Below the pieces are notes generated by a model that did no database searches, had not been told where the DNA came from, and saw only the letters and a list, made by a program, of their open reading frames with translations. Source: Mobula hypostoma (Eukaryota). Taken from it: 64,000 nucleotides of DNA. The position numbers were made by a program, and so were the translations under genes. Where the stretch lies: NCBI RefSeq assembly GCF_963921235.1, contig NC_086097.1, positions 21,392,001 to 21,456,000 of the forward strand, in the 5' to 3' direction. Shown piece after piece: positions 1-64,000 of the stretch; the first letter of the stretch is position 1, and each line of letters starts with the position of its first letter.

Positions 1-139
1 GACTATTGAGGACTCTCAATGTCATTCTGGAGATTGAGGCTGCAGCAGGGGTCTGCAGTGTGGCTAAGTGGATCGAGTAGAGTGCTTGTTCAGAAGGTCT
101 GCCACATAAAATTGAAGCTGGATCACACAGTGCTAACCT

Positions 140-615
140 GCCCACTCATCTCCTCCCTCACCTCCGTTCAGTGGTCCAAACAGCCATTCCAGGTGAGGCT
201 ACACTTCACCCTTGAATCTGCTGGGGTCATCTATTGCTTCTGATGCTCCCAACACAGTCTGCTCTACATTGGTGAGACCTGTTGTAAATTGCGAGACCGC
301 TTTGTCAAGCATCTCTGCTCCATCTGCCAAAAGTGGAACTTCCTGGTGGCTGAACTTTTTCTCTTTCCTGTTCCAGTATGTCGGTCCATGTTTTCGTCTT
401 GTGCCAAGATAAGGCCAGCATCAGGGTGGAGGAGTAACACCGTATATTCCGTCTGGGTAACCTCCAACCTGGTGGCATGAATATGGATCTCTCCTTCCAA
501 TGAAAACCTATTTCTCTCCCCCTCCCTTTTCTTCTATTCTCCACACTGGTCTCTTAGCTCTTCTCACCTGTCTGTCACTTCCACCTGGGTCCCCTCCTCC
601 CTACCTTTCTCCGCT
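140..615 (+). mobile_element. Penelope-like element fragment (degenerate GIY-YIG endonuclease plus start of 3' pLTR)
   Basis: Translates in broken frames to PFQVRLHFTLESAGVIYC and RFVKHLCSI, homologous to the intact GIY-YIG at 12159-12485; pyrimidine-rich tail follows. Confidence 0.85.
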
Positions 616-693
616 CCGCAGACTTGTGTTTATAGATCACACGGTCGTTGTTTAATCCATGGAGGTAGCATTGCTTGCAGATTTCATGATATA

Positions 694-1215
694 CACTCAG
701 TGGCCACTTTATTACGTACACCTGTACACCTCGCTGACACAATATCTAATCACCCAATCAGGTGGCAGTAGCTCAATGCATATAAAAGCATGCAGACATG
801 GTCAAGAGGTTCAGTTGTTGTTCAGACCAAGCATCAGAATGGGGAAGAAATTTGATTAAGTGACTTTGGCTGTGGAATGATTGTTGATGCCAGAAGGATA
901 GTTTGAGTATCTCAGAAACTGTTGATCTCCTGGGGTTTTCACGCATAACTGTCTCTGGAGTTTACAGCGAATATTATGAAAAATTTTTAAAAATCCAATA
1001 AGTGATGGTTCTGTAGGCAAAAACATCTTGTTAATGAGAGAGGTCGGCTGAACATGGAGACTGAGTCCAGCTGACAGAAACTCAGGTAACATGTTACAAC
1101 AGTGGTGTGCAGAAGAGCATCTCTGAATGCACAGCACGTCAAAGCTTGAAGTGGATGAGCTGTATTAACTGAGGGCCATGAACGTACACTCTGGTCACTT
1201 TATTAGGTACTAGCG
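694..1215 (+). mobile_element. Non-autonomous Tc1/mariner derivative
   Basis: TA followed by CACTCAGTGGCCACTTTATTA; inner direct repeat at about 1187-1210; homologous to copies at 26009 and 53080. Confidence 0.75.
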
Positions 1216-2189
1216 GTAGCCCTATTCATTGTAACACAAAACAAGTCCATGCCCTCATTCCATGTGAGTTAGTGTAGTTAAATTAAATGAAACAAGCACA
1301 ATCCAAGGTTTTACTGGAAGGGCCAATTATTTTTAATGTACAGCAGGTTCTTCGGATTACATTAAGTTTTAATTGGATCAATTTTAGTTTTAACCATATG
1401 CATAAAGTGCACAAAAACTAACTAGAAATATATTCATTATTATAGGCTCAGGGGATTTGGTGCATATCTTACACTGGGCTCGACTTGATAACTTACAAGA
1501 TGTAAATTTGGAAATGAGTTGGTGGCATGTGTGATATAAATGATATCCTGTTGGTATTAATAATAACTTCTGTTTATGCAAAGTGTAAAGGATTTAGTCT
1601 GATGAGAGAAATTAGGTAAAGTTAATTAAGTAGATGAGTAAATCTAATTGATCTCAATGCAATACTAAACCTCATTATAGCTTTCTTGCACTCTACATCA
1701 AAGCAAGTGAATACTCATTAACATATTGTCTTAGGGATCTAGAATGTTTGTGTTCTTCCTATTCTCTTGCCCTATTGATGTGTGGTAAACTTTAAAATGT
1801 TTGCCTTGCAAACATGTCTATGGCTCCTTGATGTGTAATGAGAATTCAGATTTCTGTTGTTCTAGTGACCTGACAAAGGTTTAGTGTGTGTTGTTATGTA
1901 GAAGGGGTTGATGGGGTAGTTTAGTTCATTATGTGCTCCCTGGTTACACTCGAATGAAGTAGTTCAGGATTAGAAACAGATTTATTATCCCTGGAATATA
2001 ACATGAAATTTGTCATTTTGTGGTATTGTTATTTTGTTATTTGTATTTTTTGATATAATTATCTATGAATTACAGAAATAAATAGTCCAAAAGAAGAATA
2101 ATAAATCGTTCATGGACCGTTCAGAATTAATGATGTTAATGAGGGGAAAGAATCTGTTCATAAAATGTGAAGTATAGGTCTTTATTCCT

Positions 2190-3280
2190 ATAGTCCTGAT
2201 TGAGAAGTTACAGAACCTGGGCCTCTGTACCTCCCTCTGCAACTGGATCTTCAACTTCCTAACCAGAAGACCACAGTCCATGTGGATTGGTAATAATATC
2301 TCTCCTCGCTGACGATCAACACTGGCGCACCTCAGGGATGTGTGCTTAGCCCACTGCTCTACTCTCTCTGCTGTGTGACTTGGCACAGCTCAAATGCCAT
2401 CTATAAATTTGCTGATGATACAATCATTGTTGGATGAACCTCAGATGGTGACGAGGGGGTGTATAGGAGCGAGATATACCAACTAGTTGAGTGCTATCAC
2501 AGCAACAACCTTGCACTCAGTGTTAGTAAGACCAAAGAGCTGATTGTGGACTTCAGAAGGAACAGAATGAACATGCGCTGGTCCTCATAGAGGGATCAGA
2601 ACAGGAGAGAGTAAGCAGTTTCAAGTTCCTGGCATTAATATCTCTGAGGACTTAACTTGGTCCCAACATATCAATGCAACTATAAAGAAGGCAAGGCAGT
2701 GGCTATATTTCATTAGGAGTTTGAGAAGATTTTGTTATATCACCTAAAACTCTCACAAATTTCTACAGATGTACTGTGGAAGCACTCTAACTGGCTGCAT
2801 CACTGTCTGGAAGGGGGGGGGGGCGGTGAGGGACTATTGCATAGGATTGAAGTAAGCCACAGAGAGTTGTACAATTAGCCAGCTCCATAGCTCCATCATG
2901 GGCACTAGCCTCCATAGTATCCAAGACATCTTCAAGGAATAGTGCCTCAGAAGTGCAATGTCCATCATTAAGGACCCCCATTACCCAGGACATGCTCTTT
3001 TCTCCTTGTTACCATCGGGAAGCAGGTACAGAATCCTGAAGGCACACACTCAGTGATTTAGGGACAGCTTCTTCCCTTCTGTCATCCAATTTCTGAATGG
3101 ATGTTGAACTCCTGAACACTACCTCACTACTTTTGTATTTTTGTTTTTGCACTACGTGTTTGTAGTTCACAGTTTATTTTGTATATTATCATGTATTGCA
3201 TTATACTCCTGCCATTGATTTAACAAATTTCACGACATGTGTCAGTGATATTAAACCCGATTCTGATTCTGATTCAAGAT
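2190..3280 (+). mobile_element. Rex-Babar-type LINE, 3' part of RT plus tail
   Basis: GAPQGCVLSPLLYSL and YKFADDT RT motifs; 3' tail (GATTCT)n. Confidence 0.85.
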
Positions 3281-4074
3281 CCTGTACCATATCCTTGATT
3301 GTAGCAATGAGAGAAGGGCATGTCCCGGATGGCAAGGGGTCTTAATGATGAATGCCACCTTCTTAAGGCATCTCCACTTGCAGATTTCCTTGATGGTGGC
3401 GGGGAGGGGTGCTAGAGCAGGCTGAGCCTCCAACCTCTCTGCAGCCTCCTGTGCAGCGTAAGAAGTCTCTAATCTCATCTCAGCATTTCCGCACAGCCTC
3501 CTACTGGAACAAACCCTCTCTTCACCTCACTACTGCTAAACGAAACCATTTACTGGCTTTGCAGACACTTACTCATACCAGATGCACCATATTCTTAGGA
3601 GGAATGAGGTGAAAGAATGTAAGTTAAATGGGTCAATTTTATAAAGACAGTGGGAACAGAGAAATTGTTGCATCAGACAGGTAGCCATTCGTGTCTTGTT
3701 TTATGTGTAAATTGGACCAAAACTCATCCATTTTTAAGTGCTTCTATCCATTCCTGCCCATGAAGATTTCAGACCAGGCACCTTTGGTGCTCATTCCATG
3801 GACAGAATTCATTTGCCTAAAATATTTACCTCAAGTGTTTATGTCTGTGTGCCCGTAAGAGCAGAATTATGCCATTTGGCCCATTGAGACCGCTCCCCTA
3901 TTCCATCGTGGCTGATTTAGTATCCCTCTCAACCCCATTTTTCTGCTCCTTCTCCTCGTAACCTTTGGCACCCTTATTAATCAAGAAGCTAACAACCTCT
4001 GCTTTAAATATACCAAGCGATTTGCCCTCCATAGTCAGTGGCAATGAATTCCACAGATTCACCACCCTCTAGCT

Positions 4075-4153
4075 CAGGGGATCCCAACTTGGGGTCCATG
4101 GATCCCTTGGTTAATGGTAGGGGTCCATGGCATAAAAAAGTTGGGAACTCCTG
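4075..4153. mobile_element. 79-bp hAT (Charlie-like) MITE inserted in a CR1 3' end
   Basis: TIRs CAGGGGATCCCAAC / GTTGGGAACTCCTG; 8-bp TSD CTCTAGCT / CTCCAGCT. Confidence 0.85.
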
Positions 4154-5240
4154 CTCCAGCTAAAGAAATTTCTCTTCATTTGTGTTCTAAAGGGACATCC
4201 TTGTATTTTGATGCTGTGTCCTCTAGTCCTACACCACCCCCACCACCATAGGAAACATATTGTCCACATCCATTCTATTTCATGTCAGATATTAAATCAA
4301 AAGGTCTTAACATTTAAAAATATTCTTAGAATTCTACATGAAAACCTACAATATTTACATTCCTTGTTTTGAGGAGGTGATGAAGATATTGATGAGGGTA
4401 GGGCAGTGGATGTTGTAGGCACAGACTTTAATAAAACTATTGATAAGGTCCCCCATGGTACACTAATCCAGAAGATTAAGGCACATGGGATCTATTATGA
4501 TGTAACTCACAATAAAACAAGGAATAGATCCAGCAAAGAGGACTCAAATATGATCGGTTAATGCATCTCTGATTCACCCCTCAACCCATCATATTATATG
4601 AATTTGGCTCCAGTGTGGACAGCTTATCCTCATGAAACTGAAATGAAGACCTGCACTGATGTAGCGCCTTTGATTAGCCCAATTCTCTTCCGAGCCACTT
4701 CAGTACTTTTTTGAAGTGTGGTTTCTGTAGTATTGTTGGGAATGTAATGTGGATGTCCAGGCAATATAATTACCCGAGAGAGTAATTCAACAACACCCTT
4801 GACAGTTCAATTCCATATTATCAGTGTCCTTACAGGAAAGAAATAAACACTGTCAGCTTCAATGGCCAAAGCACCTGAAATTTCTATTCCCAATGTTACT
4901 GCAGAAATGACATGGCACTCTGCTGAAAACCTGAAATACAAGTGCTCAGGTATTCCTATCTGAAATTTTGTTTCTTTCTCCACAGAAGCTGCCTGACTAC
5001 TGGAGTATTTCAGCATTTTCTTTTATTTATTCACAGGTTACTCCCTATTGGATAAAACACAGAGAACACTTTTCATCTTTTATTGCTGCTGTTTCACATA
5101 TTTATATGACTGCTTGTTTTATTATAATAGTGCCAGTAACATTATACTGTCTTCCATAAACATGCACTTCGCATTTCATATCATGCCACTCAGGGACTTG
5201 TGCTAACATTATTTTGTGACTGTATGTGTTGGATTGTAAC

Positions 5241-5880
5241 TCTATGTGCTGTGTGTGGCTATGAAGGATATGTCGCACGTCATAGTCAATACAATTGTTT
5301 GTCTTACGTGCTGTTGCTTTTCTTCTGGTAATCCATTTGGTTTAAGCACATGTTCTAAATTGGCAAGATAATCTTTGTCTTCCACGTCTTTCAAATTAAA
5401 ATCGAGACCTCTCACGAGGACTTCTTGTTCCGTACTTGACAGTGGTCTACTGGACAAGTTTCTGATCCATGTATCGTTAGTTTCTATCTTATCTGTTTTG
5501 TCAATTTCCTGCAGTTTCTTCTACAGTGCTTTCTGCTTCTTATCTCTGGTGTTGGTAACCCTGCGCTGTACCACTTCTACAAATTTCTCTGACGGTTCTT
5601 GGCTAACTGTCCACAGGCATTCATCTCATTCTTCTTTTCCAATCTGATAGTATTTTCTAAGACGATTATGCGCATCAGCGATAAGCATTTGGATCGTACG
5701 TTTCCTTTTCTGCCTGGTGATGGAACGTGCCGTTGGATATCTCTACCTGATGCTTTGTGGAAGTATATTTCACCTTAAGCATTTGTGGAGGAAGAAGAGT
5801 TGCTCTTGTGTAGAGGCTTGCCTGCAGGCAAAGTTCTCCCGATGACAAGCGCATCTGAATGTTTGACACTCAACCCAGCC
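5241..5880 (-). mobile_element. Penelope-like element, N-terminal ORF remnant
   Basis: WIRNLSSRPLSSTEQEVLVRGLDFN resembles the conserved pre-RT motif of PLE ORFs (NLS..L...E..vL.kGLnF). Confidence 0.7.
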
Positions 5881-7159
5881 ATCAACCACACGAGCTTCCA
5901 GATTATTTCCAATATATGTACTGTATTTTTCACCTTGACCCCAGAGGAGCAATGTTTCATTTAGCTGTATACATGCTTATAGTTGACTGACAATGAGCTT
6001 GGACAGCACAATGTAGGATGGGCCCTTCGCCCCACAATGTCTGTGCTGATCATGACGCTGATTTAAACTGCACATCTGCCTGCATATTGCCTATGAATCT
6101 CCATTTGCTGCTGTTCATTTGCCTGTCTGAATGCCTTTTCATTGCTGCTGTCATATCTACTTCCACCACTTCCCCTAGTAGCACATTCCAGGTTTTGAGG
6201 ATGAAGGGTCTCTCCCTGAGAAATCAGCTTTATTCCCCTCCATAGATGTTGCCTGACCTGCTGAGTTTCTCCAGCATTTTGTGTGTGTTGCTGGAGATTA
6301 TGGGTATCAGAGAATACCTTGTGTTTGTGTCATCTGCAGACTTCAAAGGTTTCAAAGGTGCACTTAGTGCCAGAGAAAGGTATACAATATACATGCTGAA
6401 ATTAGTTTTCTTCACAACCATCCACAAAAACAGAGGAGTGCCCCAAAGAATGAATGACAGTTAAATGTTAGAACCCCAAAGCGAATCTCAACTCACCCCT
6501 CCTACATGTAAGCAACAGCAAGGCAACCACCTCCCCCACCAGTAAAAAAGCGTCGGCGCCCCCCCCCCCCACCGAGCACTCAAGCGTGCAGCAAAGCATC
6601 AGTAAAGACACAGACTTGCAGTACCCCAAAGACTACTCGTTCACCCGGTAATTCAACATACCACAGGCTCTCTATCTCTTTCCCTAATAAGAGAAATAGA
6701 GGTGTCTCTGTTTCACATGACTTACTAATCATTTCTCCTACATATTGGTCCAATATATATGTGGGGCTTACAGAGGTACCAGCAATAATCTTGGCAGAAC
6801 AGCACTGGTCTCAGACCTTCAGTCAGAATGACACCTCTTCACCACTACCCTCTATAGCCAAGTCAATTTTAAATCTAATTTGTCAAGTCTTCTTCAATCT
6901 CATGCGTCCTGAATCTTTTTGATCAGCCTACCATGAGAGACCTTGTTGGAAGCTTTTTAAGAGTCCATGCCCTATCCTCATCAAGCATCTTCAACACCTC
7001 CTCAGTAACAAGAAAAAGTAACTATTGTAAAACACTTAGGCTTTCATAGGGAATTTGAAGAAAATCTTTAAAGTTTGGAACATTTAAAAGGAAAAAAAGT
7101 AAAGATTTTAGGTGGTTTCCTCGACTGCATTGGTGAATACACTTTTCTCAGATGTTGGC

Positions 7160-7430
7160 AGTCCTGCTGCTGAGTCATAAGTTAGTGGGTTCTACTCCCA
7201 CTTGTGAATTTAAACACATAATGCAGGCTGACACCTCAGTACTTTCCTGAGAAAGTACTCTCTTGCTGAAGTACTCACTTTTTTGATGAGATATTAAATT
7301 AATATCTCACTTTCTTTCTCAAATGTAACTGAGAGATCCCACTTAAAGAAGAACAGAGGTATTCCTTCAGTATTTATTCCTTAATCTGACACTTTGTTGC
7401 TTTGGTTAATTCCTTTTTCAGTTATTTTCA
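7160..7430 (+). mobile_element. Old Deu-domain SINE (SacSINE1/AmnSINE1-related)
   Basis: CTGAGTCA..GTGGGTTC..TCCCACT head, then GGCTGACAC..CAGTAC..GATGAGATATTAAA..AGATCCCA..GAAGAACAG, as recalled for the Deu core. Confidence 0.6.
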
Positions 7431-7464
7431 GTTAATGGACAATTACTCGCAGAAATTTGCAATT

Positions 7465-7985
7465 GCAAGAATCTAAAAGCAAGGATGTGCTTGTGAGGGT
7501 CCAGAGGAGGTTCACAAGAATGATCCCAAGAATGAAAGGGCTAACGTATGAGGGGTGTTTGCCACCTCTGGGACCATACTTGACTGAATTCAGTCGGATG
7601 AGGTGAGGAGGAATTTCACTGAAACCTCCCAGAAGATGAACGGTCTGGACAGAGTGGAAGTAGAGAGGATGTTTCCATTAGTTAGGAGAGTCTAGGATCT
7701 AAGGGCACAGCCTCAGAATAAAGGGACGTTCCTTTCAAACTGAGATGAGGAGGAATTTCTTCAGCGAGAGGCTAGTGAAATTGTGGAATTCTTTCCAGAG
7801 CGCTGTGGAGGCCAAGTCATTGGGACTATTTAAGGCAGAGATTGATAGGTTCTTAATTGATAAAGAAGTTCATAGTTCTTGGGAGAAGACAGGAGAATGA
7901 GATTGAAATAAAAGCAACCATAATTGAATGGTGGAGCAGATCTCATGGGGCAACTAGGCTAATTCTGCATCTATATCTTATGGAC
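7465..7985 (+). mobile_element. CR1 LINE 3' end
   Basis: RVQRRFTRMIP and MRRNFFS motifs; CR1-type 3' UTR ending TCTTATGG. Confidence 0.85.
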
Positions 7986-8064
7986 TTCCGCATGTATTTG
8001 AGTAAAATCCATGTAAGTTAACTGATTTGTTATGAAATACTTGGAGATACCCTTGAAAAGAGTG

Positions 8065-8630
8065 TTAGAAACAGAGAAAACCTACAGCACAATACAGGCC
8101 CTTTGGCCCACAAAGCTATGCCGAACATGTCCTTACCTGAGAAATTACCTAGGGTTACCCATAGCCCTCTATTTTTCTAAGCTCCATATACCTGTCCAGG
8201 AGTCTCTTGAAAGACCCTATCATATCCGCTTCCACCACTGTCACCGGCAGCCTGTTCCACGCACTCACCACTCTCTGCATAAAAAACTTACCCCTGACAT
8301 CTTCTCTGTACCTACTTCCAAGCACCTTAAAACTATGCCCTCTCATGCTAGCCATTTCAGCCCCAGGAAAAAGCCTCTGACTATCCACAGGATCAATACC
8401 TCTCATCATCTTATACACCTCTATCAGGTCGCCTCTCATCCTCTGTCGCTCCAAGGAAAAAAGGCCGAGTTCACTCAACCTCATAAGACATGCTCCCCAA
8501 TCCAGGCAACGTCCTCGTAAATCTCCTCTGCACCCTTTCTATGGTTTCCACATCCTTCCTATAGTGAGACAACCAGAACTGAGCACAGTATTCCATGGGG
8601 TCTGACCAGGGTCCTATATAGCTGCAAATA
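8065..8630 (-). mobile_element. CR1 LINE 3' end (young)
   Basis: ORF 8155-8484 LGLFSLERQRMRGDLIEVYKMMRG..VSAWNRLP is the CR1 ORF2 C-terminus. Confidence 0.92.
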
Positions 8631-9324
8631 TAGCAGTGTTATTGAATGTCCCTAGCAATATCTTGGCGGGTAGCGTCTCAACCCTAAATCGGAAGTCTAT
8701 GGGGTGAAGGCCCAGACCAGATCCTGCAGGGGGAATAACCCAGGCTCTCCAGTATAGTATAAGTACAGTGTCAGAGGTTGGCCTATCAGGTGAAGTACTA
8801 AGCCTAAGTTTTGTGTGGCCTCTCAGATGAATGTAAAAGATTCTATGAAGCTTCGAGAAAGACAGGAGAAGCTCTTCTCAGTGCCATTCCACTGTAACTA
8901 TCTTCTCAATGTCATTCCACTGTGACTGTCTTCTCAATGTCATGCCATCAGACGTTATCAGCATAGTTCCCTCTAAGCAATGCGCGTGTGCGTGCGCACA
9001 CACGTTTTTCAACCAGCGCACAAGGTAAATTACTGTGCGCACAAAAGGTTAGTTAACTAAAATAATGTAGTAGTTAATAATTATACTTATTGAAAATAAT
9101 CTTTTAGCTAACTGTTTCGGTTAACTAGTTAGTTGGTTTTTCAAATACCACAATGCACGTCACTAATTTACATCACCTCACCTATCCTGTACCGGTTTGT
9201 ACAGCTGCATCACGGCGGGAGCCATGTTTGGCGGACAGTGTTCATATCGTAAAGTTTACAAAGATCTGTTTCAAATCCTGTAGATAGCTTACTAAGTTTT
9301 TATTGGAAAAAATATTGATTCACT

Positions 9325-10197
9325 ATGTCGAATTCAAAAGAAGCGAAGGGCGTGAAGCGCAAAAGAACTGCAAATTTGTTTAAAGTTGAGTGGCTTAACA
9401 AAATAGTAGAAACTGTTACACCGAAAGCTCATGAGGTCATGAACGTTCAGCTACGAGAAATATTTATGTACGATTCGGAAACTGGAGTTATCTGTTTGTA
9501 TTGTCGTGATGCAAAAGTTGATGGAGAATTTGCTAGTGGAAAGAAGTGGAATGATATTTGGAAACTTGACTTTTTGAAGCATCATTTGGCAAGTAAATCA
9601 CATTTGGACTGTGTACAAAAGCTCAGGCAACAGAACCTGTCATTACCCGTTACAGGAGTGCTACGCATATTACGGTTGAGTGCAGATGAGCGAGAGCGAA
9701 AACGATCAAACCCAGAGGAGATCAAAGTTGAGGTACAAGAATGGTCAGCTTTTGATTTCTCCACAATTGCAGATTGTGACTTCACATTTGGCAATGAACA
9801 AGTTAATGCCTTATGTCTAAAATATCATGATTTTCTAGCTGAAAATATTGTAATAGTTAGACAGTTTAATGATTTCAAATTTTCCATGAAAGAAAAAATT
9901 AAATCCAAACCAATTTCAAACTTTGCTCAAATGGTGGCATTTGTACTTCAAAATGAACAGTTTTGCGACCTTGCGCATGGGGGAACCTTTCTTGCGTCTA
10001 GTGCAGACTGTGAACGAGGTTTTAGCCTAATGAATCAACTCAAAAACAAGCCGAGAAACTGTTTAGGTGAATGTCATTTGGATATGTTAAAGAGAATTAA
10101 AAGCTATCAATGGGATGGAAGTTCTATTAGTCGAGATAAAGTTTACAAAGAATGGGGTAAATGCCAAAGACAGAAGAGAGAAAAAATAACTGAGTGA
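9325..10197 (+). CDS. Truncated hAT transposase (ZNF862-like): N-terminal zinc finger fused to C-terminal dimerisation domain, 290 aa
   Basis: FKVEWL..CLYC..LKHHLASKSH zinc finger; SSADCERGFSLMNQLK..RNCL hAT C-terminal motif; central catalytic region absent. Confidence 0.8.
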   Translation: MSNSKEAKGVKRKRTANLFKVEWLNKIVETVTPKAHEVMNVQLREIFMYDSETGVICLYCRDAKVDGEFASGKKWNDIWKLDFLKHHLASKSHLDCVQKLRQQNLSLPVTGVLRILRLSADERERKRSNPEEIKVEVQEWSAFDFSTIADCDFTFGNEQVNALCLKYHDFLAENIVIVRQFNDFKFSMKEKIKSKPISNFAQMVAFVLQNEQFCDLAHGGTFLASSADCERGFSLMNQLKNKPRNCLGECHLDMLKRIKSYQWDGSSISRDKVYKEWGKCQRQKREKITE

Positions 10198-10205
10198 CTT
10201 AAATA

Positions 10206-10667
10206 CGATAAAAATTAAATATCTCCAACCTGATGGCATGAACATTGACTTCTCTAACTTCCGTTATTGTCCCTCCTCCCCTTCGTACCCATCCCTTATT
10301 AATTAATTAATTAATTTATTATTATGATGATTTTTTTTCTTTCCCCTTTTTTTCCTCTCTTTTTTCTCCCTCTGTCCCTCTGTGCTCCTCCCGCTTTCTT
10401 TCTCCCTAGGCCTCCCGTCCCATGATCCTCTCCCTTCTCCAGCCTCGTATCCCTTTTGCCAATCAACATTCCAGCTCTTGGCTCCATCCCTCCCACTCCT
10501 GTCTTCTCCTATAATTTTGGATCTCCCCCTCCCCCTCCCACTTTCAAATCTCTTACTATATCTTCTTTCAGTTAGTCCTATCGGAAGGTCTCGGCCTGAA
10601 ACATCGACTGTACTGCTTCCTATAGATGCTGCCTGGCCTGCTGTGTTCACCAGCATTTTTTGTGTGT
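10206..10667 (+). mobile_element. Penelope 3' end/pLTR nested in the hAT element
   Basis: LQPDGMNIDFSNFR GIY-YIG terminus, pyrimidine tract and degenerate hammerhead; flanked by 12-bp duplication GTGACTTAAATA (10194-10205, 10668-10679). Confidence 0.88.
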
Positions 10668-11260
10668 GTGACTTAAATATGTATGTTATTTTGTTGTTAT
10701 TCTGTGCAGTTTTATGTCAAATATTTTGTAAACCTACATAAACTGTCCCATGTGTGCATTCGGTGCGCACATACTTCTGTCACAGGAACAAAAATTTGCA
10801 CAACGTAAGATTTTTGCACACACTGACTACTAAAAATTAGAGGGAACATTGGTTATCAGTGTCCCCCATGGTTTATCATCGTGCTCTTGAGGATTCTTAC
10901 TGTGCATAATTTGGCTCGGCTATTTCATATGTGATTATCCTTGGCAAATAAAGGAAGAGATAATTTCTTTTTCTAATGGCCCAAACTCTGTCTTCAGTGT
11001 CATGGTTTACAACCAGCTTTGGGAATGGAAAGAGAAGTGAAGTGAATCTGGACAGTTATCCCCAGTTCAAAAAAAATTGATCTGATCACGGATGAGAGGC
11101 TGGTTTCAGAGTGTGTCCGTAATAACTTTGTCTTTCGCTGACTCTTGGTTAATGGGACTGCAAAGATGAGCAATGGAGAAGGTGAGCTGTATAAATGTAA
11201 CATTGCAACCTCTAAGTGAACAAGATACAAAGAGTGGGGTGAAAAGACATATAACACTGT

Positions 11261-12827
11261 AACACTTTCAGTACGCTGGATGAACTCAGCAGGTCGGGCA
11301 GTATCAGTTAGAAACGATGAGTCGACGTTTTGGGCCGGAACCCTTCGTCAGGACTGAAGAATGAAAGATGGGGAAGAAGTTGAAGAACGCTTGTAGTGTC
11401 AGTTGAAAGACCAGTAATTTGAAAGACAAAGGGGTGGGGGAGTGGAAGCATTGATGTCATAGCCCTGAAAACAATGGGTGGTAGAAGAAGGAGGCGGAAC
11501 CATGAGGGAGCTGGGGGAGGGGGCAGAGTGAAATAGGGATAGAGGAAGGGAGGGGGAGGGAATTACCGGAAGTTGGAGAATTCTATGTTCATACCAAGGG
11601 GTTGGAGACTACCTAGACGGTATGTGAGGTGTTGCTCCTCCAACCTGAGTTTAGCCTCATTGTGGCAGTATAGGAGGCCATGTATGGACATATCTGAATG
11701 GGAGTGGGAAGCAGAGTTGAAGTGGGTGGCTACCAGGAGATCCTGTCTGTTTTGGCGGATGGAGCTGAGGTGCTTGACGAAGCGGTCCCCCAATCTGCGT
11801 TGGGTTTCACCGATGTAGAGGAGGCCGCACCGGGAGCACCGGATGCAATAGATGACCCCAACAGACTCACAAGTGAAGTGTTGCCTCACTTGGAAGTACT
11901 GTTTGGGGCCCTGAATGGTGGCAAGAGAGGAGGTGTAGGGACAGGTGTAGCACTTACGCTTACAGGGATAAGTGCCGGGTGGGAGATCCGTGGGGAGGGA
12001 CGTGTGGACCAGCGAGTCGCGGAGGGACCGATCCCTGCGGAAGGCGGAGAGGGGTGGAGAGGGAAAGATGTGCTTAGTGGTGGGGTCCTGTTGAAGGTGG
12101 TGGAAGTTGCCGAGGATAATGTGTTGGATCCGGAGGCTGGTGGGGTGGTAGGTGAAATGTGTTGGATCACTTCACTTTTGAGTCTGTTGGGGTCATCTAT
12201 TGCATCCGGTGCTCCCGGTGTGGCCTCCTCTACATCGGAGAAACCGGATGCAGATTAGGGGACCGCTTCGTCGAGCACCTCAGCTCCGTCCGCCAAAACA
12301 GACAGGATCTCCCAGTAGCCACCCACTTCAACTCTGCTTCCCACTCCCATTCAGATATGTCCATACATGGCCTCCTTTACTGCCACGATGAGGCTAAACT
12401 CAGGTTGGAGGAGCAACACCTCATATACCGTCTAGGTAGTCTCCAGCCCCTTGGTATGAACATAGAATTCTCCAACTTCCAGTAATTCCCTCCCCCTCCC
12501 TTCCCCTATCCCTATGTCACTCGACCCCCTCCCCCAGCTCCCTCATGGTTCCGCCTCCTTCTTCTACTGCCCATTGTTTTCAGGGCTATGATGTCAATGC
12601 TTCCCCTCCCTCACCCCTTTGTCTTTCAAATTACTGGTCTATCAACTGAAGCTACAAGCATTCTTCAAATCCTTCCCCATCTTTCATTCTTCAGTCCTGA
12701 CGAAGGGTTCCGGCCCGAAACGTTGACTCATCGTTTCTGACTGATGCTGCCCGACCTGCTGAGTTCATCCAGCGTACTGAAAGTGTTGCTTTGATCTTTT
12801 ACAGCATCTGCAGATTATTTTGTGTTT
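11261..12827. mobile_element. Fold-back Penelope insertion: two inverted GIY-YIG plus pLTR arms
   Basis: GIY-YIG ORFs 11563-11889 (-) and 12159-12485 (+) are near-identical; 14-bp TSD ACATATAACACTGT (11247-11260, 12828-12841). Confidence 0.95.
12693..12728 (+). ncRNA. Minimal type I hammerhead ribozyme motif in PLE pLTR
   Basis: AGTC-CTGACGA-AGGGTTCCGGCCC-GAAA-CGTT-GACT: helix I, CUGANGA core, helix II, GAAA, NUH triplet. Confidence 0.8.
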
Positions 12828-13009
12828 ACATATAACACTGTTCAAGGTGGCAGGACATCTCGGAACCGAGGTGGAGAGGGACAGCTGCTTTAAGTTCCTT
12901 GATGTTCACATATCAGAGCATCTGTTCTGGGATCTGCACTAAGTGTCATCACCAAAAAGGCTTTATAGGCCTCTACTTTCTTAAAAGTTTTCTTGGATTT
13001 GGCATAGGT

Positions 13010-13395
13010 TTACAGAGAAGTACAGCGTGGAAACAGGCCTGTCAGCCCATCTAGTCCATGCTGTAACCATTTAAACTGCCTACTCCCATCAACCTGCACT
13101 GTGTCCATAGCCCTCCATATCCCTACTATCCATGTACCTATCTAAACTTCCCTTAAGTATTGAAATCGAGCTCGCATGCACCACTTGTGCTGGCAGCTCA
13201 TTCCGCGCTCTCATGACCCCCTGAGTGAAGAGATTTCCCCTCATGTTCCCCTTAAGCTTTTCACCTTTCACTGTTAACCCGTGACCTTTGATTGTAGTCC
13301 CACCCAATCTCAGTGGAAAAAGCCTGCTTGCTTTACCCTATCTATATCCCTCATCATTTTGTATACCTCCATCAAATCTCCTCTTAATTTTCTAT
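13010..13395 (-). mobile_element. CR1 LINE 3' end
   Basis: ORF 13089-13307 GHGLTVKGEKLKGNMRGNLFTQ..NELP. Confidence 0.85.
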
Positions 13396-13397
13396 GT

Positions 13398-15450
13398 TAG
13401 AAACATTGAAACATAGAAAACCTACAGCACAATACAGGCCCTTTGGCCCACAAAGCTGTGCCAAACTGTTCTTACTTTAGAAATTACCTAGGATTACCCA
13501 TAGCCCTCTATTTTTCTGAGTTCCATGTACCTGTCCAGGAGTCTCTTAAGAGACCCTATCATATCTGTCTCAACCACCGTCACCGGCAGCCCATTCCATG
13601 CACTCACCACTCTCTGCGTAAAAAACTTAACCCTGACATCGTGTTTACCCTGACATCCCTTCTGTACCTACTTCGAAGCACCTTAAAACTGTGCCCTCTC
13701 GTGCTAGCCATTCCAGCCCTGGGAAAAAGCCTCTGACTATCCACACAATCAATGCCTCTCATCATCTTATACACCTCTATCCGGTCACCTCTTATCCTCC
13801 GTCGCTTCAAGGAAAAAAGGCCGAGTTAACTCAACCTCATAAGGCATGCTCCCCAATCCAGGCAACATTCTTGTAAGTCTCCTCTGCACCCTTTCTATGG
13901 TTTCCACATCCTTCCAATAGTAAGGCGACCAGAACTGATCACAGTACTCCAAATGGGGTCTGACCAGGGTCCTATATACATGCAACATTACCTCTCAGCT
14001 CCTAAACTCAGTCTCATGATTAATGAAAACCAATGCACCATATGCTGTCTTAACCACAGAGTCAACCTGCGCAGCAGCTTTGAGTTTCCTGTGGACTCGG
14101 ACTCCAAGATCCCTCTGTTCCTCCACACTACCAAGAGTCTTACCACTAATACTATATTCTGCCATCATATTTGACCAACCAAAATGATCCACCTCACACT
14201 TATCTGGGTTGAACTCCATCTGCCACTTCTCAGCCCAGTTTTGCATCCTATCGATGTCCAGCTGGAACCTCTGACAGCCCTCCACACTATCCACAACACT
14301 CCCAACCTTTGTGACATCAGCAAATTTACTAACCCCTCCCTCCATTTCTTCATCCAGGTCATTTATAAAAATCATGAAAAGCAGAGGTCCCAGAACAGAT
14401 CCCTGATGCACACCACTGGTGACCAACCTCCATGCAGAATATGACCCATCTACAACCATTCTTTGCCTTTTGTGGGCAAGCCAGTTCCGGATCCACAAAG
14501 CAATGTCCCCTTGGATCCCATGCCTCCTTACTTTCTCAATAAGCCTTGCAGTGGGGTAGCTTGTCAAATGCCTTGCTGAAATCCATATACACTACATCTA
14601 CAGCTCTTCCTTCATCAATGTGTTTTGTCACATCCTCAAAAAATTCAATCAGGATCATAAGGCACGACCTGCCTTTGACAAAGCCATGCTGACTATTCCT
14701 AATCATATTATGCCTCTCCAAATGTTCATAAATCCTGCCTCTCAGGATCTTCTCCATCAACTTACCAACCACTGAAGTAAGACTCACTGGTCTATAATTT
14801 CCTGGGCTATCTCTAATCCCTTACTTGAATAATGGAACAGCATCTGCAACCCTCCAATCCTCCGGAACCTCTCTGGTACCCATTGATGATGCAAAGATCA
14901 ATGCCAGTGGCTCAGCAATCTCCTCCCTCGCTTCCCACACTAGCCTGGGGTACATCTCGTCCGGTCCCGGTGACTTATCCAACTTGATGCTTTCCAAAAG
15001 CTCCAGCACATCCTCTTTCTTAATATCTACATGCTCAAACTTTTCAGTCCGCTGTAAGTCATCCCTACAATCGCCAAGATCCTTTTCCGTAGTGAATACT
15101 GAAGCAAAGTATTCATTAAGTACCGCTGCTATCTCCTCTGGTTCCATACGTCTTATCATCTTGCTCTTGACATACTTGTAGAATCCCTTGGGATTTTCCT
15201 GAATCCTGTCCGTCAAGGTCTTCTCATGGCGCCTTCTGGCTCTCCTAATTTCTTTCTTAAGCTCCTTCCTGCTAGCCTTATAATCTTCTAGATCTCTATC
15301 ATTACCTAGTTTTTTGAACCTTTTGTAAGCTCTTCTTTTCTTCTTGACTGGATTTACAGCAGCCTTTGTACACCACGGTTCCTGTATCCTACCATCCTTC
15401 CCCATCTCATTGGAATGTACCTATGTAGAACTCCACGCAAATAACCCCTG
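13398..15450 (-). mobile_element. CR1 LINE ORF2 (RT), about 2 kb, frameshifted
   Basis: KSPGPD, SLTSVVGKLME, QHGFVKGRSC, YMDFSKAFD, QGSVLGPLLF, KFAD motifs across ORFs 14821-15405, 14536-14787 and 13995-14567. Confidence 0.95.
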
Positions 15451-15699
15451 ACCTACCCTGGTTGGTCCTACCAAAGTACGAAACCTCATACTTGTCTACA
15501 TTAAATTCCATCAGCCATTTTTCAGCTCATTTTTCCAGCTGATGCAGATCCCTCTGCAAGCCTTAGTAGCTTTCTTCACTGTTCACCACACCTCATAATC
15601 TTGGTATCACCTGCATATTTGCTGATCCAGTTAACCACATTATCATCCAGATCATTGATGTAGATGACAAACAACAAAGGACCCAGCACTGATCTGGCA

Positions 15700-16195
15700 T
15701 CTCAGCAAAAACTTTGACAAAGTTCAATAGAGGCACAGTTTAGAGTATCTTTACTGGTAGCATCACAGTCTGGTATGGAAACAACATTGCCCAGGAGTGG
15801 AAAAGACTACTGAGAGTGGTAGATATAGCACCAAAGACAAAGGCCTCCCCACCGTTAAGCACATTGACAAGGATCACTGACTCAAGAAGATAGCACCCAT
15901 AATCAAGTACCCCCACCATCCAGGCCATGCTCTCTTCTTGCTACTACCATCAGGCGGAAGGCACAAAAGCTTTAAGTCCCAAACCACTAGGTTTGACATG
16001 AGTTATTACCCTACAACTATCAGGCTTATCAACTGGAGTGAATAACTTCACTCAGCACTAGCCTGAACTGATTCTATGACCTAAGGAATCTTTACAACTC
16101 ATGGTCTCAGTATTATTTCTTTTATTTGCTGAGTTTGTCTTCTTTTGCACATTGGTTGTTTGTCAGTCTTTGCTTATGTATATATTTTTTGTAAA
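15700..16195 (+). mobile_element. Rex-Babar-type LINE 3' end
   Basis: SIFTGSITVWYGN and IIKYPHHPGHALFLLLPSG motifs. Confidence 0.75.
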
Positions 16196-16701
16196 TTCTG
16201 TTTGTGGGAGGACGAAATAACCACACACAGCTCTGAGACAAATGATCTGGTACAGGCCATCTCCGGATTATGACAGTGTTCTGTTCCTGAGAACTCGTAA
16301 GCCAGTTTTTTTTTTGGCTGTATGTCTGAAATGAACAAAAACCAGGAGAGGATCACTGTGCCTGGAGAGCAAACAAGTGTGAGAAAAGTAGCCCCCAGTC
16401 ACCCGTGTGTGAGCCAACTCTGTGCAGATTGACCTGACTCCCAATTGTTGCGGTGGAAAATGAAGAATCACCTTGACACAACAATCATCTACAAAGTACT
16501 TCCTGGCGATTAGAATTAGGGCAACATAGTGGAGTATTGTGGGTTCTGAGGGATAAGGGGTACACATTTAATTCTTTTAGATGTTCTTGTCCAGTGTTGA
16601 CTCTTGGCACCAGCCTCCAAGGGCTAGTATTTGCTTTGATAGGTCCTCTTTAATTCATAGTAAAGCATGTATGAACGTGTTAATGAAAATCAGAGGATAT
16701 C

Positions 16702-17043
16702 GGGGCCGGCTGGTGGCACAAGGACATCGGCGCCGGACCTGGAAGCGGAGGTTCCCGGGTTCAAAACTCGTCGGGTCCGCCCCGGAGCACGCTTTCCATC
16801 CACATCGGGTTGAGTGTCGAGAACACAACTCGACTTCGCAAAACAAAGGGAAAATACTGTGAAAATGTCTGTGTGAGGAGTGGCGACCCACACAGTCTCT
16901 CTCTGTCGCTCCGCGCCTTGGAAAAAGCCATGAAAAATCCGTCATCACGGATGCACGCACAGACGCACGCACAGACTCGCAGACGCACACGCAGACGCAC
17001 GCACAGACTCGCACGCACACAGGCACACGCCAAAAAAAAAGAA
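16702..17043 (+). mobile_element. Young tRNA-derived SINE
   Basis: A box TGGCACAAGG and B box GGTTCAAAAC; GCACGCACAGAC-type repeats; A-rich tail; perfect 17-bp TSD GAAAATCAGAGGATATC (16685-16701, 17044-17060). Confidence 0.92.
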
Positions 17044-17294
17044 GAAAATCAGAGGATATCACAGTTATAGACTGTTGGTAGACGTCTCAGTTTTAAAGGT
17101 TATTTAAAGACAAGCAAATATGAGTTAATTCCTCAGTTGCACCATGTGATAGATCCTGGTGATATTGTATTGAGTAGCATATATTGTATTGAGTAGCATA
17201 CATAAATGTTGAACTGAGAGAAATAATTCCTCCACTGCAGTTTGTGTGAATAATACAAAGCTGTTGGTGCGCTTAGATAAGAAAAACTTGAGAT

Positions 17295-17482
17295 TCTGCA
17301 GAGGGTGGAAATCCAGAGCAACACACACAAAATGCCAGAGGACTTAGTGGGTCAGAGAGTATCTATAGATAGGAATAAACAGTCAGTGAAAAGTCTTGGC
17401 CAGAAACGTCGACAGTTTATTCCTCTCCGTAGATGCTGCCCGATCTGCTGAGTTCCTCTTGAATTTTGTGTGTGTCGCTCTG
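17295..17482. repeat. Short fold-back derived from the PLE 3' end
   Basis: CCAGAGCAACACACACAAAAT..ATCTATAGA..GGAATAAACAGTC mirrored by GACAGTTTATTCC..TAGATGC..ATTTTGTGTGTGTCGCTCTGG. Confidence 0.8.
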
Positions 17483-18989
17483 GGTGCTTAGATTTTAACC
17501 CCAAGCCTGCATATAGCTTGATTGTGTTTCCCCCAGTGCTTGAGAATGAACAACATATAGAACACTACGATACAGCTCAACATTAGTTTTTGGCACTTGC
17601 ATCTTACATTACTGTAACTGTCTTTGATTTTAACTAAGCTGGTGAGTGTTGTCAGCAATCTTTTTATCCTTGCAAAGATCGAGCCTGCTGATGGGCCTCT
17701 ATGGAAGTACTCTCATGCGTATTATGCTGGAAGGAGAACAGTACCTAATTAGGTGAATTGCCTACTTAGGTGTGTGCCCTGAGCAGATTGTAACGTTGAT
17801 TAATTTTTCAGCTGTTCACATTGGTTTCTCGTGCAGTGGACATGTATTTTTCCCCTTGGGCAGTAAGTGTGGATAAGCCAGAGCGTGCTGGCCTCCCAGC
17901 CGATTTGCTCTCGCCAGCAACAAGTGATGATGTAGGAGAGTGCAGATGCTGGAATATGGAGCAATGAGCAGTCTACTGGAGGAGATCAGCAAGTCAAACA
18001 GCATCTGTGTGTGTGTGTGTGTGTTGAGGGGAAGGTTGATGGAGAAGGAATTAATGAAGCCCAGCATTCACCCAAAGATGTTCCTCAATTGCAGAATGTA
18101 GGTCAATTCAGTGCTTAGCTCTGAGGGACTGCCCTCTTTTGAGTGAGATGCTAGCCAAGGGTTGGCAAACACTGGTCCCGCAATGCTGCTCAAGGGAATT
18201 CCAATACTGTAGAGAACCAACTTCTTTCCTTTCTCTGCTTTAGTGGTACTCAGTCAAGCTAATGTGTAAGACTTCTATTCCTGAGATAAATAATCTGCTG
18301 GAATAAATGTTTAGATTGGTAAATTATGGGCATGCTAAAATGGTGCTGGAAGCATGGCGACACATCCTCGGATTGTGCTGGTCATTGATGCAAAAACATA
18401 TTTCGCTGTATTGTTTGATGTTTCAACGTACATGTGATAAATAAAGCTCATCTTTATCTTCAGTTTCTGTATCTATGCTGCTACCTTCAGGGATCTTTGG
18501 ACTTGTAGTCAAAGGTTCCTTTCTTCCTCAATAGTCCCCAAGGCCCTACCATTCATTGTGTATACCCTTATTTGACCCCCCCCACCCTCAAAATACATGC
18601 TTCACACTTAACGGGATGAAATTCCATCTGCCATTGCTGTGCCCAACTTGCCAGCTGAATACATGTTGAGAAGAATATATTGACGGGTAAGATAAAGAGG
18701 GATGGGAAGAGGTGCGAATGAAGCATAACTCCATCAGTTCGATATTGCATGTAAACAAAGGTGAGGTAGGAATAGGGAATATACACTTCCCCTTGGGTTT
18801 GTTTAGTCAATTAATTGAGGAGAAAACTGTATCTTAATCTGTACCTCCAGTTCTATCTACCTGCTTGTGTTCCAGATCCCTTGACCTAATAAAAATACAC
18901 TTATTTCAGTTTTCCAGATTGTTTAGACTATGTCCATAAGGGATTTTCCAGACCTCTGTAACCATGTCAGAATCTTGTGATTCTTGAAA

Positions 18990-20645
18990 GATCAGAACCC
19001 TGGGGTATTGTCCATCTGGTCCAGATGACTTAATCGTCTTTCAGACCTTTCAGTTTCCCAAGCACCATCTCCCTAGTAATAGCAATTGCATTCACTTCTG
19101 CCCCTGAAACTCCTGAATCTCCAGTATGCTGCTAATGATTTCCACAGTGAAGGTGGATACAAAATACTTGTTCAGTTCATCCACCATTTCCTTGTCCCCC
19201 ATTGCTACTTCTACAGTGTCATTTTCCATTGGTCTGATATGTACACTCACTTCTCTTTTACTTTTTATAGATTTGAAAAAGTTTTTGATATCCTCTTTGA
19301 TATCATTGGCTAACTTACATTCATATTTCATCTTTTCCATCCCTATAGTTTTTTTAGTTGCCTTTTGTCGATTTTTAAAAGCTTCCTAGTCCTCTAACTT
19401 CCCATTAATTTTTGCTCTATTATATGCCCTTTCTTTTGCTTTTATGTTGTTTTTGATTTCCCTTGTCATTTACGGTGCCTCATCCTGCCTTTAGAATCCT
19501 TCTTCTTCTTTGGGATGAATCTATCCTACGTCTTTCGAATTTCTCCCAGAAACTCCAGCCATTGCTGTTTTGCCGTCATCCCCGCTAGTGTCCCCTTCCA
19601 ATCAACTTTTACCAGCTCCTCTCTCATGTCTCTGTAATTCCTTTTACTCCGCTGTAATCCTGATACATCTGACTTTAGCTTCTTTCTCTCAAACAACAGG
19701 GTGAATTCTATCATGTTATGATCGCTGCCTCCGAAGGTCAGTGGCTTTACCTTAAGTTCCCTAATCAAATCTGGTTTATTACACAACACCCAATCTAGAA
19801 TAGCCTTTCTCCTAGTGGGGTCAACCACACACTGTTCTAGAAAAACATTTTGTAGGCACTCTACAAATTTTTTCTTTTGTGATCCAGCACCAACTTGATT
19901 TTCCCAATCTATCTGTATATTGAAATTGTAACTTTTCCCTTTTGATATGCGTTTTCTATCTCACATTGTAATTTGTACCCCACATCCTGGTTACTGTTTG
20001 GAGACATGTATATAACTCCATCAGGTCTTTTTACTCTTGCGGTTTCTTAACTCTACCCACAAGGATTCTACATCTTCCGATCCCATGTCACTTCTTTCTA
20101 ATGATTTGATTTCATTTTACCACCAGAGCCACCTCAACCCCTCTGCCTAACTGCCTGTCCTTTCGATACAATGTTTACCTTTGGATGTTAATCTCCCAAT
20201 TATGATCTTTCCGCCATGACTTAGCAATGCCCATCACATTACCACCTGCCAATCTCTAACTGAGCTACAAGATCATTTACCTTATTCCATATACTGCGTG
20301 CATTCAAATATAACACCTTCAATCCTGTATTCATCACCCTTTTCAATCTTAACTCCACTTTACTCTGCAACTCATCCCACTGACTGCAATTTTCCCCGAC
20401 CATCTGCCTGTCCTTCCTGACACTGCATCTAGCTGCATACTAACTGCCCCATCCTCAGCCCTATCACTCTGGTCCCATCACCCTGCCAACTTAGTTAAAA
20501 AACCTTCCCCAACAGTGCTGGCAAGGATATTGGTCCCTCTTGGGGTTAGGTGTAAACCCATCTCTTTTGTATAGGTCTGCTCCCGACCCCTGCCCCCCTG
20601 TACCAGTTCCTCATCCATGCATTCATCTGCCAAATTATTCTATTC
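18990..20645 (-). mobile_element. CR1 LINE ORF2, endonuclease/linker region
   Basis: ORF 19526-19828 PTRRKAILDWVL..GGSDHNMIEF (APE endonuclease end); ORF 19092-19340 LANDIKEDIKNFFK..ELNKYFVSTFT. Confidence 0.92.
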
Positions 20646-23600
20646 TTACACTCACTGGCACGTGTTACTGTCGTTGTTCTGTACACAAGTGTAATGGAGA
20701 ACAAATAATTGTTACTCCGAATCCAATCCAGCATTAAAAAAAACACAATAAGCATAAAGAACCTAATAAAGCACAATATATACGTAAAAGCAATCCTATA
20801 AAACACCATGTACAAGTAACTACATAAAGAGATGCTAGGTGATGTGTATGTAGTGGTAGTGGGAGACGTTGATCAGCCTTGTTGCTTGGGGAAAGTAATT
20901 GTTTATGAACCTGGTGGTCCTGGTGTAGATGTTACGTAGCCTCTTCCCTGATGGGTGTGGGACAACTCCATAAACAGGGTGGGTGTTATCCTTCATGATG
21001 TTGCAGGCGCCTTTCTGTATACGGTACATGTCGTTGATGGTGGGTAGGCTGGTGCCGGTGATAATATTGGATCTACAGATTTTTTGGGGGAGTGAATTTC
21101 AACCCTTCTTTTTTCCAGAGCTTCTCAGACCTACTTTGCATTTCCAGCATCTGCTGTTGTTATTTTAGATTTCTGGCTTCCCTGCTGTTTCCGTTTACTG
21201 CAGGGTGTTATTTGATGGGAGGCACTTTGTACAACTGACATTGGCTTTAGCCAGAAATTATTTGATAATGTTCATTTTCAAACCACTCCAAGCACAAAAC
21301 GTTCAAGGATGAATCTTTTGCTTTAAAACAAACTTGATTGTTGTTTAAAACTTGGATTAACCTTTTATGACCTATGTATTAAGCAATAATGATTTGAGTA
21401 TGGGTCTTGCACATTGCTTCCTGATCATTACCGCTGTATAGAAGCTGAGAGGTTTATGGCACAGGGCAAGGCCATTTGGCCTGTTGTGACAGTGTTTGCC
21501 CTCTCCCTGTGTCCCCTTCCCACAGCCTGTTATCTTCTGCTTCTTCATATATTTACATTTACAGCGACAGGTGCAGAAAAGGGCCCAATAGATCACTGGG
21601 GGCCCGAGTCACCCCCAACCACAAACTCCCAGCTGTTACCATCCAGGAAATGGAACCTCAGCATTAAAGCCAGGACAGCTTCTTCCACCAGGCCATCAGA
21701 CTGATTAATTCACGCTGACACAATTGTATTTCTAAGCTGTATTGACTGTTTTGTTGTATATCTTACTGTACGTACTATTTATTACAAATTACTATAATTT
21801 GCACATTGCACATTCAAATGGAGATGTAACGTAAAGATTTCTACTCATGTATATGAAAGAGGTAAGAAATAAAATCAATTTATTTCAATATTCTGGTCTT
21901 TTCCCACGAGAAACCATGGCAGAACATCCCACATTTGAAATGTGCCATTAGATTTAGTGCTCTTCTCATTCATTGAGTCCTTTCTCTTATTGTTGGTGTA
22001 GGAATTAGATTGCGCCTCAACCAGCCTGAGAGTAAAATGTCTGCAAAAGGTTTCATCCTGGACCATATTTCTTCTCTATTCATCTCTCTCAGCTTGCACT
22101 AATGTCATTATGCTTATTTTGTTGTACAAATTATATGTAATTTATGTTAAGTTTATTTTAACATGTACTGCTGCTGTAGAAAGCTGATTTTCAGGTCATT
22201 TTATCCTGGATGTGTAAGCCTCTGGCAATAAACTTGAACTTGACTTGAAGGAGAAACACCGGGCTTTATCATTTCGTGGGCTGCTGGTTACCTGACATCT
22301 CCTCACTCCCGACCAGCCAGGAGAGCTGTTTATCAGATCCTGCTATGTATTTTTGTCTTCATAGTAGAAATGACCGCACCTTGCAAGGATTTTTGCAGCT
22401 GAAGGGACATTCCGTCCATCGAGGTCATGAAAGATATTATGAAAATGCAAATGTAGAGCGTTGCCACAAGAAAACATCCATCCTCAAGGACCCCACCATC
22501 CACGTTATGCTGTCTTTTCGCTGCTGCCAATGGGCAGGAGGTACAGAAGCCTTAGATTCCACACCACTATGTTTAGGAACAGTTATTACTCTTCATCCGT
22601 CAGGCTCCTGAACCAGTGTGGATAACTTCACTCATCTCAACTCTGAACTGATTCCAAAACCTCTGGACTCACTTTCAAGGACTCTTCAATTCATGTTCTC
22701 CAGTATTTATTATCGATCTATCTATCTCAAATTTGCACAGTTTTTCTTCTTTTGTACATTGGTTGTTTGTCAGTTTTTGTTTTTGCCTAGATTTTCAGTA
22801 TTCTGTTGTATTTCTTTGTTCTACTGTGAATGCTCTGCTGTTCCAGCAATCGATGCGACCAAGGGTGACATCCTCCCAATGGTCCACAAAGCTACTACTT
22901 TCACTTCCTTTACATCTTTTTCTTTCAAATGTGGTTCTGCTGCTGTTGGAGCTTGTGATCGACATTTTGATGGTGTGTTTTCGGGCTAATTTAGTGATCT
23001 GGCGCTTTGCTGTCTCTGAGGGTGATCGGTGAGGTTTTGAGTGAAGCATGCGGCCTTGAGGCCAAGAAGCCTGGAGACAAAGTGTGAGCCCATGATCGAC
23101 TCCATTTCTTGCTGATCTTGCCAATTAAAGCATCAAGGAAGATTGAAGTCATCGAGACGAGCACGGAAGGTGAGCAGGTGTTCAGTGCCATCTACCAGCC
23201 TCTTGTTTCCTGCTGCCAGAGGAAGTTATCTGTGTGTGATGGTCTCTCTCTCTCTCTCACTTGCTGCTCTCAGAGGAAGGTGCCGCTTTCGAATGGCCTC
23301 TCGCTCCCTCTCACTTAATGCTGCTAGAGGATTGTGCTGGAGTCCTGGGTCTAGGACAAGGTTTAATCAATGCGGTTTGTAGATTGGACTCTGTAGCTCA
23401 CATTATGATGTGTTTCTGGTTTCTGGTCTCTCCTTTTTTTGTTGCTATTTTGGGTGATTTGGATCGGGGAGGCTAAGGATAATAAACAACACAGCACTAG
23501 ATTGAACTGAGCTGAATATGCCTGAACTCTTTCGATTTTTTAATGTTTTATATCCTATATTTTTCACTTTTTTTTGCTCTTCGCATGATTTGTTTTTTTT

Positions 23601-23805
23601 TTCCCTGTCATGGGGTTCTTGGCCGGAAACGTCAACTGTACCTCTTCCTCGAGATGCTGCCTGGCCTGCTGCGTTCACCAGCAACTTTTATGTGTTTTGT
23701 CTGGTATGGGGTATTGATGTTTTTCATTGAATAGGTTCCATGGTTTTCGTTGTTTCATGGCTTTCTGTGGGAAGGCGAATCTCAAAATTGTATACTGCAT
23801 ACATA

Positions 23806-24396
23806 ATTAAGATTGTTATAGCCAGGGTAGTAATAGGGACAAACTCCCACTACCAGTTAAATGTTCCCAGTGGCGTGTGCCTCCTGGCCTTCACATGTAG
23901 CTTAGCTACTGAGCCTAGTGGAACCGTTTCTACTGACAGGAAAAGGAGTAAAGCAGGTTACTGGTGCCTTAAAACCAGTCGCTTCGGGCATATGGGCTGT
24001 GTTTTCAGCTGCGGTTGGCAGCTCATTTAGGAGAAGGAAAACTGATCTCTAACCTCCGCTGCCTTGTGGTTATACTCACTCATGGGAAAGGCTTCGGGAG
24101 TGAGCCCCAAGGGAAATACCCAGAGCCGGCATCCCTGAGGCAGTCCTGCATTGAGTTCAACACTGACACAGTGGCAACTCCCGCAATGCTGTTGGTACCA
24201 AACTATATCGGTCCCTGCTGTTGCTTTCAAACTATATCGGTCCCTGCTGTTGATTTGGATTCATCAGATGCGTGGATAAGGGGGAGCTTGCAAATGGGCA
24301 GCAGCTTTCTCTCCATATCGTACTGCCCAGACTTGCATATCTAGACAGCTAGGATGCGCGATCCATGGTCGACCCTGACCGACGGAGACCTCACTC
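23806..24396. mobile_element. Non-coding non-autonomous retroelement, probably RTE-related
   Basis: About 590 bp flanked by 14-bp duplication ATACTGCATACATA (23792-23805, 24397-24410) inside a LINE tail; family assignment from recall only. Confidence 0.6.
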
Positions 24397-24639
24397 ATAC
24401 TGCATACATACTTTGATAATAAACATACTTTGAACCTTTGAAACGTTAAGTGCCTGCAAGAAAATGACATCTGGACAATGAAGATGTATACATTAGGATG
24501 CTGTTCATTGACTACAACTCAGCATTCAACACAATCATCCTCTCAAAACTTATCACTAACCTCCAAGACCTGGATCTTGTTACTTCTCTGTGCAACTGGA
24601 TCCTTGATTTCCTCACTTGCAGACAACAATCTTTTGGCA

Positions 24640-25265
24640 GAAAGATTTTGGCACATTGGCCTTCATAAATCAAAGTATTGAATACAGGAGATTGGATATT
24701 ATGTTGAAGTTGTATAGGATGCTGGCGCGGCCTAATTTGGAGTATTCTGTGCAGTTTTGGTCACAAAAAGGTAGATAGAGTGCAGAGAAAAAATATAAGG
24801 GACGTTGCCAGGTTTGGAGGACCTGAGGTGTAAGGAAAGATTGAATAGGTTAGGACTTTATTGCTTAGAATGTAGGAGATTGAGAAAAGATTTGATAGAG
24901 ATATACAAAGTTATGAAGGGTACAGGTATGGTAAATGCAAGCAAGGCTTTTTCCACTTAGGTTGGATGGGACCACAACCAGGGGTCAAAGGTCAAGAGTG
25001 AAAGATGAGAAGTTTGAGGGAACATGGGGGGAAACGTCTTCACTCAGAGGGTCGTGAGAGAAATGAGCTGCCCGCACAAGTGGTGCACGTGAGCTCGATT
25101 TCAATATTTCAGAGAAATTTGGATAAGTACATGGATAGTTGGGATATGGAGGGCTATGGTCCAGGAGCAGTTCAATGGAGTAGGCAGTTCGAATGGTTTT
25201 GACATAGACTAAATGGGCTGAAGGGCCTGTTTCTGTGCTGTGCTTCTTTATGACTCTATGACTCC
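24640..25265 (+). mobile_element. CR1 LINE 3' end
   Basis: MLKLYRMLARPNLEYSVQFWS; (CTATGACT)n-type tail. Confidence 0.85.
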
Positions 25266-25498
25266 AACTTTATGTAGATTTGGTATGTGACCTAAAACTC
25301 TGACAGACTTCTATAGATGTACAGTGGAGAGTATCCTAACTGGTTGCATCATGGCCGGGCGTGAAAATATCTATTCTAAGAACGGAAAAGTCTGCAGAAT
25401 GTTGTGAATACAGCCTAGTTTATCACAGGCAAAGCCATCCCCACCTTTGAGGACTTTTACATGTATTACATGAACCAAACAGCCATCACCAAGGATAC

Positions 25499-25762
25499 GT
25501 GCTGTCTTCCCACTGTACATCGGGCAGGAAGTACAGAAGCTATAATTTGTACAGGACGAGGTGCAGAAACAGTTATTACCACGTAGGCCGTGCCATCTTC
25601 CCACTGTACATCAGGCAGGAAGTACAGAAGCCATAATTCGTACAGGATGAGGTGCAGAAACAGTTATTACCACGTAGGCCGTGCCATCTTCCCACTGTAC
25701 ATCAGGCAGGAAGTACAGAAGCCATGGTTTGCACAGGACGAGGTGCAGAAACAGTTATTACC
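25499..25762 (+). repeat. 91-bp tandem triplication within a Rex-Babar 3' end
   Basis: Units start at 25499, 25590 and 25681 (..TCTTCCCACTGTACATC.GGCAGGAAGTACAGAAG..). Confidence 0.9.
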
Positions 25763-26008
25763 CTGTCACCTTCAGGCTCTTGAACCAACGTGGATAACTT
25801 CACTCACCTCAACACTGATCTGATTCCAGAATGGATGGACTTATTTTCAAGGACTCCACAACTCATGTTCTCAGAATTATTTTCTTTTTATTTGTACACT
25901 ATGCCTTCTTTTGCACATTGTTTTTTGTCAGTCTTTGTTTTCCATAAGTTCTATTGCATTTCTTTGTTTTCCTGTAAATGCCCACAAGAAAATGAATCTC
26001 ATGGTATA

Positions 26009-26535
26009 TACTCAGTGGTCACTTTATTAGGTGCACTTGTCCATCTGCTCTTTAATGCAAATATCTAATCACGTGGCAGCAACTCAATGCATCAAAGCAT
26101 GCAGGCATGGTCAGGAGGTTTAGTTATTGTTCAGAACAAACATCAGAATGGGGAAGAAATGTGATTTAAATGACTTTGACCGTGGATTGATTGTTAGTGT
26201 AAGACAGGTGGTTCATGTATCTCAGAAACTGCTGATCTCCTGAGATTTTCGTGCACAATAGTCTCTGGTGTTTACAGTGAACGGTGCAAAAAACAACAAC
26301 ATCCAGTGAGTTGCAGTTCTGTGGGCCAAAGCACCCTGTTAATGAGAGAGGTAAAAGGAGAATGGCCAGACTGGAAGGTGACAGTAACTCAGATAACCAT
26401 GCATTACAAAAGTGGTGTGCAGAAGAACATCTCTGAACACTCAACACATCGGATCTTGAAGTGCATAGGCTACAACAGCAGAACACGAACGTACACTCAG
26501 GTACCGGAGGTAACTAATAAAGCGGCCAATCAGTG
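26009..26535 (+). mobile_element. Complete non-autonomous Tc1 derivative
   Basis: TA|TACTCAGTGGTCACTTTATTAG ... CTAATAAAGCGGCCAATCAGTG|TA: TIRs with TA flanks. Confidence 0.85.
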
Positions 26536-26852
26536 TATGTACTTTGACTTTGAACTGTCAAATTAAAATAAGTCAAAATAAGAGGGGGATCGACTATTTG
26601 CTAATTTGACATTGAGTACATTTGCCCTTTCTTTGAAGGAAATCCCATCAGCCCTTGAATTCTCTAGCCCTGTGGAACTTGGGCTTAGTCAACTCATTTA
26701 TTCCAGGAAACAACTTGTTGAACTAAATTGGTCTTGTCTCCAATCCAGGCATATCCTTCCTTAAGTATGGAGAACAAAACTGTACACGGTAGTTGAATGC
26801 AGTCTCACTCTGTAAAGTTGTATCAAAACTTTCAATTTTATATGCTCTATAC

Positions 26853-27163
26853 CAGTGGCCCCCAATCTCCAGGCAGCGGACCAATACATTGCCACAAAGA
26901 ATGCAGCAGTGCAGTGGTGGCCGGAACGCACCCAGCACATTTTAAAGAAAAAAGCCAAAATAAACAAGCTAATTAATTAGATGCTGCCTGGCATGTAAAT
27001 GTCGGCCCAGATCAGTGGCAACAATCGTGCGGCACCTAATTAATTAGCTTGTTTATTTTGGCTTTTTTCTTAAAGGTGTGCTGGGTGTGTTCTGGCTACC
27101 ACTGCACACCTGCATTCTTCGCGGCAATGTATCGGTCCGCGGCCCGGAGGTTGGGGACCACTG
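26853..27163. mobile_element. Palindromic hAT MITE, 311 bp
   Basis: About 135-bp inverted arms from CAGTGGCCCCCAA to TTGGGGACCACTG; 8-bp TSD CTCTATAC / TTCTATAC. Confidence 0.93.
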
Positions 27164-27844
27164 TTCTATACTCCCTGGAATAAAAAGTTTTATTTGGGAA
27201 GCCATGCTTTAATTTGAAAAGCTCGTCTACCCATGTTCCTAACTAATTGTTTCTCGTGCATTTGGGCTTCCAAATCTTCTTGTACCACAACACTTCTTCA
27301 TCTCACTCAGTTTAAGTAACAATGTAGTTTTCTTTTTCCCTTCCCAAGTGGCTAACTTCAATTTTTCCATGTTATATCACCTCTGCTGCTTTCTTGCCCA
27401 TTCGCTTCACCGTTCTATACATACTTGTAGACTCTTTGTATCATCCTCACAACTTCTGAGCCCACCTATTTTGTATTAGCAGAAATTCTGGCTACAGTAC
27501 AGTGCCTTCATCCACGTAGAGAGTGCATCAGATATGGATTAGAAGTGTGAGAGGTTATTCTGTTGAAATGTGTAACTTCTGAGGTGACTGACGGTCTGGA
27601 AGGTGAAAAGACAGTAATTTAGAACTACGAGGGATTTTGTCGGAATGAATGTCTATTGAGGAATGAAAAACAAAGGGGGACCCATCTCAGGGTCAGATGA
27701 ACCATTATTGAATGGTGGAATAGTTGGGATGTGCCAGCGGCCTTTTATCCGTTGTCTCTCTCATTGCTCGTGTCAAAGGCAAGGTCGAATTCATTGCCAT
27801 ATGCCTGCACAGGTACAACAAAAACCTGACTCGCAGCACCAACA

Positions 27845-28175
27845 GAGGCGGATAACAGCATGGTAGAGTAATGGTTAGCATAATGCTGTTATAGCCCCAG
27901 CGTTTACAGATCAAGGTTCAATTCCCACTGCTGTCTGTAAAGTGTTTGTATATTCTCCCAATGATCGCGTGGGTTTCCTCCGGGTGCTCCTGTTTACTCC
28001 CACATTACAAAGCCGTGTGGTTAGGGTTAGGATTAGTGAGTTGCAGCCATTATATATTAGTGCCAACACTTATGGGCTGCTCAGCACAACCTTGCTGATT
28101 TGATGCAAATGACACAATTCACTGCGTGTTTCAATGTTTTGCTGTATATGTAACAAATAAAGCTAATCTTAATCT
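27845..28175 (+). mobile_element. V-SINE
   Basis: tRNA-like head (GGTTCAATTCC) and V-domain GCGTGGGTTTCCTCCGGGTGCTCC..TCCCACA. Confidence 0.8.
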
Positions 28176-28539
28176 TAAACACAACATTCACAAGAAAACC
28201 ATACACAGGCTGAAGAGATTTAATTTAATTTGGCAAGATGCCGTGGGGCGCAGGGCCTGTTCCTGGGCTGCATGGTTCTATCTTCCAAGCATAGATCATA
28301 CAAAATTATACAAGAAAGAACACAATTCAAAAAAAAATAAACAGAGTCCTTTGTAGTGCAGGGTGGTCATAGTGTTGTGGAGGCATGCGCAGAATTGTTC
28401 AAAAACTGAATGGTTGAAAGGTAAGTAGCTGTTATTGAACCTGGTGGTGTGGAACTCCTGGCTCCTGCCCAATGGCAGCTACATGAAACTTGGTGCTAAA
28501 TATTATCTGAAACACTCCCATGAAACATCTTGAGACATC

Positions 28540-28965
28540 AGGTTGGTAGCCTCCAACCTAATGGCATGAATATTGATTTCTCGTTATGGTAAAAATAATT
28601 CTTCCCCCTTCCCTCTTCCTCTGTTCTCCAGCTTGACCTTTTACCTCTTCTCTTCTCTCCTGCCTATCACTTCTCCCTGGGTCCCCTCCTCCTTTCCTTT
28701 CTCCTCTCCTACCAGATTCCTTCTTCTCCAGTCCTTGAACTTTCCCACTCACCCGGTTTCACCCATCACCTTCCAGCTGGCCTTTTTCCCCTTCTTCTTA
28801 TTCTGGCATCTTCCCTCCTTCTTTCCAGTCCTGAAGAAGAGTCTTGGCCTGAAACATTGACTGTTTATTCATTTCCATAGATGCTGCCTGGCCTGCTTGA
28901 GAGCCCCCAGCATTTGTGTGTGTGACTTTAGGTTTCCAGCATCTGCAGACTTTCTCATGTTTATA
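28540..28965 (+). mobile_element. Penelope 3' end/pLTR
   Basis: GSLQPNGMNIDFS, pyrimidine tract, degenerate hammerhead at about 28827-28863. Confidence 0.82.
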
Positions 28966-29724
28966 TCTTGAGATATTTGACTACACTGAAAGCATTAAAT
29001 GCTAATCCTCTCGTTACCCAGCTATGAGCGTTGACCAATTTATCCATGTATGCATGTAAACAGCCTTAACCTTGAATATTGTCTAGTCTTCTCTCTGCTC
29101 TAACAAGCAGTGTCCTCAGTTTCTTTGTGACCAAAGGTTGCATTTCAACTTCTAGCCTGGAGTATCTACAAAGCTAAAAACCTTAAAGCTTCTCTGCTAT
29201 GCCTGTCAAAGGCTGTTTGCTCAAAAGTGTCACTTCCGAGAGATCACACCTGAATGTGCCAGACATCTGCCAAACTACTGTGAATATTTCACTTATGCAA
29301 ACTATTGACTAAAAAGGAAAGAATCTCAAATAGCAAAGAATATCAATTAATAACAAGAAACCCAACAGCAAAGTATACAAATATAAAACCTAAAAAGATA
29401 CGTAATTGAGCAGGAGTGTCTTGGACGAGGTATCGGGAACATGGAACGGAGAATAGTACAGTACAGAGTACGGGCCCTTTGGCCCATGATATGCTGACCT
29501 GTTAACCTATACCAAGATCAACCTAACCCTTCCTGCCCACATAGTCCCCTCCCCCTCTTATTTTTCCATTTTACTCTCATCCATATGCCTATAAATCTTT
29601 TAAATGTCCCGAATGTATTTAGGGATATTTAGTGTTTGGGCGTCTAACAATGTCCAAAGCAATTATTGTTGGTATCTGTCACTCTTTTCCCTTCTTCGCA
29701 TTCCCCTCCATGCTCCCGCCTCTT

Positions 29725-30345
29725 AACAACAGACAAAATGCTGGGGGAGCTCAGCTGGCCAGGCAGTATCTATGGAGGGGAATAAATAGTCGACTTTTCG
29801 GGCCAAGACCCTCAATCTGGACTGGAAAGGAGGGGGAGGGAAGGAGCCAGCATGAGAAGGTGGGGGAGGAGAAGGAATACAAGCTGGCAGGTGGAGCCAG
29901 GTGATGGAAGGTGAGTATATGGGGGGGGGGGGGTGGAGTAAGAAGCTGGAAGGTGATAGGTGAAAAAGGACTGAACAAGAAGGAATCTGATAGGAGAGGA
30001 GGGTGGACCATGGGAGGAAGGGAAGGAGAGGCACCAAGATGAGATGAGATGATGGGCAGGTGAGGAGAGGAGAAGAGAAGTGAGTAAGTATGGGGAATTG
30101 AAAAAGAGGTCAGGGGAAGGGGGAGGAATTCCCGGAGAAAAATCAATGTTCATGCCGTCAGGTAGAAGCTATCCAGATGGAACATGAGGTGTTGCTCCTC
30201 CAACCCGAGTGGCCTCATCGTAGCAGTAGAGGAGGCCATGGACCAACATGTTGGAATGGAAAGTGGAATTAAAATGGATGGCTGCTGGGAAATCCCATTT
30301 GTTATGGGAAATGGAGCGAAGGTGCTCGATGAATCGGTCTTCCAA
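29725..30345 (-). mobile_element. Penelope 3' end/pLTR
   Basis: Reverse-strand LEEQHL..LLPDGMNIDFS plus pLTR. Confidence 0.82.
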
Positions 30346-30529
30346 GCTATGTTGGATCTCTCCTGTCTCCTTTCTGTGTCTAACCCAGGCTGCTTGAAGC
30401 CCTGACTTTCAGTTTGACCCTGTGGTGGTGTTTTTGACCACTAATCTTCTCTGTCACCATAAACCCATTCTTCCATCTCCATGGGACCATGCACCACCTC
30501 TGCTCTGCTGTGCTGAAGCCTTAATTTCT

Positions 30530-30830
30530 GCTTGTTTGCTTCAGTACTTGACTCTTACAATGCGCAGCTGGTCTGCCTCTCTCCCACCCTCAGTTTAACA
30601 GTGATCAGCTACCAACTGATGCCTAGATTGTAACTCTCAACATCTGTTCGCCTAACACTTCTGTGCTCACTGACCTACATTGACTGCTGCTTCGAGAACT
30701 CTTTGAATTTAACATTTTCATCCCCATTTTCAAATCCCTCCATGGGATTGTCCCCCTCTGTCTCAGTTACCACCAGTCCTTTAAAATCTTCCTGCTCCTC
30801 TACTTTCAATCACTCACGATCGGTAGATGT
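30530..30830 (+). mobile_element. Old L2 LINE 3' fragment
   Basis: CTGTGCTCACTGACCTACATTG..TTTTCAAATCCCTCCATGG (VLTDLH..FKSLHG). Confidence 0.6.
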
Positions 30831-31442
30831 GGTATAAATTTTGGGAGGGTTTTTCACTCTCGTGGACTGTGGGAAGATTTTACATGCCACCCTATTACAG
30901 TACATACCGTCCCTGGATTTCAAATACCTGAACTATGGACACCCCTGTATACTTGTTCCAAGGGATCAGTGGAGAATGTTCTGATGAGTTGCATCACTGT
31001 CTTGTATGGAGGTGCCAATGCAGAGGATTTATTGTTGTAACTTATACTGTAGTGAATTTGTATACTTTGTACTGTACTGCTGCCACAAAACAACAAATTT
31101 CAAAACATATGTCAATGGTACACCTGTTTCTGATTCCTATTCTTTGTGTCTATGTCCATAGTCTCCTGAAAGTGGCTGTACAGGTTGATGGAGTGTATGG
31201 TATGAAGAAGATGGAGTACATGGTATAAAGAAGGCATATGTTATGTTTGTCTGTTTTAATTGAGGCATTGAGTTCAAGAGTCAGGAAATTATGATGCAGG
31301 TTCATAAAACTCTGGTTAGGCTGCATCTGGAATGCTACATTCAATTCCAGTTGCCCCTTATTTAGGAAGGATGTGAAACCTTTGGAGAACGTGCAGAAAA
31401 GGTACCTGGATGTTGCCTGGATTAGAGCGCATGTGCTATAAC

Positions 31443-32218
31443 ACATGCAGATGGAGTTCAACCCGGAGAAGTGGGAGGTGGTACACTTTGGAAGGACAAA
31501 CTCCAAGGCAGAGTACAAAGTAAATGGCAGGACACTTGGTAGTGTGGAGGAGCAGAGGGATCTCGGGGTGGATGTCCACAGATCCCTGAAAGTTGCCTCA
31601 CAGGTGGATAGGGTAGTTAAGAAAGCTTATGGGGTATTAGCTTTCATAAGTTGAGGGATAGAGTTTAAGAGTCACAATGTAATGATGCAGCTCTATAAAA
31701 CTCTGGTTAGGCCACACTTGGAGTACTGTGTCCAGTTCTGGTTGCCTCACTATAGGAAGGATGTGGAAGCATTGGAAAGGGTACAGAGGAGATTTACCAG
31801 GATGCTGCCTGGTTTAGAGAGTATGCATTATGATCAGAGATTAAGGGAGCTAGGGCTTTACTCTTTGGAGAGAAGGAGGATGAGAGGAAACATGATAGAG
31901 GTGTACAAGATAATAAGAGGAATAGATAGAGTGGACAGCCAGCACCTCTTCCCCAGGGCACCACTGCTCAATACAGGAGGACATGGCTTTAAGGTAAGGG
32001 GTGGGAAGTTCACGGGGGATGTTACTCAGAGAGTGGTTGGTGCGTGGAATGCACTACCTGAGTCAGTGGTGGAGGCAGATACACTAGTGAAGTTTAAGAG
32101 ACTACTAGACAGGTATATGGAGGAATCTAAGATGGGGGCTTATATGGGAGGCAGGGTTTGAGGGTTGGCACAACATTGTGGGCCAAAGGGCCTGTGCTGT
32201 GCTGTACTATTCTATGTT
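31443..32218 (+). mobile_element. Young CR1 3' fragment nested in an older CR1 (about 31150-32570)
   Basis: ORFs 31445-31654 and 31682-32161 (LYKTLVRPHLEYCVQFW); flanking duplication CTATAAC (31436-31442, 32219-32225). Confidence 0.9.
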
Positions 32219-32904
32219 CTATAACGAGAGATTAGACAGTCTTGGGTTGTTTTCCTTAGACTGGCAGAGGCTGAGAGGATATTTGATAGAAGTTTATAAG
32301 ATTTCCAGAGGCATAGATGGAGTAGACAGCTGGTTTCTTTTCCCTAGGGCTGAAATATCTAATACATTTAAGGTTAGAGAGAGTAACTCAAAGGAGATGT
32401 GCAGACCAAGTCCTTTTTGTACAGAGTTGTGGGTGCCTGGAATGCACTGCCAGGAGTGGTGGTGGAGGCAATTACAACCGAAGCATTCAAAAGGGCACAT
32501 GAACATGCTTAGGATGGAGGAATATGAAATTGTGCAGACACGGGGATTAGTTTAGTTAGCATGACACTACTAGTTTAATGACAAGGTAACACAGAAAATG
32601 CTGGAGGAACTCAGCAGGTCAAGAAACATCTTTGGAAGGGAATAAACAGTTGATGTACAGCAACTGTAACGAAAACCAATTCCCCCTGGGATCAATAAAG
32701 TATGACTATGACTATGACTATGTTTCAGGCTGTGGGGATCATGCGTAGAGGAGAAGTTAAGCTCGTAAATGTACTGAATGCCCAAGCAGACTTGAGGTGG
32801 CCGCCTCCTCCTCCTATTTTCTTGTGTTCCCTCCTCAGCTGCTGCCTGACCTGATAAGTATCTCCAACACATTTTGCTTTTATTTCAGATTTCCAGCATC
32901 TGCA

Positions 32905-33470
32905 ATTTTGGAATTGGGGGACCGCTTTGACAAGCCCCTCTGCTCCATCCACCAAAAGCTGAATATCCCAGTGACCAACCGTTTTAATTCCTATCCCTAT
33001 TCCTGAGGCCACTCACAGGGTGGAGCAGCAAATCCTCATATTCCGTCGTATAGCCTCCAACTAATGGCATGAACATCAATTTCTCCTTCCAGTAATTTTT
33101 TCCTTATTCCTTCTTTCCTCTTCTTCTATTCTGCACTTTGGCCTCTTACCTCTTCTCCTTACCTGCCTATCCACCTCCCCTAGTGCCCCTCCTTCTTCCT
33201 TTCCTCTCAGGGTCCACTCAGATTTCTCCAGCCCTTTACCTTCCCCACCCAACTATCATCTTCTAGCTTGTCCTCCTTCCCCTCTCCTCAATTTTTGTTC
33301 TGGCATTACCCCCACTCCACCCCCGCAGTCCTGTTGAAGGGTCTCGGCAGGAAACGTTGACTGTTTATTCATTTCATTTCTATAGATGCTGCCTTTCTTG
33401 CTGAGTTCCTCCAGCATTTTGTGTGTGTGTGTGTTGCTCAAGATTTCCAGCATCTGCAGGATGACTTGTG
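32905..33470 (+). mobile_element. Penelope GIY-YIG remnant plus pLTR
   Basis: LGDRFDKPLCSIHQK, LQLMA and pLTR with degenerate hammerhead at about 33327-33363. Confidence 0.82.
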
Positions 33471-34236
33471 TCCAAACGACTTTGCTGGTTATTTGGTATT
33501 GCAGTTAAAATGACTTTTCTGTTTATTGACACAATACCCTTGAAACAACCATGTCCTGTGAAAGTACATATCTTTACAACTGGACCTGACAGTTTCACAA
33601 CAGGCCTGAGGTACAGGGCTTTTGTCTAAGACTCTGCTTTGACTGAAGTACACAAAATTATTATTTATTTCACCATCTGATGTGAACAGGCCTTATCAAG
33701 TAGAAGTGGCGATGTGTCTCAGTGATAAGTGTGACGTTGTCTCAGAGTCTTTCATCATGTAATCTACATGTTTGATCCATGGCTAGAGAACCACAGACCC
33801 GGAATATATTAGTGGTCCTAAGCATGTGAAAATGTATCTTCTTCTGTCAGTGTTTGGAAGCTCACCCACTGCATAGAGAAGGGTCCTTTCTAATTAGTCT
33901 GGGTGTAGATCGTATCACTGAAGGAGGAGGAGATTTAAAGCTGGACCTGCAGCCAATAGTCCATTTTTAGCATTGCAACCTACGTTACAACACTTTAACC
34001 TGGAATTCAGGGTCCCATCTTCACCTAGTCTGGGGCTGATACCAAAGACTGAAACCCAAAGATTGAATGGAAGTCCAGAAGTTGAAGCCCAGTGGCTGGA
34101 GAATGGAGACGGGAGCTGGAGACCTGAGAATGGAGGCCTGTCTGGAGTTGGAGGACTGTTCGTGTGTGCAGGTTTGGTAGGAGGGAGGAAAGGGCTTGTT
34201 TTGCTGTTGTTGATTTGTTGATTTGTTGCTTGTTGC

Positions 34237-34888
34237 TGTTGTGCTCATTATTGAGGGATAGTGCAGGGCACACCAGGACGCCAGCTTGCAGGATAGTCAA
34301 CCGATCTATATTGACAACCCTGCTTGTACAGCACGTGAACTCCTCCCTTATGGAGGTGGCTAACTGGGTAGCACAGGAATAGCAATATTAGCTACCACTA
34401 CATTTCTCCTTCTTGGGGAAAAAATACTTAGGAATCTACTTCTTGTCCACAGAACTGCATTGAAATTATCGTCACTGAAATTGAGCGATTCAGTTCACTT
34501 AACCTATAGTATGCAACTTATACTCCTTACATAAACATAAAAAGGAATTGCCAACATTATAACTGTCTTTCTCTTTGTTTTTAATGGTCTCCCTCTCACT
34601 TTGTTTTCCTTCATTTTTCCCCCAATTCCTTTTCCCTTTAGAACAGTGTAAATTCTTTTTTGTTGGGGATCTCACTTGGTCTGTGGTGCCAATTCATCGA
34701 CGAGCAACCGCTTTTAACACCATGTTGTGTTCAGTATTGAGGGCTAGTGCAGAGCACACCAAGACACCTGCATGCAGGCTATTCAAATGAACTTTGTTGA
34801 CAACCCAGATCGTACAGTATGTGAACTCCTCCCATGTGAGAGTGACTAACTGAGAGGCATAGGAATGGTACTATTAACTACTACTACA
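34237..34888 (-). mobile_element. Miniature non-autonomous LTR retrotransposon (TRIM-like)
   Basis: Two 166-bp TG..CA LTRs (34237-34402, 34723-34888); minus-strand PBS TGGTGTTAAAAGCGG adjacent to the 5' LTR; PPT AAGAAGGAGAAA; 5-bp TSD GTTGC / GTTGT. Confidence 0.88.
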
Positions 34889-35929
34889 GTTGTGTTCTGC
34901 ATTGTTCTGCCATGCCTTGTGGGCATGGTATGTTGGTGCCAGAATGTGTGGCAGCAAATGCGGGGCTGCCCCTGCATGTCCCTAAGGCGAGTTTGTTGTC
35001 AACGCAAATGACACATTTCACTGTATGTTTCGATGTACGTGTGATAATTAACTCTGAATCTGAACACTTGCTACGGCTCAAATATGTGTGATATACTGTG
35101 CAGTGCAGTGGTTGCTACTGGGCCAGTAATTGAGAAAGCCGCACTGACAATCTTGAGTGATAGGAATGCTCAATACCTCAATGCTGAGGTGGAAGGAAGG
35201 GTTTAGAATGATATGGGACAATCACAAGCAAATAGCATCATTGTCATACAGCATGGAAACAGGCCGGTTGGCCCAACTTCTCATCTTGATAAAGATAAAA
35301 TTAAAGATGTGCTTCACTTGTCAGGTGTACATTGAAACATACACTGAAATGCACCACTTGCGTTGTTAGATTCCAAGGTTCTTTTGGAGATCAGGAATTA
35401 GGCACAAAAATTGATGCTTCAAGATCGTTTTGTTAAGCAATAATAGAACAGAGAAATTTGAAAGCTGGACAGTGACAAAGGTCTAGAAATTGAATGGGGA
35501 GAGAAGGCATTGAATGGTGGAACCTTGTGGTCAGCTCTTGAAACCACAGAAACAAGAAACGTTCCATTTAATTTCGCAGATAAGAGTCAACCAATCTGAC
35601 AGCCCCAATTCAAATAATGCAATACCAAGAGAACTATCCAGAACTTGCAAGGAACTGTAACTACTAGGCAACACACCGAACAAGTGCCTGTACATATTGT
35701 GGCCACTGGGAAACAGCTACGTGTATATAAGTAGTAATAAAAATACAAGCATGTAATTAATTGTTAGACTACAAAGAAAATGACAATTAAACAGTCCAAT
35801 CCAACAATTCACCCCTTTGATTCTAAATCACACATTTAGAATCATTACATTGAAATTGCAGAGGCAGAAAAAACTCGTGTAATCAATGTTAAGTATAAAA
35901 TAATCAAAAATTACTTCTGTTAGGAAATA

Positions 35930-36900
35930 TCAAAGGTGGTATTGATACACCATTGGGAGAATCTGTCAATCATCTTTTGCACTCCAGTGTATCCTAAGGA
36001 GTGTATTTGCCCTACCAGATAAAGAAGTAGTGTATTTGGAGTTGCTAGTCTATGACTAATGCCATATCTCCATAATCCATCACTGCTTATCTTCCCCCCA
36101 TTCTCGATCCAGAACCATTTTTCCAGTTATGCCACTGAGCTTTCATTGCTCAGTTATCTTTTATGTTTGTTTTTGATACAGAGTTCATTTTTGTCTCTAT
36201 AATTCCAGTTGTTCGGTTCGTTGCATATGTTCTCTGCGTTTCTCTTACTTTTATTTCTTTTAGTTCTTTTACCCCTTCCCGTGTTGCCCTTTTAGCAATT
36301 TTATCCATGAATACATTTCCACGGCTTTCCATTGTCATTTTGGAGTGGCTCATACATTTTAATACAGCAACTTTTGATGGCAGTTGTATGGCATTCATGA
36401 GTTCTTTTACCAGCCGGCCAGTGTTGATTGTGTTTCCTACAGCTGTAAGAAATCTCCTTTATCTCCATAGGTTTCCAAAATCATGAACAACTGCAAAAGC
36501 ATATTGAGAATCAGTGTCAGATATTAGATGATCTTCCTTCTGCCAACTTACAGGCTTCAGTCAGAGCATTTTGTTCAGCCTGTTGCACAGAGGTGCCAAG
36601 ATCCATGCTCCATGATGCCAGCTCTTCAGCTTCAGAAACAACAGCTCATCCAGCCATTCAGATTCCTCTCTCAATCATTGCAGGAGCCATCAGTGTACAG
36701 AATCAAACCTGAGTTCAGTATAGGCATTTCGTTTTAATAGTTTGTTTTTTTTCATGACATATTGCGGTTTTTGCACAGTCATAGTCATCATAGTGTTCCA
36801 TGTCTGGTGGTAACGGTGTAGAAGGATTCACTAGACTCGCTTGTAGTTGAATAATGGTGTCTCACAAACTTTTGGGACTTTTTGACAGGCTACATTGTGA
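35930..36900 (-). pseudogene. pol: Retroviral pol fragment (tether, RNase H, start of integrase), gamma/epsilon-like
   Basis: Broken frames read VNPSTPLPP, LYTDGSC, AQQAEQNALTEACKLAEG, TDSQYAFAVVHDFG, AIQLPSKVAVLKCMSH, RGNVFMDKIAK, QIHSLG. Confidence 0.88.
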
Positions 36901-36939
36901 GAAGTCGCTTTTTTGACTGAGGGGGCGCGTGCTTTAAGA

Positions 36940-38035
36940 AGAGCTTGGGGCCTGCCGGGACTTTTCAGTGGGCTGCAATTATTGCGAGCAGTTACTGTTT
37001 GGTTGAGGCAGCATGAGGTTTAAAAAGATCTCAGGATATTTTGGGACATATTGGTGGGCTGTTGTTGGAGTGGAAATTCGGAGAGTGAGAAGCTTTGAAA
37101 AGCCAACAGAGGGCAACTACAAAAGTCATTAAGGTAAAGATGGAATATGAAAGTAAGCTAGCCAATAATATTAAAGAGGATGCCAAAAATTTCTTCAGAT
37201 ACATAAACTGTAAAAGAGAGGCAAAAGTGGATATTGGACTGCTGGAAAACGATGCTGGAGAGATAGTAATGGGGGACGAGGAAATGGCAGATGAACTGAA
37301 TAGGTAATTTGCATCAGTATTCACTCTGGAAGACACTAGCAGTATGCCGGAAGTTCGAGTGTCAGTAGGCAGAAATGTGTGAAGTTGGTATTACTAGGGA
37401 GAAGGTTAACTTGCAGGTTGAGTCAGTGGTAAAGAAGGGAAATGCAATGTTAGCATTCATCTTGAGAAGACTAGAATATAAAAGCAAGGATGTAATGCTG
37501 AGGATTTATAAGACTGCACTTGGAGCATTTTGGGTAGTTTTGAGCTCCTTGTCTACGAAAAGATGTGCTGGCATTGGAGAGAGTCCAGAGGAATTATTCT
37601 GGGAATGAAAGGGTTACTGTATGAAGAGCACTTGATGGTGCTCACTAGAGTTTAGATGACTGAGGATGGTTCTTGTTGAAATGTATCGAATATGGAAAGA
37701 CCTAGATAGAGTGGATAAGGAGAGGATGTTCGTATGGTGGGGTAGGCTAGGACCAGAGGGTACAACCCCAGAATATACGGACATCCATATAGATCAGGGA
37801 TGAAGAGGAATTTTTTTATCCAGAGGGTAGTGAAAATACGGAATTCTTTGCCACAGACAGCTATGGAGGCTAAGTCATAGGATATATTTGAAGGAGAGGT
37901 AGATAAGTTCTTGATTAGTAAGGGCATCAAAGGCAGGAGAATAGGGTTGCGAGGGATAATAAATCAACCATTGCAGAATAGAGGAGCAGACCCGATGGGC
38001 TGAATGGCCTAATGCCCTGTGTCTCATGGTCTTAT
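36940..38035 (+). mobile_element. Internally deleted CR1 inserted in the ERV
   Basis: KLANNIKEDAKNFFRY, LEYKSKDVMLRIYK and a CR1 3' UTR. Confidence 0.8.
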
Positions 38036-39899
38036 TCCTAATGCAGGTGCAGTACACAGTGCACTTTTAAAGTTTGAAACACTTTTAGTTGTTCTTTATT
38101 AGGGGTCATAGCGTCCTCTGAGCATTTACTGCCCTTCAGCAGATTGTTGAGTGGTTGAGCAGTTGTTGGTGGATTAGAGGTTAGCTTGTTAATAATTTAA
38201 TTACTGTCAGTTTACTTTTGTATGTTTCATCTTCGCTCCTGTGTGTCTCCACTGCTTTAGTCTTTATCGGAGCAAGCTGTGACGTGGCTGTCAATCTTGA
38301 TGATCACTGTCATCCTCAGCTGAGTCACTAGAGGCCGCTGCAGGGTCCACGTCCTGTCCATCCTGTAATTTCACAGAGTTCAGATGATGCCACTGTCTCG
38401 GAAGATTATTCGATGTAGGCTGTAATTCTTCAGAGGACGAATGGTGCCGCTATCTTGGAGGACAGTCCGATATAGGGGGTGTTTCCTTCGGGGGAGTCCA
38501 GAAGTAACATCACCGATAACGTTACTAATACGACCGTGTACTGGTTTGGCAGAACCGCCCACTTGAGGTCCCTGCTCAGTTTTTTCACGTTGCTTTCGTT
38601 TGCTTCTGAGCTCCATACACTGCTCTTCAATTCGATTACAATTCTAATGTTTTTTCACTCGTTCGGCTAATGCAGAAATTTGCTCATTGGGCTTTTTGCT
38701 GTCATGCTGTTTTTGTAGTTTATCACACATTTCTTTCTCTTTCCATAATCGGTCAGTAAAAGTCTTTACTTACCCCATTAACTTTCGCATTTGCTTGTAC
38801 ATTTAATCAAACAGACTGCTTGTCTTATCTTTAATTCACACATTCCGGACTTTTCCTTTCCCTCAGGCATTCTCTGGATCTTATCACGTGCCTTCTTATT
38901 CTTAGTAAACTTAATATTGTTGGTATTTTTCATTCGGATTTTTTTTATTATTCTTATCAAATTGAGGTGTTTTATGCAGATAAGAGCTTGTAGTATGTTT
39001 CAAGACTTATTGTTCTAATTGCTTCTACTTTTTATTAATTTGACCGTGATCTCGAAACATTAATAGATTGCAACCGTTGGGCTGCCCCGCAACTAATGGA
39101 CTAATGGATTGCAACCAATAGAGTGCAACTGATGTTTCACTAGGTTGCTGTGCAATAGATTGGCTGCAACTGAGTGGATTCACGTGCAACCAAAATTTCA
39201 GTAGATTATCCTCCAACTGAAAAATACTCCTGTTCCTTATAGGCTTGTATGACTGAGCCCGATATTAATTTCAGTGCTCAGCTTGATTTTTACGGATCTG
39301 TTTTTTTAAAATAGTGTAGTAGTTCCTCACTCCTACTTCCATCTGATGATGTATTGAAGTCAGAACTAGGTTTTCTCTCAGACAGAACTGGGATCAGAGG
39401 AAGCTTGTAGCTCTTTTATTTTAAAAAAAGTCAGTTTTGTTTTTTATTCTTTGCAAGTCCTTAAATCTTCGCAACCATTCTCACTGACACATGCCAATTT
39501 ATTGGATTCTAAGGTTTTTAATCCGAGGTTCTTCAGGAAAGAGGCACAAAACTTGTTTCACAATCATTTTATTAAGAGTTAATAGAGACAGTGATAGAGG
39601 TCTAGTGGTCAGCTCTTTTTATAGATAAATTTCAATTTAAACGTTCAATTTAAATTTGCAGATAACAGTTAACCAATCAGAGAGCCCTTATTCAAATATC
39701 AAAAGAACTTTCGAGAACTTGCAAAGAACTGTAACCGCCAGGCCACACACTGAACAAATGTATATACATACTGTGGCCTCTAAGAAACTTACTAAACAAT
39801 TACATGTATATAAGTAGTTATAAAAATACAAACAAGTAATTAATTGTTCAGATGCAAACAAAACAATTAAACAGTCTAATGTAACAATCCTAATCCATC

Positions 39900-40150
39900 A
39901 GTATCAATGACCAATACAGTCTGGAACAGCCTGCAAATGTCACCATGCTTCCGGTCGGTGTCCACATAGCATGCCCACAACTTACTGACACTAACCCGTG
40001 CATCTTTGGAACATGGGAGGAAACTGGAGCACCTGGAGGAAACCCATACAGTCACAGAAGAATGTATAAACTCCTTACGGGCAGCGGTGGAATGGAGCCC
40101 TGATCGCTGGCGGTGTGAAGCATTGCGCTAACTGCTAAGCTACTGTGCCG
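39900..40150 (-). mobile_element. V-SINE, 5' part (its tail lies at about 35300-35363, split by the ERV)
   Basis: TGGGAGGAAACTGGAGCACCTGGAGGAAACCCA V-domain in reverse; collinear with the intact copy at 49770-50070. Confidence 0.75.
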
Positions 40151-41279
40151 ACCCTGAGTAAAGATGCTGGCGCACTTTCTGCGTAATTGCAGCTATGTGC
40201 TGGACCCAAAACAAGATAATCTTGTCCTAAGATGGTCACGCAATTGGCCATGTCCCTCGCTACCTTCCTATCCATGTACTTGTGCAAGTACCTTTTAAAT
40301 GTTGTTAATGTACCTGCCTCACCCATTTCCTCTGACAGGTCGTTTCATATACCGGCCACTCTCTGAGTGACAAAGTTGGCCCTCAGGTTCCTATTAAATT
40401 TCTTCCCTTTCACCTTATACTTATGGTCTCTGATCTTGATTCCTCTGCCCTGGGAAAAAGACATTCACCCTATGTATGAACTCTGAAACATGAGTTCAAT
40501 TTCAAACACAACTAATTAAAAATGCTGGTATCAGTAATGGTGACCATGAAGCTACCAGGCTCTTGTGTAAGCTGATCTGGTCTATCACTGTTGCTGAGGC
40601 AAGGAAGTCTCTTATTTTGATCTGCCTAGTCCAAATGTGACTCAAGACCCACCAATATGATCCCCTCGCACTCTTCTGTATCAGTGAATATAGTCCCAGG
40701 CGACTCAATCTCTCCTCATTGGCTCACCCCCTCATCTCTGGAGAACCTCCTCTACACCATCTCCAAATCCAGTACATCTTTCTTCAAATATGAAAGGCAG
40801 AACTGCATGCAGAACTTGACATGTGGCCTCATCAGTACCCTGTAGAGTTCAAAGTTCAAAGCACATTTATTATCAAAGAATGTATAAATTATACGATCTT
40901 TGAGATTTGTCTGCTTAAGGCAGCCACAGAACAAGAAACCCAAAAGAACCAAATTAAAAATAAGACCAATACGCAATGCGCAAAGAGAGAAAAAAAAACA
41001 TAGATCATGCAAACAAAAAAAGCATGCAACAGCATTCAGAAGAAAAGTGAATATATAGATACAAAGCCTAGAGGAGCCTCAGCCTCAGCCTCAGTTCAGC
41101 AACTGCAGAGCAAATTGTCGCGAAGCTCGCTCGCGGTCACCAAGCCTGGAGCAGCTGGAGTAAGGCACAACCACAGACTCAGTCTCAGTGGTGTAAACTT
41201 TGTGGGCTGAAGGGCCTGTATTGTGCTGTAGGTTTTCTATGTTTCTATGTTTCTATTCCTCCTTTACCATTTAAATAAT

Positions 41280-41675
41280 AATTTTGATCATTTAGTTCTC
41301 TTTCCAAAGTAGATGATCTCGCATTTGCCAACATTGTACTCCATCTGCCAGACCCTTGCCACTCTCTGATCTTCTGTACGATTTGCTTTTCCACTCAGTG
41401 GATCATAAATAAACTTAGATACTCTAAACCTGGTCCCCTCCTCCAAATCATTAATGTATATCGTGAGCAGTTGCAGGCCTAGATCTGACCCCTGTGGCAC
41501 TCTGCCTGCCACTGACCGCCAACTCGAGAAATACACATTTATCCCAACACTCTGACCTCTGTGGTCAACAGATCGTCTGTCCATGCTAATAAATGCGCTC
41601 TGGAAATCCAAGTATATAACATCCACCTCTTCCTCTCAATACACTGTACTCATTATATCCTCAAAGAATTCCAGT
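41280..41675 (-). mobile_element. CR1 RT fragment
   Basis: DVIYLDFQSAF, VPQGSDLGLQL and WQMEYNVGKC motifs. Confidence 0.85.
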
Positions 41676-43053
41676 GACCGCTTTGTTTTCTCTCTGCACA
41701 TGTGGCTGTAGCTTTGAGGTTCCGTTAATTTCTGATTGATTTTCTGCCTCAATTTTGATCTGAACTCTATCACAGACATTCCCTCTGTTCTCCTTACCAC
41801 CTCCTCTCTCTCTGTAACTTAACACCTGCCTTCTCATTGTACTAGTTCACTTGAAAGGTTTTTGACCTAAAACATTGACTCTGTTCTTCTTCCCACTGTT
41901 GTTGCCTGATCAACTGACTGCTCCCAACACTTTTAATTTTTGTCATCCAGTAATCATGGTTAACTTTTAAGAACTCATGGGTACAGAACAGCAAGGTGTA
42001 CAAAAGGGCTTCTGCCCCCCCCCCGCCCCTGCCCGTCAGTGAACTGGGTACAGTTCGTGCACTGTTGCAAGCACAGATTCCCATCCTTGCCTTCCTATCC
42101 TTCCTCGGCTTCATCCCACCCTGTCTCGTTGTAAATTCCTCCCGTGCACTGTAATCCTTGACCACTTTCAGTTCCAGCTTCTCGAACGTTTCTGACTTCC
42201 TGTCTTTGCCGCCTCCCGCTTTACAGTCCTGGAATTCACTTCTGAAACCAATCCATCTTACCCTCCTCCCTAACGCTTGACTCTTCACTGGGCGTTTGGC
42301 CATGTCCTTATACCATTTCCACATCAAGTTTTGCATTAAAGCATTTATGTAAAATGTCTTGGGATATTTTATCCTGAGAGATGGTGCAAGCCATGGCAAC
42401 TGACAGACATTTTACTTCCCTGGGGGCATATATTCCTACCTCCCCCCGCCCCCCCCCCCCCACATTCACACACAGTTTGAAATGTGTGGTGGTGTTCTTT
42501 ACTCTTCTTGGGATAACAGTGACCGGTGACAAAGCTTACCTTCAGTATGAAAAGGAGCCCAGCATTCGGACTGTGCAGTTCCTCAGCATTCCTACTCGTA
42601 GACACCAACAGTTCAATATTAATCTCATGCTCTGTATTCTTACTAAAAGCTGCAGCAACGTCCCGAACCTTTTGTTCTAAAGCCTGTATTTAAGTGAAAT
42701 GTTTGGAACATGGGGATGATGAAGGATCAGCATTATTCACCATATTCATTTACATGTATCAGGAATTTGCTGTGGTGTGTTGGCACAGCATGCAACAAAA
42801 ACAACGTTCAGCAATTATAAAGAATAAAGCATTAAATAAATATGAAGTTAGAAGTACAGATATGGAATGGAATGTGCATAAATACATTAATACCAGCAAG
42901 CATTTACAATGTAGACAGCATTGTAGAAAGTGGTTGAAAGTGTTTACAGTGCAGTGTGGTGATTGAGGTAATAGAGGAGGATGGGGTGGCAAACTAGAAT
43001 GATTGACCAGATGAAAACTGCCTTGGGGGGAAAAAACTTTTAAAATGGTGTCA

Positions 43054-44268
43054 TGCAAACACGAGAAAATCTGCAGATGCTGGAAATTCAAGCAACACAC
43101 ACAAAATGCTGGTGAACGCAGCAGGCCAGGCAGCATCTATAGGGAGAAGTACAGTCGATGTTTCGGGCCGAGACCCTTCATCAGGACTAATGGAAAAAAG
43201 AGATAGTAGAGATTTGAGAGGGGAGGGGGAAGACCCGAAATGATAGGAGAAGACAGGAGGGGGAGGGATGAAGCCAAGAGCTGGTAAGTTGATTGGCAAA
43301 AGAGATACAAGGCTGGAGAAGGGAGAGTACATGGGATGGAAGGCCTTGGAAGAAAGAAAGGGAGAGGGGAGCACCAGAGGAGGATGGAGAACAGGCAAGG
43401 AGTTATTGTGAGAGGGAAAGAGAGAGAAAAAATAAACAAACAAATAATAAATAAATAAATAAATAAATAGGGATGAGTTAAGAAGGGGAGGAGGGGCATT
43501 AACGGAAGTTAGAGAAATCAATGTTCATGCCATCAGGTTGGAGGCTACCCGGACAGAATATAAGGTGTTATTCCTCCAACCTGAGTGTGGCTTCATCTCG
43601 GCAGTAGAGGAGACCGTGGATTGACATATCGGAATGGGAATGGGACGTGGAATTAAAACGTGTGGCCACTGGGAGATCGTGCTTCCTCTGGTGGACAGAG
43701 CGTAGATGTTCAGCGAAATGATCTCTCAGTCTGCGTCGGGTCTCGCCAATATAAAGAAGGCCACATCGGGAGCACCGGACAGTGTATATCACACCAGCAG
43801 ACTCACATGTGAAGTGTCGCCTCACCTGGAAGGACTGTCTGGGGCCCTGAATGGTGGTGAGGGAGAAAGTGTAAGGGCAGGTGTAGCACTTGTTCTGCTT
43901 ACAAGGATAAGTGCCGGGAGGGAGATCGGTGGGAAGGAATGGGGGGGGACGACGAATGGACAAGGGAGTCGCATAGAGAGCGATCCCTGCGGAAAGCAGA
44001 AAGTCGAGGGGGGGGGGGAATATGTGCTTGGTGGTGGGATCCCGTTGGAGATGGCGGACATTATGGAGAATTATACGTTGGGACACGGAGGCTGGTGGGG
44101 TGGTAGGTGAGGACAAGAGGAACCCTATCCGTAGTGGGGTGACAGGAAGATGGGGTGAGAGCAGATGTGCGTGAAACGGGAGAGATGCATTTGAGGGCAG
44201 AGTTGATGGTGGAGGAAGGGAAGTCCCTTTCTTTAAAAAATGAAGACCTCTCCTTTGTCCTGGAATGA
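43054..44268 (-). mobile_element. Penelope element 3' portion (GIY-YIG plus pLTR)
   Basis: ORF 43568-44116 CKQNKCYTC..FTCESAGVIYTVRCSRCGLLYIGET; hammerhead motif at 43153-43188 on the minus strand. Confidence 0.93.
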
Positions 44269-45216
44269 AGTTTTTGTTTTAATGACCCTATAGTGCTTTC
44301 CAGAAGGGAGTGTTGGGAAAGGCAGGTAATGTCTGTTCTTACAATAGATGTATCAAGACAGAAAATACTATCGCGAAGAAAACAAGGGGTCGTTTTCTCT
44401 CAATGAACCCATCACCAATTATCATTAATTCCATTGCTAATTTAGAATCAGAATCAGGTTTATTATCACCAGCATGTGACGTGAAATTTGTTAATCGAGG
44501 GAAGTTTCTATTGCACATATTCACTATTGTATTTCCTGCATCATTGACACGGAATATTTGAAAAATACTTCCAAGTGCTTTTTAATAATGTTGGAAGTGG
44601 CAATTTGAATGAAAGTTCTTTTCTTATGTATTCAGATTACAATTCTTGTATTTATCACATGTACATTGCATGATTAAAAGTTGTTGTTTGCTTTAGCATA
44701 CCCTAAGGGTGTGCTGGAAGTAGCCCACAGGTGTTACTATATATTCCAGCACCAACATAGCAATACCACAATGTTCAACAGAACAATACAAACAAGAACA
44801 AAAACAACCTGAATAGCAGCAACAAAACAACAGCAGCCGAACAAGCCCCTTTGCTCCCTCCCACTCGGGCTCACAGTCCTCCAACCCCAAGGCAGACTGC
44901 TTCTGGGCCTCCAGTAGATTTGGGGATGCGCAGACGTCGGGCCTGTGACGAAGTCATGTAAATTCAGCCGGCAGCTACTGTTTCTGAGACGCTTTTCTGA
45001 ATGTTGCGTTAATCCTCGGGTCTACTATGTGAATCTTCATTTCTGTCTCGATCATTCCTATCTACTTTTAAAATGAATTTATTTAAATATAAAATGCTGT
45101 CTATTTTGGGCTTGAAGGGCTATTTTCAGGTCACACCAGTTCAGTTGTTCAGAGACTCATGCACGTGTGATGTGCCAGAGAATGTCGGCTGCTGACCGTG
45201 TGCAGTGTGATTAGAG

Positions 45217-45289
45217 CAGGGGTTCCCAACCTGGGTGCCATGGACCCCTTGGTATTGATCCATGGAATAAAAAAGGTTGGGAACCCCCG
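45217..45289. mobile_element. About 73-bp hAT MITE, same family as 4075
   Basis: CAGGGGTTCCCAACCT ... AGGTTGGGAACCCCCG. Confidence 0.8.
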
Positions 45290-45894
45290 GATGAAAGGGA
45301 GTGCCGTGTTTGGCTGCGTAAAATTCTGCTGAGCATGTGAGGTCCATGAGATCATTGAAACAGATCTCAAACACACCATTGGGGTCTGTGTCAGCATTAG
45401 CTGAAGGTTGGCCCAACATGTCTACACCATTGTAAGCCATCTTCCAGCACTTGACCCTTAGACATTGATAGGCAGAGGATTCAAGTGCTGGTCTGGACAC
45501 TTCTTAAACCCATCAGTCACTCTGCTTCTACCTCTCCCTCTGCCAGTGTATTCCAGGAATGCACTCTCCCTGGGGTGAAAAACGACCCTATCAGATCCTT
45601 TCTATGTCACTTCCTTGTGTCTTCTTATTTTATCCAGCTTTGATCTGGGGTCCTGCATTCTACCTTTATTACACCCTTCATTATCTCAGTCATGGCCAGT
45701 CTTAACCGCTTCTGCTTCAAGGAGAACAGACCCAACCTTTCCAATCGCTCCCTCTCAGTATGACCACATGCTCTCTCCCTGGAGCACTGCACAGCTCCAC
45801 AGTGCCTTGTTCCACCCAGAGCTAAGATTCAAGCCCCACTTTAAGCACTGCCCTAATTTCTTCCCGTCAACTGTGCCCTTTTGTTGGATTGGAT

Positions 45895-46540
45895 TTTTGG
45901 GTTGAGTTGCTCTCTGATCTTGGCAGTTTTCTTGCAAACATTTTGTCAACATGTGAGGAGACATTGTCAGAGTGTCTTTGATTGTGGTGTGCCCTCCGAA
46001 TGCTTGGCCTTTATGTACTTTTCAATCAGCTGACTGGATGTCATTTTGGAAACTCAGTCGTGATGTGGGGAAGAAATCTCACTGCTGGTCGGTTGTATGG
46101 CGAACTTCGTGTGTTGTGGTCAGGAATTTTGCCCATAAATACGATTGAGCTCTACATGTTTGTTAACAGAACTGCTGGCGGAAAACCATGCTTCTAGGAG
46201 TTCTCCTGCATGTCGCAAGTTTGCTTGTGCCATGACTTTCACTGATGTCCAGTCGAATTTGTGCCCCTCTCAATCTTCAAGGGTAGAGACTAGGGAGAAT
46301 TGGTCATGTCGCTTTACAGCCAAATGCTGTTCATAGATCCTAGTGGATAGTTTTCTCCCAGTTTGGCTGATGTAATATTTTCTGCAATGTTATGTCCAAT
46401 CAGCTGATTAAAAACAATATTAAGGGCAGGAATACAGAGGACACCCCGCAATCAACAGTGCGCTGACAATGTCTCCTCACGTGGGGATGAAATATTTGCA
46501 AGTCAACTGCCAAGATCAGAGAACAACTCAACCACCTGAG
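45895..46540 (-). mobile_element. Second PLE family: GIY-YIG fragment flanked by inverted pLTRs
   Basis: Minus strand YYISQTGRKLSTRIYEQ..GHKFDW..LLEAWFS; about 145-bp inverted repeats at 45895-46045 and 46390-46535. Confidence 0.8.
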
Positions 46541-47659
46541 CTACACATCTTTCAAATTATTTCCAGGGTTTGATTTATTTTCAGATCAGCGCTTTGATTT
46601 TCTATTCACAAATATAGCTCGAAAAATTTGCACCATGGCTGGGAATAATGAAATGGGCAAATTGCTCATTCCCAGGATTCTTTGTGTATCATATTTAGTG
46701 AGAGAAAACTTTATCTTCAAAAATGCTTTCTGTTACCATGGAACATTGAATAGGGGCTTGTCATCATTCAAGAAGAGTTAGTCTAATCACAAATAAATCT
46801 GTTGTGAAATTGAAAAGCAACTCCTTTCAAGAGATAGTTGTGTCTGCCTATCAAGATCTTCGGCTCTCCTTCAAGATCCTTGGAGATAAACTGAAATGAC
46901 TTGACAAAGGTTGCATTCTATATCCAGAATGAAATCTGCTGATATATAATGCTGTTTGGCTCTCTGTATTACTGTTGCTCAAAACTCCAAGTATGTAGCA
47001 AATCAGTTGAGCTTGATAAAGATTATTTGTGACTGAAATGGAAAATGCTGGAAGCACTCAGCGGGTTATAGAGCATGCTCAGCCTGCCGAGTGTTTCTAG
47101 CACTTTCTGCTTTTTTGCAGATCTCCAGCATCTGCAGTATTATCTGGGTTTTCATTGCAGTATAATAGTAATAATAATAATAATAGTTGTAATAAGTACT
47201 TTATTGATCCCAAGTGGGAAATTATTTTGTTACAGCAACAACATTTAAAAACATGTTTGGCAATAATAATATTAACTAATAATAAAATACAAAATAATAA
47301 TATATACAATAACATACCAATGTGCAATAATATGCAATACTGTGCAATAATAATATAACCATATAACCATATAACAATTACAGCACGGAAACAGGCTATC
47401 TCGGCCCTTCTAGTCCCTGCTGAACTCTTACCCTATCCTAGTTCCGCCGACCTGCACTCAGCCCATAACGCTCCATTCCTTTCCTGTCCATATACCTATC
47501 CATTTAAAAGGAGGATAGCCTTATATAGCGAGCAGTGTATTTTGCGGGCTGCGGAGTGAGCCGGAAGCAGAGTGAAGGCTTAAGGGCTTTGGCTAAACGG
47601 GCTTAGGCGGAAACGGGCGAGGCGAAGAGGGTTTGGTTATTCATTTTTTTTGTACAAAA

Positions 47660-49478
47660 TAATAAAACAGAGACTATTGTACTATGATGTGTGTTCTCCT
47701 GTCACACAGAGATGAACTGGTGTATATGCTTATTGCATTTGATAGGAAAGATTTCCTGTAAGGACCCTTGTGCCAGCGAAGCTGAATGAGTCTGTTCAAA
47801 AAGGTGTTCCACTGCTTATTCAGTAGGTCATGGAGAGGATGTGCCCGATTGTCCATAGTGGATAAATGTTTGTTTAGTGACCTCCTCTCCACCACTAACT
47901 CAAAAGAGTTCGGGTTGTAGCCAAGGACGGATCCAGCCTTTTTGATGAGTTTATTTAGTCTTTTTGCATCATCAGCACCGATGTTGCTCCCCCAACGTAA
48001 AGCTGCAAAGAAGACTGCACTCGCTACAACAGACTGGTAGAAGATCCCCAACATCTCAGCTTCCTTAGAAAATAGAGCCTGCTCATCCTCTTCTTGTAAA
48101 TAGCCCTTGTGTTGATTTTCCAGTCAGGCCTGTTGTCAAGGTGAACACTGTAGTATTTGTACTCCTCCACCACCACAGTTTCTTCTCCCCGAATGTATAC
48201 AGGACTCGTCACAGTCCTTTCCTCCTAAAATCAATCACCATCATGGTTTTGGCCACGTTCAGAAGCAGGTGATTCCTCCTGCACCACTCCATAAACTTGA
48301 TCACCAGTCCTCTGTACTCTGACTCCTGCTCATCTTTGATACACCCAACCACCGTAGAGTCATCAGAGAACTTTGGCAGATTTGTACTGAAAGTCTGAGG
48401 CGTACAGTGTGAACAGAAACAGAGACAGGACAGTTTCTTGTGGGGCTCCAGTGCCACTCACCGCCATCTCAGACAGAGAACTACTCAGCCGTACAAACTG
48501 GGGTCTATCTGTCAAGCAATCAGTAATCCAGGAGATAGTGGATTTGTCTATGCCCATCTTTTTGTAGCTTCTCACTCAAAAGAAGTGGCTGGATTGTATT
48601 GAAAGCACTAGAGAAATCAAAAAGTGTGATTGTGATAAGGTCCCCAGCATAATCCAGGTGGGAGAGAGCTCTCTGCAACAGGTAGATGATGGCATCATCC
48701 ACTCCCACATGAGGTTGGTAGGCAAACTGTAGAGAGTCCAATGAAGATCTCACCTGCGGTCCTAGGTCAGTCAGGACCAGCCTCTCCAGCACCTTCATCA
48801 CATGAGATGTGTCAGCAATTGGTCTGTAGTCATTAAGTTCAGATGGAGTCACCTTCTTGGTACAGGAACTAAGCAGGAGGTCTTCCATAACACCGGTGTC
48901 TTTTTCTGACTCAGACTCAGAATGTAAAGGTGCTGCAAAATACCAGACAGCTGGCTCTCACAGGTCTTCAGTACCCTGGAGCTGATACTGTCCGGGCCAG
49001 CAGCCTTGCCTTGATATCTCTTAACCTGACCTCCAGTCACAGTCAGGCAGGAGAGGGGAGGGTGGTCACCCCCATGGAAGCAGGATATCCCAGAGTTGGG
49101 GGGGGGGTGTTGGGACACAAGCGCTCAACAGAGGGGAGGGAAAAAGCTTCAGAGGCAGGGAGGGTGTGTGGTTTGGGCAAGTGGGGGAGAAGATAGCAGG
49201 AGATCCCATGCTGAACCTGTTGAAAAAACAAGTTCAATTCGTTGGCCCTATCCAAGCAGCCCTCGATCTTCCTTCCTTAACTTGAAGCCAGTGATCTGCT
49301 TCATGCCTGAGCACACATCCCTTATGCTATTCTGCTGGAGCTTGTACTCCAGCTTCCTCCTGTAGAATTCTTTGCACTCCCTCAGCTTTACCCACAGTAC
49401 TTTTCTATATCCAGACCTGAAAGCTTTCATCTTCATATTCAAAAGTTCTTTCAGGTCACTGGTGATCCAGGGCATGTA
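47660..49478 (-). mobile_element. Rex1/Babar LINE RT, frameshifted
   Basis: PWITSDLKELLN, GKAAGPD, LNDYRPIA, FDFSSAFNTIQP, GAPQETVLSLFLF and KFSDDS motifs. Confidence 0.92.
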
Positions 49479-49769
49479 ATGTATTTGGGTGTCTGAGAAG
49501 GACCTTTTACACTCCGAAGGTGGTCAGTACCTCGAATATGGTACTGGAGAGAGTGGTGAAAGTGGAGTTGCTGACAGCACTTAAGAAATGTCCACGAGCA
49601 CCTACCTGAATAGACTGGGCATAGAAAACTGTGCAGTGCTGGTAGATGGTATTAAGGTGGTTGGGTGTCCACTCACCAGCATGGATGTGATGGACGAATG
49701 GCCAGTTTTTATGCTGTATGGTTCTCGATCTGTGACCCGGTTGATGATGTTACCAAGATTTTAAAATTA

Positions 49770-50070
49770 GCTTAATTTCTCAAATGTATATTGAAACATA
49801 TAGTGACAGTATGCTGTTTGCGTCAATGATCAACACAGTCCGAGGATTGTGTTGGTGAAGCTTGTTTCTGCGCCAATGTAGTATGCCCACAGTTTACTAA
49901 CTCTAACCTGTACATTTTTGGAATGTGGGAGGAAACTGGAGCACCTGGGAGAAACCCACATGGGCACAGGGAGAATGTACAAACTCCTTACCGACAGTGG
50001 CAGGAATTGAACCCCGTCATGATCTCTGAGGCTGTAAAGCGTTGTGCCAACCGCTATACTACTGTACCGT
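49770..50070 (-). mobile_element. V-SINE
   Basis: Reverse V-domain and tRNA-like head (GGAATTGAACCC on + strand). Confidence 0.8.
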
Positions 50071-50784
50071 CCCAGGAAAGTTGGGTCCAATTATGTACTA
50101 GACTCCAACACGTTGATCAGGCTTTGAAAACAGTATTGATGTTATCCATAACTCAAGAAATTACTTCTTTAGTCTTTCTTCTCCATCCTCCTGAGCCCTA
50201 TCCTAGCCCACTTGATCTCCAGCTGATGGAATCCAACTGCCCGTCACCATGCCTTTGGTGATCAGCATAGCTTCACTGTTGTTCAACACAGTGAGTTTGA
50301 ATTAAACCCTTGCCCTTTTGTACTTAACGTGGCATGTTCTACCCGCCTCTTTCAAACGAGGTCATCAAATTGGCCTCCTTTTTCTCCCCTCTAATGCCAC
50401 CCTTCCCCACCCACCCATTAGTCTGGATTCAGAAAGAGATAGTTCAGAGAAATAGGCTTTTTGGCTCACTGAGTCCATGACGATGAACAACCCCCTCCTA
50501 TTTTACACTCATCTGATGTAATTCTACTTCTATCATCAGAGTTGGGTTCGTTATTACTGACATACATTGTGATGTTTGTTGCTTTGCTGCAGCAGACATA
50601 AACATTTCCATATCATTATAGAAAGAATAAGTAGTGCAAATGTGGCAGTGTTCATGGGTTCATGCAGTGTTCTGAAATCTGATGGTGAAGAGGAAGATGC
50701 TGTTTTTGAATTGTTGGGTGAGGATCCCCAGGTTCTTGTACCTCCACCATGATGGTAGCCATGAGAAGAGGGCATGTTCTAGGG

Positions 50785-50863
50785 CAGGGGGTCCCAACCT
50801 GGGGCCCACGGACCCCTTGGTTAATGGTCAGGCTCCTGGCATAAAAGAGGTTGAGAACCCCTG
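50785..50863. mobile_element. 79-bp hAT MITE, same family as 4075
   Basis: CAGGGGGTCCCAACCT ... AGGTTGAGAACCCCTG. Confidence 0.8.
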
Positions 50864-53079
50864 GTCCAGAGGATGAGCATCCTTAATAATGGATGTCGCC
50901 TTCTTGAGACAGTGCTTTTTGAAAATGTCCTCAATGGCGGGCAGATATTATTACTTATTCACAGACTGCATTCTTCTGATAAGGAAGTTAAGGATCCAGA
51001 GGTACAAAGGTCCAGGCTTTGAAGCTTTTTGATTAGTACTCATCTACACGGCAGTTCACAGTGGCTAATTGCTGTACCAGCATGCACATCTTTGGGATGA
51101 AGGAGGAAACCAGAGCACATGGAGGAAATCTACATGGTCACAAAGAGAACAAGTGGACTCAAGGCAGACGGCAGCCGAGGTCAGATTTGAACATGGCTGC
51201 CTGATGCTGTGAGGCAGTGGCTATACTGGAGGTGCAACCACCATCGCTAATCTCATAGTGACAAGAAGTTTTGCGGTTGCTGAAAATCCAAAATAACGTA
51301 CACAAAATGTCAAAAGAACTCAGCCGGTCAGGCAGCATCTATAGAGGGGAATAAACGGCTCAAAACAGCAACTGCTTATTCCCCTCCATAGCTGTTGAGT
51401 TCCTCCAACGTTTCATGTGTGTCACTCTTAATCTCAGACTGATTCACAGCAATTTATCTGAATTTGGATCTGCGGAAAAGAATCAGAACAATTGAAACTT
51501 GAGCAATAGAGGTTACAAAGTCAAAGTCATTTGGCCTGAAATGCGACTGTACTTTTTTCCATTGATGCTGCCTGGCCTGCTAAGTTCCATAAACCTTCTG
51601 AGTTTGTGCGTGTTTTTAGGCAGAGAGTGGTGAGTACCATTGAAGTGTTGCATCGTTAGGAGTAATGTCTTTGGAATGAAGTGTCAAATCCTGCACTCCC
51701 ACAAATGGATGTAAAACATCCCACAGCTTTGGATGGAAGATCAGCTGTTCTCCCTAATGACCTGGGTAACACCAGTCATACAAAACATGGCATCAGAGTA
51801 GAAGGGCATCAGGACAGATCTTCTGATAATGATGACACCAAGGAATTTAAAGTTACTTATGGATCATTGCATCAATTGGTTCATTGGCTCTCTTGGTCTG
51901 AGTGAAGCTTCTTTCCTGTACAGCCTTATTTTAATGTAGCAACCATACAAATTTCAACCTGTTGGTGTTTCTGAATTAGAACTTTCTTTAGGGCCATTTT
52001 CTTCTGCAACAAGATTGATGTTGATTATGGATTTTCTCTGTAATCAACTGCCCATTCTTTCTTTATAGACCACCAGTAATCGTTAATCCTTTTGTGTGAG
52101 CATCATGCATAATCAATGAGTTGAAGTCTGCCACACAGGAGGCCCGAAAACAGGATAAATTTAAGTGAGTTATTAAATTAGAAGCCCAGCGTTTCTCATC
52201 GAAATAGGCTCAGAATTCATTGCCACAGATGACTGTGGAGGCCAAGCCGATGGGTATACTTAAAACGGAGTTTGATAGGTTCTTGATTGGTAAGAATGTC
52301 AAAGGTTACAGGAAGAAGGCAGGAGAATGGTGTTGAGAGGGATAATAAATCAGCCATGATGGAATGGCAGAGCAGACTTAATGGGACAAATGGCCTTTCT
52401 TTTCCTATGTCTTATGAAATTATTTCTGATCCAAAAATATTAGGTGCCTTAAAAGGTTATGGTCATTTGAATGCAGCAATCTCCCATATTGTGATAATGA
52501 TTCAATCATCTGCTTAATCTCTCTGTGATGCCTATTGATCACAGGCTGGAAAGGTGGGCAGTTTGTGTGGAGATAACGGAACCTTTTCACAGGCCATTAT
52601 AAAAGCAGAAAGGAATATATTGAACAGGCAATCAAAAGAAAAGTGCTGAAAGTTGTATCTTTAGTCAGGCAGACTTGTGCTTTTTGTTGGCTTCCCATTT
52701 TCTCTGACCTGTACGTCCCTCCGATGCACTTTTGTCATTTCCTGTGGTTAGCTGTTTAATATTTCTGCTTTGTTATGTGAATAAGCCGGTACTGTGAACC
52801 CATTACTGTTCTCCTGTGTCCCTTGGGCTGGCTGGTAGCTCTACCGTGCAACCTGGAAACTGGAGAATAATTACATGGTATTTTAACTGAGTTCAGTTTG
52901 CTGAAGCTTTCTTTCTGAACAAAGAAAATAAAATTGAATCCCCTTGGGCATTGGTCGTGTCAGGAAGGTGGCTCAAAACATTTAGCAGTTCAGTGCGGGA
53001 GGAAGAGTGAAAGCTTTTTACAGCTAGACTCTCTGCTGCCCATGACTCCCACCCTGTTCCACATTCCTCATTGTGAAAT

Positions 53080-54205
53080 GCACTCAGGGGCTACTTTATA
53101 GGTACACCTGTACACCTGCTCATTAATGCAAATATCTAATCAACCAATCATTTTAGATTAGATTAGATTATGAAGACACGCAGTCCTCTTTTATTGTCAT
53201 TTAGTAATGCATGCATTAAGAAATGATACAATATTCTTCCGGTGTGATATCACAAAAACACAGGACAGACCAAGACTGAAAAACTAACAAAACCACATAA
53301 TTATAGTATATAGTTACAACAGTGCAACAGTACCATAACTTGATGAAGAACAGTCCATGGCACAGTAAAAAAGTTCAAAGTTTCTCGAAAGTCTCACATC
53401 TCATGCAGACCGGAGAAGGAAGAAAACTCTCCCTGCCATGCCCGACCACAGTCCGACTCTGAGTCGTCCGAAAACTTCCAGCTCTGATCAGCTCTCCGAC
53501 ACCGTGTACTGAGCGCCATCTCTATCCGAATGATTCGACCTCAGCCTCAGTCGCCAGCAGCAGGCAAAACCAGAGATTTTGGGGCCTACCCTCTGGAGAT
53601 TCTCGATCGCAAGGTAACAACAGCGGCGAACCGGGCATTTCCGAAATTTCTCCAGGTGTTCTTCTGCTTCTCATGTCTGTCTTCATCAAATCAGAATTGT
53701 CCACGGCCCCTATTTAACAGAAACGGTATCATTTCACTGGAGAGCTGCGCACTGCCATCTTCTCCTCCCACCGATTTGGCAGCATCTTAGAGCATCAACG
53801 CATGCAGACATGGTCAACAGGTTTAGTTGTCGTTCAGACCAAGTCAGGATGGGGAAGAAATGTGATCTAGGTGACTTTGACCGTGAAATGATTGTTGGTG
53901 TCAGACAAGGTGTTTATCTCAAGAACTATTGATGTCCTGGGATTTTGGCGTATACCAGTCTCTAGAGTTTACAGTGAGTTCCAATTCTGTGAGTAAAAAT
54001 GCCTTGCTAATGAGAGAAGTCAGAAGAGAATAGCCAGACTGGGTCAAGCTGACAGGCAGGTGACTGTAACTGAAATAACTATGAGTTACAACAGTGATGC
54101 GCAGACGAGCATCCCTGAATGCACAGCCCGTCGAACCTTGAGGTGGATGGGCTACAGCAGCAGAAGACCACGAACATACACCCAAAGGCCACTTTATTAG
54201 ATACA
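53080..54205 (+). mobile_element. Tc1 derivative interrupted by a roughly 620-bp retroelement (about 53151-53770, minus strand)
   Basis: Same sequence as the copies at 694 and 26009, split after AATATCTAATCAACCAATCA; the insert has a (TCTAA)n tail. Confidence 0.78.
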
Positions 54206-56966
54206 GGCAAGGACTTCTGCATGTGAGTTGTGATATGGCCTTGTTCCAGCCCGCAAAGGAAAGAACATGTGGGTGGAATGCTGCACTGTGACTCTTGACC
54301 TGTGACCGTTGAACTTCACTGCTGGGTCGCAAATAAGGGAGGAGGGAGTGGAGGGCAGGATAGACATTGGTATTCATCATTGTTAACAGGAGAATACACT
54401 CAGTGAGTTTCACTTCAAGCCTGACCTTGCTCATTAGTGCTGCAAAATGGATAGGCTTTAAAAATGCACAGGGCAAGGGTCCAGTCATTACATTAATATT
54501 AAATCTCAGCTGTACCAAGGGTGGGTGGTTTAGCAGTGTTTCAAGCGCTTTACCTGTAATTAACAGTCAGTTCTAATTAAGCCATTACATTGTATTACAG
54601 CTTGACCTTTGAGAATTGAGTTGGGGGGTCAGGATATTCTCCCTGCATTTTAATCATAATCTATTCGACATTGAGGGGGTTGTCTCGCTTAGATTTCAGG
54701 GAACAAACATCCCAGTTGCCTGCTGTTGGCTTGCTGCTTCTGTTGGATTAATCCTTGGCAAGGAATTGTGGACTTGGGCTGACGGAGGCTGGACCAGGTG
54801 GTTCACATCCTTGGGGTTGGGTGGGTGGGGGGAGGGATGGGCCATATCTTACACAGGTGTGAGCTAAAATTTACAGTTTAATGTAAATTTAGTATCAAAG
54901 AATGTATATGTTACCATATACTACCCTGAGATTAACTTTTGTGCAGGCATTCACAGTAGATCAAAGGTATACAATATTATCAATGAAAAACTGCACACAT
55001 ACAAAGACCGACAATCAACTAAATTGCAAAAGAAGACAAACTGTGCAAATACAAAAAAAAGAATATTTAAGTAATACTGAGAACATGTTCAGGTTTGAGG
55101 GGGGTGAAGTTATCCCGGCTGATTCAGGAGCCTGATGGTTGAAGGGTAGTAACTTCCTGAAGCTGGTGGTGTGGCGGAACTGCTTATAGATGTGCTCAAG
55201 TGTGGGGAGGGCTTTCCCTGTGATAGACCCACATTCATACCCATTCTCACCTCTGCCCAGCTCCCACCCGACAAATCTCTCTGCTTTGCTAACCTTCCCT
55301 CCTTCTTTCGGGCAGAGAGAAAGAGTGGCGACTTCAGATTGATGACCTTTGCTTTTAGAACTCATCAACGTGAAGTTCGTCCTCACTTATAAATGCTTAG
55401 TTCACCTGGGTTGGTATTTCTGTCCTGATTTCCACTGATTTTAATGGAACTGAGTTTGTGAAGTGGAATACTCTACTTTGTATCTGCTACATTGGACCAA
55501 ACTCGGAATATTCTACGCAGTTTTGATCACCTGGCTATAGGAAGGATGTCATTAAGGTGGAAAAGGTGCAGAGGAGATTCACAAGGATGTTGTCAGAAGT
55601 GGATTACAAATGTGTACACTTACATGAAGCACTGCCACAAGAAAGCAGCATCCATCGTCCTTGCCATGTCCTCTTCTCGCCTCTACTATCAGGCAGGAGA
55701 TGCAGAAGCCTCAGGTTCCACACCACCAGGTTCAGCAGCAGTTAATACCTTACAATCCTCAGGCTCCTGAACTGGCATGGATAAGTTCAATCTAGTCTGA
55801 ACTGATTCTATGACTTACACAACTCACTTCAATGACTCTTTACAACCCATGTTCTCGGTGTTACTTTTATTTGTAGTTTGACTTCTATTGCACATTGGTG
55901 TTTGTCAGTCTTTGTTTATATATAGTTTTCTTCATTATAATCTACTGTATTTCTTTTTTCCCTGTAAATGCTTGCAAGAGAATGACTCTCAAGGTCGTAT
56001 AAGGTGATGTATACTTACTTTGAACTTTGAACGTTGAACATCGGAGGGTTAGAGTTTTAAGAAGAGGCCGGAAAGATAGATAGTCACAGTCTTTTTCCTT
56101 GGTAGATGAAAGTAAATTTGGAGGAGAGGACCTAGGTTTAGAATGAGAAGGAAAAGGTTTAAAATGACCTGAGGGGCAACTTTTTCCAACAGTGGTGGGT
56201 GTGTACGGAGAGCTGCCAGAGGAAGTAATTGTTATGTGTGCAGTTAGAGTGTTTAGAGCCGTTTGGATAGATTCACAGATCAAAAAGGTCAAAATCAAAA
56301 ACAGAATCAAATTTATTATAGCTAATATAAATTGTGGGATTTGTTGTTCTATGGCAGCAGTACAGTAAAAACAGTTGTTAAAATATTAATTATTTTTATG
56401 AAAATTATTATAGGTTACATAAAGTTATGGCATTACAATACGAGTAAATAAATAGTGCGAAAGATGAATAGCAAGATAGTGTTCATGGACCGTTCAGAAA
56501 TCTGGTGGCAGAGGCGAAGAAGCTGTTGAGTGTGGGTCTACGGGGTCTTGTACCTCCTCCCCGATGTTCTGAGTTCTTACGGATGGACGCTGCCTTCCTG
56601 AAGCACTGAGTTTTGAAGATGTCCTCGAAGGTTGGAAGCGTTATGCCTGTGATGAACCAAGGTTCGGCGCGATCTGGGCCAAATGCAAGCAAAAACTGTG
56701 TTTTCATTGCCACAGATGGCTGAAGAGGTCAAGTCATTGGGTATATTTAAAGTGGAGTTGATCGGTACTTAATTTATGAGGGGTTTAAGGTAATGGGGAG
56801 AAGGCAGGAGAATTTGAGAGGGAAAATAAATTAGGCATGATCGAATGGGTTGAATGGTCGAATTCTGCTCCCGTTTCTTATGCTCTAAGTGGAACTAGCA
56901 TGGGTAGACATATTGGCTGTCACAGTTGAGACAATGTGCCTTTTTCTGTGCTGTGTGACTCTATAC

Positions 56967-57047
56967 CAGGGGTTCCCAAACCGTTTTATGCTATGGACCA
57001 ATACGTTAAGCAAGGGGGCTCCATGCGCCTCAGGTTGGGAACCCCTG
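56967..57047. mobile_element. 81-bp hAT MITE, same family as 4075, opposite orientation
   Basis: CAGGGGTTCCCAA ... TTGGGAACCCCTG; TSD CTCTATAC / CTCTATAA. Confidence 0.85.
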
Positions 57048-57869
57048 CTCTATAACAAGCAAGCTCAATGGGAAGGGGTAAGGGGTAACTGTAGAGAGAA
57101 ATGCACAGCTGATATTTAGGGTGAATATTTAGATGACAGTGGGGCTGAGGATGAACTTTCTTCCCAGGATTTCAGGATAAGTCAGAAGTTAATCTTATGA
57201 TGTGAAACATTAATTTTTTCTCTTCACAGATGCCATTTAACCTAGTGAACATCTCCGGGACTATGTTTCCGTATCTCCTTACAATGTACAAAGTAATTTC
57301 TGCCCATTGGGTCTATATTGGCTTACTGAGCAATCCTATTGCATCCCCCCAATCTTTATTCCCACTACCACCCCCCATTCACAATAATTCTCCCCGGATA
57401 ACACGAGGAGCAATTTACAGCGGCTGGTTAACATGGCAAATTCTATACCTTTGGGGCATGAGAGGAAACTGGATGAGCTGGATGAAACCCATGTGTGTGG
57501 ATATTTAAGCTTTCTGGTCAAACCAAGACCTTATTGTGTGCAGCTCTGTTCACCTGCTTCCAGGAAAGATATCGATAACATTGGAAGAGTAAAGAGAAAA
57601 TTCAAATGGTTCAAATGGCTCAATTTAATGTATGCAGTATACAGACACCCACAAAACAAGAAATCCCATAGCATGAATGCTAGAAACATCAGAACACCAA
57701 AGCCCCGCTTCCCCTTCCTAATGCACAAGGAACAGCCGAAGCATTGACCCTCCCCCTTCCCCACTTGCGCCAGCAGGAACGCCAAATGCCAACCCCCTCC
57801 CCACCGTGCAAGCAGTAGCAGAAGCTCCCCAAAGAGACCTTGCTCTAGAGTGCATGTGTCTATCCATGG

Positions 57870-58310
57870 ATGTTGAGGATTTGAGTTACACAGAAAGGTT
57901 GAGTAGGTTCGGACTTTATTCCCTAAAGTGTAGGAGGATGAGGGGAGATTTGATGGAGGTATACAAAATTATAAGTGAGGTATAGATAGGGTTAATGCAA
58001 ATAGGCTTTTTCCACTGAGGTCTGGTGAGACTAGAACTGGATGTCATAGGTTAGGGGAGAAAGATGAAATACTTATAGGGAACCTGAAGGGGAACTACTT
58101 CACTGCAAGTGTGGAATGAGCTGCCTGCGGAAGTGGTGGATGAAGGTTCGATTGCAACATTTAGGAGAGATTTGGTAAAGTATATGGATGAGAGGGTTAT
58201 GGAGGGCTATGGTCCAGGTATGGGTCAATGGGACTAGGCAAAATAGTAGTTTGGCATGGACTAGATGGGCTGAAGGGTCTGTTTCTGTGCTGTAGTGCTC
58301 TATGACTCAT
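57870..58310 (+). mobile_element. CR1 3' end
   Basis: GLYSLKCRRMRGDLMEVYKII; CR1-type tail. Confidence 0.85.
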
Positions 58311-59085
58311 TTACTCTTCTGACTGGCTGTGCCAGTGTATCCCTGGATATTTCAGCTTTCAATACAGATACAAGACTTTCTTTTTAAGTCTTTGTTTTTT
58401 ATCCTCTGAGACAGAAGGTAGTACATTGAAATGTTGTTTTCCCTGTTCCCCAGGGTTTCATATTGCACTTGATGATGAATCCACTTTAGGTCATATTGAC
58501 AGAGGAAATCAGAGGCGTCGGTTAAAGTTTGAACTTGACAGATGTTCTTTAGACATTTGAAGCACCATATGTGAAACTAATGGGCTGAACTTCAGGGATG
58601 AATGAACTGCCGAGGATGAGCAGCTCAGTGTGGTTCGAAGAGAGCTGACCCGTTCCATCAAAGTCAACGTCAGGAGAGACCCTTTGAACTCCACTGTCCC
58701 CAGTGCCCCTGTCTCTGTGGCTGGGAATCTTCCAGCTCTTCAGTCGCAACAGAGAAATGGTGAAATTAAGCAGCAGTTTGACATTCATCATGTAGAAAAA
58801 ATGGGAAATCTAGAAAAGTGTAGGCTGTGTAGCTCCTCGAGTCTATTCTACCTTTTGTTTCTTGGTTTATATGCCCCATTGGTCTCATGGTGAATCTGTG
58901 GAATTCATTGCCACAGACTGCTGTGGAGGTGTACTTAAAATGGAGGTTGATAGGTTCTTGATTAGTAAGAGTGTCAAAAAAAGGTTATGAGGAGAAGGTA
59001 AGAGAAGTGGGTTCAGAGAGATAATAAATCAGCCATGATGAAATGGTGGAGCAGACTCGATGGGCTGAATGGCCTAATTCTGCTC

Positions 59086-59219
59086 ACACGAGGAAATCTG
59101 TAGATGCTGGAAATTCAAGCAACACACACAAAATGCTGGTGGAACGCAGCAGGCCAGACGGCATCCATAGGAAGAAGCAGAGTCGACGTTTCAGGCCGAG
59201 ACCCTTCGTCAGGACAGTC
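59086..59219 (-). mobile_element. 134-bp PLE pLTR mini-insertion carrying an intact hammerhead motif (59181-59215)
   Basis: Minus strand GTC-CTGACGA-AGGGTCTCGGCCT-GAAA-CGTC-GAC; flanking duplication TCTGCTC (59079-59085, 59220-59226). Confidence 0.85.
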
Positions 59220-59422
59220 TCTGCTCCTCTGTCTTATGACCTATGCTCTTATACAAATTCTCAGTTTATGCCTCATTTGGCTTCTGAGTTAGATAGTTGT
59301 GGGTTCTCAAGGGTCTTGAATACAGAAAACAATGATAAAAACAGAATATGCAAGAAATATTCAGTGGGTCAGGCAGCATCCCTGGAGAGAGGGAAATGGT
59401 TTATGTTTTAGGTTGATCATCT

Positions 59423-62077
59423 CGGTAGCATAGTAGTGAGTACAACGTTTTACAGTACAGGTGATCTGCATTCAATTCCTGTTGCTGTCTGTACGAAGTT
59501 TGTACCTTCTCCCCCATGACCATGTGGGTTTTGTCCATGCGCAGCGGTTTCCTCCCACAGTCCAAAGATGTGCCGGCTGGGAGGTTAGATCGTGGTAAAT
59601 TGTCCCATGATTAGGCTAGGATTAAATCGGGAGATTGCCGGGTGGCATGTAGGATTAAATCGGGAGATTGCTGGATGGCATGTAGGATTAGATGGGGAGA
59701 TTGCTGGGTGGCATGTAGGATTAGATGGGGAGATTGCTGGATGGCATGTAGGATTAGATGGGGAGATTGCCGGGTGGCATGTAGGATTAAATCGGGAGAT
59801 TGCTGGATGGCATGTAGGATTAGATGGGGAGATTGCTGGGTGGCATGTAGGATTAGATGGGGAGATTGCTGGATGGCATGTAGGATTAGATGGGGAGATT
59901 GCCAGGTGGCATGTAGGATTAAATCGGGAGATTGCTGGGTGGCATATAGGATTAGATGGGGAGATTGCGGGGTGGCATGTAGGATTAAATCGGGAGATTG
60001 CTGGGTGGCATGTAGGATTAGATGAGGAGATTGCCGGGTGGCATGTAGGATTAGATGGGGAGATTGCCGGGTGGCATGTAGGATTAAATCGGGGGATTGC
60101 TGGGTGGCATGTAGGATTAGATGGGGAGATTGCTGGGTGGCATGTAGGATTAGATGGGGAGATTGCTGGATGGCATGTAGGATTAGATGGGGAGATTGCC
60201 GGGTGGCATGTAGGATTAGATGGGGAGATTGCTGGGTGGCATGTAGGATTAGATGGGGAGATTGCTGGGTGGCAAGTAGGATTAGATGGGGAGATTGCTG
60301 GGTGGCATGTAGGATTAAATCGGGAGATTGCTGGGTGGCATGTAGGATTAGATGGGGAGATTGCTGGGTGGCATGTAGGATTAGATGGGGAGATTGCCGG
60401 GTGGCATGTAGGATTAGATGGGGAGATTGCCGGGTGGCATGTAGGATTAGATGGGGAGATTGCTGGGTGGCATGTAGGATTAGATGGGGAGATTGCTGGG
60501 TGGCATGTAGGATTAGATGGGGAGATTGCTGGGTGGCGTGTAGGATTAGATGGGGAGATTGCTGGATGGCATGTAGGATTAGATGGGGAGATTGCCGGGT
60601 GGCATGTAGGATTAAATCGGGAGATTGCTGGGTGGCATGTAGGATTAGATGGGGAGATTGCTGGGTGGCATGTAGGATTAAATCGGGGGATTGCTGGGTG
60701 GCATGTAGGATTAGATGGGGAGATTGCTGGGTGGCATGTAGGATTAGATGGGGAGATTGCTGGGTGGCATGTAGGATTAAATCGGGAGATTGCTGGGTGG
60801 CATGTAGGATTAGATGGGGAGATTGCTGGGTGGCATGTAGGATTAGATGGGGAGATTGCTGGGTGGCATGTAGGATTAAATCGGGAGATTGCTGGGTGGC
60901 ATGTAGGATTAGATGAGGAGATTGCTGGGTGGCATGTAGGATTAAATCGGGGGATTGTTGGGTGGCATGTAGGATTAGATGGGGGGATTGCTGGGTGGCA
61001 TGTAGGATTAGATGGGGAGATTGCCAGGTGGCATGTAGGATTAGATGAGGAGATTGCCGGGTGGCATGTAGGATTAGATGAGGAGATTGCCGGGTGGCAT
61101 GTAGGATTAGATGAGGAGATTGCCGGGTGGCATGCAGGATTAGATGGGGAGATTGCTGGGTGGCATGTAGGATTAGATGGGGAGATTGCTGGGTGGCATG
61201 TAGGATTAGATGGGGAGATTGCTGGGTGGCATGTAGGATTAGATGGGGAGATTGCTGGATGGCATGTAGGATTAGATGGGGAGATTGCCGGGTGGCATGT
61301 AGGATTAAATCGGGAGATTGCTGGGTGGCATGTAGGATTAGATGGGGAGATTGCTGGGTGGCATGTAGGATTAAATCGGGGGATTGCTGGGTGGCATGTA
61401 GGATTAGATGGGGAGATTGCTGGGTGGCATGTAGGATTAGATGGGGAGATTGCGGTGTGGCATGTAGGATTAAATCGGGAGATTGCTGGGTGGCATGTAG
61501 GATTAGATGAGGAGATTGCTGGGTGGCATGTAGGATTAAATCGGGGGATTGTTGGGTGGCATGTAGGATTAGATGGGGGGATTGCTGGGTGGCATGTAGG
61601 ATTAGATGAGGAGATTGCCGGGTGGCATGTAGGATTAGATGAGGAGATTGCCGGGTGGCATGTAGGATTAGATGAGGAGATTGCTGGGTGGCATGTAGGA
61701 TTAGATGAGGAGATTGCCGGGTGGCATGTAGGATTAAATCGGGGGATTGCTGGGTGGCATGTAGGATTAGATGGGGGATTGCTGGGTGGCATGTAGGATT
61801 AGATGGGGAGATTGCTGGGTGGCATGTAGGATTAGATGGGGAGATTGCTGGGTGGCATGTAGGATTAGATGGGGAGATTGCTGGGTGGCATGTAGGCTTA
61901 AATCGGGGGATTGCTGGGTGGCATGTAGGATTAGATGGGGAGATTGCTGGGTGGCATGTAGGATTAGATGGGGAGATTGCTGGGTGGCATGTAGGATTAA
62001 ATCGGGGGATTGCTGGGTGGCATGGATTGAAGGGTCAGAATGACCTATTCTGCATTGTATCTCAATAAATAAAAAAA
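59423..62077 (+). mobile_element. V-SINE whose tail is split by a minisatellite
   Basis: Head and V-domain at 59423-59616 (GGTTTCCTCCCACAGTCCAAAGATGTGC); 3' end at 62025-62077 ending AATAAATAAAAAAA. Confidence 0.8.
59617..62024 (+). repeat. 33-bp minisatellite, 73 units
   Basis: Consensus TAGGATTAGATGGGGAGATTGCTGGGTGGCATG; 2408 bp = 73 x 33 minus one 1-bp deletion near 61775. Confidence 0.98.
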
Positions 62078-62189
62078 TCTTTCAACAAAGCATGTTTCAT
62101 TGACCTGAATTCTGTTCCCCAATGCTAAGATGGTACCTGAACTGCTGAGTCTTTCTGGCATTTTCGGTGTCCTTCTAGGATTCGACTGA

Positions 62190-62490
62190 GGCCACGACTT
62201 CAGGACTGAAAGACGTCCTTTTAGAACTGAGATGTGGAGAAATTACTTTAGTCAGAGGATGATAAATCTGTGGAATTTATTGCCACAAGTGGCTGTGGAG
62301 GCCAAGTCACTGGGTGTATTTAAGGCAGAGATAGATAGGTTCTTGATTAGCCAGGGTATCAAAGGGTATGGGGTGAAAGCAGGGGAGTGGGGATGACTGG
62401 ATGAATTGGATCAGCCCATGATTGAAAGGTGGAGCAGACTTGATGGGCTGAATGGCTTACTTCTGCTCCTATATCTTATGGTCTTATGAT
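62190..62490 (+). mobile_element. CR1 3' end
   Basis: RPFRTEMWRNYFSQR; (TCTTATGG)n tail. Confidence 0.85.
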
Positions 62491-63199
62491 TCCAGCATCT
62501 GCAATATTTTGTTTTTGGACTTTTGAGCACAATAACCTAACCAAGCGTTGAAGTGTCGTAGTGAGGGTGTGCTACACTGTTGGAGATGCTGCCTTTCAGA
62601 TGTTAAATTGAGGCTTTCTCTGCTCCCTCACAAGAAGATGTTAGAATATAGAACATAGAGCAGTACAGCACAGGACAGGACCTTCGACCCAAAATGTTCT
62701 GCTGACCTTTTCAACTACTCCAAGAGCAATATAATGCTTCCCTCCCACAGAGCCCTTCAGTTTTCTATCATTCAAGAACCTGTCTGAGTCCTTTAAATGT
62801 TCATGATGTATCTGCCTCCACCTCCTCTGGCAGTAAGTTCCAGATACACACGACTTTCTTTGTAAAAACCTAACTCTGACATTTTCCTCCAATCACTTTA
62901 AAATCACGCGCTCTTTTATTAGCTACGTATTTCCACTCTGGTGGAAAATGCGCCGACTGTCTTCTGTGTTTATCCTGCAAGCTTCAGCTTTCCACTTGGA
63001 CTTCACCCATCTGATTCCTTATGCTATGTTTCCATTACTTTGGTTTACAAAGAGTAAAACAAGTTTGTTTTAATTGCTGGGAGTTTCCTAGCTGACTTCT
63101 CTTAATCTTGCACATTGGTTATTTGTCCATCTTTATTGTGTGCAGTTTTTCATCAATTCTATTGTGTTTCTTTGTACCTTCTGTGAATGACTGTAAGAA

Positions 63200-63640
63200 A
63201 TGCTACAGAAAGTTGTAAAATTAATCAGCTCTTCTTGGGTACTAGCCTCTGTAGCATCCAGGACATCTTTAAGGAGCAGTGCCTCAGAAAGGGGGCGTCC
63301 ATCATTCAGGACCCCCATCACCCAGGGCATGCCCTCTTCTCATTGTTACCATCAGGAAGGAGGTACAGAAGCCTGAAGGCACACACTCAGTGATTCAGGA
63401 ACAGATTCTTCCTCTCTGCTGTCCGATTCCTAAATGGACATTGAACCCATGAACATTACCTGATCTTTATTATTTTTGTTTTTGCACTATTTTAATTTAA
63501 CTATTTAATATATATATACTTACTGTCATTGACTTACTTTATTTTTCCTATTTTATCATATATTGCATTGTACTGCTGCTGCTAAGTTAACAAGTTTCAC
63601 AACATATGCCAGCGATATTAAATCCGATTCTGTTTCTGAA
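63200..63640 (+). mobile_element. Rex-Babar-type LINE 3' end
   Basis: IQDPHHPGHALFSLLPSGRRYRSLKAHTQ; same family as 2190-3280. Confidence 0.85.
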
Positions 63641-63660
63641 AGTGAATCTCCCATGACATA

Positions 63661-64000
63661 CAGTACCTATAAAAAGTATTCACCCCCCTCCCCGGAAGTT
63701 TACACGCTTTATTGTTTTACAACATTGAATCCCAGTGGATTAAATTTGGCTTTTTTTTTTGACACTGATCAACAGAAAAGGGCTCTTTCGTGTCAAAGTG
63801 AAAACAGATCTCTACGAAGTGATCTAAATTAATTACAAATATGAAATGCAAAATAATTGATTACATAAGTATTCACCCACTTAATATGATATGCCAAATC
63901 ATTACTGGTGTAGCCAATTGGTTTTAGAAGTCACATAATTAGTTAAATGGAGATCACTTGTGCATAGCCACGGTGTTTCAATTGATTGTAGTAAAACTAC
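63661..64000 (+). mobile_element. Left end of a Tc1 transposon (runs off the window)
   Basis: TA|CAGTACCTATAAAAAGTATTCACCCC terminus; inner direct repeat AAGTATTCACCC near 63867. Confidence 0.85.

What the first reader, a model, noticed from the sequence alone, without database searches (positions are those of the whole stretch)
34237..34888. 652-bp TRIM-like miniature LTR retrotransposon in a vertebrate genome
Seen: two direct repeats of exactly 166 bp, both TG..CA, around a 320-bp interior with no recognisable coding capacity. On the minus strand TGGTGTTAAAAGCGG abuts the 5' LTR and AAGAAGGAGAAA abuts the 3' LTR. Flanks are GTTGC / GTTGT. Known: TGGTGTCAGAAGTGG is the tRNA-Leu PBS (12/15 match here); short LTRs with a 5-bp TSD and Leu PBS fit Mag-like Ty3/Gypsy elements; TRIMs are described mainly in plants and a few invertebrates. 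Inference: all cis signals for trans-mobilisation are kept, so this may represent an undescribed chondrichthyan TRIM family.
Basis: partly seen in the sequence, partly recalled or inferred. Interest (0 to 1): 0.8.

Follow-up and report, generated by a model that had tools for sequence, protein, structure and literature searches.

The report
Shrunken relic of a Gypsy retrotransposon
This is an old, decayed copy of an ordinary 5-kb Gypsy retrotransposon that lost its whole coding middle next to a short repeated word; only two other copies with the same cut were found among an estimated several hundred, so it is likely a rare accident rather than a new miniature element family.

Summary
The structure is real: two 166-bp LTRs (79% identical, so old), a tRNA-Leu primer site, a polypurine tract and a 4/5 target duplication. 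It is not a TRIM family of any size. The genome holds a 4.9-5.0-kb Ty3/Gypsy parent (RT, RNase H, integrase; Steamer/Mag C-clade-like anatomy) with roughly 500 copies by estimate. The 652-bp element is that parent minus about 4.3 kb. An 11-nt direct repeat sits at both ends of the lost stretch. Only two other loci share the junction. In an unbiased motif sample 1 of 73 family 5' ends was joined, and runs of four organisms show no amplification. The family is full of one-off internal deletions (59 catalogued). Whether the three short copies arose separately or from one short source moved in trans is unresolved: trees have no power here. Independent origins are slightly favoured, because the window junction differs by 6 nt and one copy carries different LTR variants. 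Vertebrate TRIMs are already published (Helenus in zebrafish, coelacanth, sturgeon). Low interest; the small value is a TRIM-shaped element with a traceable birth junction.

The parts
34723..34888 (-). 5' LTR, 166 bp, TG..CA
   Evidence: matches both LTRs of 4.9-5.0-kb copies at about 77-84%
34708..34722 (-). Primer-binding site, 12 of 15 complementary to host tRNA-Leu(CAG) plus CCA
34647..34722 (-). First 76 bp of the parent's 5' leader (includes the primer site); parent positions about 167-242
34640..34647 (-). Deletion junction: about 4.3 kb of the parent (all of gag-pol) is missing here; the remnant of an 11-nt direct repeat that flanks the lost stretch in long copies lies at 34640-34646
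34403..34646 (-). Last 244 bp of the parent's 3' untranslated region
34403..34414 (-). Polypurine tract abutting the 3' LTR
34237..34402 (-). 3' LTR, 166 bp, TG..CA
34232..34236 (.). Target-site duplication, left copy (4 of 5 match to the right copy)
34889..34893 (.). Target-site duplication, right copy

Best explanation
The 652-bp element is an old copy of a 5-kb Ty3/Gypsy retrotransposon that lost its whole gag-pol region at an 11-base direct repeat, likely in a one-off slip that happened separately a few times in this family and was likely never amplified. Shown: the parent, the breakpoints, the repeat, the rarity (3 loci found), and an age like the rest of the family. Inferred: during the family's single burst, reverse transcriptase jumped from the downstream copy of the repeat to the upstream copy. 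That keeps LTRs, primer site and purine tract, so the short DNA could finish and integrate once with a normal 5-bp duplication. Repair-driven deletion between the same repeats after insertion would give the same product and cannot be told apart here. The copy then decayed neutrally and is inert. The core (deletion derivative, not an amplified family) is about 0.9 sure; separate origins are about 0.55.
For: Parent: 27 of 38 ten-kb extensions hold a second LTR or 5' end. Four colinear copies measure 4903-4955 bp. Pfam finds RVT_1, RT_RNaseH and Integrase_H2C2 in that order in 4 of 4 copies scanned. Junction: long copies carry the same 11-mer at both breakpoints; L132 has the clean repeat-fused join and L070 a mutated form of it. 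Rarity: 1 joined of 73 family 5' ends in a motif sample not chosen on the join (95% interval 0.03-7.4%); about 480 5' ends estimated. Patterns gave no new copy, and five or more unseen copies are unlikely (rough P 0.03). In four runs of four organisms summed depth falls to single-copy level or about zero at the junction, while 29-34 contigs per run carry on into the long interior. Background: 59 distinct clean internal deletions, most of them single. Separate origins: the window join lacks 6 bases that L070 and L132 keep. None of L132's 7 variants shared by both of its LTRs is shared that way by the window copy or L070, while 3 are by long copies. The three are no closer to each other (74-78%) than to long copies (mean 78.6%).
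Against: The tree is a star, and an AU test does not reject one clade for the three (p 0.32). A control shows the method has no power: a gag-deleted set that shares one junction also shares almost no substitutions. That set (8 copies) suggests this family did move defective copies in trans. No deletion was seen at 7 other 11-nt interior repeats in 202 opportunities (P 0.06-0.36 if rates were equal). Two other deletion junctions searched genome-wide were single, but they have little true repeat at the break, so they are weak controls. A passage on reverse-transcriptase deletions between short repeats was sought and not found in PMC12789967; that mechanism is recalled knowledge.
Confidence: 0.55

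Rival explanations
1. Aborted TRIM lineage: the deletion happened once, the short element was transcribed from its LTR, packaged and copied in trans by the parent's proteins, and left a handful of insertions before the family died.
For: Three loci share the breakpoint region at unrelated sites; L070 has a perfect 5-bp duplication. All cis signals are kept. The family has a precedent, 8 copies sharing one gag deletion without a perfect repeat at the join. No deletions at 7 other 11-nt repeats in 202 opportunities. One clade is not rejected.
Against: An 11-nt repeat at both breakpoints explains recurrence without descent. The window join differs by 6 bases. L132's LTR variants are not shared with the other two. 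Copy number is about 1% of the family.
Confidence: 0.33
2. The window copy comes from a spliced RNA of the parent that was reverse-transcribed and integrated.
For: In long copies the left breakpoint is followed by GTAAG, a donor-like word, and the right breakpoint is preceded by AG with a branch-point-like CTAAT about 26 bases upstream (read by eye; the consensus motifs are recalled). The window join cuts exactly at the GT.
Against: The join is one base short of the GT-AG product. The acceptor is GAG with a purine-rich tract. L070 and L132 keep the GT bases, so they are not spliced. Patterns that would catch exact spliced joins found none (sensitivity about 0.2 each by estimate).
Confidence: 0.1
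3. Assembly artefact or chance pairing of two solo LTRs.
For: The LTRs are only 79% identical.
Against: Long copies show the same LTR divergence (median K2P 0.22 in 25 copies). The interior maps to the parent's two ends in order. A second organism's contig spans the junction.
Confidence: 0.02

Closest known systems
TRIMs (terminal-repeat retrotransposons in miniature), including vertebrate Helenus families LTR-11_DR, LTR1_LCh, LTR2_Lch (PMC10886601; sections 3 and 13 and passages read)
   Same: Under 1 kb, two LTRs, primer site and purine tract, no coding capacity, target duplication; some vertebrate Helenus families use tRNA-Leu.
   Different: Those are amplified families (LTR-11_DR has 2618 internal portions). 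Here 3 decayed loci were found. No small-RNA-derived sequence was detected around the element (Rfam and ARAGORN blank). The whole interior comes straight from the parent's two ends.
[quoted passage not shown]
   Same: Parent length 4.9-5.0 kb against 4968 bp; LTR 166 bp against 177 bp (Mag C mean 174); the same 12-base tRNA-Leu primer site; the LTR 3' end fits the Mag C motif; relatives encode polyproteins of about 1300 residues named K02A2.6-like.
   Different: The LTR start does not match the Steamer-family start motif given in PMC8905726. Clade placement was not tested with reference sequences.
Microhomology-mediated miniaturisation of a Tc1/mariner element into MITEs (PMC3814204; abstract read)
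   Same: An internal deletion between short direct repeats turns an autonomous element into a miniature one that keeps its cis ends.
   Different: That is a DNA transposon whose products amplified (at least 116 copies). Here it is an LTR element, an 11-nt repeat, and little or no amplification.

Membership tests
TRIM | Under 1 kb with two LTRs | tested here: met
   652 bp, two 166-bp LTRs
TRIM | Primer site and purine tract at the ends of the interior | tested here: met
TRIM | No coding capacity | tested here: met
   longest stop-free stretch 64 codons; interior maps to the parent's untranslated ends
TRIM | Target-site duplication | tested here: met
   4 of 5 in the window, 5 of 5 in L070
TRIM | Amplified as a multi-copy family with a shared interior | tested here: not met
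   3 loci found; 1 of 73 sampled 5' ends joined; no amplification in four organisms
TRIM | Moved in trans in its short form (copies descend from a short source) | tested here: inconclusive
   star tree, AU p 0.32, control without power
Helenus/Ajax/Cassandra-type TRIMs | tRNA- or 5S-derived sequence inside the LTR | tested here: not met
   no Rfam match to E 0.1 in 33000-36500; no ARAGORN gene in the window; a very decayed remnant could be missed
Ty3/Gypsy (parent) | RT, RNase H, then integrase between LTRs | tested here: met
   four copies
Mag lineage, C-clade / Steamer-like (parent) | About 5 kb, short LTRs, tRNA-Leu primer site | tested here: met
   against PMC8905726
Mag lineage, C-clade / Steamer-like (parent) | RT/RNase H phylogeny inside the C-clade | not testable with these tools
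   no named reference set was at hand; hits are unnamed or K02A2.6-like
Steamer family in the strict sense (parent) | LTR start motif of Steamer elements | tested here: not met
   LTR starts differ from the motif

The most novel reading that the evidence does not exclude
A vertebrate TRIM lineage caught at birth: one deletion at an 11-base repeat turned a Steamer-like Gypsy into a 650-bp element, which was then copied in trans to at least three sites before the family died, with parent, breakpoint and products all still readable in one genome.
Probability: 0.33. Interest if true: 0.3.

Novelty: new member of a known kind. Interest (0 to 1): 0.15.

Why it matters
It matters little as it stands: a decayed deletion derivative in an old family full of deletions. 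The small value is as a worked example. A sugar-beet survey looked for short repeats marking the breakpoints of non-autonomous LTR families and found no consistent signal (bioRxiv 10.64898/2026.03.01.708851, passages). Here parent, breakpoint and repeat are all visible. It also warns that TRIM-shaped structure alone does not show a TRIM family.

Tried and rejected
L100 looked like a junction copy but is a long copy with another repeat inserted at that point; the search built on it was wasted. L261 and L266 are also unjoined (L266 is the same place as L100). Of 26 hits only the 3 known loci are family members. Tree and rare-state tests were uninformative, and the control showed why. Two deletions that seemed to have 11-14-base overlaps have little true repeat at the break, so searches are weak controls. 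PDB sequence search gave one weak hit. Rfam and ARAGORN were blank on the element. No RNA holder was listed; one run guessed as RNA covers 34709-34950 at depth 3.4 and is no evidence on expression. Organism D and G runs show no contig across the junction, which does not prove absence. Paper searches (listings seen) showed no title on a shark or ray TRIM. That is not proof of absence, and Repbase, Dfam and paper supplements were not seen. The host group was not tested. No date in years is given, as no rate was at hand.

Full report
Observation. The element is as described. Two 166-bp direct repeats with TG..CA ends lie at 34237-34402 and 34723-34888. They are 131 of 166 identical (K2P 0.25), which marks an old insertion. 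The sense strand is the minus strand. The primer site matches 12 of 15 bases complementary to a host tRNA-Leu(CAG) plus CCA; ARAGORN called that gene in 1 of the 3 loci tested. The flanks match 4 of 5, and 5 bp is the family's duplication length in 15 two-LTR copies. The interior has no frame longer than 64 codons.

The parent. A search of the own genome with the 652 bp scored 40 of 1227 candidates. Apart from the self hit, no match runs more than 7 bases across element position 411. Of 38 ten-kb extensions, 27 hold a second LTR or 5' end. Four colinear copies are 4903-4955 bp long. Reading four copies with X at stops gives RVT_1, RT_RNaseH and Integrase_H2C2 in Gypsy order, several below the curated cut-off because the frames are broken. 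Relatives encode polyproteins of about 1300 residues, those with names mostly K02A2.6-like. [quoted passage not shown] The LTR 3' end fits the Mag C motif (PMC3601003, passages). The LTR start is not the Steamer motif, and clade placement was not tested by a tree.

The junction. The window copy joins parent position about 242 to about 4556 in L049 coordinates, so all of gag-pol is gone. Long copies carry the same 11-mer just after the left breakpoint and at the right one. Two other loci have this join: L070 (contig C12; with a 1-kb insert; 5 of 5 duplication) and L132 (contig C52). Their flanks are unrelated apart from short stretches of under 50 bases. L132 has the clean repeat-fused join and L070 a mutated form of it. 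The window copy lacks 6 further bases.

How many. A 15-base motif upstream of the join gave 83 matches (control 19). By eye 10 are not family, 72 continue into the long interior (2 doubtful) and 1 is joined (95% interval 0.03-7.4%). The motif was exact in 3 of 20 copies not chosen on it, giving about 480 family 5' ends, a rough figure. A pattern across the join gave 26 hits, of which only the 3 known loci are family; it was designed to fit those three. A second pattern with estimated sensitivity 0.41 gave 26 hits and no new copy. Short DNA searches gave none either; each scores only 40 candidates and missed known copies, so they are insensitive. Five or more unseen copies are unlikely by rough estimate. 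In runs of four organisms, summed depth drops to single-copy level or about zero at the junction, while 29-34 contigs per run continue into the long interior. One contig of organism B spans the junction with 5 differences in 203 bases and no gap, so the deletion is older than that split.

One origin or several. The three short copies are 74-78% alike, against a mean of 78.6% among 28 copies. The tree is a star and one clade is not rejected (AU p 0.32). A control shows the lack of power. Eight copies share a roughly 285-bp gag deletion without a perfect repeat at the join, yet the five of them tested share only 3 candidate diagnostic columns, one being the junction itself. For separate origins: the repeat itself, the 6-base difference, and L132's 7 variants common to both of its LTRs, none shared that way by the other two while 3 are by long copies. 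L132 is also the most diverged copy, so part of this may be noise. For one origin with trans-movement: the gag-deleted precedent, and no deletion at 7 other 11-nt repeats in 202 opportunities (P 0.06-0.36). The family has 59 distinct clean deletions among the loci held, most of them single. I put separate origins at 0.55, an aborted TRIM lineage at 0.33 and a spliced-RNA origin for the window copy at 0.10.

Mechanism. Shown: the loss coincides with an 11-nt direct repeat. Inferred from general knowledge of reverse transcriptases (recalled; the passages read in PMC12789967 did not cover it): a template switch between the repeats gives a short DNA that keeps all cis signals and integrates once. 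Repair after insertion gives the same product. A parallel in DNA transposons is published (PMC3814204, abstract).

Novelty. TRIM-type elements in vertebrates are published: Helenus families in zebrafish (2618 internal portions), coelacanth and sturgeon (PMC10886601, sections 3 and 13 and passages). This element has a TRIM's shape but fails the amplification test, so I do not file it as a TRIM family. Searches listed no paper on a shark or ray TRIM; Repbase and Dfam were not available, and the host group was not tested. Verdict: an ordinary deletion relic with a traceable breakpoint; interest 0.15.

Noticed in passing
L035, L063, L138, L151, L214, L230, L234, L241 (parent position about 828 to 1112 in L049): Eight copies share one roughly 285-bp deletion in gag with no perfect repeat at the join: likely a defective subfamily amplified in trans.
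   Followed up: partly
L070:1341-1354 and 2855-2868: The 14 bases before the 3' LTR equal the 14 bases of genomic flank before the 5' LTR and replace the end of the purine tract; this looks like gene conversion from one end of the element onto the other.
   Followed up: no
parent RT region, L049:6548-7147: A decayed copy is 62-64% identical to proteins from a catfish and a cyprinid; arithmetic on about 47 copies implies about 75% for the source element, against 56-60% for other relatives tested. This may hint at horizontal transfer among aquatic hosts.
   Followed up: partly
window 35000-35047 and 35318-35365: A 48-base inverted pair next to the element, with very high depth in all four runs laid; probably two tails of an abundant short repeat.
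   Followed up: no
window 11563-12171 (-) and 13998-14591 (-): GIY-YIG and RVT_1 Pfam hits; likely Penelope-like and LINE remnants.
   Followed up: no
window 58001-62000: Extreme GC skew (0.71 in 60001-62000) with overlapping open frames of 735-807 codons on both strands; probably a tandem repeat.
   Followed up: no
L132 flanks (G000:C52 near 7.52 Mb): The second short copy appears to sit inside a short interspersed repeat and its duplication is decayed (read by eye; repeat identity recalled).
   Followed up: no
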